64,000 bases of DNA, taken from a virus. Below the pieces are notes generated by a model that saw nothing but the letters and a program-made list of their open reading frames with translations, was not told where the DNA came from and made no database searches. Location: the IMG/VR virus record IMGVR_UViG_3300021185_002414; one strand, 5' to 3'. Shown piece after piece: positions 1 through 64,000 of this stretch; positions within the stretch are counted from its first letter, which is position 1, and every line of letters begins with the position of its first letter. The position numbers and the translations under genes are program-made.

Positions 1-91
1 TAAGTTTGGTCTGAAATACTCCTGGTAAAAAATTACTTGACTTAATTTTATTATTCTTAAAGCCACCTGCTCTTTTTTTGTTGTTAGCCAT
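1..91 (-). CDS. 5' end of a baseplate wedge-type protein, runs off the window (MANNKKRAGGFKNNKIKSSNFLPGVFQTKL...)
   Basis: ATG at 91 directly follows the TAA of the 1039-aa gene; frame is open to the window edge. Product inferred from position in the baseplate operon. Confidence 0.6.
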   Translation of the reverse strand, partial: MANNKKRAGGFKNNKIKSSNFLPGVFQTKL

Positions 92-3000
92 TTACTGGGC
101 TCCTGTTCTTAGGTTTTCATCTGTAATGTTTTGTATAATATCAATATCATTTAAACTTACATCTGGTATAAACATCTCATCTGAGTTAGGTGTGATTTGG
201 AATAAATCTCCAAATACACTGTCTGGTCCTTGTGGCACAATTACAAAGCTACTAACCGCACCACTTAATTTTTTATGAACATAAGCAGCCAGCTCTGTGA
301 AATAAAATGTTTCACCAAAGTCCCAATTGCTTACTGAAAAATATTCATTTATTGCTTTCACGCATCTTGTCTTCACATCACTATCTGTTATATTGGATCC
401 AGGAAGTTTAATTACTCTAAACTTGGCTTTAAAATCAGATGATGCACGATGTCCAAACAATGGTTTATATTTGACCGCTTTGTATACGATTGTATCACTC
501 ATTGCTTTTTTACTTTTGATGCTACTAAACTGTTTTGTTAAATTATATGTTGAAGGAACTTTTGGTTCCTCTCCTTGATTAGTTGTTAACCAATTTCTAT
601 ATTCTGTATCATATACAGAATTAAGAACAAATACATCTACAATATTTGTAAAACTAGGATCAACTACTTCATTATCAGCAGCAATGTGTTTCCATTCAAA
701 TCTTAAATTATTGTTTCCTGCCTGTGTAACAACATCATTAAAGACATCAGGATTGTCAGGTCTACTATTATTATTACTATCTATTAAACTTAGATAAACC
801 TTATTACTTGTTGTTATACCATCTTCGTCAACTTCATAACCATTAATATAAAATGTTCCTAGTTCAGTAATAGCATTGTTACTTACTCCAGTAATTATAA
901 CACTATCTCTAAAAGGTTTATTTGTCCATTGGTCTAGAGATTTTTCATTAGTAATATTACTAAAGCTAACTTTGTTACTTGACAATGTATACTCTGTGAT
1001 TCTGTGATTAATTCTATACTCATTAGTAGTTGGCTGATAATTTATATGGATTAACCAATCTGAACTATCATTATAATCGAGTGTAGGTATTGCATCTACA
1101 GTAGGCAAGACATCCCATGAGCCTTTTATATAATCAAATTTAATTCCAAAATTTTGCTTAGACTTAATATATGCAGTAATAACTTCAGTTTCTCTTGTAG
1201 TAAATTTTCTAGATAAACTTGGATAAATTATATCAATAGCACTTCCGTTAGGTATTACAGCATCTAAAACAATTGCACCTTTACCTGACGAGTCTATACC
1301 ACTTGCTGTTCCTGCTTCGCCTACCTTATCAATACCAAGCCCATCAAGTAAAATACTAATAACTTTTGTCCACATTGATTCTCCTGTTGGAGTTGTAAAC
1401 TTGACTAAGGCGCCTACTGTAAATAATTCAACATATGTACTTTGTGTCTTGCCTACTCTTACTATTTCAGCATTATTATCATAAATTAAATATCCTGATG
1501 TCGCTGTTGCACTATTGGAACTTGTTGTATTCCACACATATGCATTGTCTCCAAATGTATTTCCTGTGGTTAATACTGGTGCATATACTGGAGTTGAACT
1601 TTGTTTAAGACTTGCAAAATCTTCTGAAACTTTATCATAGTAAAAGTTAACAAAGTTATCATCCTGTAAAATAGGTTTTATATAATTTTGAAATACACTG
1701 GCTGCTGACTCTCCGGCTGAACTTTGTTGTGGATTTAATTCATTAGCTTTAGCCAATGTTCCATCTTTACCAAATACATCTAAACTTGAATATGCTCCAG
1801 TTGGGTCTGTAAAGTCAACGTACCTACTATGTCCTGCGAATGTTCTGTTTACACTTTTAATTTTTTTAACACCACCCACTTGTGATTGTAAGATGCTGTT
1901 ATAGTCCTGTGAGGTAATTAGCCTATCTTGTGATGCATAGGCTTTAGGTGCGTTTTCTTTAATACTATCTAGGGTTTCGCTACTACTTGCTGTACTAATA
2001 CTACGTTTAAGCTGTACAGTCATGACTGCATTGTATGTGTTACCATCTATACCAACATAGTTAATAGATAGCTTTTTGTTTACAAGATCGTCTGGTCTTA
2101 CAGTATATGTGCTATTTTCACTTACACGATACCAAACTCGTGTATTGCCAACTGGTAAACTACCAAATAGTTTATCAGGAAATCTAATGCTAACTCTGTT
2201 ATTTGTTCTTGTTTTAACACTGAAAATATCTCTAACGCCGCCTGCAAAGCTATTGTAAATTACATTTTCACTATTGGTATCTAAAACTTTATTCCAACTT
2301 TTCACAACATTTCCTGATGTGTCGATAGTCTGTACCCAAACATCGCTGTTGTTAATATTGTCTGTGTCAATATCTAATGTTAAATTATCTATTGGGTTCT
2401 CAATATTAAAATCGTCAAATTGTAGTGTGCCTTGTTTTACACCTACAAAAAACCCTGTATCATTACTTGAAAGGCCTTTGCCATCATTTTTATAATATAT
2501 ACCAAAACTACTCTGTGGGTCTGGAGATTTCTCTACAATTGTTTGTGAAGTTGTGTCATAGTCAACACTTATTAAGTTATAGCTTACTTGGTTACCATCT
2601 GCAAATCCACTGATATCAAATCTAATTTGGCTGGCAGTATTATTTAAATCATAAAATTGTGTTGATACACCATCTAGCATTACTTGTTTCTTTGGACTAC
2701 CAAAGTTGTTGCTAGTTTGGAATACTGCATTCATTACTGTAATAAAGTTGTCTATATTGTTTACATCAGTTGTGGTTTCAAATCTAATATCTTGTCCACC
2801 CAAACTTGTACCTTCACTACCAATAACTGCTTCGTTAGTTTTAACACTTACTACTTTCATTTCTCCAAACGCTGGCACATTGCGTCGAGGACTGTATCCT
2901 AAAAACTCTGCAAGTTTAAAAACACTCTCTTGTTTTGTTGCAGTACTTAGAAAGTTATTGCGTGTATTTAAGTCAACTCTGTATGCTAAGTTATGTCCAA

Positions 3001-3211
3001 ATTGTGCAACTACGTCAAGTAGTGCTACAAATTCAGCCGATTCAATCCAGTCATTATAGTTTTCTGGATAGGTGTTGCGTACATACTCAACCATAGTAGT
3101 TCTAATTGTATCATAGTCAAATGCTTGAAAGTTTGCATTGATATATGATTCATAAACAACTGTATAATCTTCTGCCGCGAACAATTTATTCTGTCTTTTA
3201 TTTTGTGCCAT
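92..3211 (-). CDS. gp6: Baseplate wedge subunit, T4 gp6-like
   Basis: 1039 aa. N-terminal FQAFDYDTIR...LLDVVAQFGHNLAYRVDLNTRNNFLSTA...LGY, AYASQDRLITSQDY, and C-terminal WDFGETFY segments are typical of gp6/BpJ-type wedge proteins; adjacent to gp25. Confidence 0.8.
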   Translation of the reverse strand: MAQNKRQNKLFAAEDYTVVYESYINANFQAFDYDTIRTTMVEYVRNTYPENYNDWIESAEFVALLDVVAQFGHNLAYRVDLNTRNNFLSTATKQESVFKLAEFLGYSPRRNVPAFGEMKVVSVKTNEAVIGSEGTSLGGQDIRFETTTDVNNIDNFITVMNAVFQTSNNFGSPKKQVMLDGVSTQFYDLNNTASQIRFDISGFADGNQVSYNLISVDYDTTSQTIVEKSPDPQSSFGIYYKNDGKGLSSNDTGFFVGVKQGTLQFDDFNIENPIDNLTLDIDTDNINNSDVWVQTIDTSGNVVKSWNKVLDTNSENVIYNSFAGGVRDIFSVKTRTNNRVSIRFPDKLFGSLPVGNTRVWYRVSENSTYTVRPDDLVNKKLSINYVGIDGNTYNAVMTVQLKRSISTASSSETLDSIKENAPKAYASQDRLITSQDYNSILQSQVGGVKKIKSVNRTFAGHSRYVDFTDPTGAYSSLDVFGKDGTLAKANELNPQQSSAGESAASVFQNYIKPILQDDNFVNFYYDKVSEDFASLKQSSTPVYAPVLTTGNTFGDNAYVWNTTSSNSATATSGYLIYDNNAEIVRVGKTQSTYVELFTVGALVKFTTPTGESMWTKVISILLDGLGIDKVGEAGTASGIDSSGKGAIVLDAVIPNGSAIDIIYPSLSRKFTTRETEVITAYIKSKQNFGIKFDYIKGSWDVLPTVDAIPTLDYNDSSDWLIHINYQPTTNEYRINHRITEYTLSSNKVSFSNITNEKSLDQWTNKPFRDSVIITGVSNNAITELGTFYINGYEVDEDGITTSNKVYLSLIDSNNNSRPDNPDVFNDVVTQAGNNNLRFEWKHIAADNEVVDPSFTNIVDVFVLNSVYDTEYRNWLTTNQGEEPKVPSTYNLTKQFSSIKSKKAMSDTIVYKAVKYKPLFGHRASSDFKAKFRVIKLPGSNITDSDVKTRCVKAINEYFSVSNWDFGETFYFTELAAYVHKKLSGAVSSFVIVPQGPDSVFGDLFQITPNSDEMFIPDVSLNDIDIIQNITDENLRTGAQ

Positions 3212-3214
3212 TTT

Positions 3215-3598
3215 TTAAAACTCTATATCTTGTTCGAAATCTCTATCGAATTTAACTTGCAACTCAGTTGCAGTTGTTGTTGGTAAATAAATTAACTGCA
3301 CAATTATTGTAATTGCTTGTGCATCTGATTGTACATTTACCTTACTGCTATTCAACTCAAACCTAGGATCGTTGGATACTATTGTTAATACTTCTGTATT
3401 AATTAAATCAATAGTAGATTCGTCTAAAGGTTGAAATACATAAAAAGGCAAGTCGCTACCAAAGTCTGGATTGGTCCACTTTTCTCCTTTTCTAATATGA
3501 AAATGATTGATTAAATCTTGCTTCGCTAAATCTAAATTAGTTAGCGTAGTGCTTGTAAAATCGTTCAGAGTTGTTGTATAGCCTGTTATTTTAGTCAT
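3215..3598 (-). CDS. gp25: Baseplate wedge subunit, gp25/GPW family
   Basis: 127 aa with KQDLINHFHIRKGEKWTNPDFGSDL...DPR, the gp25 family pattern. Confidence 0.85.
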   Translation of the reverse strand: MTKITGYTTTLNDFTSTTLTNLDLAKQDLINHFHIRKGEKWTNPDFGSDLPFYVFQPLDESTIDLINTEVLTIVSNDPRFELNSSKVNVQSDAQAITIIVQLIYLPTTTATELQVKFDRDFEQDIEF

Positions 3599-3603
3599 AT
3601 TAA

Positions 3604-3611
3604 TATTTATG
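3604..3611 (-). promoter_or_regulatory. Late promoter motif CATAAATA upstream of gp25
   Basis: Matches the recurrent nnTAAATA motif (T4 late consensus TATAAATA); 5 nt before the ATG. Confidence 0.55.
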
Positions 3612-3631
3612 CTAATAATTAACTACTAGGT

Positions 3632-4189
3632 TTATACTGTGATTTTTGTATTTTGTATGGTAAGTTTGTCTTCTGGCCACATGATATAGTCCTGCCAGGA
3701 AGCGTCTGGAATAGTAGTATGATAGTTTCTACTTGCAAAATTAAGCTGGTGCCAACTAGGACGTTTTGGATCCTGTAATGGCTTAACAATTTTATCGTTC
3801 TTCTTTACATTACATGGCCCGCATGCCGCTACACTATTTTCCCAAGTGAGTTTGCCACCTTTGCTTTTTGGTATAACATGATCAATAGTCAAATCTGAAT
3901 AGCTAAATTTGTTTCCACAATATTGGCAATTATAGTTGTCTCTGATATATAAATTTTTTCTTGTATACTTTGCTCGCAACGGAGGCCTGTGATAGCTGTT
4001 TAACATTACAATACTTGGTAATGGAATACTTATAGTTGTACTATTTAAAAATACATTATTATAATTTTTGACTACAAAGACTTTATCGCTATACAGGGCT
4101 TTAACAGCATTTTGCCAGCTAATTGTACTCAGGGGAAGTAAACTTAATGGTTGGGCATCTGCGTTTAGTAAGAGTACACTGGCTTGCAT
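3632..4189 (-). CDS. HNH endonuclease (McrA-like)
   Basis: CQYCG...LTIDHVIPKSKGGKLTWENSVAACGPCNVKK: zinc-binding CxxC pairs plus HNH core. Confidence 0.9.
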   Translation of the reverse strand: MQASVLLLNADAQPLSLLPLSTISWQNAVKALYSDKVFVVKNYNNVFLNSTTISIPLPSIVMLNSYHRPPLRAKYTRKNLYIRDNYNCQYCGNKFSYSDLTIDHVIPKSKGGKLTWENSVAACGPCNVKKNDKIVKPLQDPKRPSWHQLNFASRNYHTTIPDASWQDYIMWPEDKLTIQNTKITV

Positions 4190-4197
4190 TTTATTTC

Positions 4198-4923
4198 CTA
4201 TTTGAGTAAATTGGCCAAGAGTCGCTTTCTAGATTCGCTCATGTTGGGGAGGAATCGCTGTGTTTCCGCAAAGTACACATACTCTGCTTGGGCTTTGGCT
4301 TTTTCGTTTATAAACCTATTTGGATATCGTTTAACTAATTCCTGTAGGCTTTGTTCTTTAATTAAATTTCTTGCTTTAGGTAAACCATAGTCTGCTAACA
4401 TAATAATTTTACCTTCGCTTTGTCTTAATGGCCGTTGGTTACCACCTGCAATAGTTAATGCAGTACTGATGTACTCCCACTTTCTATTCTCTATATACTC
4501 TCTTAATTGAAATTTTCGAGTGTCTGTACCAACACTATAAAAATCTCCAGTAAGATAGAATAAGCTCAACAATCCGTCATATTGACTTTGTGACAGAGTG
4601 TCAAGCGTCATTTGCTTCTTAAATTTTCGTTCCTTGTCTTTAAAGTCTGCTATCCATAAATTGAATGCATCTGCTTCAGTAAGACCAGGAGACTCCTGAT
4701 TACCCTTAAGATTATAACCTATTTTTAATTTATTGTCAACATCATTATAACAATAACCTGTCCATTTTATATTGCGCAATAAAAAATTAATTATATCGTC
4801 ACTTGCTTCCAAGTCTTGCAAAAGGATAAGTGTAGATGCCACAGTAGAGTTTTTAACTGGAAATAAATCCCAAGTAATCAAGTCTTTACTAGTTATAACA
4901 TTAGGTAATTTGAAAGATGGCAT
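4198..4923 (-). CDS. Baseplate-associated lysozyme-like protein (GH24-like, possibly degenerate)
   Basis: CYNDVDNKLKIGYN, QSQYDGLLSLFY and RQSE segments resemble phage lysozymes; the usual catalytic Glu is not evident. Lies next to the spike gene. Confidence 0.6.
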   Translation of the reverse strand: MPSFKLPNVITSKDLITWDLFPVKNSTVASTLILLQDLEASDDIINFLLRNIKWTGYCYNDVDNKLKIGYNLKGNQESPGLTEADAFNLWIADFKDKERKFKKQMTLDTLSQSQYDGLLSLFYLTGDFYSVGTDTRKFQLREYIENRKWEYISTALTIAGGNQRPLRQSEGKIIMLADYGLPKARNLIKEQSLQELVKRYPNRFINEKAKAQAEYVYFAETQRFLPNMSESRKRLLANLLK

Positions 4924-6155
4924 TATCCAGTATTTCCTTTTCCTGTTGTAAATGATTCTTGTACACTACTATTTCCTAACCAAGGCTGATGCTCTGGCAC
5001 ACGACTTGCGATACTAGAAGTTATATTACTGTTTACAGTCTGTGCTTGTACTTCAGGTTTAGATGCAGAGCTTGCAGGAGGACCGTTTAAGTCAATACGC
5101 CCACCAGTTGCTTTTATATAACCGCTTGATGCATTTATTTCATATTGTGATGTTTCGCTTCTGATTGCAAGGGCACTGTGTATATCTATACTACTAGCAC
5201 TAGATTGTATTTTTATACCTTCATTTCCTGTACTTTTAATATTAACACCTTGGTCAGCTTGCATATTGATATGTCCTTTTGCATGTACATTATAATCGCC
5301 TTCAGTACTGATACTAACACCAGCCTTACTGTACATATCTATTCTGCCTTCACTGTCTATTTCTATCCAAGAGCTACCATTTTGGTTTATTATATTAATA
5401 AAACCATGTGTATCGTCTAAAAGTATTTGAGCACCTTGTTTTGTTTTTATTCTTATATTTCTACTAGGTCCATCTTCTTGACCGTCATCTAATGATATTA
5501 CATGCCCTTCTCTGGTTGTCATACCAAACACACGGCTAGGAGTTTCTCGTCTAGCACTACTCATACTATGTCCTCTTACATAATCTTCGTCAGTACCTTT
5601 CTCTGTTAAAACATCCATTGCTTCGTTATCTGAAGGCCTGGTGTCATTATCATTTCTATCATACGGATTCTTTTCACTTGATGGAGACAATATAGTTTTT
5701 TCTTCTTTATATGCTTGGCTACTTGCGTTGCCTCCCATCATAGCATTTCTATCTTTAGATATAAGACTTCCTATATACACACCTTGTTCCATACCAGCAG
5801 TGAATAATACAACTACATTTGTGTTTATTGCTGGAGGTTGTGACCACATTCCGTAGCTCTTAGGGCTACCATTTCCTGTTTGTCCTTCTTCTTCTCCAAA
5901 CTTCTTTTCGTCTTCACTACTAGCAACAACGTCAGTGTGGCCACCAAATGGAGTACACAATAGACATATTCTTTCTGTTGCTTTGCCACTAAAATCACTA
6001 ATACGAACAGTAACTCTACCAGTATGCAAACTATCATTATTTTTTATCACTTGTCCAATATACATCCCACTGAGGTCGTTAATATTGTATTTGCTATCCT
6101 GTTTGCCTCTTCCAGCAACATTGTAGCCTTGTGTTTTGATACTTGATCCTGACAT
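4923..6155 (-). CDS. Baseplate central spike, gp5/VgrG-like (OB-fold plus beta-helix)
   Basis: YIGQVIKNNDSLHTGRVTVRI, YGMWSQPPAINTNVVVLF and repeated short beta strands (GHVISLDD, GAQILLDD, SWIEIDSEGRIDMYS). Confidence 0.8.
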   Translation of the reverse strand: MSGSSIKTQGYNVAGRGKQDSKYNINDLSGMYIGQVIKNNDSLHTGRVTVRISDFSGKATERICLLCTPFGGHTDVVASSEDEKKFGEEEGQTGNGSPKSYGMWSQPPAINTNVVVLFTAGMEQGVYIGSLISKDRNAMMGGNASSQAYKEEKTILSPSSEKNPYDRNDNDTRPSDNEAMDVLTEKGTDEDYVRGHSMSSARRETPSRVFGMTTREGHVISLDDGQEDGPSRNIRIKTKQGAQILLDDTHGFINIINQNGSSWIEIDSEGRIDMYSKAGVSISTEGDYNVHAKGHINMQADQGVNIKSTGNEGIKIQSSASSIDIHSALAIRSETSQYEINASSGYIKATGGRIDLNGPPASSASKPEVQAQTVNSNITSSIASRVPEHQPWLGNSSVQESFTTGKGNTG

Positions 6156-8011
6156 TATTCTATCCTTATATTAACTAAAGCATCGAGCGTTAGGAACGAA
6201 TTTGTATTTCTATCTTTATATGCATCTAGTGTTTGAGTAAACTGTCCTTGTTGGAACTTGCTTTCAATTGTAACAACTTTATATATACCAGTACTAATTA
6301 AATCAACAGGTCCTCTATTTTGGTCTATTAGCAAATCTTTTTCGTTTGCTTGATAATTTAAAAATCCTATCATTGCATTTGTGCCTTTAAAGTTTGCTAC
6401 TGATAGTTTATTGCCACTTCTCACACTATCAGGAGTACCCATCCAAAAAGGATCTCCTTTAATTTCCAATACAATTTGTTGTGCATCATTTTCTCGTCTT
6501 GCCATTTGTCCAGCAACAGAGCTTGCAATTCTATCTGTTTCTGTCAATGTTTCATTAACTTGTTGTGAATTAGGGCTACCTGGTATTCTATCATACACAA
6601 CACTTTCATTAACATTTATTTTTGGTAATTCAACATCACTTAGGAAAAATTCTCCCGTAAGTTGCTGTTGTTGCTCTCTTGTTTTAAGCGTAACACCTTT
6701 TCTATCTGTAGTTATTTGAATAGCATTTGTGGGTGTAAATTGTTGATTATTATCAGCATAATATATACCAGCAGCAGGCGCCTGTGCTACTGTAAATAAC
6801 TGTTGTATGTCTAATTGGAAATCTAATATTTCAGTATTTTCTCCAGTATATAGGTAGTTGTATTTTTTTACTATAGGCAACGCTTCAAATCGCTGTCTTT
6901 GAATTGGTTGATTTGTTTGTAGTTGTTCTTGTTCATCTGCCAATTCTTTTGGAACTGTAAAATCTTCTCCCAAATGTATAGTCACAATAATTTTAGTACG
7001 TTGTGTATTTAAGGTACTATCTTCATCATTAAATAATTCTTCTGATACAGTTGTATAAACATAAGGCACAACAAAACTATTTTTTCTTGCATCTTGTACA
7101 TATGTACTAAAACTTGGTACGTTTTTTTCAATAAGGCTAGTAACTTTTGCAGTTAGTTGTGTTTCACTGTTTACTGTTATATCTCTTGTATTGACGTCAT
7201 CCATAGTGGTACTTTGTCCTGATGCGGTTTGGCTATCAGCAGTACCAGCCCAAGGAGCGGCTTTTAAATCAAATCTTTTTGTTCTAGTTACACTGTCAAC
7301 TTCTATACTTGTGCTTGGTGCAAATTCAACAACATACTCTTTATTTGGTTTAAATCCGCTTGCTTGCTCTTCAGGCCTCAATAGGTTGAACTCAGCTTCA
7401 TTAAGTGCATCTTGTAAACGTTGCCCAAAGTTTTGAACATTAGTAACTTCGCTTACATTAATGTCAGTTTTTGTTACTGTACTTGTTTGTGCAGATTTAA
7501 TAATACTTTGCGCTACTATAAAGTATTTTGCGCCCGCAGGTCCTAGACTTGCTTTCATTTGTCCTATACGTAACTGGTATAGAAAAATACCATCATATTT
7601 TTTACTTGCACCAGTTTCACTGTCTCTGCCTACAAATTCTAATTTAAGAACATATGCTTGGCTAGGAAAGTTACTGGGTCTACCCATTCTTCTACCTACA
7701 CTTAAAACTCTATCTAATAAACTAAATCCCAAAGGTTCATATATTTCAAACACAAACCCAGTAGGCGTACTATTACCTCCAGTTGTACCTGGATTAATTG
7801 TACTTTGAATAATTACATTCTCTATACTATATGCGCCAGTTACACCACTTTCAGCAATCACTACTGCCTTGCCTGCTTGTAAGGAGGCAGTGTCATTTAC
7901 TGCTAATGGTTTGGGGTCATTATATAGATCATTATCAACAATATAAAATGTAAATTTATATGTACCTAAATCTACTGTGCTGATCCAATTATCAGTTACT
8001 GTTTTGGTCAT
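6155..8011 (-). CDS. Baseplate hub protein (gp27-like)
   Basis: 618 aa directly upstream of the spike; C-terminal LEIKGDPFW...STGIYKVVTIESKFQQGQFTQTLDA hub-type pattern. Confidence 0.6.
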   Translation of the reverse strand: MTKTVTDNWISTVDLGTYKFTFYIVDNDLYNDPKPLAVNDTASLQAGKAVVIAESGVTGAYSIENVIIQSTINPGTTGGNSTPTGFVFEIYEPLGFSLLDRVLSVGRRMGRPSNFPSQAYVLKLEFVGRDSETGASKKYDGIFLYQLRIGQMKASLGPAGAKYFIVAQSIIKSAQTSTVTKTDINVSEVTNVQNFGQRLQDALNEAEFNLLRPEEQASGFKPNKEYVVEFAPSTSIEVDSVTRTKRFDLKAAPWAGTADSQTASGQSTTMDDVNTRDITVNSETQLTAKVTSLIEKNVPSFSTYVQDARKNSFVVPYVYTTVSEELFNDEDSTLNTQRTKIIVTIHLGEDFTVPKELADEQEQLQTNQPIQRQRFEALPIVKKYNYLYTGENTEILDFQLDIQQLFTVAQAPAAGIYYADNNQQFTPTNAIQITTDRKGVTLKTREQQQQLTGEFFLSDVELPKINVNESVVYDRIPGSPNSQQVNETLTETDRIASSVAGQMARRENDAQQIVLEIKGDPFWMGTPDSVRSGNKLSVANFKGTNAMIGFLNYQANEKDLLIDQNRGPVDLISTGIYKVVTIESKFQQGQFTQTLDAYKDRNTNSFLTLDALVNIRIE

Positions 8012-8012
8012 T

Positions 8013-8297
8013 TTATGTAAACCTTGTTGGAACTTTAATTTTTAATCCTGATACAAAATCAATAATAGGGTCGTTCAACATGTCAGGGTTGAACTGTGCA
8101 AATACCCACCAAAGTTTAGCATTGCCATAAAGTTCGTGTGCCAGTACGTCTGGTCTATTATTATGCTTTGATGTAAGAACATAGTCTACAGTAGAAGTAT
8201 TTTCTAAATCTAAACTACCAGGCTCGTATACATCCAAATACTTATTGTTTACAATGCCTGTATTTCTGTAAACACTATCTGTTCTATAACTAGTCAT
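8013..8297 (-). CDS. Small baseplate wedge protein, LysM/gp53-like
   Basis: RPDVLAHELYGNAKLWWVFAQFNP is the gp53/tail-X LysM-like motif. Confidence 0.8.
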   Translation of the reverse strand: MTSYRTDSVYRNTGIVNNKYLDVYEPGSLDLENTSTVDYVLTSKHNNRPDVLAHELYGNAKLWWVFAQFNPDMLNDPIIDFVSGLKIKVPTRFT

Positions 8298-8992
8298 TAG
8301 ATATATCCTTTATCAATTAGTGATCCACCTGAAGCAAAGTTTTTAATGTTGAATTCTTTACGCACACTACTTGGTGGTAATTGTACACCTAAATCTATAG
8401 ACAATAATAATTGTGTAGGTATGGTAACAGTACTACCAGGTTCAAAATCTGCTCCTGCATTTAAAATTGTTGTATCTTCAATTTGAGGACCACTTTCAAT
8501 ATCTGATTCAGATACCATTACATAATCAACATCTTCTGTTAATGTGTATGAAACGCTTTTTACTACTACTGGTGTATTTTTTGCATGTACTGCGCCGTAT
8601 CCACTAAAACTAAGAATAGGTGGAGGTGTTCCAGCAGTAGCTCTTCTTTGTTGTCCAAAATCTGACTTTACACACGTTTTTAAAAAATGTATAGCAGCAA
8701 TTGTATATTTTGCTTCTTCTAAATTATTACTTGTAAATAATGCAGTAATGTTAATCTGAGGAGTTGGGGTGTTTACATAATAATTAGGAGCATACATACC
8801 ATGTGTTATATCGAAAGCACCATAATTTGCACTGTGCGACATCTGTATTGTAGGTGTGTAAGGAAAAACTATACCCCCATTATTGGATCCTTGTCCAGAA
8901 CGTAAAGGTGCTAACATACCACTAAAGTCAAAAGGGTTTCCTGGTTTTGTTACCAGCTTTACAAATTGATCTTGTGCTACTCCACCACTCAT
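8297..8992 (-). CDS. Baseplate/tail-tube initiator (gp48/gp54-like)
   Basis: GIVFPYTPTIQMSHSANY...GTPPPILSFSGYG...NTPVVVKSVSYTL resembles tube-initiator proteins; baseplate operon context. Confidence 0.6.
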   Translation of the reverse strand: MSGGVAQDQFVKLVTKPGNPFDFSGMLAPLRSGQGSNNGGIVFPYTPTIQMSHSANYGAFDITHGMYAPNYYVNTPTPQINITALFTSNNLEEAKYTIAAIHFLKTCVKSDFGQQRRATAGTPPPILSFSGYGAVHAKNTPVVVKSVSYTLTEDVDYVMVSESDIESGPQIEDTTILNAGADFEPGSTVTIPTQLLLSIDLGVQLPPSSVRKEFNIKNFASGGSLIDKGYI

Positions 8993-9597
8993 GTAAGTCT
9001 ATCCTCGATAAATTTAAATATCTTCTCATCAAACTTTCCAAAGAACTTAGCAAACATTTTTTGTTTTTCCTCTGGAGATGCGTTACTTGCCATTGTTTCA
9101 CGGAAATCACTTGCACTCATGCCACCTTGCATAAGTGGTGCTTCATAATAATATATCATTTCAGCAGCTGGTTTCATTTCATCCATGTTATCTGGCAATG
9201 GTTGTACTTTATCTGATCCGCCTAAACGCCCTGCGTCTTTGGCACCAAATACCAATACAAGTCTTGTATTGTTGTTATCTCTGCCTACTGTAGATGGTTC
9301 ACTTCTGTATGGATTGGTATTTACAATCTTATCTGATGGTATACCAAACATTGTAGACATAATGCTTTTCTTTTCGTCAAATGTAAATGGATCATCGCTA
9401 TAGTTGCCAGCCGCATGCATCTTTGTTGCTTTCTGACTAAAAGTCGTAGCAATAAATACATTTGAAGCACCGAACTTGCCTACTAGATGTTTATATACAT
9501 CTCGGTGTCCTTGGTGCATAGGTTGAAAGCGACCTCCAAAAAATACTACAACATTTGCAACATTTTCAGTTATTTTAATAATTTCATTAATAAGCAT
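8989..9597 (-). CDS. Cytidylyltransferase-like nucleotidyltransferase (HIGH superfamily)
   Basis: FFGGRFQPMHQGH is the (G)xFxPxHxGH motif; late MSAS motif in the KMSKS-equivalent position. Confidence 0.75.
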   Translation of the reverse strand: MLINEIIKITENVANVVVFFGGRFQPMHQGHRDVYKHLVGKFGASNVFIATTFSQKATKMHAAGNYSDDPFTFDEKKSIMSTMFGIPSDKIVNTNPYRSEPSTVGRDNNNTRLVLVFGAKDAGRLGGSDKVQPLPDNMDEMKPAAEMIYYYEAPLMQGGMSASDFRETMASNASPEEKQKMFAKFFGKFDEKIFKFIEDRLT

Positions 9598-9613
9598 GAC
9601 TATTCTCCAATAG

Positions 9614-9621
9614 TATTTATA
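9614..9621 (-). promoter_or_regulatory. Late promoter TATAAATA for the baseplate operon
   Basis: Exact T4 late consensus on the minus strand, upstream of a GGAG RBS and the ATG at 9597. Confidence 0.75.
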
Positions 9622-9636
9622 CTATTGAAATATCGA

Positions 9637-9665
9637 TTGACATCGCACAAGGCCGCATATACAAT
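9637..9665 (+). promoter_or_regulatory. sigma70-type promoter for the gp55-gp47-gp46 operon
   Basis: TTGACA-17 nt-TACAAT. Confidence 0.8.
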
Positions 9666-9686
9666 GCTTATAACTAGGAGAAAATT

Positions 9687-10592
9687 ATGGCTAGAGCCCC
9701 TAAACAATTTTATTTAACAAACAAAGACTTATTGAAAGAAATACACAAATCTAAAATGTCCTATTGTTGGGTCAAAGATGAAGAAAGCGAAGGCTTATTT
9801 GATGCAATTGTAGAGAGTTTAGATGATATTGATGACGAAATCATTGATCTTGCTAGACAAACACGTGCAACTAGGATGCAACGCTTTGCTCATGAGGCAG
9901 AAGTTAAACGGTGGGAAAAGGGATTAACAGGCAAAAAGACAAAGCCTAAAGCTGCAGATTTTGCAGTAGATGTAGATACAATTCCAAAAACAGATGTGGT
10001 TATTCGTGTAATGACTTTTGATCATGTTCCTAAAGAGAACAGAAAAAATAAACCAAAAACAGAAGCAGATTATCATGCTAAGTGTAATTTTCCTCCTTTT
10101 AAACATTATAATCTTAAAGAAGATAATTCCTGGGAAGAGGTTGCACGAAGTCATTGGGAAGGTAGTTTAGGTAATGGAGCATTTAGTGTTACACATGGTA
10201 CTACCAATAATCGTTTAGCAAGTATGTATATGAAATTGTGTGAACGATATAGTATGCGTGGTAACTGGCGTGGCTATACATATGTAGATGAGATGCGTGG
10301 ACAGGCGTTATTGCAGTTGACACAAATAGGTTTACAATTTAATGAAGCAAAGAGTGCTAATCCGTTTGCATACTATACTGCTGCAATCAATAATAGTTTT
10401 ACAAGAGTACTTAATTTAGAAAAACGTAGCCAGGAAATTAGAGATGACTTATTAGAAGAAGAAGGTCTAAATCCAAGTAGCACAAGATTGTTTAATGCAG
10501 AATGGGAAAGTGCTCAAGAAATAATCAACAAAAAAACAAAAGAATCGAAAGAATCTGAATCCACAACATCAAAGCAAGAAGCAGGAGAATAA
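9687..10592 (+). CDS. gp55: Late-transcription sigma factor, T4 gp55-like
   Basis: NWRGYTYVDEMRGQALLQL...FNEAKSANPFAYYTAAINNSFTRVLNLEK; canonical gp55-gp47-gp46 order. Confidence 0.85.
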   Translation: MARAPKQFYLTNKDLLKEIHKSKMSYCWVKDEESEGLFDAIVESLDDIDDEIIDLARQTRATRMQRFAHEAEVKRWEKGLTGKKTKPKAADFAVDVDTIPKTDVVIRVMTFDHVPKENRKNKPKTEADYHAKCNFPPFKHYNLKEDNSWEEVARSHWEGSLGNGAFSVTHGTTNNRLASMYMKLCERYSMRGNWRGYTYVDEMRGQALLQLTQIGLQFNEAKSANPFAYYTAAINNSFTRVLNLEKRSQEIRDDLLEEEGLNPSSTRLFNAEWESAQEIINKKTKESKESESTTSKQEAGE

Positions 10593-11615
10593 ATGTTTTT
10601 TGACAAGGCTGTTATCTTTACCGATATCCACTTCGGTATGAAGAATAACTCACGAACTCACAACATTGATTGTGAAAACTTTATCATATGGATGATTGAA
10701 CAGGCGCATCAAAGAGGAATTAAAAAATGTTTCTTTTTGGGCGACTGGCATCACAATCGTGCAAGTATTAATGTTAGTACACTCAATTATACGCATAGTA
10801 ATCTCGAAAGGTTAAATGATAACTTTGACGAGGTAATTATGATTACAGGCAATCATGACTTGTATTATCGTGAGAAGAGAGAAATACACAGTGTACCTAT
10901 GGTAGCAAACTATAATAAAATTAGAATGATTAATGATGGTACATTTATTGAAGATGGTGTGGCATTTGTTCCATGGCTTGTAGATGACGAATGGAGAAAG
11001 CTAAAAGAGATTGACTGCAAATTTATGTTTGGTCATTTTGAGCTTCCTAGTTTCTATATGAACGCACTTGTGCAGATGCCAGATCATGGGCAACTAAGTG
11101 CTGAAGATTTAAAGAAGCCTGATAAGGTTTTTAGTGGGCATTTTCATAAAAGACAAGAAAGAGGCAATGTAGTTTATACTGGCAATGCATTTCCACATAA
11201 CTTTTCAGATGCATGGGATGATGACCGTGGTATGATGATTTTGGATTGGGATGGAACTATGGAGTACATACAATGGCCTGATGCTCCAAAATATCGAACA
11301 ATACCATTGAGCAAATTAATTGATAGCCCTGGTGATTATTTGGCAGATAATACATATTGTCGTGTAAGTTTGGACTGTGGCATTACATACGAGGAAGCAA
11401 ACTTTGTAAAAGAAACATTTGCACAACAATATAATTTGAGAGAGATTTCTCTTATTCCAAGTAAAAAAGAAGAACACACAAATGATTGGCAACAAGGTGT
11501 TGACATTCAAGTAGAAAATGTTGATAGTATAGTACTAAGCCAAATACAATCAATAGAAAGCGAAAATATCAAAAAAGAAGTTTTGGTAGACATTTATAGA
11601 GGACTAAGTCATTAA
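10593..11615 (+). CDS. gp47: Recombination endonuclease subunit (Mre11/SbcD, gp47)
   Basis: Metallophosphoesterase motifs DIH, GDWHH, GNHD, GHF, SGHFH. Confidence 0.93.
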   Translation: MFFDKAVIFTDIHFGMKNNSRTHNIDCENFIIWMIEQAHQRGIKKCFFLGDWHHNRASINVSTLNYTHSNLERLNDNFDEVIMITGNHDLYYREKREIHSVPMVANYNKIRMINDGTFIEDGVAFVPWLVDDEWRKLKEIDCKFMFGHFELPSFYMNALVQMPDHGQLSAEDLKKPDKVFSGHFHKRQERGNVVYTGNAFPHNFSDAWDDDRGMMILDWDGTMEYIQWPDAPKYRTIPLSKLIDSPGDYLADNTYCRVSLDCGITYEEANFVKETFAQQYNLREISLIPSKKEEHTNDWQQGVDIQVENVDSIVLSQIQSIESENIKKEVLVDIYRGLSH

Positions 11616-13390
11616 TGTTAACAATTAAAAACATAACAGTAAAAAACTTTATGAGTGTTGGAAATGTAACACAAGCGGTACACTTTGACAATGCAGGACT
11701 TACTCTTGTTTTAGGAAATAACCTAGACTTGGGCGGTGATGGTTCACGTAATGGCACTGGTAAAACTACAATTGTAAATGCACTTAGCTTTGGATTATTT
11801 GGTAATGCACTTTATAATATTAAAAAGGACAACCTTGTTAATAAAACTAACAATAAACAAATGTTAGTTACTGTTGATTTTGAAAGAGATGGTGTACAAT
11901 ATCGTATTGAGCGTGGACGTAAGCCTAATATTTTTAAGTTTTTAGTTAATGAGGTTGATAGTCTTGAAAGCATTACAGATGAGATGCAAGGCGAAGGACG
12001 TATGAGCCAACATGCTATTGAGCGTGTTCTTGGAATGAGTCATACAATGTTTAAGCATGTTTGTGCATTAAATACATATACTGAACCTTTTCTTAGTATG
12101 CGAGCTAACGATCAAAGAGAACTAATTGAACAACTATTGGGTATTACACAGCTTAGTGAAAAGGCTGATGTACTTAAAGATCTTGTTCGTATAAGTAAAG
12201 ATAGCATACAAGAAGAAACATACCGTATAAGAGGTATAGAAGAAGCCAACGAAAGAATTGGTAAAAGTATTTCTGATCTAGAACGCAGACAACGTGTATG
12301 GGTACAAAAAAGACAAGAAAGAATTAATGAGTTTGCTAGTGAGCTACGTGCTTTGGAACATATAGACATTGATGCTGAATTACAAGCACATGTGGACTTT
12401 GCTGCTTTTAACGAAAAAAAGACAAGACTTGATGAAGCTAATCGGTGGATTGCTAGTTTGGATGCAGACAACAACAAACAACAAAAGCTAATAACTAAAC
12501 TAGATAAAGAAACAAAATTACTTCAAGAACACAAATGTCATGCATGTGGACAAGATTTACATGATGATAAGCAACAAGACATTCTAAATAGTAAAAATGA
12601 ACAACGAGAAGAAGCAAGCACACATATTTGGGATAATGGATTAAAACAAAAAGAATATAAAGACACTATAGCAGAAATTGGTGACTTGGGTGTTTCCCCA
12701 ACAATACAATATAATACTGTGCAAGAAGCATTTGAACATCAGAATAAAATACAACAAATGCAAACTGCACTAACTAATGCGGAACAAGAAACAGATCCAT
12801 ATACAGAGCAAATTGAAAGTTTGAATGAAACAGGATTGCAAGAATTAGACTGGTCAGAAGTTAATAGAATTACTGAACTAAAAGAGCATCAGGACTTTTT
12901 ATTGAAACTATTAACTAACAAAGATAGCTTTATTCGTAAAAAGATTATTGAACAAAACTTGCAGTTTTTAAACACACGATTAGAATATTATATTACACGT
13001 TTAGGTTTACCACACGAAGTACAATTCCAAAGTGACCTAACTGTAACTATTACACAACTTGGACAAGACTTAGATTTTGACAACCTATCACGTGGTGAGC
13101 GCAATAGACTAATACTAGGACTTAGTTGGAGTTTTCGCGATGTATTTGAAAGCATGAATCATCCTATTAACTTAGTTTGTATTGACGAACTTGTTGATAG
13201 TGGTATGGATACAGTTGGTGTGGAAAGTGCATTAAGTGTTCTTAAGAAGCAAGAGCGTGAGCGAGGTAAGAATATTTTACTAATTAGTCACAGAGATGAA
13301 TTAGTAGGACGAGTGAATAACATTTTACAAGTAACAAAAGAAAATGGATTTACTACGTTTAATACAGAAGTAGAAATTGTGGATGTCTAA
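11615..13390 (+). CDS. gp46: Recombination ATPase subunit (Rad50/SbcC, gp46)
   Basis: Walker A GTGKTT, zinc hook CHACG, signature LSRGE, Walker B CIDE, long coiled coil. Confidence 0.93.
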   Translation: MLTIKNITVKNFMSVGNVTQAVHFDNAGLTLVLGNNLDLGGDGSRNGTGKTTIVNALSFGLFGNALYNIKKDNLVNKTNNKQMLVTVDFERDGVQYRIERGRKPNIFKFLVNEVDSLESITDEMQGEGRMSQHAIERVLGMSHTMFKHVCALNTYTEPFLSMRANDQRELIEQLLGITQLSEKADVLKDLVRISKDSIQEETYRIRGIEEANERIGKSISDLERRQRVWVQKRQERINEFASELRALEHIDIDAELQAHVDFAAFNEKKTRLDEANRWIASLDADNNKQQKLITKLDKETKLLQEHKCHACGQDLHDDKQQDILNSKNEQREEASTHIWDNGLKQKEYKDTIAEIGDLGVSPTIQYNTVQEAFEHQNKIQQMQTALTNAEQETDPYTEQIESLNETGLQELDWSEVNRITELKEHQDFLLKLLTNKDSFIRKKIIEQNLQFLNTRLEYYITRLGLPHEVQFQSDLTVTITQLGQDLDFDNLSRGERNRLILGLSWSFRDVFESMNHPINLVCIDELVDSGMDTVGVESALSVLKKQERERGKNILLISHRDELVGRVNNILQVTKENGFTTFNTEVEIVDV

Positions 13391-13562
13391 CGAAGAAGAT
13401 TTATCTAAAAATTGGAGCAAAATTATTGAAAAAGTAATGTATCCAAAAAAACAAATTGCAGATACACAACATGAATTATTTGCATCCAAATTTAAACATA
13501 TAGACATTACAAAATTAGGCATTGACATAATGCAGAAAATACAGTATAAACAAGATGAGTAG
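13383..13562 (+). CDS. Small hypothetical protein
   Basis: Short ORF overlapping both neighbours by 8 nt (coupled translation); second Met taken as start. Confidence 0.55.
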   Translation: MSNEEDLSKNWSKIIEKVMYPKKQIADTQHELFASKFKHIDITKLGIDIMQKIQYKQDE

Positions 13563-14100
13563 TAAAAGTAAAAATAAAGGAAAAGGTTTTGAACGTGAAG
13601 TATGTAAAATACTTTCAGAAATCTATCAAGACAACTTCGAACGTGTCCCACACAGTGGAGCGTTTGTAGGCGGCATTAATGCCGCTCGTAAGAGTACACT
13701 TACGGAAAATCAAATCAAGGCATTTAAAGGAGATATAATTCCTCCTGATAACTGGAATTATTTTAACTGTGAGTGTAAAAACTATGCAGACTTTCCTTTC
13801 CATCAACTATTACAGGAAAAACCAATACCAATTTTAGAACAATGGCTCGAACAAACACTAGACGCACATGATGAAAACGACTTAGACATATTGTTTATGA
13901 AGTTTAATCGCAAAGGCATTTACATAGCATTTCCTTCGATATTGGATAGATTTTTATTCACTTCTCGAAGAGTAAATTATGGATCAAAAAAATATGGATC
14001 ATGGACAATTACATTTTGGGATGATTTTAAGGCTAATACAGAAAATACTGAAACACTAGAGACTTTTGCCATTAATGGCGCTAATATAGACCCTAGATAA
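13555..14100 (+). CDS. Holliday junction resolvase-like nuclease (Hjc/PD-(D/E)xK type)
   Basis: SKNKGKGFEREV...GDII...ECKNY...WLEQ pattern. Confidence 0.8.
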   Translation: MSSKSKNKGKGFEREVCKILSEIYQDNFERVPHSGAFVGGINAARKSTLTENQIKAFKGDIIPPDNWNYFNCECKNYADFPFHQLLQEKPIPILEQWLEQTLDAHDENDLDILFMKFNRKGIYIAFPSILDRFLFTSRRVNYGSKKYGSWTITFWDDFKANTENTETLETFAINGANIDPR

Positions 14101-14128
14101 CTAACACAACTCTAATACAATTCTAATA

Positions 14129-14460
14129 AAGGCATCATGGCTTTGATTGGTCGGGATTAGCTCGACTCACCTTGAGGTTACGTTAACTCGTGACCAGAAA
14201 CTGGTGTGCCTTGGTCAATGCGCTGGTTTGACCAACCAAAAACGAGTAAGCTCTCCTGTCCAATTGGAACTTACGGATAGCTATATGTTGTTTGTTGTAA
14301 CATATGGTGTTTCTGCGTTATTAAGCATTATGTAATAGAGGTACAGCATAACCGCCTCCCCTGAGCGTTAATTTAGGTTTAATACAACAATGTGAGTGAG
14401 GCTGACGGTGATGTCAGGTTTTTTTTCATGCTTGGCCTTCTTCAGGCTAAGTGTGAATAA
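14129..14460 (+). ncRNA. Candidate structured non-coding RNA (unknown family)
   Basis: Intergenic, GC-richer than flanks, many stems: 14129-35/14206-12, 14150-55/14161-66, 14193-14205, 14211-18/14228-35, 14246-50/14270-74, 14281-89/14299-307, 14402-06/14413-17, 14431-38/14444-51. Boundaries and strand are approximate. Confidence 0.5.
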
Positions 14461-14481
14461 AACTTCATGTGATATAGTATC

Positions 14482-14489
14482 ATAAATAT
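14482..14489 (+). promoter_or_regulatory. Late promoter motif CATAAATA
   Basis: nnTAAATA motif upstream of the 14637 ORF; leader contains hairpins at 14545-14575 and 14577-14593. Confidence 0.45.
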
Positions 14490-14636
14490 TAATATAGAAA
14501 AAATTCTTAATGATAATTATAATTTTCGATATTTCCTAAAGTAACAGCGAATAAAGCGATAGCTTTATGAAGCTGAAAATGCCGTAGGCATTTAATAGGA
14601 TATATAATATAATCTTAGATATATGGATACCTGTGA

Positions 14637-15077
14637 ATGAATTTCCAAGAGTTTCAAGATAAATTTCTTGAATGGACTGAAGAAGAAATCGAAGCTAAAA
14701 AATTGGATGGATTTCCCATTTGTCCTTTTGCTAGAAAAGCTAGATTACAAAACAAAATACAATTTATAGATGCTAGAGATAATCTAGCTTCAAGTTATGA
14801 TACGTTTGATAAGGAAACTTATGAAATAGGTATTGCTTGGGTAGATGGTTGTGACATGTCAGAAGTAGAGAAAATTATAGAACTTCAGGCAACAAAGGAT
14901 ACTGACTTGTTGTATTTTACCAGTACAACAACAAGTGGCCACTTTACTAAGAACTTCACTAATTGTGTTTTTATTCAGTTACGTGGAGATTTGGAAGAAA
15001 AAAGAAAATATTTACACACAACCAAATATTATGACAGTTGGCCATTAGATTATTATAAAATGATCACTTCTGTTTAA
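14637..15077 (+). CDS. Hypothetical protein (CPFA motif)
   Basis: 146-aa ORF with GFPICPFARKA; no confident function. Confidence 0.65.
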   Translation: MNFQEFQDKFLEWTEEEIEAKKLDGFPICPFARKARLQNKIQFIDARDNLASSYDTFDKETYEIGIAWVDGCDMSEVEKIIELQATKDTDLLYFTSTTTSGHFTKNFTNCVFIQLRGDLEEKRKYLHTTKYYDSWPLDYYKMITSV

Positions 15078-15330
15078 TAGCGTTATTTCTTTCTTCAGCC
15101 ATATGGTTCATTCTTTCTACCAATAACATAACACTGTCTATTGGCATTGTCATAACATCTTGATATGATACAGCCCCATTGCTGTGCAATACAATATCAA
15201 GATAATCAGATTCTGTCTTCTTAGCGTCTTTATTATATCTTTCGACTATGTCTAATATTTCTTGGGGCTGACGAGAAGCTATCAGCCCTCGAAAAAATTT
15301 GCAATATCCAGATCTACCGTAGTTTGCCAT
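15064..15330 (-). CDS. Tail/baseplate assembly chaperone second part (gp51/GT-like); probably reached by -1 frameshift
   Basis: Overlaps the upstream gene by 49 nt in the -1 frame across a T TTT TTC heptamer; the ATG at 15330 has no clear SD. Confidence 0.55.
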   Translation of the reverse strand: MANYGRSGYCKFFRGLIASRQPQEILDIVERYNKDAKKTESDYLDIVLHSNGAVSYQDVMTMPIDSVMLLVERMNHMAEERNNAIKQK

Positions 15331-16118
15331 TCATGCTGACAACTTTGGCACTGTGCGTTAAATTTTGTATCGATAACATTTTCACTTAATGCTTCAATAC
15401 ATTGTTTGATTTGGTCATAATCTTTCTTTGTAATACTCTGTAACCATTCTAAAATAATTTTAACTTGGTCACTTTCAAACACTTCATTATCTGGTGTTTG
15501 AACTTTTTGTATACAGTTAGCGATTAATCCCACTGTTAAGTCTGCTATTTCTACAAATGTTTTACCAAACTGAGCTTCTCTCTCTTCATCTGATAAATTT
15601 GCATCACTGAGACTTTCAATTAATTTTTGTTGTTTAATTGTCTGCACCTGCAATAATGTTCTGTCACGCAAACTATAAGGCTTACAAAAAACTTTAAAGT
15701 TGCTTTCTAGTTTTACATCCTCTGGTGCTTGCTGGTTAGATCCTGTACCAAGCAACATACTTCCATCAATTTGTAGTTGATTCATATGTTCACAAGCAGG
15801 ACATTTTATGTCTAGATCTATTTTATTGCCGTAACTGGCTTGTCGTATGCCTATTAAAATACTAAGTAAATCATTCACAGGTATTTCATTTGGATCTTCA
15901 ATATCTGGCACACAACTTTTAATTAAACTTATTGTGGCTTCACCATTAAACAAAGCATCTGGATTTTTTGTAACTAATTCGTCTCTGGCAGTCATAGGAA
16001 AGATAGCCAGTTCGTTATCAACGCTAAGTTTAGGCTTGGTTGTATAATACTTACCTTCACTAGGTAATGCAATATATAATGCAGGTTTTCTATAAGCTGC
16101 AATTAATGGGTTGTTCAT
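15282..16118 (-). CDS. Baseplate hub assembly chaperone, T4 gp26-like
   Basis: Start reassigned to ATG 16118 (GGAG RBS). MNNPLIAAYRKPALYIALPSEGKYY...MTARDEL...IRQASYG...CPAC...CQSC...ANFF; 278 aa. Confidence 0.75.
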   Translation of the reverse strand: MNNPLIAAYRKPALYIALPSEGKYYTTKPKLSVDNELAIFPMTARDELVTKNPDALFNGEATISLIKSCVPDIEDPNEIPVNDLLSILIGIRQASYGNKIDLDIKCPACEHMNQLQIDGSMLLGTGSNQQAPEDVKLESNFKVFCKPYSLRDRTLLQVQTIKQQKLIESLSDANLSDEEREAQFGKTFVEIADLTVGLIANCIQKVQTPDNEVFESDQVKIILEWLQSITKKDYDQIKQCIEALSENVIDTKFNAQCQSCQHEWQTTVDLDIANFFEG

Positions 16119-16130
16119 TATATTCTCCGC

Positions 16131-16170
16131 GATAAATACGTTAAGTACAATAGTATTTATCTGGATTAAA
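16131..16170. promoter_or_regulatory. Divergent pair of late promoters (GATAAATA on each strand)
   Basis: gataaatac-N13-gtatttatc inverted repeat between the divergent 16118 and 16181 starts. Confidence 0.7.
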
Positions 16171-16180
16171 ACTGCACATA

Positions 16181-19024
16181 ATGGAACAAATAGTAAATTC
16201 AATACACAATCAATACCCTTGGGCTAGTGAAGAAACAGCAACTCGTTTAGCTGAACTTACTAGATCAAGTAATATTAAAAGCACCGCCTTGGCTGTGGCT
16301 ATTGGTAATGTATTCAATCAGTCTGAAGGAAATGCTATTAAACAGTCTATTGCAAGCGCATTGCGAGATGTCGATTTAGCAGGTAAAAGAGCAGAAGAAA
16401 CTATAGACGATATTAAAAAGAGCATCAAAAGTTCTACTAATATTATGGGTAGTGCAAGTGGAATAGAGGCTATATCAGAACTTACATATGCTGGTACACA
16501 AGCATTACACAAACTTACAAAAGCATCCACCAGTTCTGTGGGAGCAGGCAAAGCAGGAGCCGCACTTAAAGGGGTTTTAAACTATGGAACAGGAGCCGCT
16601 GTAGGTGTAGCTGCAATTGGTACAGTGTTTACTAAGTTGATGACAGAACAAGAAAAACAACTAAGACAGCTGATTGATTATGGTATGGTTGTTGGCGATA
16701 CCCAATTGTTTACTGACCTTAGAGGAAGAGTAGCACAGTTAGGTATGAGTTTGGGAGATTTTAGCAGTGTAATAGAAAAAACAAAGCCTATGATGACTCG
16801 TGTATCAAACAACACATTTGAAGGACAAATGCAATTTGCAGAGTTTGTAGCAAATAGTTACAGTGATAAAACAGCCAAAAGGTTTGGATACAGTATACAA
16901 GAATATGCTAATATACTTGCACAAGAAGCCGCTATGCTTTATGAAACAAATCAGATACAAGATTTTGGTCTACAGACGCAAGCTAAAATTATTAAAACTT
17001 TTGAAACTGTAAATAATTTAAGTTTATTTTTAGCCGATAATATCGGAGTACAACGTAGTGAGCAGTTACGACTACGATCTGAGGCATCAGAAAACGAAGA
17101 ATTTAGCCATGCTTTGAGACAAAATGGAGAATATATTACACAACAATTTGGTAATGAAGCACAAAGAAATATTAAAGAGGGAAATGAACTTCTTAATATC
17201 ATATTCACTGCTGGGCTTGGTGAAGAGTTTGCAAAAGAATCTCAACAAATATTTGCAAACGCTTTGAGCGACATAAGTTTTGATACTAGTATTGTAAACA
17301 ATGCAAGTGCTGATTTTATAAAAACGTTGCAAGTAATAAGTCCTGACGCAGCAAGTCAATATGTAGGACTAATGGAAGATGTATTACAAGGAAAAATTTC
17401 AAGACAGGATGCAGTACTTAGAGGAAGAGAATTTATACAAGCTATAAATGAAAGTGAATCTAAATTAAGTATCGATGATATTGGAATGAGGGCAACAGAA
17501 TTAAGAGCGCAAACTGCACTTATACCAAAATCATTTATGAATTTTACAGAAGAAGAATTTTTAGAACAATTAGAAAGTGGTAGTACAATGGCAGATACTG
17601 CTGGTAAGTCTATTGATCAAATTAGTGCAGTATCTATTGCATTTAAAGAAGCACAAAATACCATAACTCCAGGATTTGAAACAACAGAAGAAATGTTTGG
17701 TCTTGTAACAAAAGCAGGAGAAAACTTTGGTAAAGTTTGGATAAACTTATTTGGTATAGAAAATGTAAGGACTTTAGAAGAGAGAAGAAAAAGAAATCTA
17801 AATGATGTAATCAGAAATGAAAGCGCAGATGCAAAAGTAGAAATGTATGATAACTTTGGAGCTTCTGCACAATCAGATCCAGTTAATGAGGTAGTACAAA
17901 ACTCAGAAACTATATACCATTTAGAACAGCAAATTCAGAATTTAGAAACTGAAGTAAGTGACGTACAGGCACAAATTGACAAGAAGCAAAAAAGAATTGA
18001 TATAATTAATCAAGATGTAAGACCTGATAACTCAGTAAACCAAGCATTGCTTACAAAAATTCAGACTGAGATTGACGAACTAACTTCACAAGTGTCAGAA
18101 TCTATTGCAAACCTAGCAACATATAATGAAGAAGTTACACAACTAAAAGAACAAAATGCTAAAGCTAATTTTAGAATGAGAGATACTACTTCTGAAGATA
18201 GTACTGCACCAGAAATAGAAACACCTTTAATGAATTCTCCTATAACATCTTTGCTAGACTTAATTGGTAAAGGAGAGGGATCTTATGATAGTAGTAATAG
18301 AGGAACATCAGGCGGCAGTATCGTAGGCAGTACCCACAGTACTAGTAGAGATGGTAGAATGTTATCAGAAATGACATTTGCAGATATATTCAAACATCAG
18401 AGTATAGATGACCCGCATAATGAAGATAGACTATTTGCAGTAGGCAAGTACCAAATTATACCTAGTACAATGCAAGAAATATTTCCACATAGTGGACTTA
18501 GTTTAGACGATAAATTTACACAAGAAAATCAAGATAAATTAGGTTTATTGTTGTTACAAGGAAACAATGGTTATAGTAAACGTCCAGAACTGTCAGCATA
18601 TTTGCAAGGGGAAGACGTATCTCTTAGAACTGCAATGATATCCTTTGCAAGAGAATGGGCAAGTTTGCCACATCCTGATACTGGAAACAGTGTATATGGT
18701 GATGGAAACCGTGCAAGTCATAGTGTAAGTGAAGTTGAAGCTGTATTAAGAAAAGTGAGAAAAGCAACCTTAGAAGAACAAGGAAGAATAGATTATGTAG
18801 AACCGGCTACATTAAGCGAAGCACAATTAAGAAAGCAACGCTTGGAAGAAGAAATTTCTTCTTTAAGAGAGCCAACTACTGGAAAAATCACACAGTCACA
18901 AAATAGTTTAACTGAAAAAAGAAAACAGATATCATTATTAGAACAAGAACTAGCACAAGTTATTAATTCTATTAACAATGAATTAAGTAGTGAAAATGCA
19001 AAGGAGTTAAACAATAATGGCTAA
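16181..19024 (+). CDS. Tape-measure-like virion protein with C-terminal lambda-lysozyme-like (muramidase/transglycosylase) domain
   Basis: Long helical/coiled-coil body; LLDLIGKGEGSYD...AVGKYQIIPSTM...FTQENQD...FAREWASLP at ~18250-18760. Confidence 0.7.
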   Translation: MEQIVNSIHNQYPWASEETATRLAELTRSSNIKSTALAVAIGNVFNQSEGNAIKQSIASALRDVDLAGKRAEETIDDIKKSIKSSTNIMGSASGIEAISELTYAGTQALHKLTKASTSSVGAGKAGAALKGVLNYGTGAAVGVAAIGTVFTKLMTEQEKQLRQLIDYGMVVGDTQLFTDLRGRVAQLGMSLGDFSSVIEKTKPMMTRVSNNTFEGQMQFAEFVANSYSDKTAKRFGYSIQEYANILAQEAAMLYETNQIQDFGLQTQAKIIKTFETVNNLSLFLADNIGVQRSEQLRLRSEASENEEFSHALRQNGEYITQQFGNEAQRNIKEGNELLNIIFTAGLGEEFAKESQQIFANALSDISFDTSIVNNASADFIKTLQVISPDAASQYVGLMEDVLQGKISRQDAVLRGREFIQAINESESKLSIDDIGMRATELRAQTALIPKSFMNFTEEEFLEQLESGSTMADTAGKSIDQISAVSIAFKEAQNTITPGFETTEEMFGLVTKAGENFGKVWINLFGIENVRTLEERRKRNLNDVIRNESADAKVEMYDNFGASAQSDPVNEVVQNSETIYHLEQQIQNLETEVSDVQAQIDKKQKRIDIINQDVRPDNSVNQALLTKIQTEIDELTSQVSESIANLATYNEEVTQLKEQNAKANFRMRDTTSEDSTAPEIETPLMNSPITSLLDLIGKGEGSYDSSNRGTSGGSIVGSTHSTSRDGRMLSEMTFADIFKHQSIDDPHNEDRLFAVGKYQIIPSTMQEIFPHSGLSLDDKFTQENQDKLGLLLLQGNNGYSKRPELSAYLQGEDVSLRTAMISFAREWASLPHPDTGNSVYGDGNRASHSVSEVEAVLRKVRKATLEEQGRIDYVEPATLSEAQLRKQRLEEEISSLREPTTGKITQSQNSLTEKRKQISLLEQELAQVINSINNELSSENAKELNNNG

Positions 19025-21944
19025 GGTACATAATATAACATTACCTGATGGTACTACAATACCTGTACCTGCATGGGCTACAGAAGATACTATGACACAA
19101 GTTGCTGGATACATGGCAGCGTCTAATAAAGTAGATCAAAAGTTTTTAGGATTAATGAAGGGCTTAGGAGCAGACGTAACTGACCTTCAACGAGAAATAT
19201 CAAGTCTAGTAACTGGTGTAAAAAACACCACTAAAAATGAAACTGCATTAGATGCGGCAGACGCAACGAGCAAAGGCTTTAAAAATATAGCAAACTCTGT
19301 AATGAAAGCAAGTAACTTTTTTGGTGATGCTGAAAAACCAATGACAAGTTTAGTATCAGCAACAGGTACTTTAACAGATGGTCTTAAAGGTCTTGATGAA
19401 GGATTTATTAAAAGACTCATGCCAGAAGGAAGCGCCTTAGGAAAGTTTTTTGGTAAGTTTGGAGGTACATTGGATGTAGCTACAGATGCTGGTCTTGCTT
19501 TGTTAGGTTGGAATGCGGCCAAATTTGAACAGTTTGCAGATGCACAAAAATTAGCATTAGAAGCAGGTGCAATATTCTATAGCAGTGGAGATCAATTTGA
19601 TCAACTTTATAGCCGTAGTATGGATGCAGGCGTATCTTATAATAATATGATGGAAGCTGTAAATCAATTTGGTGGTACATTAACTGGATTAGGTGGAAGT
19701 GTAAGTGCAGGAACGGATAACTTTATACATATGTTTGATAATCTAAACGATATGGCAGACGGGTTTGGTGATTTGGGACTTACTTCTAAAGATATGCTTA
19801 ATCAATACGGACAGTTTTTAGAGTACGCACGTTTAAGTGGTCGTTTAGGAAATGCTACTCTGGATGCAGGTGATAAAATTAACAAATCATTTATTGATTT
19901 AACTATAGAGTCAGCAGGTTTGGCAAACCTTACAGCATTAAGTAAAAGTGAAGCTATGTCAAGACAATTAGCCGCAATGACAGAACCACTAACTGCACTA
20001 GGTAAACAAACTTTACTAAACAACGGATTAACTGCTCAAGCAGCAATGGTAGATACATTTGTAGGTCAATTAGGAATGATTGCACCAGAGGCTCCAGAGT
20101 TTCAAGGAGTGTTAGATGCAATAAGTAGGGAACTCGCAGAAACAAGTGATAATATTGAAACTTTTGATATTGGACGTAGACTTGATGGTAATTTGCGTGG
20201 TGCATTGGATACAGCACTGGGTACTGATTTCATTCCAACAATAAATGAAGCAATTAGAACTGGTAATATGGCTAATGCAGATGCAGAGACATATATTATT
20301 AGATCCTTGGCAAATGTAAATCAAACCAAACTTGCAAGTGCTGGAGCTGCATCAGGAAGTATATTAAGACTAGTACAAGATATACAAGCAAGTGGATTTA
20401 TTATAGAGAAAAACTTTAGTAACTATTTAAAAATGTCAAAATCTGACAGAGAAAAATATAATAAAGAATTTGGCGAAGCAATGGGTGTATCAGGTAAAAG
20501 TGTAGTAATTATGAATAAAGCTACAGAGCAGTTTTACCAATTACAAGATGCTTTAACCTTTCCTATGCAAACCACCGCAGATACTTTTGAATTTATAGCA
20601 GAAGGATTGCAAAAAGGTGCGGCAAAGATTAAAGAGTTTTTTGGACTTTCAAGTGAGGAAGATGATTTTGGGTCAGTTATTAAAGAAGATGGAAACCAAA
20701 CACCATCAGTAGATTCAACAAATCCTATACCAGGAAATGGAAACTCTCCTACACAAAGAGTTCCGGTACCCAACACAAGTACTGTTTTTGATCCTAGTGG
20801 AAATGAAGTAGAAAGCGAAGATATAAACTATACTGAAGATTCAGAACAGACGGCTGAAAATCTAAACAGTTTAAGTGAACATGTAAGAGATAGATTCAAG
20901 GGAACAATATCAGAATTTAATGAAACATATGGAGGTGAAGGATATAGACTATTACTAGCTGAAGGGTACAGATCAGTACAAGACTCTAATGAATTATATA
21001 ATAGTGGAGAAATATCTACACCAGGAGGACAAAGTTATCATAATTATGGTATGGCTGGAGACTTTTTAATATATAAAGACGGAGAGCTAATACAAAACGA
21101 CAATAACAGTGAATACACATTATTATCAGAGATTGCAAATAGGCATGGATTAAATAACCCTGTAAATAACGATACTGGGCATTTTCAACCTAGTGAAATG
21201 CCAGTTGCAGTTCCTGTAGAGTTGTCCACTATAGCAAAAACTAGTAGCGGAAATAGATCTCTAATGGAGCAACAGGCAGTTGAGATGAGTGAAAAAATAT
21301 TAGAAAATGGTAACACTGAGTCTCCTGAACCAGCATCTATTCCAGACAGAACAACAGAAACTGATAATCCAAGTGAACAAAGACGTACAGTAAATTCTGA
21401 CTTTGGCATGAGAGAACTATTAGAAGCAGATAGCGATTTATATGAACAATTAACAGCCGCTTATAATGACCATGTTAAAAATACATTATCAGAACTTGAT
21501 AGAAGAGCTAATCGCGGTGACAAAGCTAGAGCAAGAATGAAAGCTACAAATGAAGTTTATCCATTATTTGCTGATAGAATTAATGAAGCATTGGGTCGAG
21601 AAGCTGTTACAGTAACAAGTAGAAGAATGGGAGGCTCAGTTGGATCTAATAAACCATATGTTGTGGGCGACCAATTAGGAATGGAAAATGCAGAATTATT
21701 TGTACCAGAAGAATCTGGGACAATTGTTAATAATACAGACTTTAAAACTATGCTACAAAATTCAAGTAACTTGACAAATACTGATAATAGTAGTATAATA
21801 GAGGATCTAGAAAAAGAATATGATAATTTATTGCTACAAAAAGCAGAAGCTGTATCTACTGCACTAGCATTGAAAGATACAATAAAACTTATTCACGGTA
21901 CAAAGCATCAAAAAGCACGTATTGATAGAATAAATTCAGCATAA
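19017..21944 (+). CDS. Second tape-measure-like protein with M15-family peptidase domain
   Basis: GYRSVQDSNELY...GGQSYHNYGMAGDF...DTGHFQ (SxHxxGxAxD zinc motif) at ~20.9-21.2 kb; C-terminal RRMGGSV...YVVG...ELFVP tape-measure tail motif. Confidence 0.72.
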   Translation: MAKVHNITLPDGTTIPVPAWATEDTMTQVAGYMAASNKVDQKFLGLMKGLGADVTDLQREISSLVTGVKNTTKNETALDAADATSKGFKNIANSVMKASNFFGDAEKPMTSLVSATGTLTDGLKGLDEGFIKRLMPEGSALGKFFGKFGGTLDVATDAGLALLGWNAAKFEQFADAQKLALEAGAIFYSSGDQFDQLYSRSMDAGVSYNNMMEAVNQFGGTLTGLGGSVSAGTDNFIHMFDNLNDMADGFGDLGLTSKDMLNQYGQFLEYARLSGRLGNATLDAGDKINKSFIDLTIESAGLANLTALSKSEAMSRQLAAMTEPLTALGKQTLLNNGLTAQAAMVDTFVGQLGMIAPEAPEFQGVLDAISRELAETSDNIETFDIGRRLDGNLRGALDTALGTDFIPTINEAIRTGNMANADAETYIIRSLANVNQTKLASAGAASGSILRLVQDIQASGFIIEKNFSNYLKMSKSDREKYNKEFGEAMGVSGKSVVIMNKATEQFYQLQDALTFPMQTTADTFEFIAEGLQKGAAKIKEFFGLSSEEDDFGSVIKEDGNQTPSVDSTNPIPGNGNSPTQRVPVPNTSTVFDPSGNEVESEDINYTEDSEQTAENLNSLSEHVRDRFKGTISEFNETYGGEGYRLLLAEGYRSVQDSNELYNSGEISTPGGQSYHNYGMAGDFLIYKDGELIQNDNNSEYTLLSEIANRHGLNNPVNNDTGHFQPSEMPVAVPVELSTIAKTSSGNRSLMEQQAVEMSEKILENGNTESPEPASIPDRTTETDNPSEQRRTVNSDFGMRELLEADSDLYEQLTAAYNDHVKNTLSELDRRANRGDKARARMKATNEVYPLFADRINEALGREAVTVTSRRMGGSVGSNKPYVVGDQLGMENAELFVPEESGTIVNNTDFKTMLQNSSNLTNTDNSSIIEDLEKEYDNLLLQKAEAVSTALALKDTIKLIHGTKHQKARIDRINSA

Positions 21945-21947
21945 ATA
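21940..21947 (+). promoter_or_regulatory. Late promoter motif CATAAATA upstream of portal
   Basis: nnTAAATA, followed by AAGGA RBS and ATG 21970. Confidence 0.65.
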
Positions 21948-21969
21948 CATATTATTAAAGGACATTAAA

Positions 21970-23634
21970 ATGGCAGGCTGGAAAAAGCATTTTACAAAGT
22001 ATGACGTTAGACCAAACTCTCCTAGCAGTAAGGCTAGTAGATGGAGTAGTTGGTTGCCAGAAGTTTATACAGGTCAACCCAATCGTGTTGAGCGGTATGC
22101 TCAGTACGACCAAATGGATCAAGATAGTGAAATTAATGCTGCATTGGATACTATTGCAGAATTTGCTACACAGTATGATAAAGATTCAAAATTACCCTTT
22201 AAAATTCAGTATAATGATGATGCAACAGAAGCAGAAGTAAATGCACTTGAGACTTCTTTAAGACAATGGTGTAATATTAATAAAATGGATCGCAGAGTAC
22301 ATGGGCTTTTCCGTAATGCAATTAAATATGGTGATCAATTTTTTATCAGGGATCCAGAAACATATAAATTATATTGGGTCAATGTAAGTGATGTAACAAA
22401 AGCAGTTGTAAATGAATCAACTGGTAAAGAAATTGAACAATATATTGTTAAAAATATTAGTCTTAACTTAACAGATATGGTTGTAACTGATACTAAAAAA
22501 ATGGCAAATACAACTGTTGCACCAACCACAGGATATAGCACCCCAAATAATAATACGGCAGGTGTTTATAATGTTGGAGATGCCCAAGGCAGTAATACTG
22601 AAGTTGCAGTAGATGCAACTAATGTTGTACATATTGCATTAAGTGATGGCATGAATGTAGCATGGCCGTTTGGCAAAAGTATACTAGATAGCGTATTTAA
22701 AGTATACAAACAAAAAGAATTATTAGAAGATAGTATTATTATCTATCGTGTACAAAGAGCTCCAGAACGTAGAGTATTTTATGTTGATGTTGGTAACATG
22801 CCTGCACACAAAGCTATGGACTTTGTAGAGCGTACAAAAAACGAAGTACACCAAACACGTATTCCTAATATGACAGGCGGCGGTACAAAAGTTATGGATG
22901 CTGCATATAATCCATTGTCAATTATGGAAGATTACTTTTTTGCACAAACAGCAGAAGGTAGAGGCAGTAAAGTTGAAGTACTACCAGGTGGTGACAACCT
23001 AGGTGAAATTGATGATTTAAAGTACTTTAATAACAAATTAATGCGTGGGCTTCGTATACCAAGTAGCTACCTACCTACGGGTTCGGATGACGGCCAAAGT
23101 GCATATTCAGATGGCAGAGTTGGCACAGCAATGATACAAGAGTTCCGCTTTAGTAAATATTGCGAGCGTTTACAAATGACTATTTTACCTCCACTAGATA
23201 AAGAATTTAAAATGTTTTTAAAATTTAGAGGTGTAGAAGTTACAAGTAGTTTATTTGAACTTAATTTTGCAGAGCCACAGAGCTTTAGCCAATATAGAGA
23301 AATAGAATTAGATAATGCAAAAACAGCATTGTTTAGTAGTATTGAAGGCGTACCATATCTAAGCCGTAAGTTTATACTAAGTAAGTACTTAGGGCTATCA
23401 GAAGACGAACTAATAGAAAACGAGCGTTTATGGCGTGAAGAGAACGGTACAGGTGGTATTGTTTCAGATAGTGTATCAGATTTAGGCTCATTGGGAGTTA
23501 GAGGATCTGATGTTAACAATTTTGAGCCAACGGATGTTGATGCTGAAAATGCTGACGTAACAGGAGAGGATCCAGGTAATGATGCTAGTCCTCTTGGTAA
23601 TGCGTCAGGTGGAGGAGATGATGATGAGATTTAA
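21970..23634 (+). CDS. gp20: Portal protein
   Basis: LEDSIIIYRVQRAPERRVFYVDVGNMP, EDYFF...EGRGSKVEVLPGG, DDLKYF. Confidence 0.95.
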   Translation: MAGWKKHFTKYDVRPNSPSSKASRWSSWLPEVYTGQPNRVERYAQYDQMDQDSEINAALDTIAEFATQYDKDSKLPFKIQYNDDATEAEVNALETSLRQWCNINKMDRRVHGLFRNAIKYGDQFFIRDPETYKLYWVNVSDVTKAVVNESTGKEIEQYIVKNISLNLTDMVVTDTKKMANTTVAPTTGYSTPNNNTAGVYNVGDAQGSNTEVAVDATNVVHIALSDGMNVAWPFGKSILDSVFKVYKQKELLEDSIIIYRVQRAPERRVFYVDVGNMPAHKAMDFVERTKNEVHQTRIPNMTGGGTKVMDAAYNPLSIMEDYFFAQTAEGRGSKVEVLPGGDNLGEIDDLKYFNNKLMRGLRIPSSYLPTGSDDGQSAYSDGRVGTAMIQEFRFSKYCERLQMTILPPLDKEFKMFLKFRGVEVTSSLFELNFAEPQSFSQYREIELDNAKTALFSSIEGVPYLSRKFILSKYLGLSEDELIENERLWREENGTGGIVSDSVSDLGSLGVRGSDVNNFEPTDVDAENADVTGEDPGNDASPLGNASGGGDDDEI

Positions 23635-23818
23635 TGAACTAAGACAAGACGATAAGGAAGATAGATCAGCAAAATGGTCTGTTGATGATACTCGTAGACC
23701 TAGGATTACTTTACGTCATTTAAACAAAATGCGTAATATGAAAGAAATGTCTAAAGTTGAAAATGATGAAAAAATTAAAAATTATCAAGGCATGTACGCA
23801 TCAGCAACAGGCGAATAA
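23624..23818 (+). CDS. Small head-associated protein (prohead core-like)
   Basis: MRFNEL... after GGAGGAG RBS; DTRRPRITLRHLNKMR; lies between portal and scaffold genes. Confidence 0.6.
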   Translation: MRFNELRQDDKEDRSAKWSVDDTRRPRITLRHLNKMRNMKEMSKVENDEKIKNYQGMYASATGE

Positions 23819-23863
23819 CGCATAAAAATAATAAAAATAATAAAAAAATATAAATAATATATT

Positions 23864-23887
23864 ACCGCGGTGAAAACCGCGGTTTTT
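23864..23887 (+). terminator. Hairpin ACCGCGGT-GAAA-ACCGCGGT plus U tract
   Basis: 8-bp GC stem, GNRA loop, T run; sits just after a TATAAATA (23849-56), so it could instead be a 5' leader hairpin. Confidence 0.55.
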
Positions 23888-23964
23888 CTTGTATTATGTA
23901 TTGGTAGTAACCAATATGTATTAAATAGCTATGTTATAACCTTAACCTAAAAAGGAGAGAGAAT

Positions 23965-24843
23965 ATGAGTACTCGTGATCGTTATACTAAGATTATCGAA
24001 AGCCTAGTAAACGGCGAAGAAGCGACAGCTTCAGACCTATTACACGAGGCATTCGTGGAAAAAGCACGTGAAATCTGGAATGACCTTGTTGAAGCAGATG
24101 AGAGCATTGAAGAAGAAGTAGCGGAAGACGAACTAGAAGAAGCTATCGGCGGAGAAGAAGCAGACGACTTCATCGGCGATATTGAAGCTGATGAAGAAGA
24201 AATTGAAGCAGAAGAAATGTTTGGTGAAGAAGACGACGAAATGTCGGATGATGAAGCAGCAGACGAACTTGGCGGAGATGAAATGGACTTCGACGGCGAC
24301 GGCGAAATGGATGACCATGAAGAAGAGCATGGTGAAATCGAAGATAAGATGCAAAGTGTAGAAGATGCACTAACAGATCTTAAAGCAGAATTCGCAAAAC
24401 TAATGGGCGACGAAGCAGAAGAAGAAGCTGAACCAGAAATGGAAGAAGAGTATGCGTTTGAATCAGACGATGCAGACGAAGAAATTGAAGAATCAGCAGA
24501 CGAAGAAGCAGACGACCTAGAAGAAGCATCTGAAGAATCTGAAGAGGAAAACTTGGAAGAAGGCGCAGAGTTAAAGAAAGTTGGCAAAGAGGGTATGCAC
24601 CCAGCAGATATGCCAGCAGGCGATGACGGCAAATCTTCACCAGTTGGCCCAGGCCTAGACGACCCATTTAAAGGTCAAGGCAACAATGATGCAGATCCAG
24701 TGAATTTTGCTGGCGGTGCAGCAGAAAAAGGCGGTTCAACACCAGCAGCAAAAGATATGAATGTAACACACCCAGGTGATGGTGCAAAAATGTCCCCAGA
24801 ATCTCGAGGCCACGGCGCAGAGAAAAAAGGCAAGGCTGAATAA
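23965..24843 (+). CDS. Acidic prohead core/scaffold protein
   Basis: 292 aa, extremely Glu/Asp-rich, between portal and protease. Confidence 0.7.
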   Translation: MSTRDRYTKIIESLVNGEEATASDLLHEAFVEKAREIWNDLVEADESIEEEVAEDELEEAIGGEEADDFIGDIEADEEEIEAEEMFGEEDDEMSDDEAADELGGDEMDFDGDGEMDDHEEEHGEIEDKMQSVEDALTDLKAEFAKLMGDEAEEEAEPEMEEEYAFESDDADEEIEESADEEADDLEEASEESEEENLEEGAELKKVGKEGMHPADMPAGDDGKSSPVGPGLDDPFKGQGNNDADPVNFAGGAAEKGGSTPAAKDMNVTHPGDGAKMSPESRGHGAEKKGKAE

Positions 24844-24845
24844 GA

Positions 24846-25469
24846 ATGCTTAGATTACAAGAACACCTAACATTTGATCAAGCAAGTATCGTAACCGAGG
24901 CCAAAGATGACGGCAACGGCGGTAAAAGCATGTACATGGAAGGAATATTTGTTCAAGGAAATCAAGTAAACCAAAACAAACGTGTGTACCCACAATCAGA
25001 AATTCAAAAAGCTGTTGGAACAATACAGAAAAGAATTGATGACGGGTACACGGTTTTAGGTGAAGCAGATCATCCAGATGATCTGCAAGTCAATTTAGAT
25101 CGAGTATCACACATGATTGAACGCATGTGGATGAATGGTCAAGACGGTTATGGTCGTTTAAAACTTTTACCTACACCAATGGGTAATATATGTATTACAT
25201 TATTAGGCAACGGTGTTAAACTTGGCGTTTCGTCAAGAGGTAGCGGTAATGTCGGAGATGGCGGTAAAGTATCAGATTTTGAAATTCAGACAGTAGATAT
25301 TGTCGCGAATCCATCAGCACCTGATGCGTATCCAGATCCTCTATATGAAACCATTATGAATGGTAGAAGAGGTAACATTTTATTAGACGTTGCTGATGCA
25401 GTAAACCACGACAAAGTAGCTGAAAAATATCTCCAGAAGGAGATACTAAACTTTATTAATAAACTATAG
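24846..25469 (+). CDS. gp21: Prohead protease
   Basis: NQNKRVYP, GEADHP, LDRVSH, GVSSRGSG, DIVANPSAPDA. Confidence 0.95.
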   Translation: MLRLQEHLTFDQASIVTEAKDDGNGGKSMYMEGIFVQGNQVNQNKRVYPQSEIQKAVGTIQKRIDDGYTVLGEADHPDDLQVNLDRVSHMIERMWMNGQDGYGRLKLLPTPMGNICITLLGNGVKLGVSSRGSGNVGDGGKVSDFEIQTVDIVANPSAPDAYPDPLYETIMNGRRGNILLDVADAVNHDKVAEKYLQKEILNFINKL

Positions 25470-25481
25470 GAGAAAGTATTA

Positions 25482-26579
25482 ATGGCTCATGCAATAGAAC
25501 AACTCCTAAGTTCAGAAGTACTATCAGAAGAAGTAAGAACTACTCTTTCTGAAGCATGGAATGCAAAACTAAGCGAAGCACGTGAGGAAATCACTGCTGA
25601 ACTACGTGAAGAATTTTCTGGTCGTTATGAAACAGACAAAGAGCAAATGGTGTCAGCACTAGATGCAATGGTTTCAGAAACAATTAAATCAGAACTTTCA
25701 GAATTTGCAGCTGACAAAAGAGCAGCTGTAGAATCACAAGTAGAATATAAGCGAAAAATTGCACAACATGCAGAACTTTTAGATAAGTTTGTAATGGAAA
25801 CATTACAGCGTGAAATTACAGAGTTACGTGAAGACAGAAAAGCACAAGAAGGAAACTTCGAACAGCTTGAAGACTTTGTAATGGAACAATTAACTACTGA
25901 ACTTAATGAATTCCACCAAGACAAAAAAGACCTTGTAGAGCAAAAGGTAAAACTTGTCAGCGAAGGTAAAGAAATTATTGCCAACGCAAAAGCGGAGTTC
26001 ATCGAAAAAGCTTCTACCAAACTTGCAGGTATTGTTGAATCAACATTATCTACAGAGCTTGGTACATTAAAAGAAGACATTAAACAAGCTAAAGAAAATA
26101 TGTTTGGACGCAAACTGTTCGAAACATTTGCAGCTGAGTTTATGGGTTCTCACTTAGCAGAGGGAACACACATTTCGAAAATTTCCAAAGAGCTTGCAAA
26201 CGTACAAGTTGCGTTAGCAGAATCACAGGAAGAAATTGCAAACAGAGAAGCAAAAATTGATGAAGCAAATAAAGAAGTTCGCCAAATCAAAGAAAGCAGA
26301 GAGCGTGAGGCAGCAATGTCAGAAATGCTTGGAACTCTGTCCAAAGACAAGCGTGAATTAATGGGTAGCCTACTAGAAAGTGTTGCAACAAAAAATCTAA
26401 AATCAGCATTTAACAAGTATCTACCAACTGTACTAAACGAAACAGTTAAAACAGAAACAGCGCAAAAATTAAACGAATCTCAGACGACTGAGGTTACAGG
26501 TAACAAAACCCCAGAACTAGACACATCTAGTGAAGCGGAAATCATTAACCTAAAAAAACTAGCAGGTATCAAATCATAA
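25482..26579 (+). CDS. gp22: Major prohead scaffolding protein
   Basis: Glu/Ala-rich coiled coil between protease and capsid genes. Confidence 0.85.
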   Translation: MAHAIEQLLSSEVLSEEVRTTLSEAWNAKLSEAREEITAELREEFSGRYETDKEQMVSALDAMVSETIKSELSEFAADKRAAVESQVEYKRKIAQHAELLDKFVMETLQREITELREDRKAQEGNFEQLEDFVMEQLTTELNEFHQDKKDLVEQKVKLVSEGKEIIANAKAEFIEKASTKLAGIVESTLSTELGTLKEDIKQAKENMFGRKLFETFAAEFMGSHLAEGTHISKISKELANVQVALAESQEEIANREAKIDEANKEVRQIKESREREAAMSEMLGTLSKDKRELMGSLLESVATKNLKSAFNKYLPTVLNETVKTETAQKLNESQTTEVTGNKTPELDTSSEAEIINLKKLAGIKS

Positions 26580-26592
26580 GGAGTATACCAAT

Positions 26593-27756
26593 ATGTCACA
26601 GAACCTATTTGAAAACTGGGGTGTAACCAAAGAAGCCCTAACAGATGGTCTAACAGGCAACAAAAAAGTTGTAATGGAATCAGTTTTAGAAAACACTAAA
26701 ACATATCTTTCAGAATCAGCAGTTGCAGGTTCAACAATGGCGGGCAACATTGCATCGCTAAACAAAGTAATTCTACCAGTAATCCGCCGCGTAATGCCAA
26801 CGGTTATTGCAAACGAATTAGTTGGCGTTCAGCCAATGACAGGTCCAGTAGGCCAAATTCACACACTAAGAGTACGCTACGGCCAAACAGCCGCTGGTGT
26901 AACAGCAGGTGATGAAGCACTATCACCATTTGCAATTGCAAAAGGTTACTCAGGTAATGCAGCAAACGGCGGTCCAGACGCAACAGCAGCACTAGAAGCA
27001 GAAGCTGGTAGAAAACTATCTATCCAAGTTCTAAAACAAACTGTTGAAGCAAAAACACGTAAGCTATCAGCACGTTGGACATTCGAAGCAGCGCAAGACG
27101 CACAGTCAATGCACGGCTTAGATGTAGAAGCAGAAATTATGCAAGCACTTGCACAAGAAATTACTGCTGAAATCGACCAAGAAGTTCTAACTTCACTAAG
27201 ATCACTAGCAGGCACAGCTACAGACACATACGACCAAGCAGCGGCAACAGGCCAAGCAACATTCGTAGGTGACCAACATGCGGCACTAGCAATCTTAATC
27301 AACAGAGCAGCAAACCTAATCGCGGCAAGAACACGCCGTGGCGCAGGTAACTATGTAGTTGTATCACCAACAGTACTAACAGTACTACAGTCAGCAACAA
27401 CATCAGCATTTGCACGTACAACAGAAGGTCCTTTTGAAGCACCAACAAATACAAAATTCGTAGGTACTTTAAACAACACAATGAGAGTGTTCGTAGACCA
27501 GTATGCAAACGACTCAACACCAGTACTAGTTGGCTATAAAGGCGACGGTGAAATTGATGCGGCAGCGTTCTATTGCCCATACATCCCACTAATGTCATCA
27601 GGCACAGTACTAGATCCGGCAACATTCGAGCCAACAGTGTCATTCATGACACGTTACGGCTATGTAGAGCTAAACAACCAAGCATCATCACTTGGTAATG
27701 CAGCAGACTACCTAGCGAAGATCGGTGTTAACGATTCTAACCTAACATTCCAGTAA
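26593..27756 (+). CDS. gp23: Major capsid protein
   Basis: RRVMPTVIANELVGVQPMTGPVGQIHTLR, AKTRKLSARWT, FYCPYIPL, MTRYG. Confidence 0.97.
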   Translation: MSQNLFENWGVTKEALTDGLTGNKKVVMESVLENTKTYLSESAVAGSTMAGNIASLNKVILPVIRRVMPTVIANELVGVQPMTGPVGQIHTLRVRYGQTAAGVTAGDEALSPFAIAKGYSGNAANGGPDATAALEAEAGRKLSIQVLKQTVEAKTRKLSARWTFEAAQDAQSMHGLDVEAEIMQALAQEITAEIDQEVLTSLRSLAGTATDTYDQAAATGQATFVGDQHAALAILINRAANLIAARTRRGAGNYVVVSPTVLTVLQSATTSAFARTTEGPFEAPTNTKFVGTLNNTMRVFVDQYANDSTPVLVGYKGDGEIDAAAFYCPYIPLMSSGTVLDPATFEPTVSFMTRYGYVELNNQASSLGNAADYLAKIGVNDSNLTFQ

Positions 27757-27780
27757 GTTTTACTGAATTTAAAAAACAAG

Positions 27781-27807
27781 AAAGCAGGGCTTTGGCCCTG
27801 CTTTTTT
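27781..27807 (+). terminator. Intrinsic terminator after major capsid gene
   Basis: AAAGCAGGGC-TTTG-GCCCTGCTTT followed by T run. Confidence 0.9.
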
Positions 27808-27830
27808 ATTGACTGATTTTCTTTTTATGC

Positions 27831-27838
27831 TATAAATA
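27831..27838 (+). promoter_or_regulatory. Late promoter TATAAATA for the accessory island (TTGACT lies 16 nt upstream)
   Basis: Exact late consensus; TTGACT at 27809-14 could make it a dual early/late promoter. Confidence 0.7.
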
Positions 27839-27902
27839 ATTTAGTAACCTAAAGTTACATTTGTGAGCGCCAGGGTAAAGCTGGCAAGCAAAGGAGATAA
27901 TT

Positions 27903-28862
27903 ATGGAACTACTCACAGTATGGATGCTGGTGGGCTTTTTATTTGCAGCCTATGCAGTTATCGCTAATGATTCTGTTCAAACATTGGGAACATGGATCGC
28001 ATCAAACAACGAAAAATTTCATTGGAGAACAATGTGGACAGCCGCTTCGGCTGTTTTATTATATACACTATGGTATGGGTGGTATATGAACGGAGGCGAT
28101 ATTAGTTATGGTCGTCTAAACAAAATTCCCTTTCAGGAAATACAATGGTACCATGCAACAGCACCTGCATTGCTTTTACTTTTAACAAGAATAGGTGTAC
28201 CAGTAAGTACAAGTTTTCTTGTACTAAGTGCATTTGCAAGCACGTTTGTATTAGAAAAAATGCTACTAAAATCAATGATGGGTTATGCAGTAGCCGCAGT
28301 AGCCGCTTATGCAATATGGATTGTAGTAAGTAAACTATTAGATGAAGCAAAGCCAGTTAAAGAAAAACACAAACGCTGGTGGCGCATTGGACAATGGATA
28401 ACAACAGGGTTGTTGTGGTTTACTTGGTTGTCACACGATATGGCAAATATTGCTGTATTTTTACCACGTCAAATTCCTTGGGATTTAATGGTATTAGTAA
28501 GTTTAATATTTGTTGGCGGACTTTATTTTATGTTTCGCGAAGGTGGAGGCAAAATACAAAATATTGTCATTGAAAAACACAATACAAGATATGTAAGAAG
28601 TGCTACAATAATTGATTTAGTATATTGGTTAATACTTTGGTTCTTTAAAGAGCTAAACGACATTCCAATGTCAACAACATGGGTGTTTGTAGGTTTACTA
28701 TGTGGTAGAGAACTAGCAATGGCAACAATGACAGGCAAGCACAAGTTTAAAACAGTGTTTCCACTTGTTACACGTGACTTCTTTAAAATGATGATTGGAC
28801 TAGCCGCATCAGTTGGCGTAGTATTAATGATTCATTACGTCATAATACCAAACGGATTGTAA
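27903..28862 (+). CDS. Polytopic membrane protein, PiT/PHO4-like anion (phosphate/sulfate) permease
   Basis: About 9-10 hydrophobic segments; inverted-repeat motifs IANDSVQTLG / SHDMANIA and PVSTS / PMSTT like PiT signatures. Confidence 0.6.
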   Translation: MELLTVWMLVGFLFAAYAVIANDSVQTLGTWIASNNEKFHWRTMWTAASAVLLYTLWYGWYMNGGDISYGRLNKIPFQEIQWYHATAPALLLLLTRIGVPVSTSFLVLSAFASTFVLEKMLLKSMMGYAVAAVAAYAIWIVVSKLLDEAKPVKEKHKRWWRIGQWITTGLLWFTWLSHDMANIAVFLPRQIPWDLMVLVSLIFVGGLYFMFREGGGKIQNIVIEKHNTRYVRSATIIDLVYWLILWFFKELNDIPMSTTWVFVGLLCGRELAMATMTGKHKFKTVFPLVTRDFFKMMIGLAASVGVVLMIHYVIIPNGL

Positions 28863-28865
28863 TAG

Positions 28866-29038
28866 GATAAATAAAACTGTAGCACAGAGTTGTGCTACAG
28901 CATCGAAGATGTATCGCACTGGTATAACAGAGCTGTTATATGACTGAGTGCGATTCATTTATTTACCTGATAAGTAATAAATGATTTTTTCAAGATTCAC
29001 ATAAGTGAATTATATTTAAGTCAAATGGAGAATTAATC
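28866..29038 (+). promoter_or_regulatory. Late promoter motif GATAAATA plus multi-stem 5' leader
   Basis: Stems 28877-86/28891-900 (10 bp perfect), 28913-20/28947-54 enclosing 28923-29/28934-40, 28956-66/28974-83, 28995-29000/29005-10. Confidence 0.55.
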
Positions 29039-29740
29039 ATGACAACATCAACACAATTTGTAGCACAACTACAAAAAGATAACGAAGCACTTTTCACAGC
29101 ATCAAAAATGAATGTGAAAGCATATTTTGAGTCAAAAAACAACTCAATGGAAGAGCTAGTAGAGCACTTCACAGGTCGTATGGTAAACGAAAGAATGAAC
29201 ATGGTAGAGATTTCTCGCCAAGTTGCTTCAATGCCAGCAGACGCGGACCCAATTGAACTACAAAACCTATCAAAGCAAGCGCACGATGAGGCAGTTCACT
29301 TCCGTATGGTAAAAGAGTGCATCGAAAAAATCACAGGCGAAACACTAGACGTAGACGCAGCAATCGCAGCAGAGGCCGCAAAGCCACAAGCTAAAGGTGC
29401 TGATCTACTAGAAGCGTACGAAGCATCAAATGATGAAGCAGCTCTAGCTGTATATCAAATCGTTGCTGAAGGACGTGCGGCAGCAGTATGGGCACAAATG
29501 GCAGAATCAATTGAAGACGAATTCATTGCAAAGTCATATGCAAAAATTGCTAAAGACGAGGGTTTCCACTCAACTATTGGTGCAATGAAACTAGAAGCAA
29601 TTGCAACAACACCAGAAGTACAAGCACACGTACTAGACATCGTTGACGGTATGAGAAAAGACCTATACAACGTTTCATGCTTAAACACAGTTAAAGCAGA
29701 AGGTTCAGACGAGCTAGTAAACGAAGCTTACGGTTGGTAA
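29039..29740 (+). CDS. Ferritin-like diiron-carboxylate protein
   Basis: E...DEAVH...E...DEGFH ligand pattern in a four-helix bundle. Confidence 0.8.
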   Translation: MTTSTQFVAQLQKDNEALFTASKMNVKAYFESKNNSMEELVEHFTGRMVNERMNMVEISRQVASMPADADPIELQNLSKQAHDEAVHFRMVKECIEKITGETLDVDAAIAAEAAKPQAKGADLLEAYEASNDEAALAVYQIVAEGRAAAVWAQMAESIEDEFIAKSYAKIAKDEGFHSTIGAMKLEAIATTPEVQAHVLDIVDGMRKDLYNVSCLNTVKAEGSDELVNEAYGW

Positions 29741-29755
29741 GAGAACATATTGTAA

Positions 29756-30313
29756 ATGAATATTGGGTTAACGCAACGCATATTCCATTACAATGATTTT
29801 GCGTATGATTGTTTAGAACATGGTTGGTACAACCTACTAAGCGATCATACGCTTTTTAATATAGCAAACAATCCAGAACAAGATTTTTCTAATATTATCA
29901 AAGATTTAGACATGGTAATCTTTACAGGTGGCGATGCAAGTAGCCCCAGGATAATAACAGAAATAAGACTACTTACTGAGTGTTATAAACAGAAAAAACC
30001 TGTACTAGGAGTTTGCCACGGAGCATTTTTAATTAATCAACTTGAAGAAGGTGTTAATATAGAATGTGAAAATCATTATAAAACGGAACATGAAGTTACA
30101 ATGGATAATAAATCTGTTGTAGTAAACAGCTATCATCAAAATAAAATTTTAAAATTAGCAGAGGGATTTTCGCCTACTGCTATTACAAAAGAAGGTGACA
30201 TTGAAGCATTCAAACATAATATTAATAAAGTATGGGGTATAGTTTGGCATCCTGAGCGAATGGAAAATCCCGTTCTGCCAAACGATCTAGAAAGATTTAT
30301 TAATAACATTTAA
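29756..30313 (+). CDS. Class I glutamine amidotransferase (peptidase C26/PuuD-like)
   Basis: FTGGD, nucleophile elbow GVCHG, VNSYH, WHPE catalytic His-Glu. Confidence 0.9.
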   Translation: MNIGLTQRIFHYNDFAYDCLEHGWYNLLSDHTLFNIANNPEQDFSNIIKDLDMVIFTGGDASSPRIITEIRLLTECYKQKKPVLGVCHGAFLINQLEEGVNIECENHYKTEHEVTMDNKSVVVNSYHQNKILKLAEGFSPTAITKEGDIEAFKHNINKVWGIVWHPERMENPVLPNDLERFINNI

Positions 30314-30334
30314 TTTAAATAATATTAAGATTTA

Positions 30335-30371
30335 GTTAAATAGTAGCATAGGACTTTTAAGTTCTATGCTA
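30335..30371 (+). promoter_or_regulatory. Late promoter motif GTTAAATA plus 11-bp leader hairpin
   Basis: TAAATA at 30337-42; stem 30344-54/30361-71. Confidence 0.5.
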
Positions 30372-30395
30372 TTTCTTTTCATAAGGGAGAATAAA

Positions 30396-31964
30396 ATGAG
30401 TTCAATAGAAGAAAATAATCAAAAAAATGGCTTTAATCAAAAGCGTATAACTAACACACTTTCAAGAAGTAAAGAATTTGAAACTGGACAAGTTAAAAAT
30501 CCAGACATGGTTGCGAATAATACTCCAGCTATGTTTAGTAAAACTTTACAGCATGATGCAACCACATTGCTTCCTGATGCAACAGAAACACAAAAATTAA
30601 AAACAGCAATGGAAAGCGGTTCTAAAGTTGATTTAGAACAAGTTAGCCTTTCCCCTAATGCAACACGTAAACTAGCTAATCCTCTTGGTGCTTTCATTGT
30701 AGAAAGTACAGGACAAGATGCTTACGGTATGACAATGAAAGCATCACCAGCACTTGATAGTGAAGAAGCTGCCGGCGAAATGGTAGAAGTTTGGGAAATG
30801 AATATACAGAGAGATACTTCATTTGATCATCTTAACTTTGGTGCCGCAGATACAGATGCTGATCGTGCAGTAACAAACTTAAATGCGTTTGGTTCTGAAT
30901 ACAAAGGACCTGTAAACGAAAGTAGTAGTACATTAACAAGAGCTGAATTATTCCGTGGCGTGGCGCCTGGTTGTCTTACTGGGCCATATATCTCACAGTT
31001 TTTAATTCATGACTTTCAATTAGGTGCTCATGAGATCGAACAAAAATATAATTACCATACTGGTGTATATGGAATTACAAAAAGTAATTTTAAAGACATT
31101 GCAGACGGAACTGTTCCTGTAGCACAAGCCGCAAATGGTTCTGATCAGTATATATGGAATGGACGTTCACTTGGTACAATTGTACACAGTGATTTTGTTT
31201 ATCAACATTTTTATTATGCAGCATCAATGTTAGCACAAGGTGGCACAAGACACACAGCATTTAGTGATGTAGATCCATCTAATAGCGGTGCATTCTTAAC
31301 ACAAGGTGGGCCAGCATTTGTTGCTCCAGCAGTAGCGGCAGTTTCAGCAAATGCGTTATCAGCGGCATGGGTACAAAAGTGGAGACAACAGTTAAGGCTA
31401 CGACCAGAAACAATGGCTGCACGTGTAGTAACTGGCATTGCAGGAGATAGTCCTGTATATTATGATTCATCATTAACTACAAATGCACAATCAACAATTA
31501 ATGCAGTAAAAGCATTTAACGTAGCAAATGGTGGAGATAATGAACCTTTCTTACCATTATTGTATGCAGAAGGATCACCAACACACCCAGCTTATCCAGC
31601 AGGCCATGCTGTGATCGCAGGTGCATGTGCAACAATACTAAAACTAATGTATGCAGATACAAACTGGTCATCAATGGGTAATTATTCAAGTGTAATGCAT
31701 TCTACAAACGGTACAGCTCGTGTAGCATATACTCGTAGTGACTCTGGAGACTTAACAGTTCATGGAGAACTAAACAAACTAGCGGCAAACATTGCTATTG
31801 GTCGTAATATTGCAGGTGTGCATTATCGTGTAGATGGTGATGAAGGAATGATGTTAGGACAAAAAGTAGCTATACAGTACTTCAAAGATTATATAACACG
31901 TCAAATAGATGCTCGTGGTGATATTACAATTGTTGGATTTGATGGAGTTTCATTCACAGTATAA
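30396..31964 (+). CDS. Vanadium-dependent haloperoxidase (bromoperoxidase type, PAP2 superfamily)
   Basis: Start at ATG 30396 (GGAG RBS), 522 aa. All three vanadate-site motifs present: QKWRQQLRLRPE, EGSPTHPAYPAGHAVIAGAC, GELNKLAANIAIGRNIAGVHY. Confidence 0.88.
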   Translation: MSSIEENNQKNGFNQKRITNTLSRSKEFETGQVKNPDMVANNTPAMFSKTLQHDATTLLPDATETQKLKTAMESGSKVDLEQVSLSPNATRKLANPLGAFIVESTGQDAYGMTMKASPALDSEEAAGEMVEVWEMNIQRDTSFDHLNFGAADTDADRAVTNLNAFGSEYKGPVNESSSTLTRAELFRGVAPGCLTGPYISQFLIHDFQLGAHEIEQKYNYHTGVYGITKSNFKDIADGTVPVAQAANGSDQYIWNGRSLGTIVHSDFVYQHFYYAASMLAQGGTRHTAFSDVDPSNSGAFLTQGGPAFVAPAVAAVSANALSAAWVQKWRQQLRLRPETMAARVVTGIAGDSPVYYDSSLTTNAQSTINAVKAFNVANGGDNEPFLPLLYAEGSPTHPAYPAGHAVIAGACATILKLMYADTNWSSMGNYSSVMHSTNGTARVAYTRSDSGDLTVHGELNKLAANIAIGRNIAGVHYRVDGDEGMMLGQKVAIQYFKDYITRQIDARGDITIVGFDGVSFTV

Positions 31965-32003
31965 AAAAAATTAAAAAAAGGTGAATTAATTTGCCTTTTT
32001 CTC

Positions 32004-32032
32004 TTGACATTTGTGTCTAAAAGTACTATATT
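32004..32032 (+). promoter_or_regulatory. sigma70-type promoter with no protein gene before the next terminator
   Basis: TTGACA-17 nt-TATATT. Confidence 0.8.
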
Positions 32033-32038
32033 ATATAC

Positions 32039-32277
32039 ATAGGTTAGGAGATATCCTAAGTTAGATAGTGCAAGGAATGGCGGTCCGTAGAGGTCGTAAC
32101 TTGGTTCATAGCTGTGGTGGCAATGCAAGAGCGTAGAGATACGAAGTTGTATTTTTAGACGTAACTGTTTAATATGAAGTTCCCTGATTTGAGCGTGGCT
32201 CTACAAAGGGGTTGTTGGTATTCACAGAGTCCAACCTATCACTTTAATAACAGGCTCGCATTATGCGGGCCTTTTTT
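32039..32277 (+). ncRNA. Candidate stand-alone ~200-240 nt non-coding RNA, rod-shaped (6S-like)
   Basis: Predicted TSS 32039 pairs with 32230-39; nested stems 32087-92/32199-204, 32105-10/32173-78, 32135-42/32149-56; own promoter and terminator. Confidence 0.6.
32252..32277 (+). terminator. Intrinsic terminator
   Basis: AGGCTCGCA-TTA-TGCGGGCCT followed by TTTTT. Confidence 0.85.
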
Positions 32278-32347
32278 ATTTATTATATACAACGTAAATT
32301 TTGCTAAATACATATAGAAAAAAAAACTCTTGAAGGATTAGAAAAAA

Positions 32348-32941
32348 ATGGCATCATATATAAAACCTGACGATGGTCGGCTAGTAATTAATAGTACCTT
32401 AAATTTTGCTGATTTAGAAGCTATTGTTGATACAGAATCAGCCTTACTTGTAAAAGGTGGTGCATACATAAACAATGATTTATATATTGGAGGTACACTA
32501 ATTGCAAATGGTGATATTATCACTATTGGTAACACTGGCGGATCTTTAACTTTAAACTCTAATATTTCAAGTGATGTAATTCCAACCACAACAAATAATT
32601 ACAATTTAGGTAGCAATAATAAACAATGGGATAAAATTTACGCTAATAAAATCCTTATGACACAAATTACCTCTAACGCAGGAACAGAAGTGTCTGTAGA
32701 TCATGGAGTTAGCTATATAACAAGCGCAACAAATGTTTCACCTACACTTCCAGATGGAGAATTAGGTCAACTTGTTACGATTGTGGCAACAGAAGCACTT
32801 AACAATCCTGTTACACTTAGCCCTGATAATGGCTTAGGGTATACTACTGTAACTTTTAATAACTTAGGAGATAGTATCTATTTAATGTGGACGCCTAATG
32901 GTTGGGCAATTATATCGCATTTTAGAACAAGTATAACCTAA
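32348..32941 (+). CDS. Putative virion structural protein
   Basis: 197 aa, beta-rich; SSDVIPTTTNNYNLGSNNKQW fibre-type motif; GCTAAATA late motif at 32303-10. Confidence 0.65.
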   Translation: MASYIKPDDGRLVINSTLNFADLEAIVDTESALLVKGGAYINNDLYIGGTLIANGDIITIGNTGGSLTLNSNISSDVIPTTTNNYNLGSNNKQWDKIYANKILMTQITSNAGTEVSVDHGVSYITSATNVSPTLPDGELGQLVTIVATEALNNPVTLSPDNGLGYTTVTFNNLGDSIYLMWTPNGWAIISHFRTSIT

Positions 32942-32952
32942 GGGGACTAAAG

Positions 32953-35900
32953 TTGGCAATTAATATAAACCATAGTATTGGTAAATTAGCTTCTGATGCA
33001 GAGCTAGTTTTAGATGCTGGCACTAACAATAATATAGATGTTTCTGCTAAAATTGTTAAAAATGCACAGGATCCTATAGACCCACAAGACCTCGTCACAA
33101 AAATCTATTTAGAATCTGTAATAGGAGCAGCAACAGGACAAGCAAACCTTTTGCTAGGAACTCCTCCAGATGGATCTTTTGATGATGGGGCATATCAAGA
33201 TTTCAGAGACGACCAAACACTTACAGAAGCAATTGACGATCTTAATGAAGTAATTGAAAATGTAAGAAATAATACATTTGTGAGAAATGTAGATTTCACT
33301 TCAGATATTTTAGTAGGTGGTGCTGGATTAACTTCTACACTTACAATTACATCAGAAGGAAATGCAAATAGATATACTATTGATTGGGGAGACGGATCAG
33401 TAACAAATTCCACTACAGACTCTACCCCTACCCACACCTATGCTGATAATGTAGGTAGTCCTTTTGATGTACACGTGACAGCTTTCAATAATCTTGGTAT
33501 AGGAAGTGGTAGCCAATCAGTAAAATTAAGAGAAAATTATATTACAATCTTTACAGCAGATCCATCAGTAAGTTTTGCTGCATACGACTCTCCAACTGGC
33601 GGCAATGCAATCACTTTTTGGGATGATGGCGATACTGTATACTTTGAAAATACAACTTCAAATACAACCGGCGCTACAATACAATATACATGGACTTGGG
33701 GAGATGGTTCTAGTGACAACGTAATTACAGATGATATTGATGCAGGTGGTGCAGCGGGTGCAAGAATACCGCATACGTTTGCATTAAGTCCAAAACAAGA
33801 AGTATCTAGACAAGTTAGCTTAACATTGGATGTACATAGTACAAGTACTCCTGGACTTATTCCTATTGATGATGATGCAAGTTATAAAATTTATGATACT
33901 CATACTCCAGATACATCTAGTGATATTGTTACTGGTATTAACGAACAGTCAAATAATGGACTAACTGTAACATTTACAAATAATACAGAAAATACAATTG
34001 GTAACCATTCTCAATACGGTATAACGTATAGATGGGATTTTGGAGACGGAACAATACAAACTGTAAATGCAGGCACTAATCAACCTGGCGACACTGGACA
34101 AACAATTACACACAAGTATACTTTGCCAGGAAATAATACAGGAACTGATTTTACAGGAAACTTGCAAGTAATTAGCAATCACACAAATAGTCCATTTACT
34201 AGTAGCAACTTTATAATACATGTTGAACCAGATGTAAGAGCAAACATAAATGGTAGTGCAGATAGCGTGTCAGATCGTAATGGAGATAACCAATATGATA
34301 TATATGATGGTGTTGATTATAATGGGGTAAATCGTGCATTAGCAACAGTTAACAACACAACACAACATGGTGATACATTTGATTGGGATTGGAATGATGG
34401 TAGTGTAAATGATACAACAACAGATTTAAGTAGTGTGTCGCATGATTTCACAGGTGTTGGAGCAGGTAATTATCAACTTGTTATGACTGCAACTGGCACT
34501 CCAGACATTACACAGCAAACAGACACAGATAATTTAACATTTGAAGTAAGAGCTGTACCTGTTGCTCCTACTGGTTTAAGCACAAAAAATATAACACTAA
34601 CTGATCCTCATCAAGGTATAAATCCAAAATTAACATCTGGGTTTACAGATAATAGTGATACTAGTCCATTAAGTGCAGGCGATAGCCTAGAAACAAATAC
34701 TGCAAGACGTTATACTAACGGTACATTAGATACAAGTATAGCTCAAAATGCATACAATGGGTTAAGCGGAACAGTAACAGCAATAGTAAATGGTGTAGCT
34801 GATGGTAGTCAATCATTTACAACAGCATTAAGCGAAAATGGCACATTTGATAGTCTTGTAATTACAGATCAGAGAGATGCAAATGATAGTATCAGTAGTA
34901 GTACGTATCCTACAGGTTTCTATCAAACATTTGACTCTAAAATTACAAAGCCATTTAGTGAATACCCAACTGGTGTTAATGACCAGCGTATAGAACACAG
35001 TGAAACAGGTAATACAAACTATGTAACAGTAGTATGTGATGATCTAACAAATGTACCAGATAATGATATAACAGGTGCATCTATTGTAGAAAATAATGCA
35101 GGAAATTATAGATATATATCAGGTATTCCTTATTATAACTCAGGTAGTCCTAGTTTAACACTTAGCGGTGTAAGTGTAAGTAATTGGATAGGACAAGCAT
35201 ATAGAGATACAAACAATGTATTTGAAATTAGCAATGGTAACAATTTAGAAGGTACTTCTGGAGCAACAATTAGTACGCAATATAAAACTTATACTGATCT
35301 AGAAGACGTGGCTTATTTGACTAATGGCATCCCTAATACAAATACATTAAATTATACATTTGCTGATCAAACTATTGATATAACAAATTCCAATATAGCG
35401 GCTGTAGAAACTCTTAAAGTTAGAACGTTTAATGTAAATGGAACAGGAAACTATAAAGAACTTCAAGAAAAAATACAAGTACATACTTCTAATCCTTTTG
35501 GTATTATAGAAAATAGTATACCTGTAGATGATAGTTTGGGAGATGGAAGTTTAACAAATGATGCATTTAGAATAGCAGACTTTATAAATGCTACTAGCAG
35601 TACTCCTAGTTTTGTTGGTAGTACTGATTTTACACAAAATCCATTTACTGGTGCAATTGCAGTTGCAGGCACAAATGAGGCCACTGTGCGATGGGGAACA
35701 CTTTCGCATGATACAACAGATTATAGCACAGGATATCTACCAGTTGGTCCTGACAGAAGTTCAGATACTGGTACACAATATTTTACATTTGCATTCCAAA
35801 GAAAAGTTGCAGCTAACTTTGGAATACAAATCGCATCTAACGGAATTAGTGGGATGTGGATTGCGGCACCTGGAACACAAATAGACAGCTCTAGTGGTTT

Positions 35901-36162
35901 AAATGGTTGGATCCCTTGTACAGAACAGTACGCTGGCGTTGGTGTTCCAGGAAGCAATACTGCAAATGGCGGTAATGGTATAGATGGAAGCGCATTAACT
36001 GGAAACGATGTAGTACCAACAAATACAAGTATAAACAATACATATATTATGACTTTGGGTAGTGAAAATATGAGTAATGCAACTAATAATATAATCCTTG
36101 TGCGAATAGGATTAGAAAGTAATAAAAATATTACCACACTGGCAGTGAAGGATTTTAACTAA
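32953..36162 (+). CDS. Large virion protein with PKD/Ig-like repeats
   Basis: Repeated Y/F-x-W-x-(W/F)-GDG motifs (IDWGDG, WTWGDG, WDFGDG, WDWNDG); Thr/Asn/Ser-rich. Confidence 0.8.
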   Translation: MAININHSIGKLASDAELVLDAGTNNNIDVSAKIVKNAQDPIDPQDLVTKIYLESVIGAATGQANLLLGTPPDGSFDDGAYQDFRDDQTLTEAIDDLNEVIENVRNNTFVRNVDFTSDILVGGAGLTSTLTITSEGNANRYTIDWGDGSVTNSTTDSTPTHTYADNVGSPFDVHVTAFNNLGIGSGSQSVKLRENYITIFTADPSVSFAAYDSPTGGNAITFWDDGDTVYFENTTSNTTGATIQYTWTWGDGSSDNVITDDIDAGGAAGARIPHTFALSPKQEVSRQVSLTLDVHSTSTPGLIPIDDDASYKIYDTHTPDTSSDIVTGINEQSNNGLTVTFTNNTENTIGNHSQYGITYRWDFGDGTIQTVNAGTNQPGDTGQTITHKYTLPGNNTGTDFTGNLQVISNHTNSPFTSSNFIIHVEPDVRANINGSADSVSDRNGDNQYDIYDGVDYNGVNRALATVNNTTQHGDTFDWDWNDGSVNDTTTDLSSVSHDFTGVGAGNYQLVMTATGTPDITQQTDTDNLTFEVRAVPVAPTGLSTKNITLTDPHQGINPKLTSGFTDNSDTSPLSAGDSLETNTARRYTNGTLDTSIAQNAYNGLSGTVTAIVNGVADGSQSFTTALSENGTFDSLVITDQRDANDSISSSTYPTGFYQTFDSKITKPFSEYPTGVNDQRIEHSETGNTNYVTVVCDDLTNVPDNDITGASIVENNAGNYRYISGIPYYNSGSPSLTLSGVSVSNWIGQAYRDTNNVFEISNGNNLEGTSGATISTQYKTYTDLEDVAYLTNGIPNTNTLNYTFADQTIDITNSNIAAVETLKVRTFNVNGTGNYKELQEKIQVHTSNPFGIIENSIPVDDSLGDGSLTNDAFRIADFINATSSTPSFVGSTDFTQNPFTGAIAVAGTNEATVRWGTLSHDTTDYSTGYLPVGPDRSSDTGTQYFTFAFQRKVAANFGIQIASNGISGMWIAAPGTQIDSSSGLNGWIPCTEQYAGVGVPGSNTANGGNGIDGSALTGNDVVPTNTSINNTYIMTLGSENMSNATNNIILVRIGLESNKNITTLAVKDFN

Positions 36163-37409
36163 TGGCTATCACTGACTCACAAAAGGTAGATTACTTATTT
36201 AAGAAAGTTGGATATGGTGTTACTAAGACTGATACTAATGCCAACAAATTAGCACCTAATGAAAGTATTGCAAGTCCGCTTTTATTACGTGGTGATAAAG
36301 TTTGGGCAGAGGCTGCTGAAATCCCATCAGTAAAGCCATCATCAGACACAAGTGTAGTTAAATTATATACTACAGTGGAGTGTAGTCCTGATATTACAGC
36401 AACACAAAATAGAACTTGGAAAACAAGTATTACAGATTGGATCCCACCTGAATTTGGATCGACATATCTAGTAAGTATTTTTATACATGATAGTAATGAT
36501 CCTGCAGGTGCAGATATTATATCAAACAAAGTATTCGTAACTGGTACTAATAACGAGGACGAATGGTTCTTTGATTATCAATCTGGTGTATTAAACTTTA
36601 TTGGAGAAAATTTACCAAACGGAAAATCTTTTACAGGTAAAAGCGTTTACATAAGCGGCGCAACATATGATGGCAGATTTGGTGTTGGTGATGCAAATGT
36701 AACTCAACAGATTAGTACAGATTTAACACAAGAGATTGCAAACAGGCAAGCAGCAGATACAAATCTTCAAACCCAAATTGATTTTATCACTACTAACACA
36801 GATCCAGCCGCACTTGATTCTCTTACTGAAATCGTAACTGCATTTCAAGATGCGGATAGTGCAGCACAAATTGCAAGTACTGCTGATTTAGCAACATTAG
36901 AAGCTACGTTAAGAAGTGATTTAGCGTTACCAGTAGCAACAGTCTTTCCAGCAGAAACTTTTATTGCAGATGGAACACAAACTTCTTTTACTTTAAGCAA
37001 TACACCAGCAGGCGGCGAATATATAGATGTTTACATAAACGATGTTTTGCAGCGTCCTGATATTTTTAGTATAACAAATAATGTTTTAACATTTACTCTA
37101 ACTCCAGATAATGGAACAGATGTATATGTAAAATACAGATATGCAGATTATGCTACTAATCAATCTATACCAAACAATAGTATTACAAATGCTCATATAA
37201 GTTTTGTTTACAACAGTACCCAATATACAGGAGATGCTACAACTACAGACTATTCAGTGCCTCTGGGCCACACTGTGCATAGTGTTTTGGTGATTGTCAA
37301 TGGCTTAATTTTGCCCCCTACAGATTATAGTATAAGTGGTACGACACTTACTATAACAAATGCTCCTGCAACAAACGCAGTAGTAGATTTTAGATATCTT
37401 CCAATCTAA
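36162..37409 (+). CDS. Virion structural/fibre-associated protein
   Basis: WFFDYQSGVLNF; shares TDPAALDSLTEIVTAFQ and DGTQTSFTL...DVYINDVLQ modules with fibre genes. Confidence 0.7.
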   Translation: MAITDSQKVDYLFKKVGYGVTKTDTNANKLAPNESIASPLLLRGDKVWAEAAEIPSVKPSSDTSVVKLYTTVECSPDITATQNRTWKTSITDWIPPEFGSTYLVSIFIHDSNDPAGADIISNKVFVTGTNNEDEWFFDYQSGVLNFIGENLPNGKSFTGKSVYISGATYDGRFGVGDANVTQQISTDLTQEIANRQAADTNLQTQIDFITTNTDPAALDSLTEIVTAFQDADSAAQIASTADLATLEATLRSDLALPVATVFPAETFIADGTQTSFTLSNTPAGGEYIDVYINDVLQRPDIFSITNNVLTFTLTPDNGTDVYVKYRYADYATNQSIPNNSITNAHISFVYNSTQYTGDATTTDYSVPLGHTVHSVLVIVNGLILPPTDYSISGTTLTITNAPATNAVVDFRYLPI

Positions 37410-37456
37410 ATTTTCAACTTTATAATTATCATACCTTATAATTGCTAGACCAACAC

Positions 37457-37509
37457 TATAAATACCATTGCATTTATTCTACGAGTAATTGTCGAGTAAG
37501 TGCATGGTA
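37457..37509 (+). promoter_or_regulatory. Late promoter TATAAATA followed by a 15-bp leader hairpin
   Basis: Exact consensus at 37457-64; ACCATTGCATTTATTC pairs with GAGTAAGTGCATGGT (G-U pairs, one bulge). Confidence 0.7.
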
Positions 37510-37559
37510 TATAATAGATTATATACTTCTCACAAATATATTTGAATGGAGAATTCTTA

Positions 37560-40500
37560 ATGGCTTTTAGACAGATTAAGAGTCCAGCGTTGGCTAACCA
37601 AGCGGTTATCAACACAAAACTAGATGTTACTTCGGTTTCCGGCCAAACGGCAAGTAATACTCTAGCGGGCTTAGACACTCTACTAATTCATAGTAATGCA
37701 CAAAGTGCGCTACGTAAAGTAACAGCTTCAGATCTTATTGGTTCTTTTGATACTGATGATTTAGCTGAAGGTACAAACCTTTATTTTACAGATGCAAGAG
37801 CACAAGCGGCAGTTGCGGCAGATATTGCAGCAGCAGTAGCGGCAGAGGAAACTCGTGCATTGGCGGCAGAATTAGTTTTAACAAACAACTTAGCAGCGGA
37901 AGTAACACGTGCAACAGGAGCAGAAGGTACTTTAACTACAAACCTTGCTACTGAAGTAAGTGACCGTACAGCGGCAGATACTGCCTTAGATACGGCATAT
38001 AAAGCGGCAGATAGTAACTTACAAGGACAGATTGACAACATCGTTTCAAACACAGATGCAGCTGCACTTGACTCACTAAGTGAAATCGTAACTGCATTTC
38101 AATCTGCAGACTCAGTATTTACTGCTGGTATAGCAGCAAACGCAACAGCTATCTCAAATGAGGTAACACGTGCAACAGGTGCAGAAGGCGTAAATGCTAC
38201 AGCAATTGCAAACGAAATTACTCGTGCGCAAGGTGTTGAAGCAGTAAATGCAGCAGCAGTAGTTTCCGAAGCGGCAACAAGACTAGCGGCAGACAATGCT
38301 CTTGATTTAAGAGTAACTGCAAATGAAGGTGATATCACTACACTAACAAGTGGACTAGCGGCAGAAATTGCAGCTACAGATGGTGAAATTTCAACTTTAA
38401 CTACAGACTTAGCAGCAGAAGTAACACGTGCAACAGGAGCTGAACAAGCGAATGCAACATCAATTCAATCTGAAGTTACAGCACGTACAGCAGCTGATTT
38501 AGCAGTTCGTGCAGATTTTGCAACAGCAGATACGGCAGTAACAACTGCAATGGAAGCATATGCAGATCAAGCAGAAGCAGATGCAATTACAACAGCAAAT
38601 GCATACACAGATCAAGAAATTACAGATGTTGAAGAAGCGGCAAATAACTATACTGATGATGAAATTGAAGCTCACGTAGGTGATCTTACAGTGGATGGTA
38701 CAAGTGGTAACACAGTTACAGACCGTATTGCAACAGCAAAAGCAGAAGCAATTGCGGCGGCAGCAGCAGATACTGATGCAGATGTACTTGTTGAAAAAAC
38801 ACGTGCTGAAGCAGCAGAGCTAGTTTTAACAACTGACCTAGCAACTGAAACAAGTAGAATTGATAACATCATTTCAAACACAGATGCAGCGGCACTAGAC
38901 TCGTTAACAGAAATTGTAGCGGCATTCCAAGCAGCTGACTCAAATTTCCAAGCATTGATTAACTCTAATACTTCAGCTATTACAGCAGAAGCAACAACTA
39001 GAGCATCAGCAGATCTAACACTACAAGGTAACATTGATAGTGAAGCATCTACACGTGCAACAGCGGATACTACATTACAAGGCAATATCGATGCAGAAGC
39101 GGCAACACGTGCAGCAGACGATAATGCAGTTGAAGCGGCAGCGGCGGCAGACGCTACTACTAAAGCAGACGCGGCACAGGCGGCAGCAATTGCACACGCT
39201 GATACAGAAGACGCACTATTAATTGGTGATGCAACTGTAGACGGATCATCAGGCAATACACTAAAAGATCGTATTGAAGATGGTGATGCGGCAGTAACAA
39301 CAGCATTTACAAATGCTGACACTGCAATCACAACTGCATTTACAGCGGCTGACACAGCTCTACAACTTCAAATCACTGCACATGACGGTGAAATTGATCA
39401 AAACGTACTTGATATTGCAACAAATGCAGGTGCTATTGCTCAAGAAGTAACAGATCGTACAAATGCTGACAATACGCTACAAGCAAATATTGATACAGAA
39501 GAAGCTGACAGAATTGCAGCGGACACAGTATTAACAAATGGTCTTGCGGCAGAAGTAACACGTGCAACAGCGGCAGAAGATGCTAATACATTAGCTATTT
39601 CAAATGAGGTAACACGTGCAACTGGTATCGAAGCTGGCTTACGTACAGATGTAGATACTAATACAGCAGGTGTTGCTACAAACGCAGCAGCAATTACAAC
39701 TGAAACAGCGGCAAGACTTGCAGCTGACTTAACGTTACAAGGTAACATTGATACAGAAACAGCACGTATTGACGCTATCTTATTAAATGCCGACGGTGCA
39801 TTAGACACATTAAAAGAGATTGGTGATGCATTTGCAGCAGCAGACTCAACTTTACAAGGTCTAATTACAGCTAACGGAACACGTTTAACAACTAACGAAG
39901 GCGACATTGATACACTGGAAACAGAAATGGATGCAGCTGAAGGTCGTTTAGATAGCTTAGAAGCAGTAGTGGCAACTGGTGGTGAATCACTAGATACTAC
40001 AGCAACAACACTAGTTGGTGCGATCAACGAAGTGCATGGTGAAGTAGATACAAATACTACAAACATTGGCACAATTGGTGATCTAGACACAACAGCATCT
40101 AACTTAGTTGACGCAGTAAACGAAGTACATGGTGAAGTAGATACAAATCTAGCGGCAGCAACAACTGACCGTGCAGCTATCCGTACAGAATTTGGAGCGG
40201 CAGATAATGTAGTACGTGGTGAATTTGCGGCAGAAGACACTGCAATCCGTGGTGAATTTGCAGCGGCAGATACAGCTTTAGATACATCTCTAAAAGCATA
40301 TGCAGATCAAGCAGAAGCAGATGCAATTACAGCAGCGGCAACATATACAGACGCTGAAGTATTAACAGAGAAAACTCGTGCAATGGCAGCAGAACTTGTA
40401 AATGCAAATGCTATTACAGCAGAAGCTACAACTGCACGTGCAGCTGAATCAGCAAATGCAACAGGTATTGCAAACAACTTATCTGAAATTACTGCAACAC

Positions 40501-42110
40501 AAGCAGGCGCAGGTCTAAACTTAGACGGTACATTTACTGCACATACTACTTCAAACTACATTGATGCAGCATCAAACCTAAAAGCAGTTGACTTACTACT
40601 GGATGCAGCAATTAAAGCAAACGAAACTGCACTTACACAAGAAGTAACAGATCGTACAGCAGACGTTGATGCAGAAGAAACACGTGCTATAGCAGAAGAA
40701 GCAAGAATTGAAGGTCTTGTAACAGCTGAAGTTACACGTGCAACTGGTGTAGAAGCTGGTATCCAATCACAGGTTACAGCAAATGCAGCGGCAATTTTAG
40801 CAGAAGAAACTAGAGCAGAAGCTGAAGAAATACGTATTGAAGCAAAAGTCGACAATATTATTTCTAACACAGATGCAGCAGCTTTAGACTCACTAACTGA
40901 AATCGTAAGTGCATTCCAATCAGCTGACTCAACATTAACTGGTTTAGTTACAGCTAACCAAACTGACATCGCAACTAACGCATCAGACATTGCACAAGAG
41001 ATCGTAGATCGTGCAGCGGCTGATACAAGCATTAGAACAGACTTTGCAGCAGCAGATACTACATTACAAAATAATATAGATCTAAAAATAGCAAAAGCTG
41101 GCGATACTATGTCAGGCGACCTAGCAATGGGCGGCAACATGGTAACTGGTTTAGGTTCAGCGGCACAAGCTGGTGATGCAGTATCAAAAGCATTCCTAGA
41201 TGCGGCAATTGCGGCACAAGATATTAGTGTTTATGATACAGATGATTTATCAGAAGGTTCAACTAACCTATACTTTACAGATGCAAGAGCATTAAATGCA
41301 ATTAACACAGGTGCATATACATTCCCAGGTGCTTCAGGTAACGAAGGTCAAGCATTACGCTTTGACGCAGACGGTGACCTTGTAGTAGGTAATGTTGCTT
41401 CAGAAGTTCTACAATTAGATGACGTAAACAGCTCATCATATACTAATAAAGCTGGTTATGTTCTAAGTGTAGACGAAGATGAAGGTGGAATGACATTGGT
41501 CGATCCATCAGAACTAGCATTTGCAACTCCACACCGCCAAGTAATTGATGGTGATGGTTCACAAACAACATTCTCACTTAACTTCTACTCAACAGTAGAT
41601 GATGCGATGGTGTTTGTGGGTGGTGTTATCCAGGATCCAAGTACACACTATACACTTAATGGTTCAGGACAGCAAATTACATTCAACAGTGCAATTCCAG
41701 TAGGAACACAGGCAGTTGTAATTTCTCACCAAATTGTAAACGTACCATTCATTGCAGCAGCTTCTGTAACAAAAGATAAGTTTGCGGCAGATGTAAAAGC
41801 ATACATCCAGCAAGCATCAGTTACAGCATCTACAACTGGCGACACAGTTGATACATTTGACGGAACAAAATATCGTTCAGCTAAGTATATCATTCAAGTA
41901 GATGATAACGGTGAATATGAAACACGTGAAGCATTAGTAGTACACGATGGTACAAACGCATACATCACAGAATATGCACTTGTTTATACAGGTTCAGATT
42001 TAATTGGTGATGCTAGTGTTACAATGAACGGCAATAATGTAGAACTAATTTACACATGCTCTTCAGGTACTGCAACAGTAAAAGTTATCTCAACATACAT
42101 TGATGTGTAA
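37560..42110 (+). CDS. Long Ala/Thr-rich coiled-coil fibre protein
   Basis: Start at MAFRQ (37560, GGAG RBS). Repeated AEVTRATGAE and NTDAAALDSL(S/T)EIVxAFQ modules; C-terminal beta domain (YRSAKYIIQV). Confidence 0.8.
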   Translation: MAFRQIKSPALANQAVINTKLDVTSVSGQTASNTLAGLDTLLIHSNAQSALRKVTASDLIGSFDTDDLAEGTNLYFTDARAQAAVAADIAAAVAAEETRALAAELVLTNNLAAEVTRATGAEGTLTTNLATEVSDRTAADTALDTAYKAADSNLQGQIDNIVSNTDAAALDSLSEIVTAFQSADSVFTAGIAANATAISNEVTRATGAEGVNATAIANEITRAQGVEAVNAAAVVSEAATRLAADNALDLRVTANEGDITTLTSGLAAEIAATDGEISTLTTDLAAEVTRATGAEQANATSIQSEVTARTAADLAVRADFATADTAVTTAMEAYADQAEADAITTANAYTDQEITDVEEAANNYTDDEIEAHVGDLTVDGTSGNTVTDRIATAKAEAIAAAAADTDADVLVEKTRAEAAELVLTTDLATETSRIDNIISNTDAAALDSLTEIVAAFQAADSNFQALINSNTSAITAEATTRASADLTLQGNIDSEASTRATADTTLQGNIDAEAATRAADDNAVEAAAAADATTKADAAQAAAIAHADTEDALLIGDATVDGSSGNTLKDRIEDGDAAVTTAFTNADTAITTAFTAADTALQLQITAHDGEIDQNVLDIATNAGAIAQEVTDRTNADNTLQANIDTEEADRIAADTVLTNGLAAEVTRATAAEDANTLAISNEVTRATGIEAGLRTDVDTNTAGVATNAAAITTETAARLAADLTLQGNIDTETARIDAILLNADGALDTLKEIGDAFAAADSTLQGLITANGTRLTTNEGDIDTLETEMDAAEGRLDSLEAVVATGGESLDTTATTLVGAINEVHGEVDTNTTNIGTIGDLDTTASNLVDAVNEVHGEVDTNLAAATTDRAAIRTEFGAADNVVRGEFAAEDTAIRGEFAAADTALDTSLKAYADQAEADAITAAATYTDAEVLTEKTRAMAAELVNANAITAEATTARAAESANATGIANNLSEITATQAGAGLNLDGTFTAHTTSNYIDAASNLKAVDLLLDAAIKANETALTQEVTDRTADVDAEETRAIAEEARIEGLVTAEVTRATGVEAGIQSQVTANAAAILAEETRAEAEEIRIEAKVDNIISNTDAAALDSLTEIVSAFQSADSTLTGLVTANQTDIATNASDIAQEIVDRAAADTSIRTDFAAADTTLQNNIDLKIAKAGDTMSGDLAMGGNMVTGLGSAAQAGDAVSKAFLDAAIAAQDISVYDTDDLSEGSTNLYFTDARALNAINTGAYTFPGASGNEGQALRFDADGDLVVGNVASEVLQLDDVNSSSYTNKAGYVLSVDEDEGGMTLVDPSELAFATPHRQVIDGDGSQTTFSLNFYSTVDDAMVFVGGVIQDPSTHYTLNGSGQQITFNSAIPVGTQAVVISHQIVNVPFIAAASVTKDKFAADVKAYIQQASVTASTTGDTVDTFDGTKYRSAKYIIQVDDNGEYETREALVVHDGTNAYITEYALVYTGSDLIGDASVTMNGNNVELIYTCSSGTATVKVISTYIDV

Positions 42111-42125
42111 GAGTTAATTCAATAA

Positions 42126-42156
42126 AGTTGGGTGCAACATTCAGTTGCACTCAACT
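42126..42156 (+). terminator. 13-bp hairpin after the long fibre gene
   Basis: AGTTGGGTGCAAC-ATTCA-GTTGCACTCAACT; the U tract is poor. Confidence 0.5.
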
Positions 42157-42262
42157 ACACTAAAATTTTCAATATAAAAGTAGTTAATACTACATATGTT
42201 GAAATAAATATTATAGTTGCTCAATGCAACTAAAACTCTTTCGCGAAAAGGATTTTTAAAAA

Positions 42263-44872
42263 ATGGCACAAAAACAATTTTTTATAGACGGTGGCTTCAA
42301 TACTAATGCTGACTCAGTATTGGTGGGTAACCTGGACATGACTGGTCACATTATACCAACTGTAGACTCAGATGGTACTACTGGTTATGATTTAGGTAGT
42401 CCTAGCAAAAAATGGCGCGACCTATATCTATCACAAGGCTCACTATATATTGATGGGCAAAAAGTTATTGAATCTGATGCTGGAACAATCGTTGTTACAG
42501 CTGACCCAGATCAATCACTAACTACGAGAGTAACTGGTACTGGTGTATTAACACTTCAGTCAGCTACAACTGTATCAATAGCAGCAACCCTACAAATGGG
42601 TTCAGACAAAAAAATCACAGACCAGGGCGGTGACGCAGTTACGTTTGGTGATAAAGTTGATATGGACAATAACCAAATTATTAATGTTGGTGCACCAACA
42701 GCAGATGGACATGCAACAACAAAACTATATGTTGATTCATTAGTAAATGGAATAGCAACAGATGCAATTACAGAAGGCGACTCAGAAATTGAAATCGCTG
42801 ACTTGGGTACTGGTACAGTTGGAATTACTGTAGACGGTGGCCAAAGGTTTGCATTATCAGCCACTGGACTAGCAATGACAGTTCCAGTAACAGTAAATGG
42901 TCATACATTAGCAAATGAAGGCTATGTTGATACAGCTGAAGCAGATGCAAATACATATACAGATGGAGAAATTGTAACTGCAACAACTGCATTACAAGCA
43001 TACGCAGATCAAGCAGAAGTAGATGCAAAATCATATGCAGATGGTATTGTTGCTACAGCAACTAGTACAGCAAGCACAGATGCTACTACAAAAGCAAATG
43101 CAGCACAAGCGGCGGCTATCTCAGCGGCGGCAACTGATGCAACAAATAAAGCAAATGCAACTGGAACAAGTTCAAACACATATGCAGATGGTATTGTTGC
43201 CACAGCAACTACATCATTACAATCATATGCAGATACAGCAGAAGCAGATGCAAAATCATATGCAGATGCGGCAATTGCAGCATTAGTAGACACAGCACCA
43301 GGCGCACTAGATACTCTAAACGAACTAGCGGCAGCTATGGGTGATGATGCTAACTTTGCAGCTTCAACAGCTACAAATATTGCTACAGCAAAATCAGAAG
43401 CTATTGCACATACTGATTCAGAAATTGGAGCATTAGACTTTAATAATGTAGCAGGCGGCATTGCAGTAACAGGCGGCGCACTTGAATTAGGTGCTAATGC
43501 AGATTTAGAATTATCAGGAACATCAGAAGTTTCATATTCAGGATCAACAATCGTAGGCGACGACCCAGATGCAGCTGGTAACCCAGCAGTATGTGCGTCA
43601 TCATTCCGTCCTACAGCAAGTGTATCAAACCTAAACTTACGTCCTAACGCAGGTGGCGCAATTTCACTAGATGGTGGAGATGTAACATATGGTGCAGTAG
43701 GCATTGTTGGCGATGACCCAGATAATGCTGGTTCACCAACAGTATGTGCTTCAACATTCCGTCCAGTAGCTGGCCAAGCAGATCTTAATCTACGTCCAGG
43801 CACAGGTGGTTCGATCGCATTAGGTGGCAATGTTCTAGAAGGTGTTAGTACACCAGTAGCAGGAACAGATGCATCAAATAAAACATATGTTGATTCAGCA
43901 GAATCAAATGCAATTAGTACAGCAAGTGCAGATGCTACATCTAAAGCTAATGCGGCTCAAGCGGCAGCGGCAACAGATGCTACTACTAAAGCAGATGCAG
44001 CAGAAGTAGATGCAAAAGCATATACAGATACAAGAGAAACAGCAATCACAACTGCATATAGAGCATATGCAGATCAAGCAGAAGTAGATGCAAAAGCATA
44101 TACAGATACAGAAGTTGCATCCTTGGTAGCTTCAGCACCAGGTGCGCTAGATACATTAAATGAACTAGCAGCAGCAATGGGTGATGATGCTAATTTTGCA
44201 GCCTCAACAGCTACAAATATTGCTACAGCAAAATCAGAAGCAATTGCTTCAGCGGCAAGTGATGCTACTACTAAAGCAGATGCGGCTCAAGCGGCAGCAT
44301 CAGCTGATGCGACATCAAAAGCAAATACAGCAGAAAGTAATGCGGCAACTGATGCAACTAATAAAGCAAATACAGCAGAATCAAATGCAATTAGTGCAGC
44401 AAGCACAGATGCTACATCTAAAGCTAATGCGGCACAAGCGGCAGCAATTAGTACAGCGGCAACTGATGCAACCAATAAAGTCAATACTTGCCAATCAACA
44501 GCGGCAGCAGATGCAACTTCTAAAGCAAATGCGGCACAAGCGGCAGCGGCAACAGATGCAACTAATAAAGCAAATGATGCCCTAGCAGCAGCAACATCAT
44601 ATATTGACAGTGAAATTGGTGGAATTGAAACAGAAATTTCAACTTCAGCATTCCATAGTTCAGTACAAGATGTAACTAATGCGTCAACAGTAGCATATAC
44701 ATTTAGTGATGTTGTTGGTGCAGTTGATTATACTGTATACGTTAACAGACAACTTGTTAGACCAACTGAACTAAGTTCAGTTAATGTTGGAACAGGTGTA
44801 GTAACATTTGCATCAAGTATACTTGAAGTAGGTGACGAAATTGAAGTCAAAGGATGGAAATTAGTTAGCTAA
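42263..44872 (+). CDS. Fibre protein with Ala-rich coiled-coil repeats
   Basis: ADATxKANAAQAAA repeats; APGALDTLNELAAAMGDDANFA twice; N-terminal module shared with the 46167 gene. Confidence 0.8.
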   Translation: MAQKQFFIDGGFNTNADSVLVGNLDMTGHIIPTVDSDGTTGYDLGSPSKKWRDLYLSQGSLYIDGQKVIESDAGTIVVTADPDQSLTTRVTGTGVLTLQSATTVSIAATLQMGSDKKITDQGGDAVTFGDKVDMDNNQIINVGAPTADGHATTKLYVDSLVNGIATDAITEGDSEIEIADLGTGTVGITVDGGQRFALSATGLAMTVPVTVNGHTLANEGYVDTAEADANTYTDGEIVTATTALQAYADQAEVDAKSYADGIVATATSTASTDATTKANAAQAAAISAAATDATNKANATGTSSNTYADGIVATATTSLQSYADTAEADAKSYADAAIAALVDTAPGALDTLNELAAAMGDDANFAASTATNIATAKSEAIAHTDSEIGALDFNNVAGGIAVTGGALELGANADLELSGTSEVSYSGSTIVGDDPDAAGNPAVCASSFRPTASVSNLNLRPNAGGAISLDGGDVTYGAVGIVGDDPDNAGSPTVCASTFRPVAGQADLNLRPGTGGSIALGGNVLEGVSTPVAGTDASNKTYVDSAESNAISTASADATSKANAAQAAAATDATTKADAAEVDAKAYTDTRETAITTAYRAYADQAEVDAKAYTDTEVASLVASAPGALDTLNELAAAMGDDANFAASTATNIATAKSEAIASAASDATTKADAAQAAASADATSKANTAESNAATDATNKANTAESNAISAASTDATSKANAAQAAAISTAATDATNKVNTCQSTAAADATSKANAAQAAAATDATNKANDALAAATSYIDSEIGGIETEISTSAFHSSVQDVTNASTVAYTFSDVVGAVDYTVYVNRQLVRPTELSSVNVGTGVVTFASSILEVGDEIEVKGWKLVS

Positions 44873-44889
44873 TATAATTTAGTCCAACG

Positions 44890-44930
44890 GTAGGGGGTTC
44901 CCACCCCCTACTTAGGCACTATATAGTGCC
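44890..44930 (+). promoter_or_regulatory. Two adjacent intergenic hairpins
   Basis: GTAGGGGGT-TCCC-ACCCCCTAC and GGCACT-ATAT-AGTGCC; function not determined. Confidence 0.4.
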
Positions 44931-44984
44931 ATGGTATAACAGAGTTAATACTACGAGGCTAAAAAACTTTTAAGGAGAGTTAAA

Positions 44985-46067
44985 ATGGGAAGAAAAGTCA
45001 GACACGGAGGTTCCACAGGAACCTTTTCATTTAATAAATCAAAGAAATACAAGTATAATTCAACTGGTTCACTAGAAGAATTTACTGGTGAGGCAGGCGC
45101 AGAAGAAATTACAATCTCAGGTTCAAAATCGTCTCTTAGACGTATGGCGGACATGGAACGTAACATTTCGATCCTAGCAACAAAACTAACAACAACAGAC
45201 GGTGAAGCAGATGATGGTAATAACGATGATTTTGGTACTAACGTAAACAAAACAACACGTTTCAAGAAAGGTGTTCGCATAGACGATACACTGGACATGA
45301 AAGATACTATCGACATGAACAGTCACAAAATTACTTCATTGGCTACACCAACATCATCCACTGATGCAGCTAATAAATCATATGTTGATGCACGTGAAGC
45401 ATCAGCTGAATCAACAGCTTCAAGTGATGCAACATCTAAAGCAAATGCGGCGCAATCTGCAGCGATTAGTTCATCAAACTCATATACAGACACAGCGATT
45501 TCAAACTTAGTAAATGGTGCTAACTCATCTTTTGATACACTAAAAGAAATCCAAGATGCAATGGCAACAGATGCTGAACTTTCAGCAGCTATTAATGGTC
45601 TAACAATTGGTAATGCTACAATTACAATTTCAGCAGGTAACGGTCTAGGTGGCGGCGCAGCTTTCACAACTAACCAAACATCTAATGAAACTATATCACT
45701 ATCAGTTAACACAGGAAACGGTCTAACAATCTCAAGTGACTCAGTTCAAATGTCAGGTTCATACACTGGTACATTTACAGCAACTGGCGACATTTGTGCA
45801 TACTCAGATGCTTCACTTAAAACTAACGTACAAACAATTGAAGGTGCGATGGGCAAAGTGGATGCAATCCGCGGTGTAACATTTGACAGACTAGCAGACG
45901 GTTCAACATCAACAGGTGTTATTGCTCAAGAACTAGAATCAGTTCTACCAGAAGCAGTACAAACTGATGAAAATGGTGTTAAAATGGTAGCATACGGTAA
46001 CGTAACAGGCCTACTAATTGAAGCATTAAAAGAACTAAAAGCAGAAGTAGAATCACTAAAGAAGTAA
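44985..46067 (+). CDS. Fibre/spike protein with C-terminal intramolecular chaperone (peptidase S74-like)
   Basis: SDASLKTNV...IRGVTF...TGVIAQELESVLPEAV...VAYGNVTGLLIEALKELKAEVESLK. Confidence 0.85.
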   Translation: MGRKVRHGGSTGTFSFNKSKKYKYNSTGSLEEFTGEAGAEEITISGSKSSLRRMADMERNISILATKLTTTDGEADDGNNDDFGTNVNKTTRFKKGVRIDDTLDMKDTIDMNSHKITSLATPTSSTDAANKSYVDAREASAESTASSDATSKANAAQSAAISSSNSYTDTAISNLVNGANSSFDTLKEIQDAMATDAELSAAINGLTIGNATITISAGNGLGGGAAFTTNQTSNETISLSVNTGNGLTISSDSVQMSGSYTGTFTATGDICAYSDASLKTNVQTIEGAMGKVDAIRGVTFDRLADGSTSTGVIAQELESVLPEAVQTDENGVKMVAYGNVTGLLIEALKELKAEVESLKK

Positions 46068-46090
46068 TTTTAACAAACTCGTAATATTTT

Positions 46091-46120
46091 GGAGCAGTGG
46101 AGACACTGCTCCTTTTTTTT
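46091..46120 (+). terminator. Intrinsic terminator
   Basis: GGAGCAGTG-GAGA-CACTGCTCC followed by a T run. Confidence 0.9.
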
Positions 46121-46166
46121 ATGATTATGCATAAATACTACTAATAACAAACTAGGAATAATAAAC

Positions 46167-49100
46167 GTGGCTTTTAAGGTAGTTAATAAAACAGTAATTG
46201 ATAATAATACGGATGGTGATGTTAATCTATTAAGAGTAGAAAACGTACCCGTACTTGTTGGTGATGGAAATGGAAATATTACATTACAAAATGTAATATT
46301 AAATATTGATTCAGATTCAGTATCTGAAGGTTCTAATAATTTATATTTTACAGATGCAAGAGCACAAGCGGCATTGGCTGGAGATATAATCAATCTACAA
46401 ACTAATATAGGAATTGGTGACACAAATACATTAGCTGCTGCACAAGCATATGCAGATAGTATACTTGTAGGAAATTTATCATTATCAGGACATATTATAC
46501 CAAGTGTAGATTCAGATGGGACAACTGGTTTCGATCTAGGTAGTCCTAGTAAAAAATGGCGAGACCTTTATTTGTCAGAAGGATCACTGTATATCAACAA
46601 TCAAAAAGTTATAGAAGATAGTGCAGGAACAATTATTGTTCGTTCTAATACAGATCAGTCATTATTAATTAAAACAGAAGGTACAGGCGTACTAACACTT
46701 GAATCAGATTCAACGATAAATGTTTCTTCTACATTACAAATACAAAGTGGAAAACGTATTACTGATTCTGGAGGAAATGCGATCCAGTTTGGTGACAAAG
46801 TTGACATGGATAATAATCAGATTATTAATGTTGGATCACCAACTAGTGCTACTGATGGAGTAAACAAGGCATATGTTGATAGTACAATTTCTACTATTTC
46901 AACAAATGCAATTACAGAGGGCGATTCACAAGTTGAGATTGCTGATTTAGGCACTGGTACAGTTATTATGACAGTTGATGGTGCCCAACGTTTTACATTA
47001 TCAGCAACTGAATTAATGTCAACTGTTCCTATGAAAATTAACAGTGACAATGTAGCAACAGAAATATATGCAGACCAAGCAGAAGCAGATGCAAAAGCAT
47101 ACACAGATACACGTGAAGCGGCAATTACAACTGCATATCAAACATACACAGATACAGCAGAAGCAAACGCAGTATCTACATCAAATAATTATACAGATCA
47201 AGCAGAAGCAGATGCAAAAGCATATACAGATACACGTGAAGCGGCCATTACAACTGCATATGAATCATATACAGATCAAGCAGAAGCAGATGCAAAAGCA
47301 TATACAGATACACGTGAAGCGGCTATTACAACTGCATATGAATCATATACAGATCAAGCAGAAGCAGATGCAATTAGTACAGCAAGTGCAGATGCAACAT
47401 CTAAAGCAAATGCGGCACAAAGTGCAGCGATTTCAACAGCTTCAAGTGATGCAACATCTAAAGCAAATGCGGCACAAAGCGCAGCGATTTCAATAGCTTC
47501 AAGTGATGCAACATCTAAAGCAAATGCGGCCCAGGCGACAGCAATTAGTACAGCAAGTGCAGATGCTACTACAAAAGCAGATGCGGCACAAGCGGCGGCG
47601 GCAACTGATGCCACTACAAAAGCAAATACCGCAGAATCAAATGCAATTAGTGCGGCGGCAACAGATGCTACTACAAAAGCAGATGCAGCAGAAGCAAATG
47701 CCGCAACAGATGCTACAACTAAAGCAGATGCAGCAGAAGCTGATGCAATTAGTACAGCAAGCGCAGATGCAACAACTAAAGCAGATACTGCAAAACAAGA
47801 TGCAATTAATATAGCAGAAGCCAAAGACGTAGTACGTGCGGCAGCATCAAATTTATATGCAGATACAGCAGAAGCAGATGCAAAAGCATATACAGATACA
47901 CGTGAAGTAGCAATTACAACTGCATATGAAGCATATGCAGATCAAGCAGAAGTAGATGCAGTATCTACTGCAAATAGTTATACAGATACCGCAGTAGCGA
48001 ATGTTATAGATAGTGCGCCAGCAGTATTAGATACTCTAAACGAACTAGCAGCAGCATTAGGCGATGATGCAAATTTTGCAACAACTGTTAGCAATGATAT
48101 TGGAACAAAAGTAAGCAAAACTGGAGATACAATGACAGGAGATTTAACTCTTGCAGGTGCTCCAAGTAATGCAAATCATGCCGCATCTAAGGCATATGTA
48201 GATAGTGCAGTATCAGGTGGAACAGGCGCATTAGACACAGATGACATTGCAGAAGCCGGAAATTTATATTATACAAATGCTAGAGTAGATGCACGTATAC
48301 CAACTAACATAAGTTCATTTACAAACGACAGTAGTTATGCAACAACTAGTCAATTGTTTAGTGGAAGTTATACAGATTTATCTAATAAGCCAACAATACC
48401 AACTAACAACAATCAGTTAACTAACGGAGCAAGTTATGCAACTACAAGTCAATTGTTTAGTGGAAGTTATGATGATTTAACAAACAAGCCAACAATACCA
48501 ACTAACAACAATCAGTTGACTAACGGAGCAAGTTATGCAACTACAAGTCAATTGTTTAGTGGAAGTTATGATGATTTGTCTGATAAACCAACAATACCAA
48601 CTAATAATAATCAGTTAACTAACGGAGCAGGATATATTACATCCTTTACTGATACTAATACAACATACACAGCAGGCACAGGGTTAAATTTAGTTGGAAC
48701 AACATTTAATAATACAGCACCAGACCAAACTGTAAGTTTAACAGGTTCAGGTGCTACAAGTATTAGTGGAACATATCCTAACTTTACTATTAGTAGCACA
48801 GACACAAATACTAACACAACATATTCAACTGCTACTTCAAGCACATTGGGATTAGTTAAAATTGGATATAGTGAGAATGGCAAAAACTATCCAGTTGAAT
48901 TATCAAGTGGTAAAATGTATGTAAACGTTCCTTGGGTAGACACAAATACTGACACAAATACAACATATTCTGATGGAAACGGGATTGGGTTGTCGTCCAC
49001 TACATTCAGTGTAAGTGCTGGTAACGGACTTACACAAGAGGCAGATGGTCTTAAAATGAGTGGAAGTTATACTGGTACATTTACTGCATCAGGAGACATT

Positions 49101-49382
49101 TGTGCATATTCAGATAAAAGGCTAAAAAGAAATATACAAACTATTGACAATGCGTTAGATACAGTGCATAATTTAAGGGGAGTAACATTTGAAAAATCCC
49201 TGAAGCCTAGTATTGGAGTCATAGCACAAGAAGTTGAAGAAGTTTTACCTGAGCTAGTAAACACAGATGCAGATGGAATGAAAAGTGTTGCATATGGTAA
49301 CATAGTGGGTGTATTAATTGAAGCCATAAAAGAACAACAGAAACAAATAGAAGAGCTAAAAAATAAATTCAAGGATCTATAA
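46167..49382 (+). CDS. Long tail fibre with coiled-coil repeats and C-terminal S74-like chaperone
   Basis: GTG start after CATAAATA (46130-37); repeats; SDKRLKRNI...GVIAQEVEEVLPELV...VAYGNIVGVLIEAIKE. Confidence 0.85.
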   Translation: MAFKVVNKTVIDNNTDGDVNLLRVENVPVLVGDGNGNITLQNVILNIDSDSVSEGSNNLYFTDARAQAALAGDIINLQTNIGIGDTNTLAAAQAYADSILVGNLSLSGHIIPSVDSDGTTGFDLGSPSKKWRDLYLSEGSLYINNQKVIEDSAGTIIVRSNTDQSLLIKTEGTGVLTLESDSTINVSSTLQIQSGKRITDSGGNAIQFGDKVDMDNNQIINVGSPTSATDGVNKAYVDSTISTISTNAITEGDSQVEIADLGTGTVIMTVDGAQRFTLSATELMSTVPMKINSDNVATEIYADQAEADAKAYTDTREAAITTAYQTYTDTAEANAVSTSNNYTDQAEADAKAYTDTREAAITTAYESYTDQAEADAKAYTDTREAAITTAYESYTDQAEADAISTASADATSKANAAQSAAISTASSDATSKANAAQSAAISIASSDATSKANAAQATAISTASADATTKADAAQAAAATDATTKANTAESNAISAAATDATTKADAAEANAATDATTKADAAEADAISTASADATTKADTAKQDAINIAEAKDVVRAAASNLYADTAEADAKAYTDTREVAITTAYEAYADQAEVDAVSTANSYTDTAVANVIDSAPAVLDTLNELAAALGDDANFATTVSNDIGTKVSKTGDTMTGDLTLAGAPSNANHAASKAYVDSAVSGGTGALDTDDIAEAGNLYYTNARVDARIPTNISSFTNDSSYATTSQLFSGSYTDLSNKPTIPTNNNQLTNGASYATTSQLFSGSYDDLTNKPTIPTNNNQLTNGASYATTSQLFSGSYDDLSDKPTIPTNNNQLTNGAGYITSFTDTNTTYTAGTGLNLVGTTFNNTAPDQTVSLTGSGATSISGTYPNFTISSTDTNTNTTYSTATSSTLGLVKIGYSENGKNYPVELSSGKMYVNVPWVDTNTDTNTTYSDGNGIGLSSTTFSVSAGNGLTQEADGLKMSGSYTGTFTASGDICAYSDKRLKRNIQTIDNALDTVHNLRGVTFEKSLKPSIGVIAQEVEEVLPELVNTDADGMKSVAYGNIVGVLIEAIKEQQKQIEELKNKFKDL
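47065..47800 (+). repeat. Coding tandem repeats of 78 bp (26 aa) and 57 bp (19 aa)
   Basis: YTDQAEADAKAYTDTREAAITTAYES and AISTASxDATSKANAAQSA units. Confidence 0.85.
48300..48640 (+). repeat. Coding tandem repeat, 99-bp unit, about 3.4 copies
   Basis: Units start at 48300, 48399, 48498, 48597: PTNNNQLTNGASYATTSQLFSGSYDDLTNKPTI. Confidence 0.92.
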
Positions 49383-49514
49383 ATTTTTTTACATAAACAA
49401 TGTAACAATAGAAAACGTATAACTTAACTTTTAACTTATGTTAATAAATAGTATGGAGTAAACAGGTGTTTGCTTTTTAACGTTAAATAACAAATCACTT
49501 CAAGGAGAATATTA

Positions 49515-49739
49515 ATGGCATTACCAGCAACCGGCGCATATATCACAATGGGAGAAGTTCGTAACTATTTTGGTCTAAGCGGGTCAATTTGCATGTCTAC
49601 ATTAGGAAATTTTATTTCACCATCAGTAACATCAAATATTAAGCTATCGGACACTTTCGGCGGATGGCAGAATCCAAACCAATATGGTACAGATTCTGGA
49701 GTACATCCAGATAACGACGAATATACAAGTCCTCCATAG
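49515..49739 (+). CDS. Small fibre-tip/accessory protein
   Basis: MALPATGAYITMGEVRNYFG; AAGGAG RBS; AATAAATA motif at 49443-50. Confidence 0.65.
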   Translation: MALPATGAYITMGEVRNYFGLSGSICMSTLGNFISPSVTSNIKLSDTFGGWQNPNQYGTDSGVHPDNDEYTSPP

Positions 49740-49777
49740 GATAAGTAATTATTATAGAGACAATGTTAAGAATCATC

Positions 49778-49805
49778 TTGACATTGTCTCATTTTCTTAT
49801 ATAAT
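49778..49805 (+). promoter_or_regulatory. sigma70-type promoter overlapped by an inverted repeat
   Basis: TTGACA-16 nt-TATAAT; inverted repeat 49757-66/49781-90. Confidence 0.6.
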
Positions 49806-49850
49806 CATCTTATATAATCAACACAATGTAAACTCACACAGGAGATAACT

Positions 49851-50267
49851 ATGAGCATTAGAACAAGATTTGAAATCGAAACTTTTGTGCTAGGAGCCCA
49901 CCCTACACCAGGACGCAAAGCCCAAGCACTTATGTCGGACTTACTACAAGCCCGTGCAGAACAACATCCAGATTTACCAGTACTAGAAGAAGTTTATGAA
50001 GCCTTTGCAAAGGATAATAATGTAGAAGAACTTTTAGCTAATATTGAAACTGAAGAAGAACAGTATTGGATACAACGGCTAGGACGACTAGCTGCAATTG
50101 ACATTTTAACAATTGGTAAAGTACAACCAGAACATATGGCATATATGGCATCGCTAGAAGACGAAGCATTTGCTGCCGCAGTTAAAACAGCAACAACACT
50201 TGCAAAAGAATTAAACGAATCAGTCCAACAGATTGAAGCAGAGCTAGGTGAAGATTTAGTTAGCTAA
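49851..50267 (+). CDS. Hypothetical protein
   Basis: 138-aa helical ORF with GGAG RBS. Confidence 0.75.
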   Translation: MSIRTRFEIETFVLGAHPTPGRKAQALMSDLLQARAEQHPDLPVLEEVYEAFAKDNNVEELLANIETEEEQYWIQRLGRLAAIDILTIGKVQPEHMAYMASLEDEAFAAAVKTATTLAKELNESVQQIEAELGEDLVS

Positions 50268-50918
50268 ATGGTCTCTATTCCACAGTATCAGTATAAGATT
50301 GATAAATCATCAAAGATAGCAATCTGTGTACCAGTACGAGACCAAGTTACTTCTGTTTTTACATACAGTCTCGCCATGTTAATGAAACGATGTGGCGAGA
50401 AAAATGTAAATGTAACCCTTCATTTTAATATAGGAAGCGAAGTTGCTATGCAACGTCAACAGTTGGTTGACGATATATTAGCAAGCAATCACACCCATAT
50501 TTTATGGCTAGATAGTGATATGAAATTTCCTTCTGATACTTTAGAGATATTATTAAATCATAATAAATACATTGTAGCAGGAAATTATTCTACCAGAGTT
50601 AAACCACACAGACCAGTGGCCTTTAAAGATCCAAAAAATTTAGATAAAAGAGTTTTTGGTGGAAAAGGATTAGAGGAAGTATATGCAATTGGCAGTGGCC
50701 TTATGCTTGTAAATACACAAGTATATAAAAAAATGCCACGTCCATTTTATAGTATAGAATGGAAAGAAGATTATACTAACTTAGTTGGGGAAGATATTTA
50801 TTTCTGTAATAAAGCACAAGAATGTGGTTATGAAGTATATGTGGATCATGATTTGAGTAAAAAAGTTGCACATATAGGAACGAAGGCATATACAATAAAG
50901 GACGATTGTTATGATTAA
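50268..50918 (+). CDS. Glycosyltransferase family 2-like protein
   Basis: IAICVPVRD, HILWLDSD (DxD), GEDIYFC...YEVYVDHDL...HIG. Confidence 0.8.
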   Translation: MVSIPQYQYKIDKSSKIAICVPVRDQVTSVFTYSLAMLMKRCGEKNVNVTLHFNIGSEVAMQRQQLVDDILASNHTHILWLDSDMKFPSDTLEILLNHNKYIVAGNYSTRVKPHRPVAFKDPKNLDKRVFGGKGLEEVYAIGSGLMLVNTQVYKKMPRPFYSIEWKEDYTNLVGEDIYFCNKAQECGYEVYVDHDLSKKVAHIGTKAYTIKDDCYD

Positions 50919-52002
50919 TATTTCTAAATCATTTAGAGAATTTAAAGGGCAAAATGTAGTAACGCCCTGGGATAGATTAAAAAAACATGTATTTGGTAGC
51001 TATCCTATAATTACTACAAAATCTAAAGTAAGAGATCCAGATGATCTTGCAAAATTGGCCTTACAATATCAAGGTAAAAGTAAAATGGTATGGGTAGCTG
51101 TTGATTACGTTACAATGCGACCAGATTTTCCTTGGCATTATAGACCATCAGATAGAGGACAGAATTATATTCACGAGTTTCCTAAATCTATTAAAAGAAC
51201 TAATAGATCTGTAACTTGGGGAGACTTACAATTAGTACCAACAGACGGTGTTGTATACGGAAAGTATAGAAATAAAATTACAGCTAATTATCATGATGCT
51301 GACTTTGACGTGTTTATGATTAGTTATCATGAAGAAGAAGCAGATAGAAATTTTCAACTTCTTAAACAAAGATTTCCAGATGCAAAGCATGTTAAAAATG
51401 TAGAAGGTATTGGCAACGCCCACAAGGAATGTGCAAAACAATCATCAACAGAAATGGTATATATTGTTGATGCAGATGCAGATATTATGGGAGATTTTCA
51501 CTTTGATTATGTTCCGCCAATGGCCAAACGTATTAACACAACATATGTATGGAGTGCCAGAAATCCAATAAATGGTCTAGAATATGGATATGGTGGTATT
51601 AAATTATTTCCAAGAGAACAATTGTTAGAAATGGGTCATATATTACCAGACTTTACCGCAGGCGTATCTTTTTATCAACCTGTTAGTAATGTATCAAATG
51701 TTACAAGGTTTAATAAAGATCCATATAGAACCTGGCGTAGTGCATTCCGTGAATGTGTAAAACTGTCAAGTGGAATTCAACAAAGCGAAACTCCTAAGCA
51801 AGAAACAATAGATAGACTTGAAACATGGACCACAGTTGATACTGGCGAACGTTTTGGTCGCTACTGTATTAAAGGTGCATTAGAAGGAAAAGCATATGGT
51901 GAAGAACATGCAGATGATGTTGAAGCACTAAACAAAATTAATGATTTTGAATGGTTGCGTGAACAATTTGTTGCAAGTATGAAAAAACGTATTACGCCTT
52001 AA
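50911..52002 (+). CDS. Two-domain GT-A-fold (glycosyltransferase-like) protein
   Basis: DVFMISYHE...AHKECAKQSSTEMVYIVDADA (DxD); RTWRSAFRECVKL. Confidence 0.6.
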   Translation: MINISKSFREFKGQNVVTPWDRLKKHVFGSYPIITTKSKVRDPDDLAKLALQYQGKSKMVWVAVDYVTMRPDFPWHYRPSDRGQNYIHEFPKSIKRTNRSVTWGDLQLVPTDGVVYGKYRNKITANYHDADFDVFMISYHEEEADRNFQLLKQRFPDAKHVKNVEGIGNAHKECAKQSSTEMVYIVDADADIMGDFHFDYVPPMAKRINTTYVWSARNPINGLEYGYGGIKLFPREQLLEMGHILPDFTAGVSFYQPVSNVSNVTRFNKDPYRTWRSAFRECVKLSSGIQQSETPKQETIDRLETWTTVDTGERFGRYCIKGALEGKAYGEEHADDVEALNKINDFEWLREQFVASMKKRITP

Positions 52003-52457
52003 GAAGTAATTACAATGCTATTTTGACCATCTAGGATGCTTGATTGCTCCTGGATGGTTTTTAGTTTTTTCATGAATTCTTTACTTTTACATTGCACTCT
52101 AGCACCAGGGTGTATAGGTTGTGGCCATTGGCCAATATTAACCCAACAATAACCTGCACTTTCAGAATTTAATGGAGGACAAAACTCCTTGCTAACTGTA
52201 ATTACGAAACTATTGTATTCAAATTTTCTATTTGTGGCAGTAAATTTATTCACTGGTATAATTCGTAAAATATCAGGAGTCATCATTAATTCCTCTTGTA
52301 TTTCTCTTAAAAGCGTCTCTATAGGACGTTCGTCATTTTCCCCTTTGCCACCAAAAAATCCCCAAGTATTAGGATGTGTAACCCTATTACTTCTTAATTG
52401 TAGCATAACTCTACCAGAGTCTACACTAAGAAAAATACATCCGCTTGCTCTAATCAT
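51999..52457 (-). CDS. NUDIX hydrolase
   Basis: Nudix box GGKGENDERPIETLLREIQEE; start taken at MIRASG (52457). Confidence 0.9.
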   Translation of the reverse strand: MIRASGCIFLSVDSGRVMLQLRSNRVTHPNTWGFFGGKGENDERPIETLLREIQEELMMTPDILRIIPVNKFTATNRKFEYNSFVITVSKEFCPPLNSESAGYCWVNIGQWPQPIHPGARVQCKSKEFMKKLKTIQEQSSILDGQNSIVITS

Positions 52458-52458
52458 T

Positions 52459-53814
52459 TTATAGATATAATCTCCAATAACCTGGATTGTAAACACCTTC
52501 AAAACTATTTACCCAGTCTTTACCATTCCATTCTAATTGATCTCCACTTGATGTATTTGTAACATATTGTGGTGTTGAGTTAGTATGATCAAAACTTACA
52601 ATCCAATTGGCACCATTATATTCTATAATATCATTTTTATAAGCAACCGCTTGACTCCAAGATGTGCTTTCTGGAATATCATTTAATATTAGATATCTTT
52701 GTCCTTGGGTTGGTAGAGGAACATTTCCATCTCCAGGGTAACTTGATTGCGGATTTAATACACCATTTATTGCAGTAAGGGTATTAGTTGGTAATGTTGC
52801 AGGGTCAATATCTACTAGCAATGCATTTGTATTATTTGGATCTAAATCCAATCTTCCTATTATGTCATTGTCTTTATTACCTGGATCGTTATCTTTTCTT
52901 AAACGTATTTGACTAATTCCAGGTCTTAGTGTATTGAAGTTTTCTAAATCAACTTCCCAATTTAAGTTTCCGCCATTTTCTAAATCTTGGCTTGTGCCTA
53001 ACTGGTTTAATAGATATGCCTTATTATTTTCAAATTTAAGTTTTCTGTCTTCATATGTTACTATTGTATATTCTAATGTTGTTTTGTCAAATAGTTGTTT
53101 TGATTCGAATAGATCCAAATTCTCATCATCTAAGTTATATAGTTCGCTTATTATAGTGTGAATAAGTTTCTGTTGTTTTAATTTTGCTGGCGGATTAATA
53201 AAGATTGGTAATGCAAAAGTTATATTACTTACATCTATAATATCATCAATACTTGATCCAACTGCTCTACTGCTCCAAGTAGTATTTGTCATTTCTACAT
53301 GGCTCAATGCGCTCCAATCTACTGGATTGCTTGATGTCCTAACATCAAGCGTAGGATTGAATAGTACTAGTATCTGCTCTAATAGTTGTAATTTTTGATC
53401 TGTATTTGATGTCCAAATATCACAGCTCATTGTAAGATTATACGGAACTGGTGCATGTCTCTCTACAGTATATCTATTGCCTACATCGTCTAACGTCTCG
53501 CCAGTAGTTTCATCTATCTTTTTTTCAAATACATTTATTTTATCTACGTGATCTTGATAAGTTCTACGCTCAGGCAACATACTTAAATCTGTAACATAGC
53601 AACTAATAAAAGGAACACTATTTACAACGTTCTCAGAATTTTCTCTTGTAATATGTGCAGCCATACGGTTAATATCACCATATCGCACAGGTACTTTTTG
53701 GAATACAGGAAGTCCTGTATCATCTGTACCCATCTGTACATTGAATCCACTAAACAGTCTTATAAACTGTTGAATATATCTTCTTATTTGTTTGTCATAA
53801 AAATATTGGGTCAT
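52459..53814 (-). CDS. gp15: Tail completion/sheath stabilizer, gp15-like
   Basis: YFYDKQIRRYIQQFIRLFS, VPVRYGD, PVPYNL...IWTSNTDQKLQLLEQILVLFNP. Confidence 0.8.
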   Translation of the reverse strand: MTQYFYDKQIRRYIQQFIRLFSGFNVQMGTDDTGLPVFQKVPVRYGDINRMAAHITRENSENVVNSVPFISCYVTDLSMLPERRTYQDHVDKINVFEKKIDETTGETLDDVGNRYTVERHAPVPYNLTMSCDIWTSNTDQKLQLLEQILVLFNPTLDVRTSSNPVDWSALSHVEMTNTTWSSRAVGSSIDDIIDVSNITFALPIFINPPAKLKQQKLIHTIISELYNLDDENLDLFESKQLFDKTTLEYTIVTYEDRKLKFENNKAYLLNQLGTSQDLENGGNLNWEVDLENFNTLRPGISQIRLRKDNDPGNKDNDIIGRLDLDPNNTNALLVDIDPATLPTNTLTAINGVLNPQSSYPGDGNVPLPTQGQRYLILNDIPESTSWSQAVAYKNDIIEYNGANWIVSFDHTNSTPQYVTNTSSGDQLEWNGKDWVNSFEGVYNPGYWRLYL

Positions 53815-54896
53815 TCAAAATCGCTTCCTGGACTAATTGTATCTGATTTGCTAGTGCCAATTTTTGACAGTGCTTGTCGTTCAGCAAATTCTTTATTATC
53901 AACAACTGTAGTATTTTCATTATTAATAAAGCTACTCGCATTATATGTTCTATCACTCCAAGTATCTGTCTTGACATTATCATAAAGTCTATGCCAACGG
54001 CTTCCACGGAAAACAAATAGTCTATTTGGATTAAAGTCTGTCCTTACAAAATAATCACCATCATTTGGAGTAATTGGAAACTGATCACCTTGTTCCAATG
54101 TTTCTCCATGGTCATAATTATTTTCTGGCTCTTCAGATCCAAATAAATGTTCAGCTAATGGTAACCCAATAGGGTTAGCTTCTTCTGCACTTTCAACAAT
54201 AGCATTACTAATATTAAGTTCTGTTTTATATGCACTAATTTTATTTTTAAGACTATCTGCATCTTCAGCAGTACCAAGTATATCTGCGTATTCCTGTGTA
54301 TCTGTTAGTGGTGCAACCTTTACTCTCCAGATATGACTATACCAAGTTTGTGAAAAACCTTCACTTCCTCTGCTTGCATCTTGAACTACATAAAATTTAT
54401 TAATTGCTTCTTTATCTGCACTTAATAATAGCTCGTCTCTAAGATGGGGAAGTTCTAAAACATCGCCTGGCATTAGTTTTCTGCCTAACTTTTCTACCAT
54501 ATCGTTTGTATGGAATGTTATAAACAGTGTATCGTTTGTAAGGAATAATCCAAATTGTGTTAAGTCAAAGTCATTATCACCAACATTATATACTCCACGC
54601 AATTCAAAAACATCTGGATCATATTTACGATCCCTGTTTTCCATGAATAGCAGGTCTTGTATATTTGTTTCGTCTATAAGTCCCTCTGGATTGTTTTCTT
54701 GTCCTGTGATATTGTCAAGATCCAATCCGCTACCATAATTAGGCTCACTTGGGTCTCCTCCTTCACTAGGTCTAGGACCTAAGTATTTGTGAATATGAAC
54801 ACCTACGCCACCAATGTCAAATTGCTCGCGGATTGTTCTATCCATAAATTTAAAGTCATTACCTTTGAAAGGTTTATAAAGAGAGAGTCTGGGCAT
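53811..54896 (-). CDS. Neck/head-closure protein, gp14-like
   Basis: FDLTQFGLFLTNDTLFITFH...PGDVLELPHL; adjacent to gp15; TATAAATA on the minus strand at 54917-24. Confidence 0.7.
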   Translation of the reverse strand: MPRLSLYKPFKGNDFKFMDRTIREQFDIGGVGVHIHKYLGPRPSEGGDPSEPNYGSGLDLDNITGQENNPEGLIDETNIQDLLFMENRDRKYDPDVFELRGVYNVGDNDFDLTQFGLFLTNDTLFITFHTNDMVEKLGRKLMPGDVLELPHLRDELLLSADKEAINKFYVVQDASRGSEGFSQTWYSHIWRVKVAPLTDTQEYADILGTAEDADSLKNKISAYKTELNISNAIVESAEEANPIGLPLAEHLFGSEEPENNYDHGETLEQGDQFPITPNDGDYFVRTDFNPNRLFVFRGSRWHRLYDNVKTDTWSDRTYNASSFINNENTTVVDNKEFAERQALSKIGTSKSDTISPGSDFE

Positions 54897-54988
54897 ACTT
54901 TTTATCCTATATAGTGTATTTATACGACACAGTACATGTTTTCATTGGATAAGTAATTATATACATACTTAATAGAAAAGGAAATATT

Positions 54989-55957
54989 ATGTTTAGATTT
55001 TTTAAGAACCGAGATTGGTGGTTATGGAGTTGGCTAGGGTCAGCTCTCATTTTAGGATCACTATGGGTTCAAGTTGAAATTGATGTAAAAATCAATGAAT
55101 GGTTTGGCCAGTTTTATGATATGATTCAAAAAGCATTAGCCTCACCTAATGCAATTACTATGACTGAATATTGGAGTAGTTTAATTGACTTTATTTACTT
55201 GGCAAGTATCTATGTTGCTATTGCAGTAGTAGTAAGTTACTTTACTGCTCATTACCTATTCCGTTGGAGAACAGCAATGGTAGAATGGTATCATAGTGTA
55301 TATGACAAAGCACGTACAATAGAAGGTGCAGCGCAACGTGTACAAGAAGACACCATCAAATTTAGTAGAATTATGGAAGGTCTAGGAACTAGTTTTATAG
55401 AAGCTATTATGATACTTGTACAGTTTGTTCCAATTCTACTAGGACTTAGTACAGGACTTACAATTTTCTTTTTTGGGGATTGGCAATATGGTCTTGTTAC
55501 AGGTGCTCTTGTGTGGAGTATTGGTGGAACATTATTTTTAGTTGGACTAGGTTGGCTTCTTAGATTAGTAGGTGTTGAATATGACTTACAGAAAAAAGAA
55601 GCAGCATATCGTAAGATACTTGTTATTGCAGAAGACGATAATACTATACGTCCTAAATCTATTGATGAATTATTTTTAGATGTACGTAGTATACATTTTA
55701 AAAGTTATATTCGTTATCTATACTTTAATATCGGACGTATTGCATATTTACAAGCAAATGTGTTAAGTGCTTATGTATTCTTAGCACCAGCAATTGTAAC
55801 AGGTGCAATTACACTAGGTGTAATGCAACAGATTATTAGAGCATTTGGTAGAGTTGAAGGTTCAATGCAATATATACTTAAAGCATGGCCTACTATTATT
55901 GAACTAGCAAGTGTATATAAACGTCTACGAGAGTTTGAGCGTCAGATAGAAAAATAA
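54989..55957 (+). CDS. sbmA: SbmA/BacA-family inner-membrane peptide transporter
   Basis: IEGAAQRVQEDTIKF...GTSFIEAIMILVQFVPIL and EAAYRK...AED closely follow the SbmA/BacA pattern; no fused ATPase. Confidence 0.85.
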   Translation: MFRFFKNRDWWLWSWLGSALILGSLWVQVEIDVKINEWFGQFYDMIQKALASPNAITMTEYWSSLIDFIYLASIYVAIAVVVSYFTAHYLFRWRTAMVEWYHSVYDKARTIEGAAQRVQEDTIKFSRIMEGLGTSFIEAIMILVQFVPILLGLSTGLTIFFFGDWQYGLVTGALVWSIGGTLFLVGLGWLLRLVGVEYDLQKKEAAYRKILVIAEDDNTIRPKSIDELFLDVRSIHFKSYIRYLYFNIGRIAYLQANVLSAYVFLAPAIVTGAITLGVMQQIIRAFGRVEGSMQYILKAWPTIIELASVYKRLREFERQIEK

Positions 55958-56781
55958 TGAAAATAGCATTTTTATTTTGTGGCGAAACTAGAACTTGGGA
56001 TTCGTCTAATGTTGAAAAAAATCAATATATTCCACACAATTACAGTACAGTAAGTGATGTATGGCAAAACACTGTGGAATTTATTGACAATAACCTTATT
56101 GATTTTAATGTAGATTTTTATGGTATTACTTGGAAACATTGTTCACCTATAAAAAACAGAGAGTTTTTTAAATCTATAAAACTTGTAGACTTTTACGGTA
56201 ATAGATTTCGTAGTGAATTACAATATAAAACAGCTAATATTATATCTAATAACAAAAGACTTAACGATAAAGATTATCCGTGGAATACAATAGCACAATA
56301 CTACCATTGGATAGAAGGCTTGAAGTTTGTTTATAAAAATAATGATTATGATTTTGTGGTTAAAATGAGATGGGATATTATCCCACATCATCCACAACTT
56401 ATTCTTAATATATTAAATGATTTAAATAATTATCAAGGCACAGATCCAGATTTATGTGTGTTAGCTGCACAAGACTTAAAAATTACAAATGGTGTTCCAG
56501 AATTTATGGATATAGTATTTGGAGTTAATAGGGCCTTGTACGAGAAACGTTTTAAAAAAAGTACAACTGATGAAATACTTTATAAACACGTATTGAGTGA
56601 GCCCCCTGAGGGTTTAGGAAATATAAGTTTATTCATAGATGATAGTATATCTAATAGTAAAATACATTCACTATTTGATACCAATTGTATACATAGGGTT
56701 TTACATAAAGGGTTTAAATACTTTGAAGATTTAGACGATCAGGCAAAAAATTATAGTATTACAAAACGCCCTCCAACATAA
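55957..56781 (+). CDS. Hypothetical protein, possible glycosyltransferase fold
   Basis: MKIAFLFCGETR start and YDFVVKMRWD resemble GT-like proteins of large viruses. Confidence 0.5.
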   Translation: MKIAFLFCGETRTWDSSNVEKNQYIPHNYSTVSDVWQNTVEFIDNNLIDFNVDFYGITWKHCSPIKNREFFKSIKLVDFYGNRFRSELQYKTANIISNNKRLNDKDYPWNTIAQYYHWIEGLKFVYKNNDYDFVVKMRWDIIPHHPQLILNILNDLNNYQGTDPDLCVLAAQDLKITNGVPEFMDIVFGVNRALYEKRFKKSTTDEILYKHVLSEPPEGLGNISLFIDDSISNSKIHSLFDTNCIHRVLHKGFKYFEDLDDQAKNYSITKRPPT

Positions 56782-56830
56782 AAAAATTATAACCCATTGA
56801 AAACGCAGGAAACCTTTCTTGCGTTTTTTC

Positions 56831-56859
56831 TTGACAACCAATACCTTTTGCTTTATATT
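56831..56859 (+). promoter_or_regulatory. sigma70-type early promoter
   Basis: TTGACA-17 nt-TATATT. Confidence 0.8.
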
Positions 56860-56889
56860 ATAAGAGTAAGTTAAAAAACAGGAGAAAAT

Positions 56890-57333
56890 ATGTTTGATAC
56901 AGCCGTAAAATTTGAAGATGTTAGTGCAGAAACAATTGCAATGGAAGATGTGCAGTTTGAAGATATTGACACTGACACGTTATGCATTGAACATTTTGAA
57001 GATTTACGTCAAGAACTAAATGTTGACAGCGTTTGGAGCATCTGGGACGCAGGTACAATTGGCCTAGATACTAAAATGTTTCATGATCGTATGCGAAAAG
57101 TTACTTATGAGTTTGTACGTGCTGATGCAACAAATGAAGAACTTATGTTGGACATGGCTGACGGTGGCAAACGTGCAAGTGCGCAAGTTAGTTCGTGGGC
57201 AATAAACGGATCAATTAAGTCATTATGGTTGGCCGCTGATAGTTGTATTAATCAAAGCGGAACACATCATTCTTATATTGAGAACTTTGAAATGCAAGAC
57301 GATGGTTCTCTTTCGCTAGTAACAGGATCTTAA
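56890..57333 (+). CDS. Hypothetical early protein
   Basis: 147-aa acidic ORF with GGAG RBS. Confidence 0.75.
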   Translation: MFDTAVKFEDVSAETIAMEDVQFEDIDTDTLCIEHFEDLRQELNVDSVWSIWDAGTIGLDTKMFHDRMRKVTYEFVRADATNEELMLDMADGGKRASAQVSSWAINGSIKSLWLAADSCINQSGTHHSYIENFEMQDDGSLSLVTGS

Positions 57334-57335
57334 TT

Positions 57336-57548
57336 ATGGAAGTAGGTATTTTAAATAAAACAGTACAAAATATTGCGGTAGTTGTATGTAGTTTTGTAAT
57401 ACTTGGTATGGTTGCGTTCAGCTTTCATACAATTATTAATATGCCACATGTTAATTGGGACATACAAGGAAATTGTATAGAAGTTTTTAGTCCTGACCCA
57501 ACACATAGTTGTCAAAACCTTCCACGCAAATACACCAGCAACGGATAA
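57336..57548 (+). CDS. Small membrane-anchored hypothetical protein
   Basis: One hydrophobic helix followed by two Cys. Confidence 0.6.
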   Translation: MEVGILNKTVQNIAVVVCSFVILGMVAFSFHTIINMPHVNWDIQGNCIEVFSPDPTHSCQNLPRKYTSNG

Positions 57549-57552
57549 TATT

Positions 57553-57837
57553 GTGATATTAGATCAATATGCGGCTGAACTGTTTGCCAAAAATCAAAAC
57601 ATGATGGTTCCATATTATCTTATGGCATCATATGCATATTATAAAGAAGATGACCCAATTTTTAGTGATTCCTTTTTTGATGAAATGGGCAAGACTATGA
57701 TACAAATTTGGGATGATATAGAACATTTTCATAAGCATCTTATAAGTAAGGACGACCTAGTTGCAGGTTCATATTTGGGAGATTACCCAGAGCGTGTAAA
57801 GGGTGGGTTGGAAAGTTTAAGAAAAGAAAAGGCTTGA
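57553..57837 (+). CDS. Stand-alone NAD-dependent DNA ligase domain Ia-like protein
   Basis: SYAYYKEDDPIFSDSFFD matches the LigA domain Ia YY..D.P..SD..YD motif; no KxDG adenylation motif; GTG start. Confidence 0.65.
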   Translation: MILDQYAAELFAKNQNMMVPYYLMASYAYYKEDDPIFSDSFFDEMGKTMIQIWDDIEHFHKHLISKDDLVAGSYLGDYPERVKGGLESLRKEKA

Positions 57838-57862
57838 CATACTGTATTTTAGGTAATAGTAT
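57834..57862 (+). promoter_or_regulatory. sigma70-type early promoter
   Basis: TTGACA-17 nt-TAGTAT. Confidence 0.7.
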
Positions 57863-57888
57863 GGCAATATAACAGATAGGAGTTAGTT

Positions 57889-59160
57889 ATGGCAGCACCA
57901 AAACGTAAAAAAACAACATCGCCACGTCGTGGTAATAAAAAAATTATGGCACCTAGTTTTGACAATTGGGAAAAATTAGACGGTGTCGAATTTCATCGGT
58001 TAAAGATGTCTGTAAATGATTTCTATTATAGGAACTTTAAGCATACTGATACTATTGAATGGTGTTTTCAATGGATGCGTGAAAATGAATATACTAAAGA
58101 GGATATTCAGAGTGCTAAAAAAGCAATTAAACATGAGCAAGTACTTGGTGTAAGATGTAAAATGCTATTAGACGGTTGCCCTGACTTTAATCAAAAAGAA
58201 GATGATTATTGGCAATCATGTGCTGGAACAGCTGGTAGCATCAAGCCTATGACAGAATGGATTATTTCTAAAATTGATACAGCTATTGATATTGGTAAAG
58301 ATATTATAGAAGAAAAAAAAGTTGAGGATAGTAAGAAGAAAAATATATATGTCCCTTCAATTAAAGAACGATTGCAAGATACATGCGGAGGCATGACTGA
58401 GTCTATTGAAGAATTTGTAGACGACTTTTGTAGAAATCCAGATAAAACACTCCTTAAGAAGTTTGAACCTATAAATATCTTGCGTAAATTAAATGCAAAG
58501 CCTGGACATGCACGTATTATTCGAAATTGGTATATTGCAGAGCTTAATGAATATGTTGAACTACTTAATCCCCCAACACCTGCACAAAAGAAAAAAATGA
58601 CAGAGCAGGAATTGGACTTTTTAGAACAGCTCAAAGAAGGTTACAGTCATCTGTCCAAAGCAGAAGCTAAGTTATTTTTAGAAATGTTTCAAAAGATTGT
58701 ATCAGCCTGTGATATTATTGAGAAAGAAGCAAAAATTACACGTAAGCCTCGTAAAGTAAAAGTCAAGAGTCCAGAAGATATTACAAAAAATGTAAAGTTT
58801 AAACTCAGCGATGCAACTTACGGTATTGCAAGTGTTCCGCCAGCCAAGATAGTAGGAGCAAATATTGCAGTAGTGTTTAATTGTAAAACCCGTAAATTGG
58901 GAATGTATTATGCAAGTAATGTAGATCCTAAAGGGTTAGGTCGACCAGGAAGTGGATTTAATGTAAAAGGTACTACTATACTAGGATTTGACGAAAATAA
59001 AAGTATACAACGTACTATACGTAAGCCCAGTGAGTTCTTGCCAACAATTAAGAAGTCATCACGTGCCAAAACAGAGAAAATGTTTGCTACTATCAAAACT
59101 ACTGAAACAAAAATGAATGGTAGGTTAAATAACGATATAGTAATTATGGCGGTATTTTAG
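57889..59160 (+). CDS. Hypothetical protein (basic termini)
   Basis: 423 aa; C-terminal FNCKTRKLGMY...KGTTILGF...RKP...NGRLN segment resembles hypothetical proteins of T4-like phages. Confidence 0.75.
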   Translation: MAAPKRKKTTSPRRGNKKIMAPSFDNWEKLDGVEFHRLKMSVNDFYYRNFKHTDTIEWCFQWMRENEYTKEDIQSAKKAIKHEQVLGVRCKMLLDGCPDFNQKEDDYWQSCAGTAGSIKPMTEWIISKIDTAIDIGKDIIEEKKVEDSKKKNIYVPSIKERLQDTCGGMTESIEEFVDDFCRNPDKTLLKKFEPINILRKLNAKPGHARIIRNWYIAELNEYVELLNPPTPAQKKKMTEQELDFLEQLKEGYSHLSKAEAKLFLEMFQKIVSACDIIEKEAKITRKPRKVKVKSPEDITKNVKFKLSDATYGIASVPPAKIVGANIAVVFNCKTRKLGMYYASNVDPKGLGRPGSGFNVKGTTILGFDENKSIQRTIRKPSEFLPTIKKSSRAKTEKMFATIKTTETKMNGRLNNDIVIMAVF

Positions 59161-59179
59161 AACATAAGGCAACAAAATC

Positions 59180-59788
59180 ATGATAAATTTAAGACGTAGT
59201 GATGTAGATCCAGAAGTTCTACTTAATCCAGGAGATGATCCTATTGGAATAATCATTGACTGCAAAGACAATGAAACAAAATGTAGGACATTTGAATTAG
59301 AATTATTCATGGCTGACTTATCAATGACAAGTTTAAAATACCATGGATTTAAAAACTTTGTATTATTTGAAGATAGAGATGACTTCGATATTGCAGTCAA
59401 CACATTAGAATGTAATGGAATCACAAAGGGCATTATTTTAAATGCTGGATGTATAGTAAACGGATTTTGTAAGGGACAAATATTAGACTTAGAACATATC
59501 ACTGCTTATAAAGTGGAAGATAAGGTTTATAGACAATATGTTGTTTTTGATGTAGAACAATATACATATTTTCAAATGCGAGGGGAATATCTTAAAAATG
59601 TTAGAGACTTGGTCAAAAATAAACCTGCACCTGAACTTGGAATACACTATCTGTATCCTACAGATGATAATGTTTTCTTTTATGACGATCTAATAGAACA
59701 AAAGCTACCAAATTTAGAAAAGCTACCAGATGAAGATTTAGATAGAGCTATTGATATAATTAGAGAAATTAAGCATTATGTAAAATAG
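59180..59788 (+). CDS. Hypothetical protein
   Basis: 202-aa ORF; no motif recognised. Confidence 0.65.
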   Translation: MINLRRSDVDPEVLLNPGDDPIGIIIDCKDNETKCRTFELELFMADLSMTSLKYHGFKNFVLFEDRDDFDIAVNTLECNGITKGIILNAGCIVNGFCKGQILDLEHITAYKVEDKVYRQYVVFDVEQYTYFQMRGEYLKNVRDLVKNKPAPELGIHYLYPTDDNVFFYDDLIEQKLPNLEKLPDEDLDRAIDIIREIKHYVK

Positions 59789-59820
59789 TATATCTGCTAA
59801 ATAGTAGTAGGAGATATATT

Positions 59821-60558
59821 ATGAGTGCAGTTTCTAAACTACAAAAAGAAATCGAACTTCGTTTAGGCGGAGGTATGGTAGACGTTGAACTAGATCCAGA
59901 ACATTATGAGCTGGCTATTAAGAAAAGTTTACAAAGGTACAGGCAAAGAGCGGAAAACTCTGTAGAAGAAAGTTTTATTGTTTTAGAACTTACAGCAGGT
60001 ACAAGTGAATATACTCTCCCTAAAGAAGTAGTAGAAGTTAAAGATATTTACAGACGTACTAGCGGTATTAGTAGCGGTACAGGTGCTAATATTGAACCAT
60101 TCCAAGCAGCATATATAAACACTTATCTACTAGGTTCAAGCAGACAGGGTGGTATGTCTACATATGACTTCTTACAACAAAACAGAGAAACAATGGGTAG
60201 ACTATTTGGTGCAGAACTAATGTTTACTTGGCGTCCTAGAGATAATAGACTTATTATTCAAAGACAAATTAGAGCAGATGACACTGTTATATTACATGCT
60301 TATAATTATAAGCCTGATGAATCAATTGTAGAAGATACTTACAGTGGACCATGGGTAGCAGATTATGCATTATGTCATGCAAAACTTATGATAGCAGAAG
60401 CACGTGGTAAATTTACACAGATTGCAGGCCCACAGGGTGGCACTACAATGAACGCAGACCAATTAAGGGCTGATGCACAAGCTGACATGGATAAGCTAGA
60501 ACAAGAGCTTACACTATACATGGATGGATCTGCTGGTTTAGGGTTTGTAATAGGATAA
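59821..60558 (+). CDS. Neck protein/head-tail adaptor, gp13-like
   Basis: IELRLGGGMVDVELDPEH...YTLP...WVADYALCHAKLMIAEARGKF...GGTTMNADQL; GCTAAATA at 59796-803. Confidence 0.8.
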   Translation: MSAVSKLQKEIELRLGGGMVDVELDPEHYELAIKKSLQRYRQRAENSVEESFIVLELTAGTSEYTLPKEVVEVKDIYRRTSGISSGTGANIEPFQAAYINTYLLGSSRQGGMSTYDFLQQNRETMGRLFGAELMFTWRPRDNRLIIQRQIRADDTVILHAYNYKPDESIVEDTYSGPWVADYALCHAKLMIAEARGKFTQIAGPQGGTTMNADQLRADAQADMDKLEQELTLYMDGSAGLGFVIG

Positions 60559-60563
60559 TTAGA

Positions 60564-60591
60564 TTGACAATCGTATATAATCGTATATAAT
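60564..60591 (+). promoter_or_regulatory. sigma70-type promoter containing a tandem TCGTATATAA repeat
   Basis: TTGACA-16 nt-TATAAT; 10-bp direct repeat at 60571-90. Confidence 0.6.
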
Positions 60592-60620
60592 TGTATGTAT
60601 AATTATAGTTAGGAATATAT

Positions 60621-61121
60621 ATGGAAAAGTTTAAACTGCTGGTCATAGGACATGGTAGACACGGAAAAGATACTGTTTGTGAAATATTAAGAGACAAATA
60701 TAATTATACTTTCGAGAGCAGTAGCAAGTTTTGTAGTAAACTTTTTATATATGATAATTTAAAAGACAAATACAATTATAAAGATGAAGAGCAATGTTAT
60801 GCTGATCGGCATAATCATCGTGCTGAATGGTATAACGCTATTTGCGATTATAATAATCCAGATGCTGCAACTCTTGGTCGAGAAATGTTTAAAGAATATG
60901 ACATTTATTGTGGCTTAAGAAATAAACGTGAATTTTTTGCAATGCAAAATACTGGTGTATTTGATTATGTAATATGGGTAGATAGATCCTTACATCTACC
61001 TCCAGAATCTACAGATAGTATGAGTCTAGAACAGTGGATGTCAGACTATACTATAGACAATAATGGCACTTTGCAAGACCTAGAATTTAATGTAGATCAA
61101 CTAGTAAACTTCTTAAATTAA
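60621..61121 (+). CDS. Deoxynucleoside monophosphate kinase-like P-loop protein
   Basis: IGHGRHGKDTV P-loop; ends TIDNNGTL. Confidence 0.75.
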   Translation: MEKFKLLVIGHGRHGKDTVCEILRDKYNYTFESSSKFCSKLFIYDNLKDKYNYKDEEQCYADRHNHRAEWYNAICDYNNPDAATLGREMFKEYDIYCGLRNKREFFAMQNTGVFDYVIWVDRSLHLPPESTDSMSLEQWMSDYTIDNNGTLQDLEFNVDQLVNFLN

Positions 61122-61220
61122 ACATATCGATAACTGCCCTGTTTTAGCGTATCTTAAATAAATACCATTAGATAAAACAAACATCCAAACGAAAATGGAT
61201 TATAAGTAAGGAGTCTAAAC

Positions 61221-63572
61221 ATGGCAAATCTTGTCTCGCCTGGCGTCCAGGTAACAGTAACAGACGAATCAGTATATGGCCCAGCTGGCGCCGGTACTGT
61301 ACCAATGCTTTTTATTGCTACAGGCCAGGATAAAATTGATCCTACAGGCACAGAAGCAGATGGCATTGCGAAATTTACAAAATCAACAAATGCAGGCAAA
61401 CCAGTCCTTGTAACATCACAAAGAGAACTAACACAGTACTTTGGTAACTGTGATTTCCGTACAGTTAGTGGAACAGTACAACAAGGTGATGAAACAAACG
61501 ATTACGGTTTATTAGCTGCATATTCTTTTCTAGGCCAAAGCGCAGGTGCATACATTGTACGTGCAAATGTAGATCTAGGAGCATTAAGACCGCTTTCAAC
61601 AGAACCAACAGGTCCTGCAGAAAGTGGAAGTTATTGGCTAAACCCTTCAGCAAGTAATTGGGGTATGTTCCAATATACATCAACTGGTTGGGTTGCAGTA
61701 ACACCTACGGTAGAAATAACAGATGGTTCAGCACCATCAGCAACAGTAGTTACAGACGGATATTTAGTAGCAGTTGCAGCAGCACCAGGATCAACACAAA
61801 TTCAATACTATAAAGAAAATAGTGGCGCATGGGTAGCAGAAACACCTACATTCGCACCACATTATAGCGAACCATCATCACCAAGCGTGGGCGATATTTG
61901 GGTTAAAACAACAAAACCAGGTAGTGGTGTAAGTATAAGTATTGCTGAAAATATGGCTGGCACATTTGTTGCTCACCCAATTAACTATGCAATGGCAACA
62001 GATCCAGCAGGTACAACATCAGATACATTCCAAGATGGTACAGCGGCTATAGCACGTACATTACAAGACGGTGATTTAACACTAGAAGTAGATGCATCAG
62101 CACTTGTTCTAAAATCATACGAATCAGGTGCTTGGGGAAATTTAGTTGTAACAGCATCAACAGCAGAGCCAACAGGTGCGGCAGTTGACGGCACAATGTG
62201 GTTTGATCCAGATCTAAATCAACTTGCAATTTATGAAGTTGGTAGCGATAACGGTACACAAAAATGGAAGCGTGTAACAAATGTTACGTATGCTACATCA
62301 GCACCAAGTGCAGGCAATGTAGGTAACTATTGGGTAGATACAGACGCTAACGGATATCCTGTAATTTACAGAGATAACGGCAGTGCATGGGTACTAAAAG
62401 ATAACACAGACCAAACAACATCAGGTGGTGTTGTATTTGGTGATATTACAGCAAATGATACAGCGGCAGGTGTATTTGAATCTGCATTAATAGCAGGTGC
62501 ACCAGATCCTCTACTACACCCAGTTGGTACAACAGGTATTAACATGTGTCGTTCAGGCGGTACAGTACGTATGTATGATACAAGCCTAGGCACAGCATGG
62601 AAATGGCGTAACCACGCAGGTAACCAAGCAAGTGGCGCAGGTTCATTTGGTCGTCATGCTCAGCGTAGAGTAGTAGTAACAGCAATGCAAGCAAGTGCAT
62701 CAGGATCAGAACTACGTGAAGATACAGTTAACTTCCGCTTAATTGCAGCACCAGGTTATCCAGAATTAATGGATGAAATGGTAGCACTAAACAGTGATAG
62801 AGATGAAACAGCATTTATTATTGTTGACTCACCGCTACGTATGAATCCAACAGATGCAGTATCATGGATCCAAGGTAACGGCGCAATTGAAAATGGCGAA
62901 GACGGACTAGTAACAAAGAACACATATGCAGCAGCATATTATCCAAGTTCACTAGCTACTGACCCAGTATCAGGTAATAGCGTAGTAGCACCAGCATCAC
63001 ACATAGCATTATATACATTCGCATATAATGATAATGTAAGTTTTCAGTGGTTTGCACCAGCAGGCTTAACACGTGGTGTAGTACAAAACGCAGCAAACGT
63101 AGGCTACCTAAATGCAGAGGACGAATTTGTTCCAGTAGCACTAACACAAGGTTCTCGTGATGCTATGTATGAAAAGAAACTTAACCCAATTGCAAACTTC
63201 CCAACAGATGGTGTAGTTGTATTTGGTCAGAAGTCTCTACATGCAGGAGCAAGCGCACTTGACCGTGTAAATGTTGCTCGTTTAACAGCATATCTAAGAG
63301 AACGTTTTGCAGTTATTGCAAGACCATTCTTGTTTGAAGCTAATGACGAAACAACACGTGCAAATGCAAAATCAACTTTTGAAGGTTTCCTAGCAAACAT
63401 TCTTAAGCAACGTGGTATTTACGACTTTGCAGTAGTGTGTGATGTAACTAACAACACACCTGCAAGAATTGATGCAAATGAATTTTATGTAGATGTAGCA
63501 ATTGAGCCTACAAAATCTGCAGAATTTATTTACATACCAATTCGTATTGTTAACACAGGCGAATTAGCATAA
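61221..63572 (+). CDS. gp18: Tail sheath protein
   Basis: LVSPGVQVTV, WFAPAGLTRG, RVNVARL, FEANDETTR, DVAIEPTKSAEFIYIPI. Confidence 0.95.
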   Translation: MANLVSPGVQVTVTDESVYGPAGAGTVPMLFIATGQDKIDPTGTEADGIAKFTKSTNAGKPVLVTSQRELTQYFGNCDFRTVSGTVQQGDETNDYGLLAAYSFLGQSAGAYIVRANVDLGALRPLSTEPTGPAESGSYWLNPSASNWGMFQYTSTGWVAVTPTVEITDGSAPSATVVTDGYLVAVAAAPGSTQIQYYKENSGAWVAETPTFAPHYSEPSSPSVGDIWVKTTKPGSGVSISIAENMAGTFVAHPINYAMATDPAGTTSDTFQDGTAAIARTLQDGDLTLEVDASALVLKSYESGAWGNLVVTASTAEPTGAAVDGTMWFDPDLNQLAIYEVGSDNGTQKWKRVTNVTYATSAPSAGNVGNYWVDTDANGYPVIYRDNGSAWVLKDNTDQTTSGGVVFGDITANDTAAGVFESALIAGAPDPLLHPVGTTGINMCRSGGTVRMYDTSLGTAWKWRNHAGNQASGAGSFGRHAQRRVVVTAMQASASGSELREDTVNFRLIAAPGYPELMDEMVALNSDRDETAFIIVDSPLRMNPTDAVSWIQGNGAIENGEDGLVTKNTYAAAYYPSSLATDPVSGNSVVAPASHIALYTFAYNDNVSFQWFAPAGLTRGVVQNAANVGYLNAEDEFVPVALTQGSRDAMYEKKLNPIANFPTDGVVVFGQKSLHAGASALDRVNVARLTAYLRERFAVIARPFLFEANDETTRANAKSTFEGFLANILKQRGIYDFAVVCDVTNNTPARIDANEFYVDVAIEPTKSAEFIYIPIRIVNTGELA

Positions 63573-63594
63573 ATTTATATAAAATAAACAGAAT

Positions 63595-63618
63595 AGGCTG
63601 CAATCATTGCAGCCTTTT
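63595..63618 (+). terminator. Intrinsic terminator after sheath gene
   Basis: AGGCTGCAA-TCA-TTGCAGCCT followed by TTT. Confidence 0.8.
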
Positions 63619-63648
63619 CTATGACTGGTAAATTTTTTTACCTTTTTG

Positions 63649-63656
63649 CATAAATA
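63649..63656 (+). promoter_or_regulatory. Late promoter motif CATAAATA for tail tube
   Basis: nnTAAATA upstream of AAGGAG RBS. Confidence 0.65.
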
Positions 63657-63706
63657 CATATAGAACAAATTACTATTAGATTATAGTATTCAAGGAGAAA
63701 TTAAAA

Positions 63707-64000
63707 ATGGCTGTAATTACAAACTTTGGCGTACCTACTGGAAGTACAGAAGGTACAACTCTTATGCCAAAACTACAATATCGTTTCCGTGTCACATTCA
63801 CAAGACTGGGCAATTCGGTAAATTCAGATGTTGTAACACAAAACGTAATTAGTGTATCAAGACCAAGCCTAACTCACGAAGAAGTCGTTGTTGATTCATA
63901 CAACTCAAAAATGTATCTTGCGGGTAAGCACACTTGGGAAACACTAACACTAACAATGCGTGATGACATGACATCAGAAGTTATTAAACAATTAGGCGGA
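63707..64000 (+). CDS. gp19: Tail tube protein, 5' part (truncated by window)
   Basis: Translated manually: MAVITNFGVPTGSTEGTTLMPKLQYRFRVTF...SRPSLTHEEVVVDSYNSKMYLAGKHTWETLTLTMRDD. Confidence 0.9.
   Translation, partial: MAVITNFGVPTGSTEGTTLMPKLQYRFRVTFTRLGNSVNSDVVTQNVISVSRPSLTHEEVVVDSYNSKMYLAGKHTWETLTLTMRDDMTSEVIKQLGG

Follow-up and report, generated by a model that had tools for sequence, protein, structure and literature searches.

The window analysed here (the whole stretch of viral DNA, 64,000 nucleotides) comes from an abundant marine jumbo phage, a T4-like myophage, and makes up its structural module: its genes encode baseplate wedge and hub, portal, prohead protease, major head, sheath and gp15-like proteins, and its capsid protein shares 67-71% identity with the capsid proteins of jumbo phages of the PA5oct, GAP32 and CBB types. 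No tRNA genes, which might have hinted at the host, were found in the window.

Positions 30396 to 31964 of the plus strand hold an uninterrupted open reading frame of 522 amino acids (protein P0001). Its translation, phmmer and profile searches of the PDB, AF2/Foldseek modelling and dN/dS values identify it as a vanadium haloperoxidase (VHPO) homologue of the bromoperoxidase (VBPO) type without export signal. An earlier, sequence-only reading of this DNA had described the frame as intact and as phage-encoded; the first holds on recomputation of the frame and in metagenome proteins identical or near-identical to P0001, which have the same length, and the second is supported by the structural genes and the capsid identity. 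The frame is opened by an in-frame ATG at 30366, which sits within a 14-bp hairpin (30342-30373); the ATG at 30396 is the one with a Shine-Dalgarno sequence, GGGAG (30385..30389, plus strand), 6 nt upstream, as read straight from the letters. No family was assigned to P0001 in PHROGs or NCBIfam, and tblastn against 50,697 phage records returned no match; the protein has therefore no relative in a cultured phage and no ready annotation. Its match to Pfam PAP2 (21.3 bits) is under the gathering score of 27.2, and the precomputed annotation of an identical protein is the sole source of a match to the VHPO-specific PF22778.

Three neighbours on the same strand precede the VHPO gene. The first encodes a PiT/PHO4-like membrane protein of 319 amino acids (27903..28862), a 'phosphate/sulfate permease' according to Atlas viral clusters (0.99), with a match to Pfam PHO4 only at E 0.02. 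It is followed by a ferritin-like diiron protein of 233 amino acids (29039..29740; Atlas viral ferritin-like/RNR-like clusters, 0.96; Pfam DUF455 weak, E 0.011) and by a class-I glutamine amidotransferase / peptidase C26 of 185 amino acids (29756..30313; Pfam PF07722, E 1.4e-17, and PF00117, E 1.5e-11), which reaches 88.8 bits against the NCBIfam gamma-glutamyl-CDP-amidate hydrolase, under the cut-off of 250. The post-capsid gene block is headed by TATAAATA (27831..27838, plus strand), a putative T4-type late-promoter motif inferred from its position: five of the six copies in the window lie directly 5' of gene starts, but the total is not enriched (10.6 copies expected) and only the copy positions are suggestive.

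Occurrence and transcription in seawater

Fourteen DNA runs (at least 14 seawater metagenomes) contain 93% or more of the words sampled from the region, which is also present in six metatranscriptome libraries. DNA depth is flat at 72-90, with a few bins of up to about 200 that we attribute to co-assembled strains. RNA depth is 250-2800 for the capsid gene, 155-723 for the diiron and amidotransferase genes and 15-90 for the VHPO gene. RNA does not cover positions 30237-30360: contigs stop at 30141 or 30236 and resume at 30361 or 30385, and a DNA contig spans 29344-31330 unbroken across this gap. The 14-bp hairpin found in a scan for terminator-like structures (30342..30373, plus strand) separates the stop of the amidotransferase gene from the VHPO start, is followed by a T-rich tail and coincides with both the 8-10-fold drop in depth and the break in the RNA contigs. 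In seawater, the VHPO gene apparently gives rise to a separate mRNA of lower abundance. The RNA evidence consists of assembler contig depths and lacks strand information; VHPO RNA depth equals that of the downstream fibre genes, which DNA carry-over would give as well, and only the coverage gap and an adapter-joined end at 30385 in X16 argue for RNA. The same scan places the first hairpin and T-run resembling an intrinsic terminator 3' of the VHPO stop at 32252..32272 (plus strand), which may instead end a small separate transcript from a promoter-like site at 32004-32032.

The four post-capsid genes could form one pathway, in which the permease would import vanadate or another oxyanion, the diiron protein and the amidotransferase would produce or activate a substrate or peroxide, and the VHPO would halogenate it. 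The gene order is the same in the related locus L114, whose VHPO is 85% identical, and the T4-late-like motif stands at the head of the block. Against this, the closest relative L011 (VHPO 94% identical) is missing the permease gene, and L095/L096, which have it, are without the genes for the diiron protein and the amidotransferase. L002, L093, L094, L005, L009 and L117 have the VHPO elsewhere, without any of the three neighbours, and its transcript in the window is separate and about 10-fold weaker than that of the diiron and amidotransferase genes. Furthermore, no conserved neighbour was found at 80 bacterial loci, where the only 'clusters' to recur proved to be overlapping reading frames within the gene. 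The three neighbours vary among relatives and are therefore no obligate partners; the four-gene island as an obligate system was rejected because its synteny is mosaic and the transcript separate, and the one-pathway reading seems to us quite improbable.

The window comes from a metagenome, and the dS of the VHPO gene to L011 (0.30) is 3-12 times that of the flanking genes, so that a chimeric assembly, or a passenger gene freshly captured from a host and now in decay, has to be weighed. A host chimera was also one of the refutations that the sequence-only reading had named. This is contradicted by the junctions between gene and phage, which are the same in the assemblies of L011, L095 and L114 and also in DNA contigs from further runs: as they recur in independent assemblies and many seawater runs, the gene is not a host chimera. 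The dN/dS of 0.10-0.19 against four relatives, without stop codons, places the gene under purifying selection, and the high dS fits allele exchange among phages and not decay. With, in addition, a deep viral clade (see below), we give chimera and passenger gene next to no credence.

Homology, fold and active site

A phmmer search of the PDB matched residues 30-495 of P0001 to the VBPO of A. nodosum (1QI9) with an E-value of 2e-46, well beyond what chance would give, and the strong matches, from there to 3e-40, were confined to VBPO entries. With a profile, VBPO entries only were found at 1.8e-80 to 2e-64, Corallina being best at 2e-80; the same profile reached Zobellia VIPO at 7.5e-4 and Curvularia VCPO at about 1. 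The AF2 model of P0001 (pLDDT 88.5) shares the full-length fold of A. nodosum VBPO-I (Foldseek, TM 0.86/0.81, identity 26%), and the first 12 Foldseek matches are all VBPO. All 12 of these VBPO chains match with a TMq of 0.82-0.87, compared with 0.16-0.27 for VCPO, VIPO and NapH and 0.11-0.18 for the phosphatases of E. blattae and P. aeruginosa, PhoC and PhoN. The VBPOs of Corallina and Acaryochloris marina (1QHB, 1UP8, 8VH0, 5LPC), the best profile matches (1.8e-80 to 2.5e-75), share the fold and the catalytic C-terminal half with the phage protein but have 596-666 amino acids, form dodecamers, carry SGH and have an Arg instead of the phage Trp at the position three residues ahead of the active-site Lys. 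A modelled homodimer of P0001 scored 0.87, compared with 0.00 for the best of three controls, which supports binding; among proteins of known structure, 21 of 30 one-chain pairs and none of 23 single chains attain this mark, but the pass may reflect memory of solved VBPO dimers. The predicted interface includes W325 and H397 and reaches the entrance of the active site.

The active-site codons lie in three motifs on the plus strand, assigned by alignment to 1QI9 and by A1, an alignment of 25 diverged relatives with identities down to 45%. Motif 1 (31368..31406) contains W325, K328 (31377) and R336-P337 (31401) with the K-x7-RP spacing of A. nodosum VBPO-I; motif 2 (31584..31607) is HPAYPAGH with H397, A402, G403 and H404; motif 3 (31803..31835) contains R470 (31803), H476 (31821-31823) and D480. 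The motif coordinates of the sequence-only reading were all reproduced from P0001, and GELNKLAANIAIGRN is found in the protein as it had stated. W325, K328, R336, H397, G403, H404, R470 and H476 are invariant in A1 (D480 nearly so) and match W338, K341, R349, H411, G417, H418, R480 and H486 of 1QI9 one-to-one. Present are thus the features of a VHPO, namely the vanadate-bonding His in R-x5-H (H476), the Lys and Arg of motif 1 and the acid-base, catalytic His (H404), and those of the VBPO subtype, namely the extra His before P-x-Y (H397) and the Trp three residues before the Lys. The roles of the vanadate ligands are described per residue in PMC9144378, the vanadate-bonding His being H496 in C. 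inaequalis and H486 in A. nodosum. The significance of the His, which replaces VCPO Phe397, and of the Trp/Arg before the Lys is discussed in PMC9144378 and PMC11871015; the residue three before the Lys tunes chloride use (PMC11871015). Sequence, profile, fold and conserved active-site set agree with the earlier proposal of a VHPO of the bromoperoxidase type.

One usual VHPO criterion for vanadate contact is not fulfilled: the Ser of SGH is missing, with Ala402 in the place of Ser416 of the 556-residue brown-algal enzyme. Ser-to-Ala mutants of VCPO and VIPO retain activity. SGH is present in the three solved VBPOs whose alignments were examined, and the corresponding Ser402 of C. inaequalis hydrogen-bonds an equatorial vanadate oxygen (PMC9144378). 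Within the enzyme's own, uncharacterised bacterial and viral branch Ala is the commonest residue: among the 146 nearest 50%-cluster representatives, 101 have AGH, 30 SGH, two GGH and one TGH. The position is therefore not fixed in this branch, and Ala402 is the branch's ancestral state, no novelty of the phage.

As the active site is common to VHPOs and PAP2 acid phosphatases, and apo-VHPOs dephosphorylate (PMC9144378), the protein might be a phosphatase or phosphoryl-transfer enzyme that uses PAP2 chemistry without vanadium and feeds phosphate to the phage, perhaps with the PiT-like permease. The weak Pfam PAP2 match, the label 'phospholipid phosphatase' that JGI gives to some relatives and the presence of 3BB0 among the listed fold matches are compatible with this, as is the permease-like gene, which lies directly 5' in L095/L096 and nearby in the window. 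The permease is, however, missing in the closest relative, and organic phosphate outside the cell would be out of reach for a phosphatase that stays in the cytoplasm. Neither the single-sequence nor the profile search of the PDB found an acid phosphatase, and the TMq values to acid phosphatases are low. The criteria for a PAP2 acid phosphatase (about 200-250 amino acids, a single bundle, K-x6-RP, PSGH and SR-x5-H-x3-D) are unmet by a protein of 522 amino acids with K-x7-RP and PAGH; its size, the spacing and both helical bundles are VBPO-like, and the Trp and His of the halide pocket are invariant, although a phosphatase has no need of them. A phosphatase is thus improbable.

A virus-only branch and its origin

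The sequence-only reading had suggested a search for homologues in viral metagenomes; these were found, including IMG/VR matches, and form a large virus-only VBPO branch that is apparently undescribed in the literature. In the phylogenetic tree the viral clade (40 rows, SH-aLRT 100, stem 0.53) adjoins sequences of Verrucomicrobiota (98); the tree took in no characterised algal, cyanobacterial, Zobellia or Streptomyces enzymes. The nearest cellular relatives, outside the viral clade, are uncharacterised VBPO-like proteins of Verrucomicrobiota, Acidobacteriota, Gamma- and Alphaproteobacteria with 35-40% identity (best bacterial identity 40%). They are encoded by stand-alone genes and share the Ala, in PTHP[AS]YPAGH, with the phage protein, but are longer (550-580 amino acids) and mostly exported: 58 of the 80 bacterial loci have a twin-arginine (Tat) signal, in contrast to none of 121 viral-clade proteins. 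The maximum 15-residue hydropathy in the first 80 amino acids of P0001 is 0.18, against a median of 1.49 in the bacterial relatives, in agreement with the earlier statement that no signal peptide is evident. The export signal is missing throughout the viral clade, and the bacterial branch from which the phage lineage acquired the gene consists mostly of enzymes exported by the Tat route.

Among the genes that give relatives a phage context are those for terminase, topoisomerase II, T4 gp13, DNA polymerase and GroEL. No phage match was found in BFVD, and no paper on a phage VHPO or on this virus-only branch was found in the literature; with the negative tblastn search this accords with the sequence-only reading, which knew of no characterised phage example. 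BFVD does contain giant-virus 'PAP2 superfamily' proteins of Sylvanvirus, Hokovirus HKV1 and Yasminevirus that share the VBPO-type fold (TMq 0.76-0.89, E 7e-33 to 8e-23); these are only 21-29% identical, come from viruses of eukaryotes, are not annotated as haloperoxidases and are placed by the tree at the base of the phage group or outside it, on long branches. Giant-virus MAG homologues are also among the IMG/VR matches (L108, L109).

The absence of an export signal would also suit an enzyme associated with the virion, packaged or located near the fibres, whose hypohalous acid might break capsule or slime at the host surface or protect the particles. In the window, L011, L095 and L114 the VHPO gene lies in the structural module, in the interval from capsid to fibre genes, in L117 it is 3' of a gp13-like neck gene and in L101 and L102 beside fibre-like genes; its RNA depth, too, resembles that of fibre genes. 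Elsewhere, however, it lies among non-structural genes (IMPDH, terminase/guanylate kinase, GlnRS), no PHROG structural family was matched and there are no proteomic data; a conserved N-terminal targeting sequence was not seen, the first residues being variable in A1. We consider it improbable that the protein is a virion component.

Proposed mechanism and significance

The reading that we favour, and consider probable though not secure, is that of a soluble, probably homodimeric VBPO-type VHPO that was acquired by the phage and works late in infection or at lysis; halide oxidation is inferred and has not been shown. By inference from the family, vanadate would be bonded to His476 and receive hydrogen bonds from Lys328, Arg336, the backbone of Gly403 and Arg470, with one hydrogen bond fewer due to Ala402. 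H2O2 would convert it to peroxovanadate, His404 serving as the acid-base residue, and bromide or iodide would attack the peroxovanadate in the pocket of Trp325 and His397 to yield HOBr or HOI. These may halogenate nearby nucleophiles or react with a second H2O2 to O2 and halide, in a halide-dependent catalase cycle. It counts against a haloperoxidase that the Ser that hydrogen-bonds vanadate, present in every characterised VHPO inspected, is Ala here, and that non-halogenating members of the VHPO family exist, for example NapH3.

The enzyme would be synthesised in the cytoplasm together with the products of the late structural genes. Both vanadate(V) and H2O2 are in short supply there, and an enzyme without signal may therefore be poorly loaded before lysis. 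It would most likely work late in the infected cell, above all once lysis brings it into contact with the bromide, vanadate and H2O2 of seawater, and its role may be the removal of peroxide, the release of reactive halogen around the burst, or both.

Among biological sources of marine bromoform and other volatile halocarbons, vanadium haloperoxidases are regarded as the most important; the organisms credited with them so far are seaweeds, diatoms, cyanobacteria and a small number of bacteria. The phage gene belongs to a deep virus-only branch with copies that look catalytically intact, is found in many seawater runs and is apparently transcribed; viruses may therefore add to marine reactive bromine and iodine chemistry, although activity is only inferred. 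That marine jumbo phages and some giant viruses produce reactive bromine and iodine enzymatically and have gone unrecognised as a source, with HOBr or HOI made by a signal-less enzyme at lysis or on particles, goes considerably further and is at present an unlikely, if possible, proposition. If it were true, the consequences would include halogenated dissolved organic matter, volatile bromocarbons, or damage to competitors, grazers or host envelopes, and viral lysis would be linked directly to the ocean halogen cycle. Halogenated metabolites have been reported from virus-infected blooms in which the halogenases are not known (PMC12891027); if active, the phage copies would make infected cells and lysates a further source of reactive halogen and may bear on these metabolites.

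The only characterised viral halogenase that was found cited is VirX1, a flavin-dependent enzyme from a cyanophage (Gkotsi et al. 2019, as cited in PMC11312541). Both it and the phage VHPO are of a halogenating type and encoded by marine viruses, the activity of the VHPO being inferred, but fold and cofactor are unrelated: VirX1 uses FAD and O2 and a bound substrate, whereas the VHPO would use vanadate and H2O2 and release a diffusible hypohalite. For phage biology, this would add a new chemical type to the accessory genes, one that was kept while moving between slots of the structural module, and to enzymology the clade offers hundreds of compact signal-less variants with either Ala or Ser at the vanadate-contacting position.

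A bromoperoxidase-type gene in a jumbo phage

The vanadium haloperoxidase (VHPO) gene occupies positions 30396-31964 (+ strand) of the window as an uninterrupted frame of 522 codons. This start is preferred to an in-frame ATG at 30366, because a Shine-Dalgarno sequence (GGGAG, 30385-30389, +) lies six bases 5' of it, the earlier ATG falls within a 14-bp hairpin (30342-30373, +) and identical or near-identical metagenome proteins are 522 amino acids long.

The gene belongs to the phage and is not a chimera. The window encodes baseplate wedge and hub, an SbcC-like nuclease, portal, prohead protease, major head protein, a gp15-like protein, sheath and fibre genes, and its capsid protein is 67-71% identical to capsids of 280-470-kb jumbo phages (Pseudomonas PA5oct, Cronobacter GAP32, Pectobacterium CBB, one Vibrio phage and one Sinorhizobium phage); no VHPO was found in any of these. 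Independent assemblies have a VHPO with the same flanks: the contigs L011 (94% identical), L114 (85%) and L095/L096 (71%). Fourteen DNA runs (seawater or marine, different studies) contain at least 93% of the words sampled from 29000-33000, and a DNA contig from another run spans the junction between the amidotransferase gene and VHPO. The sequence-only reading, which had called the enzyme phage-encoded, is thus confirmed, and an artefact is hardly credible. Between its tail genes, this lytic-looking jumbo phage encodes a full-length SbmA/BacA-like inner-membrane transporter (54989-55957, +; PF05992, E 3.7e-138, covering profile positions 1-315 of 315).

Phmmer comparison with all PDB chains matched vanadium bromoperoxidases (VBPOs) alone: Ascophyllum nodosum VBPO-I across VHPO residues 30-495 (E 2e-46) and the enzymes of Corallina, A. 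nodosum (II) and Acaryochloris (E 1e-43 to 4e-40); the next match below was the Zobellia iodoperoxidase (E 0.4). A profile of 25 relatives found VBPO entries at 1.8e-80 to 2e-64, iodoperoxidase (VIPO) at 7.5e-4 and the Curvularia chloroperoxidase (VCPO) at about 1, and acid phosphatases were absent from its PDB matches. The AlphaFold2 model (pLDDT 88.5, pTM 0.92) aligned with A. nodosum VBPO-I (1QI9) at TM 0.86/0.81 in a structure search of the PDB; all of its best twelve fold matches were VBPOs, and TM to NapH1/NapH3, VIPO, VCPO and PAP2 acid phosphatases was 0.1-0.3. Sequence, profile and fold matches all bear out the bromoperoxidase type. The general PAP2 model of Pfam remained below threshold (21.3 against a cut-off of 27.2 bits), and precomputed annotation assigns PF22778 (VCPO_2nd) to an identical protein.

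The motif coordinates first read from the DNA are all exact: K328 at 31377, R336-P337 at 31401, H397-H404 at 31584-31607, R470 at 31803 and H476 at 31821. Residues W325, K328, R336, H397, A402, G403, H404, R470 and H476 align with W338, K341, R349, H411, S416, G417, H418, R480 and H486 of 1QI9, and all but position 402 are invariant among 25 aligned relatives with identities down to 45%. The roles of these family residues are established (vanadate ligands, catalytic histidine and a histidine replacing Phe397 of the chloroperoxidase); chloride use is tuned by the residue three positions ahead of the lysine (PMC9144378; PMC11871015). The sole departure from 1QI9 within this set is Ala402 for the serine of S-G-H. 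Judged from sequence, it is not peculiar to the phage enzyme: in a library of 1.84 billion proteins clustered at 50% identity, the 146 nearest representatives have AGH in 101 cases, SGH in 30, GGH in two and TGH in one. Alanine therefore predominates in this uncharacterised branch, with serine and alanine interchanging within it.

By homology, vanadate would be bound at H476, peroxovanadate would be formed with H2O2, and bromide or iodide would be oxidised to hypohalous acid. Activity data are lacking; we consider genuine halide oxidation probable, and phosphatase chemistry, for which the profile and fold searches gave no support, unlikely. A two-copy fold scored 0.87, versus 0.00 for the best of three controls, with W325 and H397 in the predicted interface. 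Among proteins of solved structure, 21 of 30 same-chain pairs and 0 of 23 single chains reached the mark applied. The model thus supports a dimer, although the predictor may have learnt this pairing from solved VBPO dimers.

A viral clade without export signal

The protein search gave 1568 matches, including twelve clusters 71-100% identical to VHPO and a large set of ~510-aa proteins at 45-56%, and every relative's context that was opened was phage-like: ClpX, IF3, S21 and radical-SAM genes on a 240-kb Tara scaffold (L002), terminase and topoisomerase II, endonuclease VII and GlnRS, T4 gp13, T4-type DNA polymerase and GroEL, or, on a 112-kb contig, small genes without known function. On L002 (4706-5513), IF3, ribosomal protein S21, ClpX, ClpS, HSP20 and several radical-SAM/SPASM proteins lie at most 10 kb from a 74%-identical VHPO. 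On the 112-kb virus-like contig L118 (VHPO 45% identical), two short adjoining genes (12448-13129) match release factor domains (PCRF, weakly, and RF-1) and could be a split or partial peptide-chain release factor.

In a search of 185,579 bacterial and archaeal species, each represented by one genome, the best cellular match is only 40% identical. A maximum-likelihood tree (82 rows) unites every viral and metagenome sequence of the set in one group (SH-aLRT 100, stem 0.53) adjoining four Verrucomicrobiota sequences (support 98) and places two giant-virus sequences elsewhere on long branches; it was built by a quick method without inference of the root, and its bacterial sequences were sampled with a pattern that favours AGH. 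Among the viral fold models of BFVD, the fold was found in no phage protein and only in giant viruses (Sylvanvirus, Hokovirus, Yasminevirus). VBPO-fold proteins with HP-x-[YF]-P-A-G-H occur in these giant viruses of eukaryotes (BFVD A0A3G5AI90, A0A1V0SGK0, A0A5K0U6L7) and in GVMAG contigs of IMG/VR (L108, L109, L111), labelled just 'PAP2 superfamily' or uncharacterised.

At 58 of 80 bacterial loci a hydrophobic stretch follows a twin-arginine motif; this signal was found in none of 121 viral-clade proteins and on none of 21 viral contigs. It follows that the viral enzyme is produced in the cytoplasm, from where it could, on this prediction, reach the cell exterior only via lysis or on the particle. 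The second route would make it a virion enzyme, which we regard as improbable. Bromide and vanadate are supplied by seawater. Since the relatives are exported, seawater provides both of these and viral copies have no signal, action at and after lysis is the most economical reading; where the enzyme acts and how the phage profits are inferences. Another inferred benefit would be the removal of peroxide within the late infected cell.

No paper on a virus-encoded vanadium haloperoxidase emerged from full-text literature searches, in line with the earlier statement that no characterised phage example is known. VirX1, the one characterised viral halogenase found cited, is a flavin enzyme, unlike VHPO. 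Enzyme family and chemistry are already known; the novelty lies in a large viral clade that lacks the export signal and is apparently expressed in the sea.

Neighbouring genes and proposed allele exchange

The window has the order capsid, PiT/PHO4-like permease, ferritin-like diiron protein, class-I amidotransferase, VHPO, and L114 shares it, which could place VHPO in one pathway with its neighbours. However, L011 lacks the permease, L095/L096 lack diiron and amidotransferase genes, all three are absent at other VHPO sites, and no neighbour common to the 80 bacterial loci was found. One obligate halogenation system is not borne out, given these varying neighbours, and even a looser shared pathway is improbable; VHPO is the constant element of the block. 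Its gene follows the capsid gene in the window, L011, L095 and L114 and a gp13-like gene in L117, lies beside fibre-like genes in L101 and L102, and stands among metabolic or replication genes in L002, L005 and L009.

The permease (27903-28862, +; L095 4923-5870) is a presence/absence cassette with its own TATAAATA; the copies in the window and L095 share 94% identity, yet the adjoining VHPO genes are only 71% identical. In L011, without permease, the two flanking hairpins abut.

VHPO has a dN/dS of 0.10 against L011 and of 0.13-0.19 against three relatives 73-75% identical. Its synonymous divergence from L011 (10001-11566) is 0.30, a value 3-12 times as high as in the genes around it, where it is 0.024 for capsid, 0.061 for diiron, 0.114 for amidotransferase and 0.077 for the gene after VHPO. 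This excess over its four neighbours suggests, as far as sequence comparison can tell, allele replacement by recombination among co-occurring phages.

Apparent transcription of the post-capsid block

DNA depth in run X1 is 72-90 along the whole stretch from capsid to fibre genes, save a few bins of up to about 200, attributed to co-assembled related strains. In the metatranscriptome runs X15, X16 and X17, depth is 250-2800 for the capsid gene, 155-723 for diiron and amidotransferase, 20, 90 and 15 for VHPO and 19, about 105 and 14 for the fibre genes. None of the three RNA assemblies crosses the interval from 30141/30236 to 30361/30385, which the DNA contig spans without a break, and in one RNA contig the sequencing adapter is joined directly at 30385. 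Our reading is that transcripts end or are processed at the 30342-30373 hairpin and that a separate, weaker VHPO transcript follows; contig depths carry no strand information, and equal VHPO and fibre depth also fits DNA carry-over. A T4-type TATAAATA at 27831 heads the post-capsid block, and of its six copies in the window five closely precede gene starts, a placement that fits late timing and is no proof of it.

The diiron and amidotransferase genes (29039-30313, +) lie on one RNA contig (27868-30235 in X16), at about 10 times the RNA depth of VHPO and approaching the capsid gene. In one RNA contig an adapter is joined at 28903, just past a hairpin (28876-28901). The 383-nt gap 3' of VHPO contains, within 32004-32277, a sigma-70-like promoter match (11/12, 32004-32032) and a strong terminator (32252-32272). 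RNA depth rises there to 77 from about 20 in X15; this may reflect strain mixtures, as the DNA run also rises, to 164 from about 80.

Follow-up and report, generated by a model that had tools for sequence, protein, structure and literature searches.

The window, by which we mean the whole stretch of 64,000 nucleotides analysed here, belongs to a marine T4-like giant phage whose genome size, ~370 kb, is the figure implied by the CheckV completeness of related contigs. Four extra genes (27903-31964) separate its major capsid gene from an intergenic region carrying, in this order, a sigma70-type promoter, a structured RNA, an intrinsic terminator and a late-promoter-like box, and the next gene follows (Table 1). 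In 18 other loci no such genes intervene, the RNA coming straight after a major capsid gene at least 74% identical to gp23 of the window. Three more intergenic near-consensus sigma70-type promoters stand before small genes (49778-49805, 56831-56859 and 60564-60591), and T4-type late-promoter boxes (TATAAATA) precede other late genes of the window. Knowing that the promoter of the RNA is of the type found at these three other genes, and that late genes carry the other type, the RNA appears to be an early-type unit placed inside a late structural region. The late sigma factor gp55, which the sequence-only reading had attributed to this phage, was not found among the eight small ORFs examined. 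The window also contains ORF-free gaps of 469 nt (49383-49850), 536 nt (14101-14636) and 556 nt (57334-57888).

Table 1. Features of the RNA locus (positions in the window; all on the plus strand).
Feature	Position	Details
Sigma70-type promoter	32004..32032 (+)	TTGACA 32004-09, 17-nt spacer, TATATT 32027-32
manA-type structured RNA core	32039..32245 (+)	Likely start A32039; Rfam match 32044-32245; covariation-supported multi-branched fold
P1 hairpin	32044..32059 (+)	32044-49/32054-59, loop GAUA; 5/6 pairs change on both sides
Closing helix, 5' strand GAUAG	32064..32068 (+)	Partner CUAUC 32236-32240; invariant in clade
P2 hairpin	32081..32096 (+)	32081-85/32092-96, loop CGUAGA; 4/5 pairs change on both sides
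GUAGAG, P2 loop	32087..32092 (+)	Complementary to CUCUAC 32199-32204; candidate pseudoknot or intermolecular contact
Three-hairpin domain	32106..32177 (+)	Closed by 32106-09/32174-77; compensatory changes in every helix
First hairpin of the domain	32111-12/20-21 (+)	GUGGUG loop
Middle hairpin of the domain	32122-28/47-53 and 32132-35/40-43 (+)	GAGA tetraloop
Third hairpin of the domain	32156-60/67-71 (+)	GUAACU loop
P4	32181..32212 (+)	32181-85/32208-12; encloses hairpin 32191-94/32198-201
P5 hairpin and closing helix, 3' strand	32214..32240 (+)	P5 32214-18/32231-35; 3' strand 32236-40; invariant in clade
Intrinsic terminator	32252..32278 (+)	9-bp G+C-rich stem 32252-32272, T-run (six T) 32273-78
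Late-promoter-like box CTAAATA	32304..32310 (+)	One mismatch from ATAAATA; ATAAATA at matching place in related loci
Next gene, 197 aa, structural-module family	32348..32941 (+)	Begins 105 nt after RNA core

The promoter matches at 11 of 12 positions and has the top sigma70-type score within the surrounding 7 kb, in agreement with the sequence-only reading, which had also placed the start of transcription at about 32039; A32039, located 7 nt past the -10 box, is indeed the likely start. Among the related contigs, 25 of the 26 distinct upstream regions retain TTGAC(A/T/G), a spacer of 16-17 nt and TATA(T/G)T, followed by 6 nt to the RNA start. The hexamers and their spacing are constant across 20 different spacer sequences; hence, it is the promoter elements that are conserved and not the surrounding DNA. 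The intrinsic terminator noticed earlier was also recovered. It starts ~12 nt after the closing helix of the RNA core, and its stem has a folding energy of -12.5 kcal/mol, holding it open costing 12.9 kcal/mol. A strong terminator occurs 29-116 nt past the RNA core in all nine downstream arrangements examined, most of which continue with a late promoter, and the conserved block of the related loci ends with ...CCUAUCA, the sequence beyond being unrelated between loci. Together with the lack of a conserved ORF (see below), this own promoter and terminator uphold the view of a stand-alone non-coding RNA. A metagenome scan returned 43 contigs, all long and DNA-like and none transcript-sized, and thus brought no expression evidence.

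No family reached its Rfam gathering threshold anywhere in the window. In E-value mode, the manA motif (RF01745) was the sole family with E<0.05 over the 64 kb: it matches positions 32044-32245 along the entire model (1-192 of 192), with E 1.4e-8 over 64 kb and a score of 45.8 bits that falls short of the gathering cut-off of 55.2 bits. The related loci score 40.6-49.7 bits, none of the 15 reaching this cut-off, and the most divergent allele (contigs L001 and L010) was undetected by the Rfam manA model at E<0.01. All 12 manA helices are present; nine show a two-sided change in one pair or more, and three are invariant in the clade, one of these being the closing helix, which differs from canonical manA by two compensated pairs. 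The conserved unpaired nucleotides of the manA core are present too, with the exception of the ACCA of one loop, which reads AACU in the window RNA. Judging from these sequence comparisons, the window RNA is a divergent, Rfam-subthreshold relative of the catalogued manA motif, and not the new sRNA family that had been kept as a fallback. The clade model that we built (R1) found no second copy of the RNA in the window, a match at 10190-10340 (E 0.28) being treated as noise. R1 did not match HTVC008M, P-SSM2, Syn9, S-SZBM1, P-RSM6 or the loci with canonical manA, which indicates that it is too narrow to bridge the clade to canonical manA. A blastn search of the region against cultured phages gave no match.

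The same RNA was found on ~75 viral and metagenome contigs, as 39 distinct copies. A 20-mer of its last hairpin is found, letter for letter, in 31 IMG/VR contigs and in 43 from metagenomes, of which one measures 292 kb. It has no match in 185,579 prokaryote genomes (species), and therefore offers no clue to a host or a prophage. Scanning viral contigs by k-mer two more times yielded just two truncated copies (L044 and L048) and otherwise chance matches. One related phage contig (L002, 12888-13275) bears a permuted tmRNA gene of the two-piece, alphaproteobacterial type (118 bits), which may hint at the host.

With 17 distinct copies aligned by MAFFT, the 54 pairs of the fold are formed in 97.4% of the cells and 17 of them are changed on both sides, as compared with 6.8 in shuffles and 0-3 in slid controls. 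When the 39 distinct copies were aligned to R1, 22 of the 54 pairs were changed on both sides, in an alignment that leans towards the model to which it was fitted and covers a narrow clade (at least about 78% identity). RNAalifold recovered the same architecture de novo from the unfitted alignment. These data support, through covariation, a manA-type multi-branched fold. The nearest viral record (L001, from G001) shares with the window a promoter, terminator and spacer that are ~100% identical, as is the final 55-nt stretch of the RNA; its RNA body (window 32040-32190), by contrast, has ~45 substitutions, mostly compensated. This divergent allele is found again in L010, between different flanks. 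Such a combination of near-identical flanks with a diverged body found elsewhere suggests that recombination within conserved ends exchanges RNA alleles.

The loops and stems vary in different ways among the copies. The P1 loop alternates between GAUA and GACG, like the Rfam consensus, and the P2 loop CGUAGA is essentially invariant. In P4, compensation occurs at 32182:32211 and 32184:32209, and U185/G208 switch jointly to G/A in nine copies. Regarding the stems proposed from the sequence alone, 32105-10/32173-78 covaries and is a real junction helix, whereas 32135-42/32149-56 competes with two better-supported hairpins. The third one, which joins the GUAGAG of the P2 loop to CUCUAC, would form a pseudoknot with this loop and share nucleotides with the 3' arm of the inner P4 hairpin. 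The two hexamers hardly vary among the 34 distinct full-length copies, so that covariation speaks neither for nor against their pairing. The columns of a candidate GUG/CAC tertiary pairing are likewise invariant among the copies. Two other tertiary pairings of the GUAACU loop, with the GUGGUG loop or with the 32059-63 linker, were rejected, being contradicted by uncompensated variation.

The manA motif was described by Weinberg et al. 2010 (PMC2864571), who rated it a probable riboswitch, and Rfam classes RF01745 as cis-regulatory. Similarly to the window RNA, canonical manA occurs in marine T4-like phages and has a dedicated promoter, TTGACA-N17-(T/C)ATAAT, that starts transcription at the 5' end of the RNA. 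Both RNAs have the same order of helices: a 5' hairpin with a GA-rich tetraloop, the long-range closing helix, P2, the three-hairpin domain, P4 with its inner hairpin, and P5. They share unpaired nucleotides (GUG, GAAU, UAA and the GUGGUG loop) and a GGUAU...UCC hairpin; the middle hairpin is capped by a GNRA tetraloop (GAAA or GCAA in canonical manA, GAGA in the window RNA), and the P5 of the cyanophages P-RSM6 and P-SSM2, the last hairpin, is nearly identical in sequence to that of the window RNA. The differences are as follows: the score is 188 bits for the canonical copy of P-RSM6 and 182 bits for that of P-SSM2, as against 45.8 bits for the window RNA; the closing helix is GGGAG/CUCCC in canonical manA and GAUAG/CUAUC here; the middle hairpin is ~20 nt longer in the window RNA; one loop reads ACCA in the former and GUAACU in the latter; and the inner P4 hairpin of the window RNA has a 3-nt loop, unlike canonical manA. 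The two also differ in their surroundings. Canonical manA, known here from cultured cyanophages, ends 16-28 nt before the start codon of purL or of a transaldolase gene, whereas the window RNA, from a ~370-kb giant phage, is followed by a terminator, with at least 105 nt to the next gene.

Several observations were made on the phages used for comparison. P-RSM6 has, ~400 nt upstream of its canonical manA and on the same strand, a match to the Glutamine-II riboswitch (L038, 2092-2144; 33.1 bits, at the cut-off). In two cyanophage loci (L039, 1455-1500; L038, 1680-1725, minus strand), the -35 box of the manA promoter is located inside an apparent terminator hairpin of the upstream gene (GGAGGGG-TTGACA-CCCTCC-T run), in its loop or stem. 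The Pelagibacter phage HTVC008M has a weak full-length manA match of 25.9 bits (L040 1501-1687, that is 5037-5223). The match overlaps gp008, annotated as a 56-aa product and located immediately before the ssDNA-binding protein gene; this 56-aa ORF may be an RNA instead. As for other RNAs of this kind, GOLLD and ROOL are stand-alone structured phage RNAs that occur near tRNA genes; they are far larger than the window RNA and unrelated to it in sequence, and the Rfam search of the 64-kb window gave no match to either of them.

What follows the RNA varies between loci. Many related loci have an ATAAATA late-promoter box after the terminator of the RNA, and in several of them this box is followed by a freshwater-2 leader (RF02980) that includes the Shine-Dalgarno sequence and the ATG of the next gene. 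Such leaders (51-74 bits) are found just past the terminator and late box, as the 5' leader of the next gene, in L007 (2036-2120), L016 (765-849), L025 (5006-5090), L026 (4879-4961) and L029 (1438-1521); L031 has the motif twice, further downstream of the RNA (1626-1692 and 2182-2247). It is worth adding that all six are marine giant-phage contigs. The downstream gene sets differ between loci and form several unrelated sets. tRNA genes occur as well, same-strand arrays of which flank the manA-type RNA on both sides in L009 (8953-10777) and lie just downstream of it in L013 (3388-3541).

We weighed three other accounts of the locus. That the product would be a small protein, encoded by a 22-codon frame (32068-32136) or a 47-codon frame (32174-32317), is highly improbable, and the earlier statement that the region holds no credible ORF stands, as neither frame is conserved as coding. 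Although 29 of the 34 distinct copies keep the 22-codon frame open, its changes are non-synonymous and coincide with the paired, compensating changes of the stems; moreover, at least two variants have lost its start codon, a GTG that lacks a Shine-Dalgarno sequence. As for the 47-codon frame, at least six of the 34 copies carry a frameshift in it, and it extends into non-conserved sequence. We give just as little credence to the proposal that the RNA is a mimic of 6S RNA, i.e., a rod that sequesters the host sigma70 RNA polymerase. Like 6S RNA, it is a small RNA of similar length (~200 nt) made from a sigma70-type promoter, presumably early, and the phage uses T4-type late promoters. The search of positions 31900-32400 (501 nt) against Rfam nevertheless returned 22 matches at E<=10, none of them to 6S. 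Both the consensus fold and the minimum-free-energy fold of 32039-32277 (z = -2.8, more stable than shuffles) are multi-branched instead of rod-like, with no large central, open-promoter-like bubble flanked by long helices. The terminal helix that was to close the rod (32039-49/32230-39) is paired in 74.7% of the cells over 17 homologues, with six of its ten pairs broken and none compensated, and its 5' strand sits instead in the covarying local P1 hairpin.

The third account, a riboswitch or attenuator leader in which the manA-type domain, on sensing a ligand or factor, would set the level of read-through from the terminator into the structural genes downstream, deserves more attention, even though we regard it as quite unlikely. 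It agrees with the cis-regulatory class and the riboswitch rating given to manA, with the 5'-UTR position of canonical manA, with the classic order of promoter, aptamer-like domain, terminator and gene, and with the short distance between the closing helix and the terminator. On the other hand, no mutually exclusive anti-terminator or conserved competitor was found across nine loci, in which keeping the terminator open costs 11-17 kcal/mol; the 5' arms of the terminators pair weakly with the RNA body (-5 to -11 kcal/mol), through different segments at each locus; and the RNA is conserved from locus to locus, its terminators and spacers being unrelated in sequence. The downstream genes, which in places include tRNA genes, belong to no consistent class. 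The window RNA is not part of a 5' UTR that leads straight into a coding gene: the next ATG is reached only after a terminator, 105 nt and a late-promoter-like box. This intervening second promoter, joined in several loci by a second leader, the freshwater-2 motif, makes a classic riboswitch unlikely for the subgroup of the window. Regulated read-through of the terminator could still occur, and the location of canonical manA so close to a start codon makes a cis role possible for the family.

We favour, as the probable explanation, a self-contained RNA gene that has a sigma70 start at about A32039, a divergent manA core and an intrinsic terminator, and that acts in trans. The host sigma70 RNA polymerase would most likely start at about A32039 from the promoter and stop at the terminator, yielding an RNA of ~240 nt made early in infection, the first 207 nt of which fold into the multi-helix manA core. 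This RNA would then work in trans as a folded particle, without switching the downstream gene.

By analogy with what is reported for other members of the family, the most likely physical behaviour of such a particle would be homo-oligomerisation via loop-loop and GNRA contacts. Ren et al. 2026 (preprint, bioRxiv 10.64898/2026.07.01.735769) report, from cryo-EM, that manA RNAs of less than 200 nt assemble in vitro into RNA-only cages, closed particles of 8, 10 or 60 subunits held by kissing loops and GNRA-receptor interactions. The window RNA belongs to the same family and size class (below ~210 nt), and likewise offers several hairpin loops and a GNRA tetraloop for contacts; the assembly was seen in vitro only, with other manA sequences. 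Self-assembly of the window RNA is thus possible. A more specific proposal, which we put forward tentatively as conceivable though not likely, is that the manA of this clade is an early trans-acting RNA, with no gene-switching role, that self-assembles in the cell into an RNA-only oligomer or cage, the interfaces being GUAGAG/CUCUAC or the GNRA loops.

Since its description in 2010, the manA motif has stayed an orphan "riboswitch candidate", and the present cut-off of Rfam misses the whole subgroup described here. The promoter of these RNAs and, in the arrangements examined, their terminator, along with the extra promoter and leader that precede the next gene in many relatives, argue that some manA-type RNAs at least are independent genes rather than 5'-UTR switches. 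Within the family, this subgroup is evidence against a purely cis-regulatory role of manA. It also provides a compact, well-delimited and naturally varied set of sequences for tests of assembly and function. If the proposed early, self-assembling, trans-acting RNA is true, a motif that has been an orphan for 16 years would gain a non-riboswitch function.
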